Positions 1 to 19,423 of a stretch of 19,423 nucleotides of DNA are shown here, one piece after another (the stretch's first letter is position 1; each line of letters begins with the position of its first letter). The position numbers were made by a program, and so were the translations under genes. Source of the stretch: Promethearchaeota archaeon (GTDB taxonomy: Archaea > Asgardarchaeota > Lokiarchaeia > Sigyniarchaeales > SOKP01). Under the pieces are notes generated by a model. That model had not been told where the DNA came from. It saw nothing but the letters and a program-made list of their open reading frames with translations, and searched no databases. Location of the stretch: assembly GCA_016926735.1 (NCBI GenBank), contig JAFGOA010000183.1, positions 1 to 19,423 of the forward strand, given 5' to 3'.

Positions 1-170
1 AATCTTATCCTATAAATATATATTTTATGAAATTTTGTTAAATTAGAACTTGAAACCAAAATATGAATTTAGAAGATAATCTAATTCTATTTATTAAAAG
101 AATTTAAATTAAAAATACTATAATTAATCTATTAAAAAATAATTAAAAATTAAAAAAAAAAGATATAATA

Positions 171-620
171 ATGGAAGATCCCAAAAAAGAGCAAGATCCT
201 AAAAAATCCATAACAGAAGGATTTGAGAATTTCTTATCAGATTTACAAAACAGGGTTAAAAATTTCCAAAATTCTCTTTTAGAGCAACATAGAAAAGGAA
301 TAGAAAGATGGAATCAAAATCAAGAAAGAATTAAAGATTTTTTTCAAAATTCAAAAAAGAAATTTGATAATCAAATAACAATTTGGAAACAAGACTTTAA
401 GAAAAAACAAATCGAAACTAAAGAACAATGGGAACTTACAAAACAAAAAATAAGTCAAGATTATCAAAATTGGCAAGAGAAGATAAAAAAAGATTTTAAC
501 TCTGGTTTAAAAAAATGGAATAGATTTTGGATAAAGGGTTCATTTATTTTCTTATTATTTATGACCCCAATTTTAATTGTTATTATCATCATAGCAATTG
601 CGATTAATCTGATTCAATAA
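171..620 (+). CDS. Hypothetical helical/coiled-coil protein with a single C-terminal transmembrane anchor
   Basis: 149-aa ORF with a K/Q/E-rich amphipathic body and regularly spaced Trp/Phe, ending in the hydrophobic stretch FIFLLFMTPILIVIIIIAIAINLI. Confidence 0.7.
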   Translation: MEDPKKEQDPKKSITEGFENFLSDLQNRVKNFQNSLLEQHRKGIERWNQNQERIKDFFQNSKKKFDNQITIWKQDFKKKQIETKEQWELTKQKISQDYQNWQEKIKKDFNSGLKKWNRFWIKGSFIFLLFMTPILIVIIIIAIAINLIQ

Positions 621-747
621 TCTCTCTGACTTTAATTTTATTTAGATCTTTTATGGAAGATTATTTTATTAATTAATTTCCTATCTTAACAAAAAAATCT
701 TTAATGATTTTACGTTATAAATTATTAATAAAAATTATTTTCGAACT

Positions 748-1536
748 ATGCGTACATTTCCGAGTAATATAAAGAGAATTGTTATTAAAGTTAGTACTCA
801 AATGATTACAGATGGAGTTGCAGAAATATTTCATAATAAGATACATTCTTTTGTAAAAGAAGTTGCAGATCTTATAACTTATGGATATGAAATAATTATT
901 GTATCAAGTGGTGCTATTGGTTCTGGCTTAGCAAAATTAGGTTTAAAACAAAGACCAAAGGATTTTAAAGAATTACAAGCATTGTCAGCAGTAGGACAAA
1001 TTTATTTAATGAAGATATATCAAGAAGAATTTAATAAGTATAATTTAAATATAGGACAGATCCTTCTTTCTGCAGATGATATGAAAGATTCAGCTCGCCG
1101 TGCAAACACTAGAAATACTTTAGAGGTTCTTTTAAAAAAAGGAATTGTACCTATATTAAATGAAAATGATTCGGTTGCAATTGAGGAACTAAGTTATGGA
1201 GATAATGATCGTCTATCTGGGTTAGTCTCAATTCTCCTTTTTGTAGATCTATTGATAATTTTAACAGATGTAAAGGGATTATATGATAAAAATCCAAAAA
1301 TTAATAATGAAGCAAAATTGATTACTCAAGTTGATAAAATAGATCAAAAATTAGATGATCTTGTAGAAGATATAGATGGCGGTATAACTTTTGGTGGAAT
1401 GAAGTCAAAAATAAATATAATAAAGAAACTTGTTAATATAGGTATCCCCGCTATAATAAGTAGCTATGATGGAATTTCATTAAAAGATCTATTAGATGGA
1501 AAAGAAATTGGTACATACTTCCTTCCTCAAAAATAA
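748..1536 (+). CDS. proB: Glutamate 5-kinase (short form without PUA domain)
   Basis: Motifs RIVIK, IVSSGAI, QALSAVGQ, PILNENDSV, GDNDRLS, LTDVKGLY and GGMKSK; 262 aa; directly upstream of proA. Confidence 0.95.
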   Translation: MRTFPSNIKRIVIKVSTQMITDGVAEIFHNKIHSFVKEVADLITYGYEIIIVSSGAIGSGLAKLGLKQRPKDFKELQALSAVGQIYLMKIYQEEFNKYNLNIGQILLSADDMKDSARRANTRNTLEVLLKKGIVPILNENDSVAIEELSYGDNDRLSGLVSILLFVDLLIILTDVKGLYDKNPKINNEAKLITQVDKIDQKLDDLVEDIDGGITFGGMKSKINIIKKLVNIGIPAIISSYDGISLKDLLDGKEIGTYFLPQK

Positions 1537-1631
1537 ATTTTATAGAATATAAATCTCAAAGTATAACAAAAATTTTATTAATTAATCATTTAAAGACCTT
1601 AAAAAGAAAATTAATATAAGAGCGCAAAAAT

Positions 1632-2888
1632 ATGACAATACAATCTGAAATGCAAAATATTGGAAGGAATGCACAGAATGCTGCATTCATTCTAAAAAAC
1701 ATATCAACTGATAAAAAAAATAAAGCATTATTAAGGATGGCTGATGAGCTAGAAAAAAATGTTGAAATCATAATTATTGCTAATAATAAAGATATTGAAA
1801 ATTCTAAAATTCGAAATCTAGAACAACCAAAAATAGATAGACTCAAATTGAATTCAAATAAAATTCTTAAAATAGCCAGTGGTCTAAGAGACATTGCAAA
1901 TCAACCTGATCCTATCAATGAAATAATTTCTATGTGGAGAAGGCCAAATGGTATGGATATTGGCCAGATTCGTGTACCATTAGGTGTCATTGGTATTATC
2001 TATGAATCAAGACCTAATGTAACTGCTGATGCAACTGGACTCGCAATAAAATCAGGAAATGCAATTTTATTAAGGGGTGGAAGTGAAGCAATTAATTCAA
2101 ATATCGCAATAGCTGAAATATTACATAATGCAGCAACTTCGGAAGGATTACCGGAAAATTGCATTCAAATCATTAATAATACAAACAGGGAATACGTGGA
2201 TGAAATGCTTAAATTAACGAAATATATTGATGTTATCATTCCAAGAGGAGGAGCATCCCTTATCCAAAAAGTAATCAGAAATTCACAAGTGCCAACAATT
2301 GAAACAGGAATTGGAATTGTAAGTATGTTTATAAATTATGATGCAGATTATGAGATGGCAGACAGACTTATAATTAATTCTAAATGTTCTTATCCTGCTG
2401 TGTGTAATGCATTAGATAAATTATTAATACATGAGAAAATAAAAGATGAATTTATACCACGAATTGTATCTTTACTTAAGAAAAATAATGTAGAAGTTAG
2501 AGGAGATCAAGATGTTAAAAATATTGTTCCAGATATTATATTAGCCTCAGAGGAGGATTGGAGTTCGGAATATCTTTCTCTTAAAATATGTATAAAAATA
2601 GTCAAAGATATTGATCATGCAATAAAAATTATAACAAAATACGACTCTAAACATACAGAATCTATCATTACCAATAATTATGATGATGCTCGTAGATTTT
2701 TAGATGAAGTTGATGCTGCTGCTGTATATGTAAATGCCGCTACAAGATTGACTGATGGAGGCGTTTTTGGATTGGGATCCGAAATTGGAATTTCTACTCA
2801 AAAACTTCATGCACGAGGTCCTATGGGCCTAAAGCAATTAACATCAACAAAATATATTATTTATGGAAATGGACAGATTAGAGAATAA
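1632..2888 (+). CDS. proA: Gamma-glutamyl phosphate reductase (glutamate-5-semialdehyde dehydrogenase)
   Basis: Motifs RVPLGVIGIIYESRPNVT, KSGNAILLRGGSEA, IPRGG, catalytic VCNA and GSEIGISTQKLHARGPMGL. Confidence 0.97.
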   Translation: MTIQSEMQNIGRNAQNAAFILKNISTDKKNKALLRMADELEKNVEIIIIANNKDIENSKIRNLEQPKIDRLKLNSNKILKIASGLRDIANQPDPINEIISMWRRPNGMDIGQIRVPLGVIGIIYESRPNVTADATGLAIKSGNAILLRGGSEAINSNIAIAEILHNAATSEGLPENCIQIINNTNREYVDEMLKLTKYIDVIIPRGGASLIQKVIRNSQVPTIETGIGIVSMFINYDADYEMADRLIINSKCSYPAVCNALDKLLIHEKIKDEFIPRIVSLLKKNNVEVRGDQDVKNIVPDIILASEEDWSSEYLSLKICIKIVKDIDHAIKIITKYDSKHTESIITNNYDDARRFLDEVDAAAVYVNAATRLTDGGVFGLGSEIGISTQKLHARGPMGLKQLTSTKYIIYGNGQIRE

Positions 2889-2892
2889 GGTA

Positions 2893-3630
2893 TTATTCTT
2901 TTTTTTGCGCACAAATTACCATTTCTCTGTATTCTTTCCATAAAATTTCTATATTACTAAAACCCGCGTTTTTGAAAAGTTTTATATCTTTTGAAATAGA
3001 TTGAGGTTGATCATTCTCATTTTCTTCCAAATCGTCTAAAAATTTTCTCGTAGAGTTATAATCTAAAAATCTTTTATCTTTCCCTTGTGTTCTTTTTAAA
3101 ATATTATTTATCCGAATTTCTTGAAATCTATGCTCGATCTCTTTGTTCTCAGCTATAATAATATCTGCATATAAAACCCAACCATTGATTTTAAGAATCT
3201 TTTTCAAAAATTTGTAGAGATTTTCTTTTTCCTCATAATTTAAATGATGAAAAGCATAAGAAGAAAAAATTACATCAATATAATCTTTTTTATCTATAAT
3301 TGTATTTAGATCTCTAAAATCACTAAGCTTAAAGTCAATATTTTCAGAAAATTCTTCCAATCTTACTTTTGCAATTTCAATCATTGCTTTAGCACCATCA
3401 ATACCAATTATATTCGTATTTGGAAATTTTTTGAGAAATTCTAATGAAAAATATCCTGTTCCTATCCCCAAATCTATTACATTTAATTGCTGGTCTTGGT
3501 CAAAAGGGAGAAATTCTAATGCTATTTCTATCATTTTCTCTCTATTTGGATGCATTTTTTTCATATTATCATCATATTCATAAACTCTACTTTTTTTATT
3601 ATAAGCATGAATACTTTTATTATCATCCAT
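2893..3630 (-). CDS. Class I SAM-dependent methyltransferase (CmoA/Methyltransf_25-like)
   Basis: SAM motif I VIDLGIGTG, IGIDGAKAMIEIA and SSYAFHHL. The ATG at 3630 (MDDNK) is preferred over the ORF-track TTG start at 3669. Confidence 0.88.
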   Translation of the reverse strand: MDDNKSIHAYNKKSRVYEYDDNMKKMHPNREKMIEIALEFLPFDQDQQLNVIDLGIGTGYFSLEFLKKFPNTNIIGIDGAKAMIEIAKVRLEEFSENIDFKLSDFRDLNTIIDKKDYIDVIFSSYAFHHLNYEEKENLYKFLKKILKINGWVLYADIIIAENKEIEHRFQEIRINNILKRTQGKDKRFLDYNSTRKFLDDLEENENDQPQSISKDIKLFKNAGFSNIEILWKEYREMVICAQKKE

Positions 3631-3731
3631 ATTTTTAAACCTCAACAAAATTGATAAATATAAATGCAAATATTAAATTATACTTATGATTTTAAAGAAT
3701 AAAAATAACAATAATATTTTCATATCTGATT

Positions 3732-4397
3732 ATGAATATTTTTTTTATATCTTTTCTTGTAGCTCTCACAGGTGCTCTATCACCTGGACCTTTATTAACC
3801 TTTACAATAATTCATTCTATTAAAAATAAAAGAGGTTATATGGTTGGATTATTAGTATCATTAGGTCATGCTACTCTAGAATTCTTTTTAATTATTGCAT
3901 TACTATTTGGAGCCTCTATTTTTCTTCAAAATCCCTTTACATTATCAATTATTGGAATAATTGGAAGTATTTTATTGATAATTTTTGGATTATTGGTTAT
4001 CAGAGATGTATATCAAAAAAAAATAGATACCAATATTGATATTGAATCAATAAAAAATGATAATATAAAAGGATTTAAAGGAAATTCCTTTTTGGGAGGT
4101 ATTATTGTAAGTTTGTCAAATCCTTATTGGACTTTATGGTGGGCTGTAGTAGGTTTAGGATTAATCATAAATTATAATTTAGGTTTTCATGAACCATACA
4201 ATTTAATTTTATTTTATTTGGGACATGAATTAGGAGACATAGCTTGGTATTGCCCAATTTCTATATTTTTTTATTTTGGGTGTAGATCTCTAAATAAAAA
4301 GATGTATTCATGGATTTTAATTCTTTGTGGAATATTTATGATAGGATTTGGTATCTATTTAGCCTTAAATATTACGTTAATTAATCCTTTATTTTGA
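3732..4397 (+). CDS. LysE/RhtB family amino-acid exporter
   Basis: N-terminal ALSPGPL motif, G..GH, SLSNPYW.WW motif and about 6 hydrophobic helices. Confidence 0.9.
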   Translation: MNIFFISFLVALTGALSPGPLLTFTIIHSIKNKRGYMVGLLVSLGHATLEFFLIIALLFGASIFLQNPFTLSIIGIIGSILLIIFGLLVIRDVYQKKIDTNIDIESIKNDNIKGFKGNSFLGGIIVSLSNPYWTLWWAVVGLGLIINYNLGFHEPYNLILFYLGHELGDIAWYCPISIFFYFGCRSLNKKMYSWILILCGIFMIGFGIYLALNITLINPLF

Positions 4398-4427
4398 TAA
4401 TTATGAATTATAAAAGAAATTACTTTC

Positions 4428-5555
4428 TTATTTTAAATTCTCTTTTTTACTATAGTATTTTATCGCAGCTGCATAGTTCTTTGTTGGAATAATTTTTGGA
4501 TTACTGCGAAAGCTACTTGAAATAGTAGAATTACATCTTGAACATAATTGGTTATTTTTCATCCAATCTTTAAATTCATCCGCATGTGCTGGATAATTAC
4601 AATTTGGGCATAAAACTATACCACGACGTTGATCTTCTGGATATTTTGGTAAACTGAAACAGAATATACATTTAAAATCTTCTAATGATAATATAGTTGC
4701 ACTGGGTTTTAATCGTTCTATTTCTTTAATTCTTGCACTTTTACTTTTATTCACTTTTGGTGTAGGTTTCTGTCTGTTTATTGATCTAGTAGGTTTTGGT
4801 CTACTTGTAGTAGTTGTTCTTGGTTTAGGTCGTGTTCTTGGTTTTGGTTTTGATCTTTGTTTAGATTGGCGTTGTTGTCGTGGTTGTCGGGTCGAGATTG
4901 ATTGAATTTGACTTCTTCTCCGTTGGAGGGCGTCCTGAGATATGCTTGATGACCTTTTGGATTTTTTAATAAATCCATAAATAATAATTAGAAGAGAAAA
5001 AATAATAAATAAAAATAAGACAAGTCCAATATGAGTATAGTTAGGATAGATATCATAGAAGCTTTTATTCTCCGAAATAAGAACTATAAAAATAATATTT
5101 AAAATCAAGATAAAAAATAAAATTAAAACACAAAATTTACGTGCTTTTATAGATGTAGTCTTATAGATATATATTACTTCATATTTTTTCATACTTGTAT
5201 ATATGTATGAAAGACCAGCCATTAATAGGGGAAATGATAGAAAAAAAATCCATGGGTTCAAGAAGAAATAGAAATCTGAATCTTGAAACCAGTTCCAATT
5301 AAATAAATCCGTATAATATCCTATGTATAAATAAAGTAACCCTGTAAATATAACTGCCAGAACAAAAAATGATGTATTATGAGGTGAATTATAATCTTTA
5401 AATTTTCTGACTTTTTCTCTATATTTTATGATAAATAATAACCAAAATCCAATAAATATCCATGAAAAAAATATATTTAATGATGATTCTCCAACACCAT
5501 GTACTATACCTATCAAGAAACAAATAAAAAAAATAATAATAGATGATTTTTTAAT
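4428..5555 (-). CDS. Polytopic membrane protein (~6 TM) with basic linker and C-terminal RING-variant Zn finger; candidate membrane-bound E3 ligase
   Basis: Six hydrophobic segments, an R/K/P/Q/S/T-rich linker, then C-x2-C-x16-C-x2-C-x4-H-x2-E-x10-C-x2-C with the RING helix Trp. It is the last gene of the Ubl-E1-E2-JAMM cluster. The ORF track starts at TTG 5516, but the frame is open to an ATT at 5555 preceded by GGTGA, so the start is uncertain. Confidence 0.75.
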   Translation of the reverse strand: MKKSSIIIFFICFLIGIVHGVGESSLNIFFSWIFIGFWLLFIIKYREKVRKFKDYNSPHNTSFFVLAVIFTGLLYLYIGYYTDLFNWNWFQDSDFYFFLNPWIFFLSFPLLMAGLSYIYTSMKKYEVIYIYKTTSIKARKFCVLILFFILILNIIFIVLISENKSFYDIYPNYTHIGLVLFLFIIFSLLIIIYGFIKKSKRSSSISQDALQRRRSQIQSISTRQPRQQRQSKQRSKPKPRTRPKPRTTTTSRPKPTRSINRQKPTPKVNKSKSARIKEIERLKPSATILSLEDFKCIFCFSLPKYPEDQRRGIVLCPNCNYPAHADEFKDWMKNNQLCSRCNSTISSSFRSNPKIIPTKNYAAAIKYYSKKENLK

Positions 5556-5578
5556 TGAAGATCACCAATCTTTATTGA

Positions 5579-6373
5579 TTATTCTTCATCATACTCTAAA
5601 AAGAGTGCTTTTCCTTCAGTTAAAGGATTAACAAATTTTAAAAACTCTGGTAAGACACTTACATCAACAGCTCCCTTTATAATAAAAGGTATTTCATTCC
5701 AGGTACCCATTTCTAAATTAGATCTAAATATTTTGAATCCAAAAGATGTTCCATTAATTTGATATGGATCTATAACGAGAGCAACAGCCTTATTCCATAA
5801 TTTTTGATAGACTGATTGAGTACCTACATCTTCTTCACTCATAAATAATCCGTAAGAAGGATGGGAATGATACCATCCACATATAAATTGTTTTCTCTTC
5901 TTTATTTCATTAAAAGCTCGAGCATGATTATCTGGATTTCGAATTTGAACAGTTATAGCTGTTCCATGTCCCATTGGATAAGCATCTTCTATATTTAAAA
6001 TATTATTTTTATCTAATTTTCCTGCAAGAAGCCCAATAACTTCAACCCACTTCTCTCTTGGAATCTTTGAATTTGCATACTTCAATGCATGTGTCGCTGT
6101 TTTTAATATTGTCTGTACTGAAATAGTACATTCATAATTTTCTGGTTGTTTTGAAATATATTCTTTTTGTGGTTTAACAACTTTCTTTTTTACTGCTGAT
6201 TCTGAAGAAATCTTTTTATCCAATAAAGAAATTACTTCATCAGTCAAAATATCTTCTTTCTCAGCAATCTCTTTATAGATATCTTGTAAAAGTTCATTTT
6301 TAACTTTATCAATAATTTTTTTCTTCAAATCATTTTTAATTGCATTGATATAAGATTCTTCTTTATCTGCCAT
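5579..6373 (-). CDS. JAMM/MPN+ metallo-isopeptidase (Rpn11/CSN5-like) with N-terminal helical extension
   Basis: EVIGLLAG (catalytic Glu), GWYHSHPSYGLFMSEED (H-x-H-x7-S-x2-D) and AVALVIDP; GAGGA RBS upstream. Confidence 0.93.
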   Translation of the reverse strand: MADKEESYINAIKNDLKKKIIDKVKNELLQDIYKEIAEKEDILTDEVISLLDKKISSESAVKKKVVKPQKEYISKQPENYECTISVQTILKTATHALKYANSKIPREKWVEVIGLLAGKLDKNNILNIEDAYPMGHGTAITVQIRNPDNHARAFNEIKKRKQFICGWYHSHPSYGLFMSEEDVGTQSVYQKLWNKAVALVIDPYQINGTSFGFKIFRSNLEMGTWNEIPFIIKGAVDVSVLPEFLKFVNPLTEGKALFLEYDEE

Positions 6374-6390
6374 TCAAATTCCTCGGGATT

Positions 6391-6918
6391 TTACCATTTT
6401 TGATTTGCATATTTTTTAACTAGATGTACTACTTTTTTCTCAAATTTCTTTGGATCATCAATCATTTCTAATGCTGCCTTTTTATTGAAAACATCAGTAG
6501 GATTAACAAATTTACCTCTAGTATTTAACATAGCTTGAATTGCTTGTATTACTGTTTTAATTGTTTTAGATGGGCTCCATCCACCTTTTGTTCCTACTAA
6601 ACTAGGATCAATAAGAGCTAAACATATATTTCTCTCTCCAGGATATTCAGATGGTTTAGGCCAGAAATTAGGATGCCATATTGCAGTATGAATTCTCATA
6701 AAAGGAGGATTCTTAGGATAATCGTGAGGATATTTAATTTCAAGTTTAAATAATCCCTTTTCAAATACAGTTCCCTTAGGACCTACAAGAGTAACTGCTA
6801 AATGATCTATGCTTTTATCTTTTGGATTAAAAGGTTTTAATTGACATATTACACCCTCTTTCAGTAATTTTTTTAGGGTTGCAAAATCCTGAGAGATTCT
6901 ATTGGTTCTCAAACTCAT
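6391..6918 (-). CDS. Ubiquitin-conjugating enzyme E2 (UBC fold)
   Basis: GPKGTVFEKGLF, YPHDYPKNPP, IWHPN, catalytic ICL (Cys99) and WSP. Confidence 0.95.
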   Translation of the reverse strand: MSLRTNRISQDFATLKKLLKEGVICQLKPFNPKDKSIDHLAVTLVGPKGTVFEKGLFKLEIKYPHDYPKNPPFMRIHTAIWHPNFWPKPSEYPGERNICLALIDPSLVGTKGGWSPSKTIKTVIQAIQAMLNTRGKFVNPTDVFNKKAALEMIDDPKKFEKKVVHLVKKYANQKW

Positions 6919-7087
6919 AATTTCTCACTTCTTTTTATTTAAATTTGAATATTCTTTTTTTCAGTACTAATGTAATAAAGTTTTTCTCTTAAATATTTAA
7001 TTTCAATTAAATTTTCGTTTATTTTTATAAAAAATTTTTTTAATTTGAATGATAAATTTGGTCTATTTTACAAATGTAATTATTTTT

Positions 7088-8323
7088 TTAATTCAGATTT
7101 AAATTTACTAAGATTTCTCCTTCTTCAAAACCAGCTACAATAACTAATTCTAAATTTCTCAAATTATTTTCAAGTATAGTTTTATCTGTATCAAGAATGT
7201 TTATATTATTAAAATCCAATACTGTCATTATTGGTTCCATATCTTCATTTAATTTATATCCTTTTTGTTTTAATATATTTATAATACATTCAGCTGACTC
7301 GTTTGAATGTACTAAAATATCTTCTCTTATTACATTTTCCCCGCATTGTATGCATACTTTACTTCGCTTCTTCTCAATCTGGTAAAATCTCATAGTCATA
7401 GCATTTAAAATCATATATGATTTTATTGGTTCTCCTAAAGCATCATTATTTTTAAGCCAATGAAGAATTTTTATTGCTTCATGTGATTGCAAAGCAGATA
7501 TTATTGAATTTATTGTGATTATTCCAGGATCATGACGATCAAGGATTTTAATAATTTCTGATTTTGAAAATCCAGGTTCAAAATGATATTCATTAACTAG
7601 AGCATTAGCTTCTTTCTGAAGGAATTCAATTGTATCGATATTTTTTATATTTGGTTCATTATCATATTTTTCTTGATAGAGGAGATTCGCTTTAAATAAA
7701 CAATGTACCCTTTTTCTTGGAATACCAACAACTGTACATGCTGCCATATCATCATTCTCTGCGGCAGGTAAGGGATTACATTCATAACACGCATTTTCAT
7801 ATGGATAAATTGTATACATATGTCCATGATATCCAGATACACCTCCATCAACCAAAGGTTTTTTAAATCTAATAGCTTGAGCATTCAAATTGAGCCGAGC
7901 ATTCATCGAATCTAACCCTCCTATAATAATATCTGCCTCTTTGTATAAGGAAGGATCAATACGTTCTAAAGAGGAATTATACGCATCAATAGTGATATAT
8001 GGATTAATTTGTCTTAATTTTTTAGCAGCAGCTAAAGCTTTAGGTTCACCAATCTCAGCATCAACAAACAATAATTGGCGATTTAGATTTGAAAATTCTA
8101 TTGTGTCTAAATCAACAAGTATCAGTTTACCCACGCCTACCATTGCTAAATTCTTAGCAATTTCACATCCTAATCCTCCAATACCCGCAATTAAAACAGT
8201 TGAATTCTTAACAATCTCTTGAGACCATCCTTCAAGTCGAAATTGTCGATCATACAATTCTCTTTCTTTTTCAGAAAGATTTTCGCTGAAAAAATTCGAA
8301 TCTTCATTCATAAAAATACCCAT
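7088..8323 (-). CDS. Ubiquitin-like activating enzyme E1 (UBA3/UBA2-like) with catalytic-Cys domain and C-terminal ubiquitin-fold domain
   Basis: YDRQ, GIGGLG, DLDTIEFSNLNRQ, LDSMNAR, Zn pairs CYEC and CIQC, ACTVVGIPR...HC (catalytic Cys196), and an ~80-aa beta-grasp-like C-terminus. Confidence 0.92.
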   Translation of the reverse strand: MGIFMNEDSNFFSENLSEKERELYDRQFRLEGWSQEIVKNSTVLIAGIGGLGCEIAKNLAMVGVGKLILVDLDTIEFSNLNRQLLFVDAEIGEPKALAAAKKLRQINPYITIDAYNSSLERIDPSLYKEADIIIGGLDSMNARLNLNAQAIRFKKPLVDGGVSGYHGHMYTIYPYENACYECNPLPAAENDDMAACTVVGIPRKRVHCLFKANLLYQEKYDNEPNIKNIDTIEFLQKEANALVNEYHFEPGFSKSEIIKILDRHDPGIITINSIISALQSHEAIKILHWLKNNDALGEPIKSYMILNAMTMRFYQIEKKRSKVCIQCGENVIREDILVHSNESAECIINILKQKGYKLNEDMEPIMTVLDFNNINILDTDKTILENNLRNLELVIVAGFEEGEILVNLNLN

Positions 8324-8397
8324 AATTTTATCTACTAATATAATAACTAAAATAAAAAAAATAAATTAAATTCTAAAATTAAAAAAAAATAAATTTA

Positions 8398-8778
8398 TTA
8401 ACATTTACCAGCTGTACTAGCTGGTATAAGTAAGACTTCATCTCCATCTTCAACATTGTACTCTCTTAAAGGTCTTCCTTCATCCATTGTAACTCCTCCA
8501 GAGGATAAATGAAAATCTGAAGGATTTAGACCAAAAATATTTCCAACAGTGTTTTTAATATCTCCTATTCTATTAGCATCATCAACAATTAATTTTTGTT
8601 TCTTTTCTCCAGGACCTATTGTTGAGGTAAAAAATAATGATAATTTTTTTCCTCCACTAGGACCTTTCACCATAGGTGTCTTTGATTGGATTGTTGGGGT
8701 TGATGGTGCTGGAGTCTTAGATATAGGATCATCTAGCTCTTCATCAAAATCTTCATCAAATTCATCATCAAAACTCAT
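8398..8778 (-). CDS. Ubiquitin-like (beta-grasp) modifier with acidic N-terminal extension, C-terminus ...STAG-KC
   Basis: IGDIKNTV...FGLNPSDFHLSSGGVTMDEGRPLREYNVEDGDEVLLIPASTAG aligns gap-free with ubiquitin residues 23-76; first gene of the E1/E2/JAMM/RING cluster. Confidence 0.88.
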   Translation of the reverse strand: MSFDDEFDEDFDEELDDPISKTPAPSTPTIQSKTPMVKGPSGGKKLSLFFTSTIGPGEKKQKLIVDDANRIGDIKNTVGNIFGLNPSDFHLSSGGVTMDEGRPLREYNVEDGDEVLLIPASTAGKC

Positions 8779-8967
8779 TAAAAAAACCTTTTCTTTCTTA
8801 TTTTGTTTTTAATAAAAATTTTTTATAGTAACTAATAAACAATTCATCCTAATAAATAAAAGTTCCAATTTTTATATTATGGGTTTCAATTTTAAATAAG
8901 AAACAATAAAATTATAGAGTCAATACTATATAATTAATTTAAAAAATAATAAAATAATAAAAAAATA

Positions 8968-9819
8968 ATGAAAGAAAAAACTCCTGCTAAATATAGAATA
9001 GAAAGTAAAACACCAGCTGAAAAAAAAGAGGTACAAATTGATAAAAAACTTTTAGATAAAATAAGAGAAGAAAAAAAGAAATTAAAAAAGGAAAGAATAA
9101 AATGGGAAGAAATAGCTCAAATAATGCAAACATATAATACATCTATAGAAGATCTTGAGAAAAAAAGAAAAGATTTAGAAGGAGAAGTAAGAGAACGTGT
9201 TAAAAACCGAGATCAATTAGATAAAGAAATAAAAGACTATGAGAACACTATTGATTCCCAAAAGAGGAATTTAGAGAATGAAAAACAAAAGATCAAAAAG
9301 ACAAAGATGGCTTTAGATAAAAAAGAAAATGAAATAAATAGAGATCAAGATGATGTTGAAAGAAAAATCAATAGATTATCTAATATCAAGAGAGATGTAG
9401 AAGATGAAAAACGAAATTTAGAAAAAACTAGAATCAAAGAACAAGATCGAATTAAAAAAGCAAAAGATGACCTTTCTAAATTAGAGGACAAAAAATACTA
9501 TTTAACAAGAGATATTGATGATCTTCAAAATGATATTCAAAGATATAAAAATGAATTAGGTAAATTAAAAAGTGATAAAACCAAAATAATGAGAGATATT
9601 GATGAAAAGAGAAATAAATTAGCAAAAGAAAAGGATAAAATTAAACGAGAGAGACAAGATCTCGAAAGAAAAAGAAATGAAATTAGACATGAAAGAGAAA
9701 AATTAGAACAAGACAAAGACAGACTAAGAGAAGATGAAAGAAGATTAAATGAAAGAATTCAAAATTTTAAGTCTATACCTAAAACAGAAATTCGATCGAA
9801 AAAACCTTCAAGATATTAA
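8968..9819 (+). CDS. Long, highly charged coiled-coil protein
   Basis: 283 aa dominated by K/E/R/D with heptad-spaced L/I and no Pro over most of its length; divergent from the Ubl gene. Confidence 0.8.
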   Translation: MKEKTPAKYRIESKTPAEKKEVQIDKKLLDKIREEKKKLKKERIKWEEIAQIMQTYNTSIEDLEKKRKDLEGEVRERVKNRDQLDKEIKDYENTIDSQKRNLENEKQKIKKTKMALDKKENEINRDQDDVERKINRLSNIKRDVEDEKRNLEKTRIKEQDRIKKAKDDLSKLEDKKYYLTRDIDDLQNDIQRYKNELGKLKSDKTKIMRDIDEKRNKLAKEKDKIKRERQDLERKRNEIRHEREKLEQDKDRLREDERRLNERIQNFKSIPKTEIRSKKPSRY

Positions 9820-10038
9820 TTTATACTAAATTAATATCCTCTAATTATTACTTCAACTGTTTGTTGAAATTTGATAAAAACACATAAAGATTTTTGAAAT
9901 TTTATTATTGAAATTCAATAAAATTTTTACTTTGAATAGTTAAACTTTTTTAGAACTTATAAATTATAAATTTTAAAATTAACTATTCCAAAAATAATTA
10001 TATAACATTTTTTAAAAGGACAGATAGGATTAAAAAAT

Positions 10039-10680
10039 ATGTCCAAAAACAATAATTCTGTTAAAAATACTGAACATATACAAAAAAAAAATTTATATAA
10101 AAGATTTTTAAGTATATATTTTTTTTTTTTTATAATTTCAATAGCTATCCCCCTAATTTTAGTAAACTTAAATCAAACAGGTAGTTGTCTTCATCATATA
10201 GAGGAAGAAGGGGGGTTATTATGGATATTAGGTAGAGCTCTTGGGTTTAGTACTCTGATATGGTTTATATTATCAGTGTATATAGGGGCGAAAACAAAAA
10301 AATTAGCAAAATTATTTCACTCATATCCAAAAGCTAAAAATTTTCATTGTATAAGTGCATTTATTACAAATATATTATTTTTGGCACATATTATATCATT
10401 ATTAATTTCAGATCCATGGGGACCTTTAATTTTTGAAAGGGAATTTAATCATATGCCCTTTACTTTATTCTTAATAAAATTAATAACTGGGATTATTTTT
10501 GGCTCGATTATGATAATCACCTCAATTATGTTTTATTATTTAAAAGATATTAAAAAATTAAGGAAATTTGGTTATAAAAAATTTATCAGAACACATCAAA
10601 TTATGCTTATATTTACAATAGTTTTAGCAATTCATATATTTTTCATAAATACTGAGATATTAATTATCTTTTGGGGTTAG
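10039..10680 (+). CDS. Ferric-reductase-like transmembrane (di-heme b) protein
   Basis: About 5 TM helices with His pairs H-x13-H (FHCISAFITNILFLAH) and H-x12-H (THQIMLIFTIVLAIH); AGGA RBS upstream. Confidence 0.78.
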   Translation: MSKNNNSVKNTEHIQKKNLYKRFLSIYFFFFIISIAIPLILVNLNQTGSCLHHIEEEGGLLWILGRALGFSTLIWFILSVYIGAKTKKLAKLFHSYPKAKNFHCISAFITNILFLAHIISLLISDPWGPLIFEREFNHMPFTLFLIKLITGIIFGSIMIITSIMFYYLKDIKKLRKFGYKKFIRTHQIMLIFTIVLAIHIFFINTEILIIFWG

Positions 10681-10777
10681 GATTATAGAAATCATATCAA
10701 ATATGTTATAATCAAAAATATTTTACATAAAAATATATATTATATCTAATAGAAAAAACACCTATTGAGGATTTTAA

Positions 10778-11047
10778 ATGAAAAAGTATGGGTATATTCT
10801 AATATTTAGTTTTATCATAGTGTCTGCAACATCTTTTTTTATTACAATTAATATGGGACAAAAATTTACAAATTTCACCAATGATGAAGAAGAAGATGAA
10901 GAAATAGAATCCATAAGAGTTAAAGATAGTTATATAATTCTTAAATCAAATTTTATTCGGAGAGATAATTTAATTTCTTATAAGGATTGTATTAATGTTA
11001 TAAAATCAGTAATTAATTTAACCTCTTTATCTAATTTTATTGTTTGA
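10778..11047 (+). CDS. Small membrane-anchored hypothetical protein, possibly truncated
   Basis: GAGGA RBS, MKK plus a hydrophobic helix and acidic stretch DEEEDEE; the C-terminal half does not look like a domain. Confidence 0.5.
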   Translation: MKKYGYILIFSFIIVSATSFFITINMGQKFTNFTNDEEEDEEIESIRVKDSYIILKSNFIRRDNLISYKDCINVIKSVINLTSLSNFIV

Positions 11048-11511
11048 TCATCAGATTCTTCTTAAGTGAAGATGAAATAATAATAAAAAGTATTATCTCA
11101 ATTATTTTATCAATCTAAAACTTTTTAAATTTATAATGATTATTAGTAAGGGTTTTCTAAATTTAAAATTTCAGCAAGCAATAAACAACCTTTCTATTCT
11201 TATCCACTATCATGTTCTTTATTTAATCCTCTTCTCTTTCCATAACAAGAATTGTATCTTTATTATTCATATTCGATATTATTTAATTTTGGATAATATT
11301 TAAAAATCTTTATTGAATTTCAACAATAAATTTTGAAATTTTATAGAAATAACAACATTTTTATAAAATTTTCCAATATTTTGTAAAAAATTAGAAGGAT
11401 GTACATATAATGTATATATTATTCACTTATAATAATTTGAAATTTTTTATAATAATAATAAAAAATTCAAATTTTAATTTGTCAATTATGCTAAATTCTC
11501 GTACAATTTTA

Positions 11512-11736
11512 ATGAAAAAATTAATTGCTATTTGTCCAGTTTGTAAGAAACAAATTTATGGAAGTGATATTGATATCAATCATATAGATATTAATAAAAT
11601 TAAAAATTGGCCTCTTAGGTATGTTCATTGTCATTCAGATGAGAATAATCCACTTCATGCTTTAACTATGTATATTGATGCTAATTTTAGTGTACGTGGA
11701 AGAGAAGTATCTGATTTTATTAAAATCCAAAAGTAA
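11512..11736 (+). CDS. Small putative Zn-binding protein (CxxC...HxH...H)
   Basis: CPVC, VHCH and LHALTMYIDANFSVRGRE. The ATG at 11512 is preferred because the upstream in-frame extension looks like translated AT-rich intergenic sequence. Confidence 0.7.
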   Translation: MKKLIAICPVCKKQIYGSDIDINHIDINKIKNWPLRYVHCHSDENNPLHALTMYIDANFSVRGREVSDFIKIQK

Positions 11737-11807
11737 ATTTTATTTACTTAAAAATTCTAACCTTTGGTATCTTAAAATTTAAAAGATCCAAGATAATTAT
11801 CTTTGTT

Positions 11808-12473
11808 ATGAATGAAAATTTGTATAAGAAAATTGATGATTACATCCAAAAATTATTTGTTCCTGAAGATGATGTATTAATTTCTACAATAAAATCTCTT
11901 GATAAATTTAATATTCCTCAATATAGTGTTTTTGCTAATCAAGGTAAATTACTTCATATATTAGCTTTATTATGCGAAGCAAAAAGAATTCTTGAAATTG
12001 GTACTTTAGGTGGTTATAGTACCATTTGGCTAGCTCGAGCATTACCAAATAATGGTATTCTTTATACAATTGAATTAGTTCTAGAATATGCGAAAGTCGC
12101 TCAAAAAAATATTGATATAGCAAATTTAAGTGAAAAAGTAGTTATAAAGATAGGAGAAGCATTATCTGTGTTGGATATTCTTGAAAAAGAACAAATTCCT
12201 CCCTTTGATTTAATTTTTATCGATGCTCATAAACCTTCTTATATTAAATATTTTGAATGGGCACTTCGACATTCTCATAAAGGGAGTTTAATTATTGCGG
12301 ATAATGTTATCAGAAATGGTGAAGTTATGAATTCTAATAGTATAGATGAAAAAGTGCAAGGTGTGCAACAATTTAATAAAATAGTCGCTTCAAATAGTAA
12401 TGTTATTTCTATTATTATCCCAGCAATTACTGGGAATGGTTATGATGGAATGCTTTTAACCTTAGTAAAGTGA
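11808..12473 (+). CDS. O-methyltransferase (caffeoyl-CoA/COMT-like, Methyltransf_3)
   Basis: QGKLL, ILEIGTLGGYSTIWLARAL, FDLIFIDAHK, IIADNV and YDG. Confidence 0.93.
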   Translation: MNENLYKKIDDYIQKLFVPEDDVLISTIKSLDKFNIPQYSVFANQGKLLHILALLCEAKRILEIGTLGGYSTIWLARALPNNGILYTIELVLEYAKVAQKNIDIANLSEKVVIKIGEALSVLDILEKEQIPPFDLIFIDAHKPSYIKYFEWALRHSHKGSLIIADNVIRNGEVMNSNSIDEKVQGVQQFNKIVASNSNVISIIIPAITGNGYDGMLLTLVK

Positions 12474-12518
12474 AAGGAGGATTATATTAAAAAGAAAGAT
12501 TTTACTTGCATTTTATTT

Positions 12519-14573
12519 CTAATAATCTTTATATTCTGTTTCTTCAAATAAATTAGAACCTGGATCAAGGAATGCATTTTGACATGAAGGACAACTGTTA
12601 TATTTTGAAATCCAGAATGCTACACATAAATAATGGTAGACAGCATCACAAAACGGACATTTGATAAGTTGATCCTTAACAAAATTAATCTGTTTACGAC
12701 ATATTCCACATTGAATATTTGAAACTTCAATTCCTTCTCTAATTTTTACTTTTTTTTCTACTATATTTTCCAAATTCTTTAATTCTTGATGATAATTTTT
12801 GTTTTGTTCATTTATATGATTTATTTTTGCCTTAATTTCTATTATTCTTTCTTTTAATTCATCTTCGGATAATTTTTCTGCTAAATAATTAGACAATACA
12901 TAATTGAGTGGTATCTCTTTTCCATTCGAATCTTTGTAAGAAATTTCTGTGATATCTTCAAAAAGCGATTCTTCTTTTCCAATTAAATCCCCAAAATTCT
13001 TATAAAGTTTGCTTAAAAATTGAGAGAGTAAAAACCCAACTTGTTGTCTTTTTCTATTAAAATTATCTTCCCATTCTTTTATTATGTGATATTGATCTAT
13101 TTCTTTTTCCTTGAAATCATCTAATTTATTAGATACTTTTTTTTTTATTTCATTAATTTTAATCATATATTCATTAATAATATCATTGATCTCTTTTAGA
13201 GGAGTAAATTTATCAGATAAAATTTCCGCTGTTTTATCTCGATATTCATTGACTAAAATATTCAATTCTTGAATTTTCTTATCAATAAAGCTCTTTATTC
13301 CTTCCTTTACTTTTTCATTTTTATTTATATTTAAATATTCTATAAATTCTTCTTTCCTCCTGCTAATATCTTCTAAATAAATATCATATAAATCTAATAA
13401 TGAATTTAAAATATCTTGGAAGGGATCTAAGAATATTTCAAGTTCTTTAGTGTATTTTTTGATATTTTCTATTTTATTCTTTAATAAATTCATCTTTTCT
13501 GAATATTGGGTTCTAATTTCTTCAATTTTATCTAAATCTTTTATTTCAGATAATATAAATTGATAATAATTTTCAAGACCATTTGTATAATCATCTATTA
13601 ATATAGGAAAAAAATGAGAAATCTTTTCTTTTAACAATTGTTCATAATGCTTTTTTTCTTGCTCTTTTTCTTTTGTATAATGATATTCATCAAACTCTTG
13701 AATATCTTCAATAATAGCTTTTAATTCGAGGAGTATTGAATTTTTAATTAGTGGTTTTAAAAAAATTTTCAAATCTTTTTTTATTTCTTTTCTTTCAATA
13801 ATATTATGAAACTCCTGTTTGGTATTCTCAAATAAGATATTATTTTTGTAGAGAAGATAAAATAACTCTTGTAAAAACTTTTGGTTCTCATTTTTAACAT
13901 GATTAACATAATTATAAATAGTAATAAAAGTAAAATTTTCTATATTCTCCTTCTTTTTTGATTTTATATCTTTATTCTCAATATCATTTTGTATAAATTC
14001 GTATAAACTCATGATTTCTTTCCATATTAAAAGATTCTCAGGATTTTTCATAATTTCAAATTCAAGATTTTTTATTTTTTGAATTTCTATCCACAAATAT
14101 GAAGGATCTTGAAATAAAGGAGCTTCTTTTCCTATCAAGCTTTCGATTTTTATTTTAGATTGAGATAATCTTTCAGATATTTCTGAGACTTTTGATATAT
14201 AATTAATTAAATATTGAGAATCTTTTAGAAATCGAATTGAATTTTGAGCATTCATTTTTAAATTCAATAAATTATTTGAAATAATATTGATCTCTTCTGT
14301 TATTTCTGATTTTAGTTTTGGATATTCATCATAAATACCAAATTTTGGTTTCTTAGATGTTATCAAGTAAGAATCAATAAAAATATCTAGATTTTTTAGA
14401 TAATCACTACTCAAATCCAATAATTTTATTGGAAATTTATTTTCAATGAATAATTGAAATTCAGATTCTTCAATCTTGCCCTCTTTATACTTTAAAATAT
14501 TTTCTTTAGTTTTCAACATTTCTTCCTTGGTGAAACCCACAATATTATCAAAAGAATTATTAACTAACTTCAA
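12519..14573 (-). CDS. Large alpha-helical/coiled-coil protein with C-terminal C4HC3 RING; candidate soluble E3 ligase
   Basis: About 620 aa of helical K/E-rich sequence followed by CGIC-x13-CPFC-x4-H-x2-C-x3-W-x6-CPSC; TTG start. Confidence 0.8.
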   Translation of the reverse strand: MKLVNNSFDNIVGFTKEEMLKTKENILKYKEGKIEESEFQLFIENKFPIKLLDLSSDYLKNLDIFIDSYLITSKKPKFGIYDEYPKLKSEITEEINIISNNLLNLKMNAQNSIRFLKDSQYLINYISKVSEISERLSQSKIKIESLIGKEAPLFQDPSYLWIEIQKIKNLEFEIMKNPENLLIWKEIMSLYEFIQNDIENKDIKSKKKENIENFTFITIYNYVNHVKNENQKFLQELFYLLYKNNILFENTKQEFHNIIERKEIKKDLKIFLKPLIKNSILLELKAIIEDIQEFDEYHYTKEKEQEKKHYEQLLKEKISHFFPILIDDYTNGLENYYQFILSEIKDLDKIEEIRTQYSEKMNLLKNKIENIKKYTKELEIFLDPFQDILNSLLDLYDIYLEDISRRKEEFIEYLNINKNEKVKEGIKSFIDKKIQELNILVNEYRDKTAEILSDKFTPLKEINDIINEYMIKINEIKKKVSNKLDDFKEKEIDQYHIIKEWEDNFNRKRQQVGFLLSQFLSKLYKNFGDLIGKEESLFEDITEISYKDSNGKEIPLNYVLSNYLAEKLSEDELKERIIEIKAKINHINEQNKNYHQELKNLENIVEKKVKIREGIEVSNIQCGICRKQINFVKDQLIKCPFCDAVYHYLCVAFWISKYNSCPSCQNAFLDPGSNLFEETEYKDY

Positions 14574-14697
14574 TTTTAAAACCAGCTATACAAATATTAA
14601 GCTATTTAGATAAATGCAATAGTAAATAAAATCTTAATGTTATTAGAGGAAAAAATTATAATGAAATTTCAGAATCAATGTTAAGAAATAATAAAAA

Positions 14698-15312
14698 TTA
14701 TTCTCCTAACTCTTCAATATCTATATGCTTTTCTTTAGATCCATCCTTAGTTATAACAAGAATATCAATACCATTACCAGACATAATATCTCTTTTCATA
14801 GCATTTCGGATGATTTTTTCTACTAATTTCTCTCCTTGTGCTACAGTTAAATCTGGTTTATATTCTGCTTCTAATAATCCTATAGACATAAACATTCCTG
14901 TTCCTGCGACACCATAATCTTCAGGAATTAATGATCCAATAGCATCTAAAGTATATAATTTTGGTCCATCTTTATCCATACCAGCTACTACAAGATTAGT
15001 ATATAGAGGTGCCATTTTTCTAGAAAATAGATAGTTTGAAACTAATTTGGCTAAACTCTTTGTAGAAATTCTCTCTCTTGTGTCTAACTTATATAAATTT
15101 GCTTGTGCTCTTAAAATCTTAACAAGAATTTGGTAATCTCCTATAAGACCATAAGCTGCTAATCCAATATATTCAGTTATTTTAAAAACTTTTCGGGTTG
15201 ATTTATTTGATACAGTATAACCCCAAGTAGCACGATTATCATTTCCTAAAATAACTCCATCTTTACATTTTATTGCTACGCCACAAGCACCAGGAACGGT
15301 TATTTCTGTCAT
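14698..15312 (-). CDS. psmB: 20S proteasome beta subunit, predicted non-catalytic (Ala at the Thr1 position)
   Basis: GVAIKCKDGVILGNDNRAT, KVFKI, GLIGD, LDAIGS, GTG and RDIMSGNGID. The ATG at 15312 follows a GGAGA RBS and is preferred over TTG 15324. Confidence 0.93.
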   Translation of the reverse strand: MTEITVPGACGVAIKCKDGVILGNDNRATWGYTVSNKSTRKVFKITEYIGLAAYGLIGDYQILVKILRAQANLYKLDTRERISTKSLAKLVSNYLFSRKMAPLYTNLVVAGMDKDGPKLYTLDAIGSLIPEDYGVAGTGMFMSIGLLEAEYKPDLTVAQGEKLVEKIIRNAMKRDIMSGNGIDILVITKDGSKEKHIDIEELGE

Positions 15313-15897
15313 TCTTTTCTCCAATTATTTGATAGTAGAATACTTAAAAATAGATATTTTAATAAATAAGAATTTGATATTAAATTAATATTTTGTTATT
15401 ATTTGAAATAATTTGTCTAAAATACAAAAGAAAATAATTTCTAATTTCTTTTAATTTCAGACTAAGAAATTGATGTGAAACAATAAGGAACATTTTTATG
15501 AATTAACTAAATCTCGTAGTATAAAGGTTAAATTAATATTCTCTTTAAAAAAAAATAAAATTTTTAAATCTCAATTTTTTATAGAATTTTTTATTCAAGA
15601 TTGAATTGAAATGTTAAAAAAGTACTCATAGATGTTTTTTTGTTATATCTAATATGTAATTGATATTTTTATCAAAATAAAAATATAAATAAAAAAAATG
15701 GTCAACTTAAGGATCTTAATATCATTTTCTCCAATATCAAAATATCAATAATTACTGATTAAGATTAAATTATAGTTATTTCTCAGTTTTTTAGAGATAT
15801 AACCCATATACACCTACTATCTAATATATTATCCATAAATTTTTGTCGTAATTTTTTTTAATCTAACGTATTACTATCTTACCAATTAATCAATAAG

Positions 15898-15936
15898 TTT
15901 AAATATCTCTTCAGATATAATTATATCTAAGTACTT
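15898..15936 (+). promoter_or_regulatory. Putative histone-gene promoter: TATA box TTTAAATA followed by a perfect 16-bp palindrome
   Basis: TTTAAATA at 15898-15905, AGATATAATTATATCT at 15913-15928 and AAGTACTT at 15929-15936, about 70-100 bp upstream of the histone ATG. Confidence 0.4.
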
Positions 15937-16002
15937 TAAAAAATAAATTAAAAACAAATAAAAAACCGATATTTTAAAATTAAAAAGTGGAGGAATATAA
16001 AT

Positions 16003-16221
16003 ATGGCTAAAAAAAAACATACTTTTGCTTGGAGTCCTATTAGAAGATTAATGAAACAACAAGGTGCCAGCATTGTAGCAAGAGATGCAGTTGATCTCTT
16101 AATTGACCATTTAGAAAAATCTGCTCGTGGTCTTACTGAACAAGCTAAAAAATTTACAATGCACGCTAATAGGAAAAAGATTACCAAAAATGATCTTCTC
16201 CTATCAATAAAATATAAATAA
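16003..16221 (+). CDS. Archaeal histone (HMf-type histone fold)
   Basis: PIRRLMKQQGA..VARDAV...AKKFTMHANRKKITKNDL matches the HMf fold (R-x6-D salt bridge); strong GGAGG RBS. Confidence 0.95.
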   Translation: MAKKKHTFAWSPIRRLMKQQGASIVARDAVDLLIDHLEKSARGLTEQAKKFTMHANRKKITKNDLLLSIKYK

Positions 16222-16245
16222 ATCTGTAATAGGCTTAGTATATTA

Positions 16246-16273
16246 ATTTATTTTCTTTTTTTTTTATTTTTTT
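16246..16273 (+). terminator. Oligo-T archaeal terminator-like tract after the histone gene
   Basis: Near-continuous T run starting about 25 bp after the histone stop codon. Confidence 0.5.
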
Positions 16274-16367
16274 AGGTAAAAAATTATAATATCATTCAAT
16301 ACACTCTAAAAAAGGATTGAATAATTTTCTAGATTATTATATATATAAATGTGAGATTTTCATCATT

Positions 16368-16787
16368 ATGTGGGAACTTAGTGATGATGATATAAAATAT
16401 TTCTCTTGTAAGATATGCGGAGAATGGCCATCATATTATGCATGTAAATACTGCCATAAAAGAATATGTAAAAAATGTCAAGTTAATTCTTTTTGTAAAG
16501 ATCATTACAATAAAATACCTCATGAAAATGTAATAAAACTCAAAAATGTAGAAAAAAAAATAAAAATTGCGTATATATCCCTAACTCTATATATCTTTAC
16601 TTTATTCCTTGGATTTATGTATACCAGCTATTTAATTTCCCTTGATTCTTTTACATTAGGTTCAATTTTAATGGGATTATCAATTATGTCATTAATAATT
16701 CCTATTTTATATTGTGTAATTTGTGAAAAGAATAAAAAAAAAAGGATTGGAGAAATAATCGATATTCTCCAGAAAAGTGATAATTGA
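16368..16787 (+). CDS. Zn-finger (B-box/AN1-like Cys pattern) protein with two C-terminal TM helices
   Basis: CKIC-x8-CKYC-x4-CKKC-x5-CKDH followed by two hydrophobic helices; ATG 16368 preferred over TTG 16317. Confidence 0.72.
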   Translation: MWELSDDDIKYFSCKICGEWPSYYACKYCHKRICKKCQVNSFCKDHYNKIPHENVIKLKNVEKKIKIAYISLTLYIFTLFLGFMYTSYLISLDSFTLGSILMGLSIMSLIIPILYCVICEKNKKKRIGEIIDILQKSDN

Positions 16788-16846
16788 GAGAATTCTTTTT
16801 ATTTATAAATACAAACAATCAGATTTAGAAATAAGAGTATTTTGTT

Positions 16847-16925
16847 TTTCTTAGACAATCTTTATGTTTAGATAAACACATAATCAATGTAATATTCATA
16901 GAAACTGTCTAATTCATTTATATAG
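16847..16925 (+). repeat. 79-bp direct repeat, copy 1 (upstream element with inverted repeats and TATA box)
   Basis: 77/79 identical to 17401-17479; contains TTAGACA...TGTCTAA, TGTTTA-GA-TAAACA and TTTATATA. Confidence 0.95.
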
Positions 16926-16948
16926 CATATTTTATACCTATAAAATCA

Positions 16949-17338
16949 ATGAAAGATATTATAAATAAAAAAAAGTCATCTCATTTCAATACATTTCTTG
17001 TTAGTGAATCAACTATTAAAAAAAAGAAAAAAATTTCCCATCTATATTTAAAATACGTACTTAGAAAAGCAATGTTCTATTTTACTATTTTCTTTATAAT
17101 AATATCGATGCTTTTTCTATTATCTCGATTGTATATTCAATTTAATATTGATGATATTTATTCATCATACACTATAGACGTAGGGTTTTTTGATGAAGAT
17201 TTACTCTTGGCAATGGAAGCAGAATTAGAGAGAATTATGGGTATTGGTAAACCTCTATGGGAAGCATATATTGATTTTATAATTCAAGTTTTTACGTTTG
17301 ATTTTGGCTCCACTCCACATTTAAATTATATTTTCTAA
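16949..17338 (+). CDS. Stand-alone DppB/OppB N-terminal-domain-like membrane protein, paralog 1
   Basis: LKYVLRK plus TM plus ELERIMGIGKPLWEAY...FDFGS resembles the N-terminus of peptide ABC permeases (KYILKR...GLDKPL..QY...GDFG.S); the permease core is absent. Confidence 0.65.
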   Translation: MKDIINKKKSSHFNTFLVSESTIKKKKKISHLYLKYVLRKAMFYFTIFFIIISMLFLLSRLYIQFNIDDIYSSYTIDVGFFDEDLLLAMEAELERIMGIGKPLWEAYIDFIIQVFTFDFGSTPHLNYIF

Positions 17339-17400
17339 ATTATCCTTGGTATATTTTCTATCATTACAAAAATATTCCTTACAAATAAGGAGATCTTAGA

Positions 17401-17479
17401 TTTCTTAGACAATCTTTATGTTTAGATAAACACATAATCAACGTAATATTCATAGAATCTGTCTAATTCATTTATATAG
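17401..17479 (+). repeat. 79-bp direct repeat, copy 2
   Basis: 77/79 identical to 16847-16925; period 554 bp. Confidence 0.95.
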
Positions 17480-17505
17480 GATAGTTTCAATTAAAGAAAT
17501 GAATA

Positions 17506-17868
17506 ATGAAAACCTATGAAAATATCATAATTTCTTCTACTAATAAAAAATATGTTGAAAAAGAGAATAAATCTCACCATCTATTTTTAAAATATATAAT
17601 TAGAAAGACGGTGTTCTATTTTTCATTATTTTTCACCATTATTTCTGTGGTTTTCATTATATCTCGATTTTATATTCAAAATTATTATAATGATATTTTT
17701 CCACCCCGTTTTCAGCTTGATCCTGAGGATTATTTAATAGCAAGGGAATTAGAGCGAATTATGGGTATTAATAAACCTCTATGGCAAGCATATATTAATT
17801 TTATAATTCAAGTCTTTACGTTTGATTTTGGGCCGACTATAGCTTTGCCGGGTTATTATAATTTTTGA
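17506..17868 (+). CDS. Stand-alone DppB/OppB N-terminal-domain-like membrane protein, paralog 2
   Basis: LKYIIRK plus TM plus ELERIMGINKPLWQAY...FDFGP; tandem paralog of 16949-17338. Confidence 0.65.
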   Translation: MKTYENIIISSTNKKYVEKENKSHHLFLKYIIRKTVFYFSLFFTIISVVFIISRFYIQNYYNDIFPPRFQLDPEDYLIARELERIMGINKPLWQAYINFIIQVFTFDFGPTIALPGYYNF

Positions 17869-17936
17869 TTTGAACTAAAATCTTGGGAAAAGTTGCAATC
17901 AGATATTTTTTTAGCAATTATAAATATCTAATTAAT

Positions 17937-18413
17937 ATGGATAAAAGTTCAGATTATAGATACGATGCTTATTGTGGACTGTATTGTGGTTCTTGTGAAA
18001 TGTTAATGGCTACAAAAAAAAAAGAATTAGAACCAGTTGCAAAACTAAAAGGAGTAACTATAGAAGGAGTTAAATGTCATGGTTGTAAGACAGATGTTTT
18101 ATATGAACATTGCAGAAATTGTCAATTAAAAAAATGTGCTCAAGAAAAAAATATTGAATTTTGTATTGAATGTAATGAATATCCTTGTCAAGATTTAGAA
18201 AAATTTCGAAATAATCCTCAGTACCCCTATCATATAGAAGTATATGATAGTATGGAAGAAATAAAGCAAAAAGGATGTAAACAATGGCTGGAAAATCAAA
18301 AAAAAAGATGGAGTTGTCAATCTTGCGGTCAAGAATATATGTGGTACACTCTGAAATGTGAGAAATGTGGTAAAAAAGTAAATGGATATATTCGACCAGT
18401 TAAGAAGAACTAA
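17937..18413 (+). CDS. DUF3795-like Cys-rich metal-binding protein
   Basis: AYCGLYCGSC...CHGC...CRNCQLKKCAQEKNIEFCIECNEYPC plus C-terminal CQSC/CEKC; ATG 17937 preferred. Confidence 0.85.
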   Translation: MDKSSDYRYDAYCGLYCGSCEMLMATKKKELEPVAKLKGVTIEGVKCHGCKTDVLYEHCRNCQLKKCAQEKNIEFCIECNEYPCQDLEKFRNNPQYPYHIEVYDSMEEIKQKGCKQWLENQKKRWSCQSCGQEYMWYTLKCEKCGKKVNGYIRPVKKN

Positions 18414-18561
18414 TTAAAAAGCATATATTCCTTAAAAAATAATGAACTGTTGATAGTGTATTTTAAATCATTAGATGATATTTTATTTATTAATCAAAAT
18501 ATATATTTTATTTACTGTACTAATTAAAATATATTATAAAATTATAAATGAGAATATATTT

Positions 18562-19200
18562 ATGGCTGATGAGGCTAAGGAAGATAATCTAAATGGAAAT
18601 GGTAAATCTAAAAGAATTCTTTTTGAAGCAATGGATTTAATCATAAAAAATCTAAAAGAAAATATGAATCATTTAGATTCAAATTTTAAACACACTCAAA
18701 AATTCATTAATATTGTTTATGATGGATTAATAAATAGTCGTAGATTTTTTTTACTTGCTTCCGGAAGAAGTGCTTTTATTTTACAATGTTTTGCTACAAG
18801 ATTAGTTCACTTAGGTGCAGAGGTACATATGGTAACTAATTTAGCTAGTATTCCCGCTATTAGAAAAAAAGATATCTTAATTGTCCTTTCAGGTTCAGGA
18901 ACAACTTCTATAGTAGTAAGTCTTCTCAAAAATTATGTAAATACTATTAAACCTCATGCTATCGTTTGTATTACAAGTCATCCAGAAACCTTAATTGGAC
19001 GAATTGGAGATATTACTATTAAATTAATAGGTAGAACCAAGAAAGATAGAGCCCCTGATGAATATGCGGAATTAACTCCAGAAGGAACTCAATTTGAAGC
19101 AAGTGCTTTTATCTATTTAGATGCGATAATTGCAGAATTGGCTATTAAATTGGGAAAAACAAATGAAGATCTGCTAAAAACGCACTCTGAATCAATATAA
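18562..19200 (+). CDS. hxlB: SIS-domain protein, 6-phospho-3-hexuloisomerase (PHI/HxlB)-like, diverged
   Basis: SGRS...FATRLVHLG, DILIVLSGSGTT, ITSHPE, P.GTQFE...LDAII and terminal His; ATG 18562 preferred. Confidence 0.75.
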   Translation: MADEAKEDNLNGNGKSKRILFEAMDLIIKNLKENMNHLDSNFKHTQKFINIVYDGLINSRRFFLLASGRSAFILQCFATRLVHLGAEVHMVTNLASIPAIRKKDILIVLSGSGTTSIVVSLLKNYVNTIKPHAIVCITSHPETLIGRIGDITIKLIGRTKKDRAPDEYAELTPEGTQFEASAFIYLDAIIAELAIKLGKTNEDLLKTHSESI

Positions 19201-19423
19201 CATTGATTAATGAATCATCTTAAACCAAAGAAATATAATTTAAAAGAATAGGTTTTAGATTCATTGTTAAAAGAATTCTTTTTTCTTTTTTTTAATTACA
19301 TATAATTTAGATTTATTTTTTACCAATTTCACAAAAAGAAAGCCCATTCCTTCAAGAATGGAACGAATTTTGGGAGAAAATACAAAACTAACGTAGTCCT
19401 TATTTTTAACTATAGTAAAAATA

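Follow-up and report, generated by a model that had tools for sequence, protein, structure and literature searches.

The DNA segment analysed in this study, a stretch of 19,423 nucleotides referred to here as the window, probably carries six Asgard genes that form a module for tagging proteins covalently, with the ESCRT-linked ubiquitin system of archaea as its paralogue. Five co-oriented genes were found on the minus strand in the ORF list, and their predicted products are a ubiquitin-fold tag (Ubl precursor, 8398-8778, 126 aa), an E1 with an aligned catalytic Cys (7088-8323, 411 aa), an HPN/Cys E2 of the UBC fold (6391-6918, 175 aa), a JAMM/MPN+ metalloprotease with a full metal site (5579-6373, 264 aa) and a polytopic RING-like membrane protein. 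The sixth gene, divergently transcribed from the plus strand (8968-9819), codes for a coiled-coil protein of 283 aa. The arrangement of the five genes in pathway order with intact catalytic residues, as proposed in an earlier note on this sequence, was borne out by the ORFs, the Pfam matches and the motif scan, in which the catalytic motifs of E1, E2 and JAMM were all intact. The gaps given there also hold for Ubl/E1 (74 bp), E1/E2 (169 bp) and E2/JAMM (17 bp), while the last one, noted as about 23 bp, depends on the start codon of the membrane protein gene. With a TTG start (4428-5516, 362 aa) it amounts to 62 bp, and only the in-frame ATT at 5555 (4428-5555, approximately 375 aa) reduces it to 23 bp; the ATT start also brings back the N-terminal "xKK + hydrophobic helix" of the orthologues. 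No RNA run was found to contain this part of the sequence.

In regard to the tag, the precursor is composed of a disordered acidic N-tail (residues 1-40), a ubiquitin-type beta-grasp domain (residues 45-119, pLDDT 82-92 in the AF2 model) and a C-terminus reading IPASTAG-KC, in which S-T-A-G (8407-8418, minus strand) is followed by the K-C codons and the stop and represents the predicted mature end (Gly124). The Pfam ubiquitin model scored 22.9 bits, just below the cut-off of 25.4, and the closest structures were Caldiarchaeum ubiquitin (6fno_D, E 9.4e-8; 6fj7), followed by ubiquitin, ISG15 and NEDD8. An exact A-G ending was present in 15 of 29 orthologues; in the best 120 of 1185 Ubl family matches STAG occurred 116 times, SIAG three times and SVAG once, with 79 sequences ending at the Gly and 41 carrying one to three further residues. 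The AG end that the earlier note had attributed to the modifier is therefore a family-wide feature, while its acidic tail turned out to be an N-terminal extension (acidic stretch at residues 3-17) and not a C-terminal one.

The three enzymes were clearly recognized by Pfam, with 200.2 bits for ThiF on E1, 92.2 bits for UQ_con on E2 and 53.0 bits for JAB on the JAMM protease. The E1 consists of a ThiF adenylation domain with an inserted catalytic-Cys region, two CxxC pairs (at 179 and 324) and a C-terminal domain of about 80 aa; it holds GxGxxG at 47, and its Cys196 (7736-7738) lines up with the catalytic Cys of human UBA1, located in the stretch "PICTLK". The eukaryote-type extra domains proposed for this E1 found support in its alignment to UBA3, which covers UBA3 residues 38-340 and runs through the catalytic-Cys domain, while a sister E1 type, which shares 38% identity with the operon E1 across 395 residues, aligns with UBA3 through the UFD (21-389 to 36-412). 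This likeness to the catalytic subunit of the NEDD8 E1 is taken here as an analogy only. In the E2, HPN is located at residues 82-84 and Cys99 at 6622-6624, with an insertion of 8 residues between HPN and Cys and another one after the Cys. In the JAMM protease, an N-terminal extension of about 80 aa precedes an Rpn11-like core (residues 83-206) with E111, H169-x-H171, S179 and D182, the H-x-H-x7-S-x2-D motif being encoded at 5828-5869 (minus strand). Its scores against the Caldiarchaeum Rpn11 homologue and yeast Rpn11 were 61.5 and 61.7 bits.

The synteny and profile search across Asgard genomes that the earlier note had recommended revealed a conserved gene order. Among 20 loci of relatives, 17 contained all five genes in order and the remaining three were cut by contig ends; a further set of 11, taken from other families and other classes, showed the five in order in eight cases, and of the rest one was rearranged, one was truncated at the end of a contig and one held a weak fragment only. 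In the named Asgard loci of at least 12 kb, the membrane RING, JAMM, E2 and E1 genes were present in 47 of 47, the Ubl gene occurred in 46 loci and that of the coiled-coil protein in 43, while every other gene of the window occurred in 0-3 of them. The five genes were collinear and co-oriented in 46/46 named loci, with the membrane-RING gene last. The module is near-universal in its family (117 of 134 genomes); across the phylum, 223 of 400 genomes gave a match to the membrane-protein profile. The module seems dispensable in some Lokiarchaeia, since just a fragment of 40 residues of the membrane protein is seen in the closed genome G032 of the same order, and the profile search found none in the five genomes of genus g8.

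A ubiquitin cascade in archaea is not a new concept, as the earlier note acknowledged, and the enzymes have already been counted in published Asgard ubiquitin inventories. In Caldiarchaeum subterraneum, an operon of genes for Ub, an E1-like protein, an E2-like protein and a small RING finger protein with Rpn11 adjacent has been reported as reconstituted in vitro (PMC5654768, PMC6043591); it shares with the operon described here the same five roles, a JAMM-trimmed precursor tag and an E1-E2-RING cascade. As reported for that operon, a small, soluble RING protein accompanies a tag with nine residues behind its G-G (PMC5654768), whereas in the present one the tag ends in S-T-A-G and bears an acidic tail of 40 residues in which KTP boxes occur, and the RING is fused to an anchor of 5-6 helices. 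Likewise, the ESCRT-linked Asgard clusters (Odin/Hel/Heimdall type; PMC9192718) encode a Ub fold, E1, E2 and RING homologous to those of the operon, but with a short GG-ended Ub (77-81 aa), a shorter E1 (338-349 aa), an E2 of 153-157 aa, a small RING (86-87 aa) and adjoining ESCRT genes; the operon is not adjacent to ESCRT genes in the window's assembly. For the Helarchaeial E1-E2-RING cascade, ubiquitination of UEV-Vps23 has been reported (bioRxiv 10.1101/2023.07.25.550441). The cascade predicted from the operon is of a known kind, and the version found here is an undescribed variant.

It could be argued that the operon is the already described Asgard/Caldiarchaeum ubiquitin operon, with the AG end, the longer E1 and the RING anchor produced by lineage drift within one orthologous system. 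The gene content is of the same kind (Ubl, E1, E2, RING, Rpn11-like; PMC5654768), the tag is structurally closest to Caldiarchaeum ubiquitin, the Rpn11 of Caldiarchaeum is among the best matches for the protease, and Clusters I-III of Supplementary Fig. 1 in PMC5654768 may already include the operon. Furthermore, a PF00179 search found no ESCRT-linked-type E2 in the window's genome or in G171, so that conjugation there may depend mainly on the operon. However, the operon and the ESCRT-adjacent cluster coexist in G168, a genome of the same class, and in G307, from another class of the phylum. In trees built without Caldiarchaeum E1/E2 and without labelled eukaryotic sequences, the operon enzymes grouped apart from both the ESCRT-linked ones and a third E1/E2 pair, with the same topology for E2 (support 82/94 for the operon, 98/95 for the third type, 100/100 for the ESCRT-linked type) and E1 (98/98, 100/97 and 84/86, respectively). 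Identity to the ESCRT-linked enzymes is lower (E2 28-35%, E1 31-40%) than among the operon E2 orthologues themselves (55-96%), the spacing is HPN-x14-C against HPN-x6-C, and the S-T-A-G end and KTP (116 and 119 of the best 120 of 1185 matches) extend across the tag family. Orthologous drift is thus an improbable explanation, and the coexistence and the separate groups uphold the proposal of a pathway separate from the ubiquitin system already described for archaea. That the pathway is self-contained found no support, as the coiled-coil gene is as conserved as the other five and the genome holds further RING and JAB proteins.

The ligase candidate proved polytopic, as had been suggested, with five to six predicted transmembrane helices, a basic disordered linker (residues 196-270) and a RING-variant zinc finger within a RING/U-box-like domain (residues 276-358; 4443-4691, minus strand). 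This predicted finger is a homologue of the archaeal small RING finger E3. It matched the small RING finger protein in hhalign (probability 96.1%, E 3.2e-9) and, at 30-35% identity, three of the small RING proteins encoded in ESCRT-linked clusters in BLASTP (E 2e-7 to 2.5e-4), two of which pass the Prok-RING_1 Pfam cut-off, and positions C283, C286, C303, C306, H311, D313, E314, C325 and C328 were invariant in 52 sequences. U-box and RING domains were the best Foldseek matches (probability 0.99-1.0), but with E-values of 0.06 or weaker and none at or below 0.001; VIA-align gave Z 6.3-7.3 over 70-75 residues. The transmembrane domain had no convincing structural relative (VIA-align Z 6-9 against generic helical bundles) and no similarity to any solved E3 in Foldseek and VIA-align. 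Membrane localisation of the pathway is predicted solely from the helices of this candidate E3.

Alternatively, the membrane protein might serve as a receptor, as an anchor or as a substrate, with a zinc finger that binds E2 or the tag but does not activate transfer, ligation being E3-independent or performed by other RINGs. In favour of such a role, no Pfam cut-off was passed by the RING domain, either within the full protein, where the sole match was a weak zf-RING_16 (E 0.039), or in isolation, where zf_UBZ matched weakly (E 0.007). The domain has just seven Cys/His ligands, and as the sixth ligand position is occupied by Asp313/Glu314, zinc site 1 is putative. Further matches of the Prok-RING_1 kind number at least five in the genome, one of them located in the window at a distance of 7 kb. 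Against it stand the strong profile homology to a class reported to act as E3 in Caldiarchaeum (PMC5654768) and in the Helarchaeial cascade (bioRxiv 10.1101/2023.07.25.550441), the RING and U-box structures matched, several of which were solved with an E2, and the closing position of the gene in 46/46 loci, which make a non-ligase function unlikely.

Mobile anti-virus defence of the bacterial Bil/CBASS-Cap2 type, with the Ubl tagging viral proteins, is very improbable: PADLOC "E1-E2" models match the E1 in their adenylation part, with 68.9 bits at best, PADLOC JAB models weakly match JAMM and the surrounding genes are not conserved, but the E2, Ubl and membrane protein had no match in the 2023 PADLOC library, the module is nearly universal in the family, and the E1 and E2 trees cluster by family and class, as for a vertically inherited housekeeping system. 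A sulfur carrier (Urm1/SAMP/MoaD-like), with the E1 serving thiocarboxylate formation and not conjugation, can hardly be assumed either, as the score of 118 bits against MoeB and the two CxxC pairs of the E1 are set against a co-encoded and co-conserved HPN/Cys E2, RING protein and MPN+ protease, no rhodanese domain in the Pfam search and a separate MoeB-like ThiF elsewhere in the genome.

Under the favoured reading of a tagging module, the JAMM protease would trim a tail of 0-5 residues (here K-C), exposing Gly124 of S-T-A-G, which the E1 would adenylate and load on Cys196. The C-terminal E1 domain would recruit the E2, and the tag would move on to Cys99. The RING, held on the cytoplasmic side by a basic linker of about 70 residues extending from the 5-6 helix anchor, would activate E2~Ubl so that the tag is passed to lysines of proteins located at the membrane, and the JAMM protease could also remove the mark. 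A polytopic anchor with a cytosolic RING is likewise found in eukaryotic membrane RING E3s of the Hrd1 and MARCH/Doa10 class, which may serve as an analogy only; the HRD1 RING (6f98) ranked 20th among the Foldseek matches to the operon RING.

The coiled-coil protein, which lacks a hydrophobic segment and for which no earlier description was found in the literature, shares a short motif with the tag. The Ubl tail holds two KTP boxes, I-S-K-T-P (8710-8724, minus strand) and I-Q-S-K-T-P (residues 30-35; 8674-8691, minus strand), with K33, T34 and P35 of the latter invariant in 29/29 orthologues and KTP present in 119 of the best 120 of 1185 family matches. In the coiled-coil protein the boxes are N-terminal, and in many orthologues C-terminal too: KTP lies within the first 70 residues in 58 of 61 unique orthologues, and several of 12 C-termini listed end with I-K-[ST]-K-T-P-S-K-Y or in tandem copies. 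Among the 22 ORFs in the window, KTP is confined to these two, and two copies occur in just 8 of 3312 ORFs genome-wide, including the adjacent Ubl and coiled-coil genes; the stricter [ILV]x[STE]KTP was not enriched genome-wide (10 matches against 5-9 in shuffles).

SUMO is conjugated at the consensus site psi-K-x-E, and SUMO-2/3 form chains via an N-tail lysine. The operon tag resembles it in having a flexible N-tail with a conserved lysine motif, repeated in a putative substrate, but the motif is I-x-x-K-T-P instead of psi-K-x-E, its reading by the E2 is putative, and the operon E1 is a single chain whereas the SUMO E1 is a heterodimer. By this analogy, we tentatively suggest, as a possibility less likely than the tagging function itself, that the lysine of the KTP box (I-x-[S/E]-K-T-P) in the Ubl N-tail and the coiled-coil ends is the preferred acceptor. 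If so, the coiled-coil protein would be a dedicated substrate or scaffold of the module, and the tag could form chains.

The operon lies on a 19.4-kb contig (C237) of a 3.88-Mb genome that is 99% complete and has 26% G+C, and comprises five genes on the minus strand: a ubiquitin-like tag (8398-8778, ORF of 126 aa), an E1 (7088-8323, 411 aa), an E2 (6391-6918, 175 aa), a JAMM protease (5579-6373, 264 aa) and a membrane protein (4428-5516, 362 aa from a TTG start). The ORF coordinates reproduce the first three intergenic gaps of 74, 169 and 17 bp given in an earlier note on this DNA, while the last one, put there at about 23 bp, holds when the membrane protein is read from an in-frame ATT at 5555 and widens to 62 bp from the TTG start. 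When read from the ATT, the protein regains the N-terminal lysines and the hydrophobic helix seen in its orthologues.

The five genes stand in the same order in 17 of 20 loci from relatives, the remaining three ending at contig boundaries, and in 8 of 11 loci from other families or classes, where the exceptions are one rearranged locus (E2-JAMM-RING and Ubl-E1), one cut locus and one represented by a fragment only. Furthermore, 185 stretches encoding the operon E2 turned up when named genomes were scanned, with titles including Promethearchaeia, Candidatus Borrarchaeum, Helarchaeota, Sifarchaeum and Sigynarchaeum. Gene order was counted in 47 loci that were retained with a length of 12 kb or more, and the five genes were collinear and co-oriented in 46/46 of these long loci. 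A divergent plus-strand gene for a coiled-coil protein (8968-9819, 283 aa) accompanies them in 43/47 long loci. All remaining genes of the window were found in 0-3 of the 47, and we therefore regard the five genes and the coiled-coil neighbour as a conserved six-gene unit. The operon is thus real and conserved.

Two other genes of the window were considered as parts of the operon, namely one for a 684-aa, mostly helical protein with a terminal RING finger (12519-14573, minus strand; zf-RING_2 21.6 bits, Prok-RING_1 21 bits) and an adjoining proteasome subunit gene (14698-15324, minus strand; PF00227, 174.6 bits). They were left out of the module because they are not conserved neighbours, each being present in just 3 of 47 loci.

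In regard to wider distribution, the membrane protein is present in 33 of 41 related genomes, and its profile matches in 117 of 134 genomes of the window's own family and in 223 of 400 genomes of the phylum. What was found in G032 (locus L055), a closed genome of 4.36 Mb from the same order, is limited to a piece of 40 residues of the RING domain with one stop nearby, and the profile had no match in any of five genomes (69-100% complete) of one genus, g8. As far as these searches indicate, the module seems to be missing from both. Among the individual loci, L035 carries the operon E2 in two adjoining pieces (8743-9296; residues 1-86 and 84-175), which could be due to a frameshift or a sequencing error. 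Two records titled Candidatus Deferrimicrobium sp. and Nanopelagicaceae bacterium (L074 and L103) hold the E2 at 74-75% identity, the former together with the coiled-coil neighbour, and are probably Asgard contigs misplaced into bacterial bins.

All catalytic residues previously named for the E1, E2 and JAMM proteins were found, aligned as expected. The E1 matches the Pfam ThiF profile with 200.2 bits, has a GIGGLG motif at position 47 and carries about 65 residues inserted relative to that profile. It aligns with UBA1 (138 bits) in the active adenylation half, where its Cys196 falls on the Cys of 'PICTLK', and with the NEDD8 E1 subunit UBA3 over residues 38-329; the latter alignment runs through the catalytic-Cys insertion, in agreement with the suggestion that the E1 carries extra domains of eukaryotic type. 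Evidence for a C-terminal, E2-recruiting ubiquitin-fold domain is transitive only, through a sister E1 that shares 38% identity with the operon E1 over 395 residues and itself aligns to UBA3 through 412. The JAMM protein scores 53.0 bits for the JAB domain and has all of the metal-site residues (E111, H169, H171, S179, D182), with its core scoring alike to Rpn11 (61.7 bits) and to the Caldiarchaeum Rpn11 homologue (61.5 bits).

The E2 belongs to the UQ_con family (PF00179, 92.2 bits), its HPN (82-84) and Cys99 being invariant in 27 sequences, and its best match is Ubc15 (61 bits), followed by UBE2R2 and further eukaryotic E2s. Its active site is flanked by two invariant insertions, one giving HPN-x14-C and the other a longer loop after the Cys, and thus the canonical short spacing is absent. 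The spacing between HPN and Cys is x14 in the operon E2, as opposed to x6 in five E2s from the described ESCRT-linked Asgard clusters and x12 in a third type, represented by another E1/E2 pair.

ESCRT-III genes adjoin the ESCRT-linked E2 in G168, a genome from the same class, in G307, which belongs to another class, and in two other families of Asgard archaea; this E2 is accompanied by an E1 of 338-349 aa, a small RING protein and a ubiquitin of 77-81 aa ending in G-G. According to a preprint, a cluster of this type from a Helarchaeial contig has been reconstituted (bioRxiv 10.1101/2023.07.25.550441). Both G168 and G307 also possess the operon, elsewhere in the genome. Maximum likelihood trees of 22 E2s and 22 E1s, which are small, unrooted and without eukaryotic or Caldiarchaeum rows, gave the same three groups, with the operon and the third type together and the ESCRT-linked type apart; in both trees, the operon enzymes fell outside the orthologous group of the described ESCRT-linked Asgard ubiquitin operon. 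These separate groups and the coexistence in two genomes bear out the proposal of the earlier note that the pathway differs from the known archaeal ubiquitin system, and on present evidence the operon is separate from it.

The window's genome itself holds a third-type E2/E1 pair on contig C108 (about 6450-9950, L059), next to genes for a 1075-aa MIT/TPR protein and a Ras-like GTPase. This E1 has a long coiled insert and an N-terminal part set off by two TAA stops, and the E2 ORF has no N-terminus, defects that may come from assembly error or decay. The same genome also contains an ESCRT cluster on contig C29 and a ubiquitin-like gene of the G-G-ended kind on contig C100 (9577-9834, plus strand, 85 aa, L060; PF00240, 40.5 bits), whose product ends Q-A-G-G-I-F and which lies 4.4 kb from genes for a 244-aa MoeB-like ThiF protein and a Roadblock/LC7 protein.

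The named homologues of the membrane protein are all annotated as 'hypothetical protein', without a Pfam domain. Its AF2 model (pLDDT 85) consists of five long hydrophobic helices (six when translation begins at the ATT), a disordered linker with a high content of Arg, Lys, Ser, Pro and Thr, and a compact C-terminal domain (residues 276-358, pLDDT 92-97). The top Foldseek matches of this domain were U-box/RING folds with a probability of 0.99-1.0 but E values of 0.06-0.8, VIA-align gave Z 6.3-7.3 against U-box/RING, and no Pfam RING model scored above its cut-off. On the other hand, the small RING proteins of the ESCRT-linked clusters (86-87 residues), two of three of which pass the Pfam Prok-RING_1 cut-off, match the domain in BLASTP with E values from 2e-7 to 2.5e-4, and a profile-to-sequence comparison with a small RING finger protein in hhalign reached 96.1% (E 3.2e-9). 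Nine residues are invariant in 52 homologues (C283, C286, C303, C306, H311, D313, E314, C325 and C328). They include seven Cys/His at predicted ligand positions of the cross-brace, while the sixth position, His in the small RING proteins, is occupied by the invariant Asp313/Glu314. The replacement of H-x2-H by H-x-D-E marks the domain, judged from its sequence, as a RING variant with a predicted acidic sixth ligand.

For the transmembrane domain, Foldseek gave nothing and VIA-align retrieved only helical bundles of a generic kind, whose Z scores (6-9) stay under the caution level that the tool sets for helical proteins, and we therefore left the domain without a fold assignment. A marginal Pfam UNC-93 match (23.1 bits against a cut-off of 22.9) covers the hydrophobic helices and was taken as compositional. 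The membrane RING protein is a candidate ligase but might instead be a receptor.

The tag, modelled from 29 orthologues with AF2, has a beta-grasp fold at residues 45-119 (pLDDT 82-92) preceded by a disordered stretch (residues 1-40). In Foldseek, the closest structure was Caldiarchaeum ubiquitin, followed by ubiquitin, ISG15 and NEDD8 (E about 1e-7 to 1e-6, TM (target) 0.8-0.9). The score against Pfam ubiquitin PF00240, 22.9 bits, is below the cut-off of 25.4; many orthologues have a precomputed PF00240 match and bear the NCBI name 'ubiquitin-like domain-containing protein'. A C-terminal Gly-Gly is absent, with Ala-Gly present in 29/29 orthologues and in all of the best 120 of 1185 family matches, so that the AG-ended, non-canonical character claimed for this modifier extends to the family. 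The C-terminus L-L-I-P-x-S-T-A-G is fixed across the orthologues; counted from the alignment, Gly is the final residue in 15/29, and 14/29 have 1-6 residues beyond it. Among the same best 120 of 1185 matches, 116 have STAG, 3 SIAG and 1 SVAG, and 79 end at the Gly while 41 extend by 1-3 residues. Such a pattern would be expected of a processed precursor maturing to Ala-Gly, and the predicted tryptic remnant would comprise about 19 residues (EYNVEDGDEVLLIPASTAG).

In several relatives, long proteins (255-585 aa) with a copy of the Ubl as their C-terminal part are encoded near the operon (L034 7203-7970 and 8265-9158; L036 2213-3964; L038 7092-8849; L050 12072-13814). These copies end in S-T-A-G, or S-R-A-G in L050, mostly with short tails, and may represent the tag in a fused or anchored form. 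The strongly acidic stretch of the tag (F-D-D-E-F-D-E-D-F-D-E-E-L-D-D), listed in the earlier note as an acidic tail, extends the protein at its N-terminus. In the membrane RING protein, the linker contains 15 Arg and 11 Lys in 80 residues, and these two disordered segments of opposite charge could attract each other.

The same N-terminal tail holds two KTP boxes, I-S-K-T-P and I-Q-S-K-T-P. K33, T34 and P35 are invariant in 29/29 orthologues, and KTP occurs in 119 of the best 120 of 1185 family matches. Likewise, the coiled-coil neighbour starts with M-K-E-K-T-P-A-K-Y-R-I-E-S-K-T-P, KTP lies within the first 70 residues of 58/61 unique orthologues, and several of the 12 C-termini shown end in I-P-K-Y-x-I-K-[ST]-K-T-P-S-K-Y or in tandem I-K-T-K-T-P-S repeats. 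Genome-wide, KTP is rare (145 occurrences in 3312 ORFs), and two copies are found in 8 proteins among these ORFs, including those of the adjacent tag and coiled-coil genes. We infer from the shared motif that the box may serve as a recognition or acceptor element common to the two proteins. The stricter pattern [ILV]x[STE]KTP had 10 matches genome-wide versus 5-9 in shuffles, and the motif alone defines no substrate set.

Several other kinds of system were weighed. A role in defence is unlikely: E1 matches in PADLOC (2023 library) were confined to the adenylation core, JAB matches reached E 0.001 or weaker, and the E2, the Ubl and the membrane protein matched none of its families, which falls short of matches to the E2, Ubl and JAB models of bacterial defence Ubl systems (CBASS Cap2/Cap3 type). 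It is equally unlikely that the tag is a sulfur carrier, given the E2, RING and JAMM genes in the operon. Ufm1 homologues are reported from Asgard archaea in one paper (PMC12962969). With UBA5, the E1 reaches a score of 69 bits, versus 138 bits with UBA1. The operon E2 has an HPN, a motif that UFC1 is not known to carry. UFM1 did not appear among the 50 fold matches listed for the tag, which would not be decisive by itself; a UFM1 system was rejected on the E1 type, the E2 type and the fold ranks together.

In the literature searched, neither an S-T-A-G tag nor a RING ligase of Asgard archaea with a membrane anchor nor a KTP/coiled-coil partner is described, although the supplements of PMC5654768 (Clusters I-III), Spang 2015, Zaremba-Niedzwiedzka 2017 and Liu 2021 may show the cluster. 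A further reading, which we regard as rather improbable, is that Asgard archaea had at least three co-evolving E1-E2 pairs before eukaryotes, and that the operon is a membrane-tethered, consensus-site system. The I-x-x-K-T-P box would be recognised by the E2, with its two active-site insertions, or by the RING; the tag would be polymerised via its own tail; and the dedicated coiled-coil protein would be cross-linked to form a scaffold, decorated with the Ubl, beneath the membrane. If true, both site-directed modification of the SUMO-like kind and membrane-embedded ERAD-type RING ligases would have a prokaryotic forerunner in the operon.

Ubiquitin-type tagging and its specialised branches (Ub, NEDD8, SUMO, membrane quality-control E3s) are hallmarks of eukaryotes. 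The module suggests that E1-E2 pairs which worked in parallel and could not replace each other already existed in their closest archaeal relatives, one such pair being tied to the membrane via a RING ligase. Being compact and conserved, it makes the diversification of Ubl pathways, the tolerance of a penultimate Ala and the first targets of membrane E3s testable, while the common KTP box points to the coiled-coil neighbour as a candidate substrate and provides candidate acceptor lysines.

Follow-up and report, generated by a model that had tools for sequence, protein, structure and literature searches.

A probable single-chain E1 in a ubiquitin-type operon of a Loki-type Asgard archaeon

An archaeal family of E1-like proteins with a Cys domain and, at the C terminus, a domain resembling ubiquitin (UBL), modelled on the NEDD8 E1, was published in 2017 together with gene clusters from Asgard archaea (Fig. 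1 in Hennell James et al., PMC5654768). According to that paper, the E1/E2/RING cascade of Caldiarchaeum subterraneum has been rebuilt in vitro, where the Caldiarchaeum homologues of E1 and E2 are reported to form a stable complex (PMC5654768). By the published description, the E1 of the Caldiarchaeum and Asgard operons is a single ThiF-fold chain in which the ATP loop is rich in glycine; it has zinc cysteines and a small Cys domain, and ends with the UBL. Its gene is found together with those for a Ub-like protein, an E2, an Rpn11/JAMM protease and a protein of RING type.

The gene studied here is like those genes in both respects. It lies in the window, the whole analysed stretch of 19,423 nucleotides (contig JAFGOA010000183.1), and the host is a Promethearchaeota (Loki-type Asgard) archaeon. 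By analogy with the described systems we consider it quite likely that its product is the E1 in a conjugation cascade of ubiquitin type. Shown by the analysis are the fold and the order of the domains, conservation at every catalytic and zinc residue, the operon, a predicted symmetric dimer and a separation from bona fide MoeB. The enzyme class is already known, as the E1 of a ubiquitin-type operon has been described earlier for Loki-type Asgard archaea. An earlier reading of the DNA letters (the sequence-only reading) had the architecture right, but the class that it proposed is not new because this E1 belongs to the operon already described. The gene is part of the archaeal system that is regarded as the founder of ubiquitylation in eukaryotes.

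The E1 gene and its operon

The E1 gene is located on the minus strand, which the sequence-only reading had left unstated, and encodes 411 amino acids when the window is translated from the first ATG of the open reading frame. The real start is probably Met5 (8311); the identical database protein begins there and has 407 amino acids, and most relatives begin aligning at residue 5 of the 411-aa version. Against the PDB the E1 matches UBA1 at E 2.7e-39, and 685 homologues were found at E <= 0.001 among 8000 candidates scored. At the level of sequence the match to the ThiF and UBA1 families is far beyond chance. Some close relatives are labelled 'putative E1-like ubiquitin activating protein [Promethearchaeota archaeon]' in GenBank. 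The operon is built up by five genes, for a ubiquitin-like modifier (Ubl), E1, E2, JAMM protease and a membrane zinc-finger protein:

8398..8778, minus strand: ubiquitin-like modifier precursor, 126 aa, with the end ...STAG-KC, presumed E1 substrate (Pfam ubiquitin 7e-05, below the family cut-off)
7088..8323, minus strand: gene for an E1-like ubiquitin-type activating enzyme, 411 aa (open reading frame, translation, Pfam ThiF 3.8e-59, 100% match to the 407-aa database protein)
6391..6918, minus strand: E2 ubiquitin-conjugating enzyme, 175 aa, with an HPN...C motif (Pfam UQ_con 2.8e-26)
5579..6373, minus strand: JAMM/Rpn11-like metalloprotease, 264 aa (Pfam JAB 3.7e-14; HSHPS...D motif in the translation)
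4428..5516, minus strand: membrane protein that ends in a Cys-rich zinc finger, a weak candidate for an E3 (translation; weak Pfam matches)

The gene order is well kept in related Promethearchaeota. Ubl, E1 and E2 follow each other in 20/20 loci and all five genes in 16 of the 20, the remaining 4 loci running off their contigs; these counts leave out L024 and L026, which are fragments, and L027, a 31%-identical bacterial ThiF match. Archaeal operon-type E1s are marked by neighbours of this kind (Ub-like gene, E2, Rpn11/JAMM protease and, in addition, a protein of RING type), and this gene has such neighbours as well. The membrane zinc-finger gene occupies the corresponding position in each of the 16 related loci long enough to contain it, and its product has weak matches to zf-RING_16 (0.017), zf_UBZ (0.0058) and Prok-RING_1 (0.18).

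The upstream Ubl scores 22.9-24.5 bits against the Pfam ubiquitin family, for which the cut-off is 25.4. All 20 of its orthologues (20/20) end with ...STAG plus 0-3 residues, so that the glycine is preceded by alanine and the end is Ala-Gly, not Gly-Gly. Unlike in the published Caldiarchaeum and Asgard operons, the modifier of this operon ends with Ala-Gly and a 2-residue tail, and the candidate ligase of the operon is a membrane protein.

Domain architecture and conserved residues

The AlphaFold2 model of the E1 is confident (pLDDT 89, pTM 0.79) and has three parts: an adenylation core of ThiF/MoeB type with a four-cysteine zinc site, a loop carrying Cys196 that leads into a helical insert of about 60 residues, and a C-terminal beta-grasp. 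By the model and its structural matches, the ThiF core is joined by a small catalytic-Cys domain, separate from it, and by a UBL at the C terminus. The following features were assigned, zinc binding being ascribed to the CxxC pairs as in MoeB and UBA3:

8231..8272, minus strand: N-terminal helix, residues 18-31, with Y24-D-R26-Q27, a candidate trans 'arginine finger' (motif position, R26 conservation, predicted dimer interface)
7790..8221, minus strand: adenylation (Rossmann-like) core part 1, residues 35-178 (invariant residues, ThiF/MoeB superposition)
7778..7789, minus strand: putative first zinc CxxC, C179 and C182 (invariant 59/59)
7715..7777, minus strand: crossover or catalytic-cysteine loop, residues 183-203, with the Cys196 codon at 7736-7738 (C196 invariant 59/59)
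7529..7714, minus strand: helical Cys-domain insert, residues 204-265 (AlphaFold2 helices; covered by the UBA3 and SAE2 superpositions and missing from those of MoeB and ThiF)
7355..7528, minus strand: adenylation core part 2, residues 266-323, with the main dimer-interface helix 269-290 (secondary structure, interface residues)
7343..7354, minus strand: putative second zinc CxxC, C324 and C327 (motif position, invariant 59/59)
7091..7342, minus strand: C-terminal ubiquitin-fold domain (UFD), residues 328-411 (folded alone, structural matches)

All motifs quoted in the sequence-only reading occur in the minus-strand translation of 7088-8323. LYDRQFRL is found at residues 23-30 and GIGGLGC at 47-53. 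CYEC (179-182) is followed after 13 residues by CTVVGIPR (196-203) and after three more by HC (207-208), which makes the cysteine of this motif Cys196. The C-terminal segment DKTILENNLRNLELVIVAG spans residues 380-398. A second CxxC, CIQC at 324-327, was overlooked in that reading and is invariant along with C179 and C182; the assignment of C179 and C182 to zinc follows the legend to Fig. 3 in PMC5654768.

Sixteen positions are identical in 59/59 aligned sequences, two of which are UBA3-type proteins: G47, G49, G52, D71, D73, N79, Q83, K95, D138, R143, N147, C179, C182, C196, C324 and C327. R26 is kept in at least 90% of the same sequences. The glycine loop and the ATP/Mg-site residues D71, N79, Q83, K95 and D138 are all among the invariant ones, and together with the strong Pfam ThiF match they suggest that the single chain has an active adenylation site, as had been claimed. 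The pattern CxxC...C-T...P-R...H-C, which had been taken for a UBA3/UBA2-type signature, does recur in a UBA3-type (P0188) and a UBA2-type protein (P0194), and the cysteine of the C-T...P motif in such proteins aligns with the invariant C196.

The distribution of the Y-x-R-Q motif is a different matter. The sequence-only reading regarded YDRQ.RL as a trait of NAE1/SAE1 and considered the chain to reunite features that are split between NAE1 and UBA3 (or SAE1 and SAE2) in eukaryotes. Y-x-R-Q is present in 7/7 rows of the query E1 family and in 4/4 inactive domains of UBA1, but also in 18/19 rows called short MoeB/ThiF-like, a label of size only since no scanned representative reached any NCBIfam cut-off. 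The arginine of the motif is missing in 8/8 UBA2-type rows and in 4/4 active domains of UBA1. A cysteine in the crossover loop and the zinc cysteines are likewise common to 16-18 of the 19 short rows. Judged from these alignments, Y-x-R-Q, the counterpart of Cys196 and the cysteines assigned to zinc are ancestral to the superfamily. The idea of split features brought together does not hold because Y-x-R-Q is ancestral to the superfamily as a whole; the added features of this E1 are the helical insert and the UFD only.

These two additions separate the chain from MoeB and ThiF in the structural comparisons. Foldseek with the whole chain ranks UBA3 first (E 8.8e-31, 413 columns), followed by SAE2 and UBA1; MoeB comes 30th and ThiF 37th. 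VIA-align superposes UBA3 over 382 residues within 12..411 (Z 29.7) and SAE2 over 369 residues (rmsd 3.9 A); for ThiF and MoeB the fit is closer (Z 31, rmsd 1.6-1.7 A) but covers about 230 core residues within 15..329 only. The whole chain is matched only by UBA3, SAE2 and UBA1-type chains, and the earlier statement that ThiF and MoeB lack the added domains agrees with their superposing on the core alone. The small helical insertion that had been proposed is seen in the model as helices 205-220, 229-245 and 254-261, with the invariant C196 located at the start of this Cys domain, where it is likely to be the catalytic residue. The pLDDT is below 50 in the loop 186-199, which is consistent with a mobile Cys196 loop.

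The E1 resembles UBA3 (PDB 2NVU, 3GZN, 1TT5, 1Y8X) in having the core, CxxC, Cys loop, helical Cys domain, second CxxC and UFD in that order. It differs in that UBA3 pairs with the inactive NAE1 and has lost the Y-x-R-Q helix, whereas the E1 keeps the helix and is predicted to pair with itself. The sequence identity to UBA3 is only 24-28%, and Pfam E2_bind has no match on the UFD of the E1. With MoeB and ThiF (PDB 1JW9, 1ZUD) the E1 has in common the adenylation core, the predicted mode of homodimerisation, an N-terminal Y-x-R-Q helix, both CxxC pairs assigned to zinc and a cysteine in the crossover loop; in contrast to these, the E1 has the insert and the UFD, and the match to MoeB/ThiF ends at about residue 329. 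Bacterial BilD-type E1s (reviewed in PMC11354881) and eukaryotic UBA1 share with this E1 the active half, in which both a conserved cysteine and a helical Cys domain are found. They are single-chain pseudo-dimers with an inactive and an active repeat fused, and this E1 has one repeat.

The C-terminal domain was identified by its fold, because no Pfam UFD family (E2_bind, UAE_UbL, E1_UFD) matches it even at E <= 1, with the full chain or the domain alone as query. Folded alone, residues 328-411 reach a pLDDT of 93.6. The best match among 48,161 chains is the UFD of UBA3 (Z 10.1, rmsd 2.3 A, 81/84 residues), and the SAE2 UFD gives Z 8.6 and 8.2. The segment thus appears to be a beta-grasp, as the sequence-only reading had suggested, most similar to the UFDs of UBA3 and SAE2, and it would by analogy dock an E2. 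It might instead be an intramolecular ubiquitin-like module that, for example, fills the Ubl site or binds the proteasome or ESCRT. The missing Pfam match would fit such a role, free ubiquitin and Ubl domains come close behind in the ranking (Z 7-8 compared with 8.2-10.1), and in one of the distant single-chain relatives (P0143) the Pfam 'ubiquitin' family itself matches the C terminus. However, the five best of the 48,161 chains are all E1 UFDs and cover 76-81 of the 84 residues compared with 62-64 for ubiquitin, per-domain Foldseek places complexes of the UBA3 and UBA2 UFDs with E2 on top, the domain is positioned in the chain as the UFDs of UBA3 and SAE2 are, and the Caldiarchaeum homologues are reported to form their stable complex with E2 (PMC5654768). 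A module without E2 docking therefore seems very unlikely.

Predicted homodimer and possible partners

A symmetric dimer of the E1 is predicted with a score of 0.77, the best control reaching 0.29, which is in line with the homodimeric E1 proposed earlier. The runs agree in at least 78% of the contacts and the pLDDT of the partner is at least 78. In the calibration of the tool the mark was reached by 20/30 solved homo-pairs and by 1/23 single chains, a calibration that holds only roughly here because our own alignment was supplied for the E1. The score may also reflect the memory that the model has of solved MoeB, ThiF and E1 dimers. The predicted interface includes residues 22-27 and 29-31 (which touch 164-165 of the partner), 264-285 and 296-313. 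R26 is among them, a candidate for an arginine finger acting in trans, a role that the Y24-x-R26-Q27 helix presumably has as in MoeB and E1 structures.

The word 'homodimer' has 0 occurrences in the main text of PMC5654768, and among the papers searched none was found on the oligomeric state of an Asgard E1. Among the four ThiF-family genes of the genome, no degenerate ThiF gene or inactive partner was recognised. A glycine loop and an ATP motif of D.D..E.SNL.RQ type are seen in the E1, in the MoeB-like gene and in a 284-aa ThiF-like gene (translated fully or partly). The single repeat, the retained Y-x-R-Q helix and the predicted homodimer do not fit an enzyme that works with an inactive adenylation partner.

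A partner could also be active. The E1 and a second, eukaryote-like E1 paralogue (contig C108) might form an asymmetric heterodimer in which one gives the arginine finger and the other carries out catalysis, an analogue of NAE1-UBA3 made of two active chains. The paralogue shares the signature CxxC...ACT..G.PR...HC, has a tail resembling a UFD and is found in 31/31 genomes searched, this one (G000) included; both paralogues fall in one starred clade of the tree, and fused inactive/active forms of the paralogue's type in related genomes imply that asymmetric pairing has evolved in the lineage. Against this, the two genes are unlinked, the E1 has a complete operon of its own, the YxRQ helix and the full active site are both kept as expected of a symmetric homodimer, and the homodimer itself is confidently predicted. 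We regard the heterodimer as improbable and retain the homodimer as the preferred reading.

In the mechanism that we propose for the homodimer, two identical chains would pair through their ThiF-fold cores in the MoeB/ThiF fashion, and the N-terminal helix of either chain would reach the ATP site of the other. The neighbouring Ubl would first be cut back to Ala-Gly, the JAMM protease of the operon being the most likely agent, and then be adenylated at each active site. Cys196, in the mobile loop at the start of the small helical Cys domain, would accept the Ubl as a thioester. The E2 of the operon would be docked by the UFD so that the Ubl can move to the E2 cysteine, and RING-like proteins might then steer it to targets. 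We infer this chemistry, with the zinc binding, the E2 docking and the arginine-finger role, from what is known about UBA3, SAE2 and MoeB and from the published Caldiarchaeum biochemistry. The enzyme offers a clean set of residues for testing, namely R26, C196, the zinc site C179/C182/C324/C327 and the UFD 328-411.

Family assignment, paralogue and fused E1s

The NCBIfam models that match the E1 best by E-value are those of MoeB and ThiF, but all scores are far below the cut-offs: 148.9 of 266 bits for the MoeB subfamily, 139.7 of 275 for ThiF and 111 of 450 for UbaA. The length of 411 amino acids, with insert and UFD, also differs from the core-only architecture of MoeB/ThiF (about 250 aa). 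For the phylogenetic comparison, 150 distant representatives were labelled by Pfam/NCBIfam domain content, and only P0186 and a separate gene in this genome (L001) come near full-length MoeB models. In a 43-row tree the query belongs to a starred clade that comprises 14 rows, all single-chain Cys-domain E1s (support 96/94), and the bona fide MoeB pair is separated off at 100/99. An AU test on these 43 self-chosen rows (38 of 81 dropped, LG+G4) rejects the query family and the MoeB pair as one clade (p 0.0146).

These results bear on whether the E1 could be a sulfur-carrier activator of MoeB/ThiF/UbaA type, or have a dual function like UbaA/Uba4, with the added domains as accessories and no obligatory E2 step. 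The close superposition of the core on ThiF and MoeB, the rank of the MoeB/ThiF/UbaA models by E-value and the crossover-loop and zinc cysteines shared with most short rows are what such an activator would display. The subthreshold scores and the AU test contradict it, as does the separate MoeB-like gene of this archaeon (L001), which scores 220.6 bits with Pfam ThiF and 235.8 bits with a MoeB model; Pfam finds no rhodanese domain in the E1, which has traits of a conjugation cascade in its UFD, its Cys-domain insert and the E2 and JAMM genes beside it. A sulfur-carrier activator is extremely unlikely in our judgement, and an E1 for conjugation is preferred.

The phylogeny, which the sequence-only reading had named as a check, answers in two ways: the E1 is apart from bona fide MoeB, and its sister relation to the active domains of eukaryotic E1s is not recovered. 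The E1 falls outside the eukaryotic clade, the 'eukaryote-type' groups being set by domain content (SCCH/E1_UFD, UAE_UbL, E2_bind) and not by organism. The backbone is a polytomy, and a tree constrained to the sister relation is 11.8 log-likelihood units worse with a p-AU of 0.125, so on these sequences the relation appears neither shown nor rejected.

If a UBA3-like chain with Cys domain and UFD is confirmed as a symmetric homodimer of MoeB style, the order of E1 evolution would be fixed, with the added domains first and the inactive partner later. That order is implicit in the published work on the Caldiarchaeum and Asgard operons, and for this reason the present E1 is a further instance and not a new concept. 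It is possible, though rather doubtful, that this homodimeric E1 is a surviving stage from before the duplication in the evolution of canonical E1s, that the paralogue and the fused E1s described below preserve later stages in Asgard archaea, and that the split into inactive and active chains arose within Asgard archaea, as the eukaryotic root or as an independent replay.

Two observations made beside the E1 seem less expected than the E1 itself. The second paralogue is found with enlarged inserts in the same genomes; its ATP motif is present, and its glycine loop is interrupted by 30 nt of a conserved, intron-like insert. Three metatranscriptome runs from the same study gave 0 contigs that map to this stretch, which speaks neither for nor against splicing. 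With RNAfold, 91 nt surrounding the insert gave z = +0.74, a stability no greater than that of shuffles, and a bulge-helix-bulge (BHB) reading relies on pairing drawn by hand and on covariation among just 3 distinct sequences. Among the best 10 of 100 matches in a literature search none dealt with a BHB intron in a protein-coding gene of Asgard archaea.

The other observation concerns fused inactive/active E1s (P0124, L043, L044) in related Asgard genomes, none of them at the E1 locus. Among the papers searched, none was found on such fused forms in Asgard. They derive from the type of the second paralogue, and the tree favours an independent duplication within the lineage because both halves are found in the archaeal clade, the placement of the N-terminal half being uncertain because of its long branch. 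In the fused protein carried by a related family within the host's order, the N-terminal repeat keeps only the Y-x-R-Q helix and has lost the ATP site and the zinc and catalytic cysteines, and the C-terminal repeat keeps everything but that helix. The two halves exactly mirror the division of labour between the inactive and active parts of eukaryotic E1s.

Gene, operon and neighbourhood

The gene for the activating enzyme (E1) lies in AT-rich DNA, with a G+C content of 20-31% in 1-kb windows, and comes second in a row of five genes that all run in one direction.

Genes of the operon, with Pfam matches
8398-8778, minus: ubiquitin-like protein (Ubl), 126 aa; ubiquitin 7e-05, just below cut-off
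7088-8323, minus: E1, open frame of 411 residues
6391-6918, minus: E2; UQ_con 2.8e-26
5579-6373, minus: JAMM/Rpn11-type protease; JAB 3.7e-14
4428-5516, minus: multi-pass membrane protein with a finger rich in Cys at its C-terminus, last in the operon; weak RING-like matches only

The order Ubl-E1-E2 was found in 20/20 related Promethearchaeota loci. The five-gene order is complete in 16 of these, and the remaining four end at a contig edge. The membrane protein occupies the same position in each of the 16 related loci long enough to include it, with an identity of just 28-73%. A basic Pro/Arg/Lys-rich linker precedes its finger, for which only weak matches to RING, UBZ and zinc-ribbon families were obtained in Pfam (E 0.006-0.2).

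All 20 Ubl orthologues share the end ...STAG, ten of them ending exactly there and ten carrying 1-3 extra variable residues, which indicates that the reactive end is Ala-Gly and not Gly-Gly. Because KC follows ...STAG in the Ubl of the window, this protein needs trimming. The Ubl (orthologues in loci L005-L025) begins with an acidic arm of low complexity, approximately 45 residues long.

A 684-aa coiled-coil-rich protein (12519-14573, minus) has a C-terminal RING-H2-like finger (Pfam zf-RING_2 2.7e-04, under cut-off) and is another candidate E3, separated from the operon by about 4 kb. Its gene adjoins one for a proteasome beta-type subunit (14698-15324, minus; Pfam Proteasome 2.3e-51). Elsewhere in the window, two neighbouring small genes (16949-17338, plus, 129 aa and 17506-17868, plus, 120 aa) are paralogous, with a common N-terminal membrane segment and the near-identical C-terminal sequence ...RIMGI.KPLW.AYI.FIIQVFTFDFG...

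Conserved sites and predicted fold of the E1

The motifs quoted for this E1 in a sequence-only reading were all found in the translation with the spacing claimed: LYDRQFRL (residues 23-30), GIGGLGC (47-53), CYEC (179-182) followed after 13 residues by CTVVGIPR (196-203) and after three more by HC (207-208), and the segment DKTILENNLRNLELVIVAG (380-398). A second CxxC at 324-327 had been missed. A public protein collection holds an identical protein of 407 aa, starting at Met5. Relatives with 59-85% identity, from Promethearchaeota, Lokiarchaeota and Hodarchaeota, are annotated as ThiF-family, and two of them bear the annotation 'putative E1-like ubiquitin activating protein'.

Alignment of 59 sequences, including two of UBA3 type, gave the invariant columns G47, G49, G52, D71, D73, N79, Q83, K95, D138, R143, N147, C179, C182, C196, C324 and C327, which match the ATP/Mg site, a site of four cysteines and the candidate catalytic cysteine. 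R26, T197, P202, R203 and C208 are kept in at least 90% of the same sequences. That these residues bind zinc and act in catalysis is inferred by homology with UBA3 and MoeB, as PMC5654768 (Fig. 3 legend) shows it for the Caldiarchaeum enzyme.

The AlphaFold2 model based on this alignment has a pLDDT of 89 and a pTM of 0.79 and is poorly defined only at residues 1-6 and in the loop 186-199, which bears Cys196. When the whole chain was compared with the PDB by Foldseek, UBA3 came first (E 8.8e-31, 413 columns), followed by SAE2/UBA2 and then by UBA1, UBA6 and UBA7. MoeB and ThiF ranked only 30 and 37, because their tight superposition is limited to the core: in VIA-align the E1 core matched ThiF/MoeB with Z 31 and an rmsd of 1.6-1.7 A over just ~230 residues within 15..329, whereas UBA3 aligned over 382 residues, reaching residue 411 (Z 29.7), and SAE2 over 369 (rmsd 3.9 A). 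Compared with MoeB and ThiF, the E1 has in addition a helical insert past the Cys loop (helices 205-220, 229-245 and 254-261 in the AlphaFold2 model) and a C-terminal domain.

Residues 328-411 were also modelled by themselves (pLDDT 93.6) and searched, with no Foldseek prefilter, against 48,161 chains. The ubiquitin-fold domain (UFD) of UBA3 matched best in two full-length chains and as an isolated domain (Z 10.1, 9.2 and 8.9, with 81, 81 and 76 of 84 residues aligned), followed by the UFD of SAE2 (Z 8.6 and 8.2; 79 and 76 of 84) and by ubiquitin and Ubl domains (Z 7-8; 62-64 of 84). The best matches in Foldseek were UFD-E2 complexes. No Pfam UFD family matched the C-terminal domain at sequence level. 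The UBA3 and SAE2 matches identify this domain as a beta-grasp, and the architecture had been read correctly from the sequence.

The enzyme class is described already. A Caldiarchaeum E1/E2/RING cascade has been reconstituted, and its E1-like enzyme, for which the NEDD8 E1 served as template, is given an active Rossmann fold, a Cys domain, a zinc site and a C-terminal UBL in PMC5654768, which also lists Asgard clusters with the C-terminal UBL of E1. The account is repeated in a 2024 review (PMC11354881) that describes the bacterial BilD pseudo-dimer, and a full cascade in Asgard genomes is noted by PMC9192718.

Origin of the combined features and oligomeric state

The same reading had presented the E1 as a single chain that combines features split between subunits in eukaryotes. 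Key positions were tabulated over an 81-row alignment with groups labelled by domain content. The Arg of Y-x-R-Q was found in 18/19 short MoeB/ThiF-like forms (the MoeB-like gene of this genome included), 7/7 members of the query family, 16/17 other single-chain forms of ~410 aa and 4/4 inactive domains of UBA1, but in 0/8 UBA2-type sequences and 0/4 active domains of UBA1. The motif is therefore ancestral; in eukaryotes the inactive half has retained it and the active half has lost it. Most short forms likewise share the loop cysteine and the zinc cysteines. Of the two features said to be combined, one is ancestral and not split. A Y-x-R-Q helix together with a live active site in one chain is simply the MoeB-like homodimer state; the derived features of the E1 are the helical insert and the UFD only.

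A quick tree (81 rows, 349 columns, mixture model) placed the query family (100*) among single-chain forms with a Cys domain, in a group of 25 rows (support 86). For a more careful tree (43 rows, 379 columns, LG+G4), 38 rows were removed to make tests feasible. Here 14 rows including the query make up one starred clade (96/94), another starred clade unites the eukaryote-type active domains (100/99) and the bona fide MoeB pair is set apart from all else (100/99), with a polytomous backbone among the three. In AU tests, one clade of the query family and the MoeB pair was rejected (log-likelihood loss 30.7, p-AU 0.0146), whereas a union of the archaeal clade with the eukaryote-type active domains was not (loss 11.8, p-AU 0.125). 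A grouping with MoeB/ThiF is therefore refuted, while these data neither demonstrate nor reject a sister relationship to eukaryotic E1s. Published trees report a close relation to eukaryotic E1s (PMC5654768, section 7).

The proposed homodimer is supported by prediction: two copies scored 0.77 compared with 0.29 for the best control, a pass that may be partly owed to solved MoeB, ThiF and E1 dimers and is to be read as likeness, not proof. In calibration the mark was reached by 20/30 solved homo-pairs and 1/23 single chains. Three runs gave at least 78% contact agreement and a partner pLDDT of at least 78. The predicted interface is symmetric and includes 264-285 and 296-313; the N-terminal helix contributes residues 22-27 and 29-31, which contact 164-165 of the partner. 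A literature search found no mention in print of the oligomeric state of Asgard E1s. Besides this E1, the genome (99% complete) encodes three ThiF-family proteins: a MoeB-like one, a ThiF-like one of 284 aa and a second E1 paralogue. No inactive partner was recognised among the four because their translations show a D.D..E.SNL.RQ-type ATP motif.

Fused enzymes and the second paralogue

Fused E1s were found as an 800-aa representative homologue (P0124) and in a pair of genomes from a related family in the same order as the source organism, where the open frames span 804 and 985 codons from stop to stop; the same tandem pattern of matches was seen in two others of that family, G023 and G025.

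Fused E1 open frames
L043 989-3403, minus: fused E1, genome G027
L044 614-3571, minus: fused E1, genome G021

From the N-terminal ThiF repeat, which retains Y-A-R-Q, the glycine loop and the ATP motif have disappeared, as have the zinc and catalytic cysteines. The C-terminal repeat has lost Y-x-R-Q and retains every catalytic motif together with a tail that resembles a UFD. With an inactive N-half and an active C-half, these proteins resemble the pseudo-dimer of UBA1 and BilD. A literature search found no description of such fused Asgard E1s. The C-half joins the Asgard clade of the second paralogue (95*; 100/98); within the same wider group, the N-half sits on a long branch.

The second paralogue, which is eukaryote-like, lies on another contig of the genome (C108, locus L003, ~727-2350, minus) and was also found in L040, L041 and L042. 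Its glycine ATP loop is interrupted by an in-frame insert of 30 nt that contains two stop codons (~L003 2186-2215). The insert occurs in 4/4 genomes of the genus, with the stops TAG/TAA in G002 and TAA/TAA in the others. The insert is absent in seven orthologues read from other genera, and its inner 9-bp hairpin is maintained by compensatory changes. No unusual stability was seen for the fold of the insert region. A bulge-helix-bulge (BHB) motif can be drawn from the flanks, with 3-nt bulges (UAA and AAG) on either side of a 4-bp helix (GCGU/ACGU); 14-16 of the 18 drawn pairs hold per genome, with a weak outer helix. The BHB is defined in the preprint 10.64898/2026.10.13.758758, and cbf5 provides a precedent (PMC2738675). 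The insert is a candidate mini-intron of the tRNA-endonuclease type in an mRNA, or alternatively the gene carrying it is a genus-wide pseudogene; a cut past nucleotide 2 of each bulge would put the paralogue back in frame.
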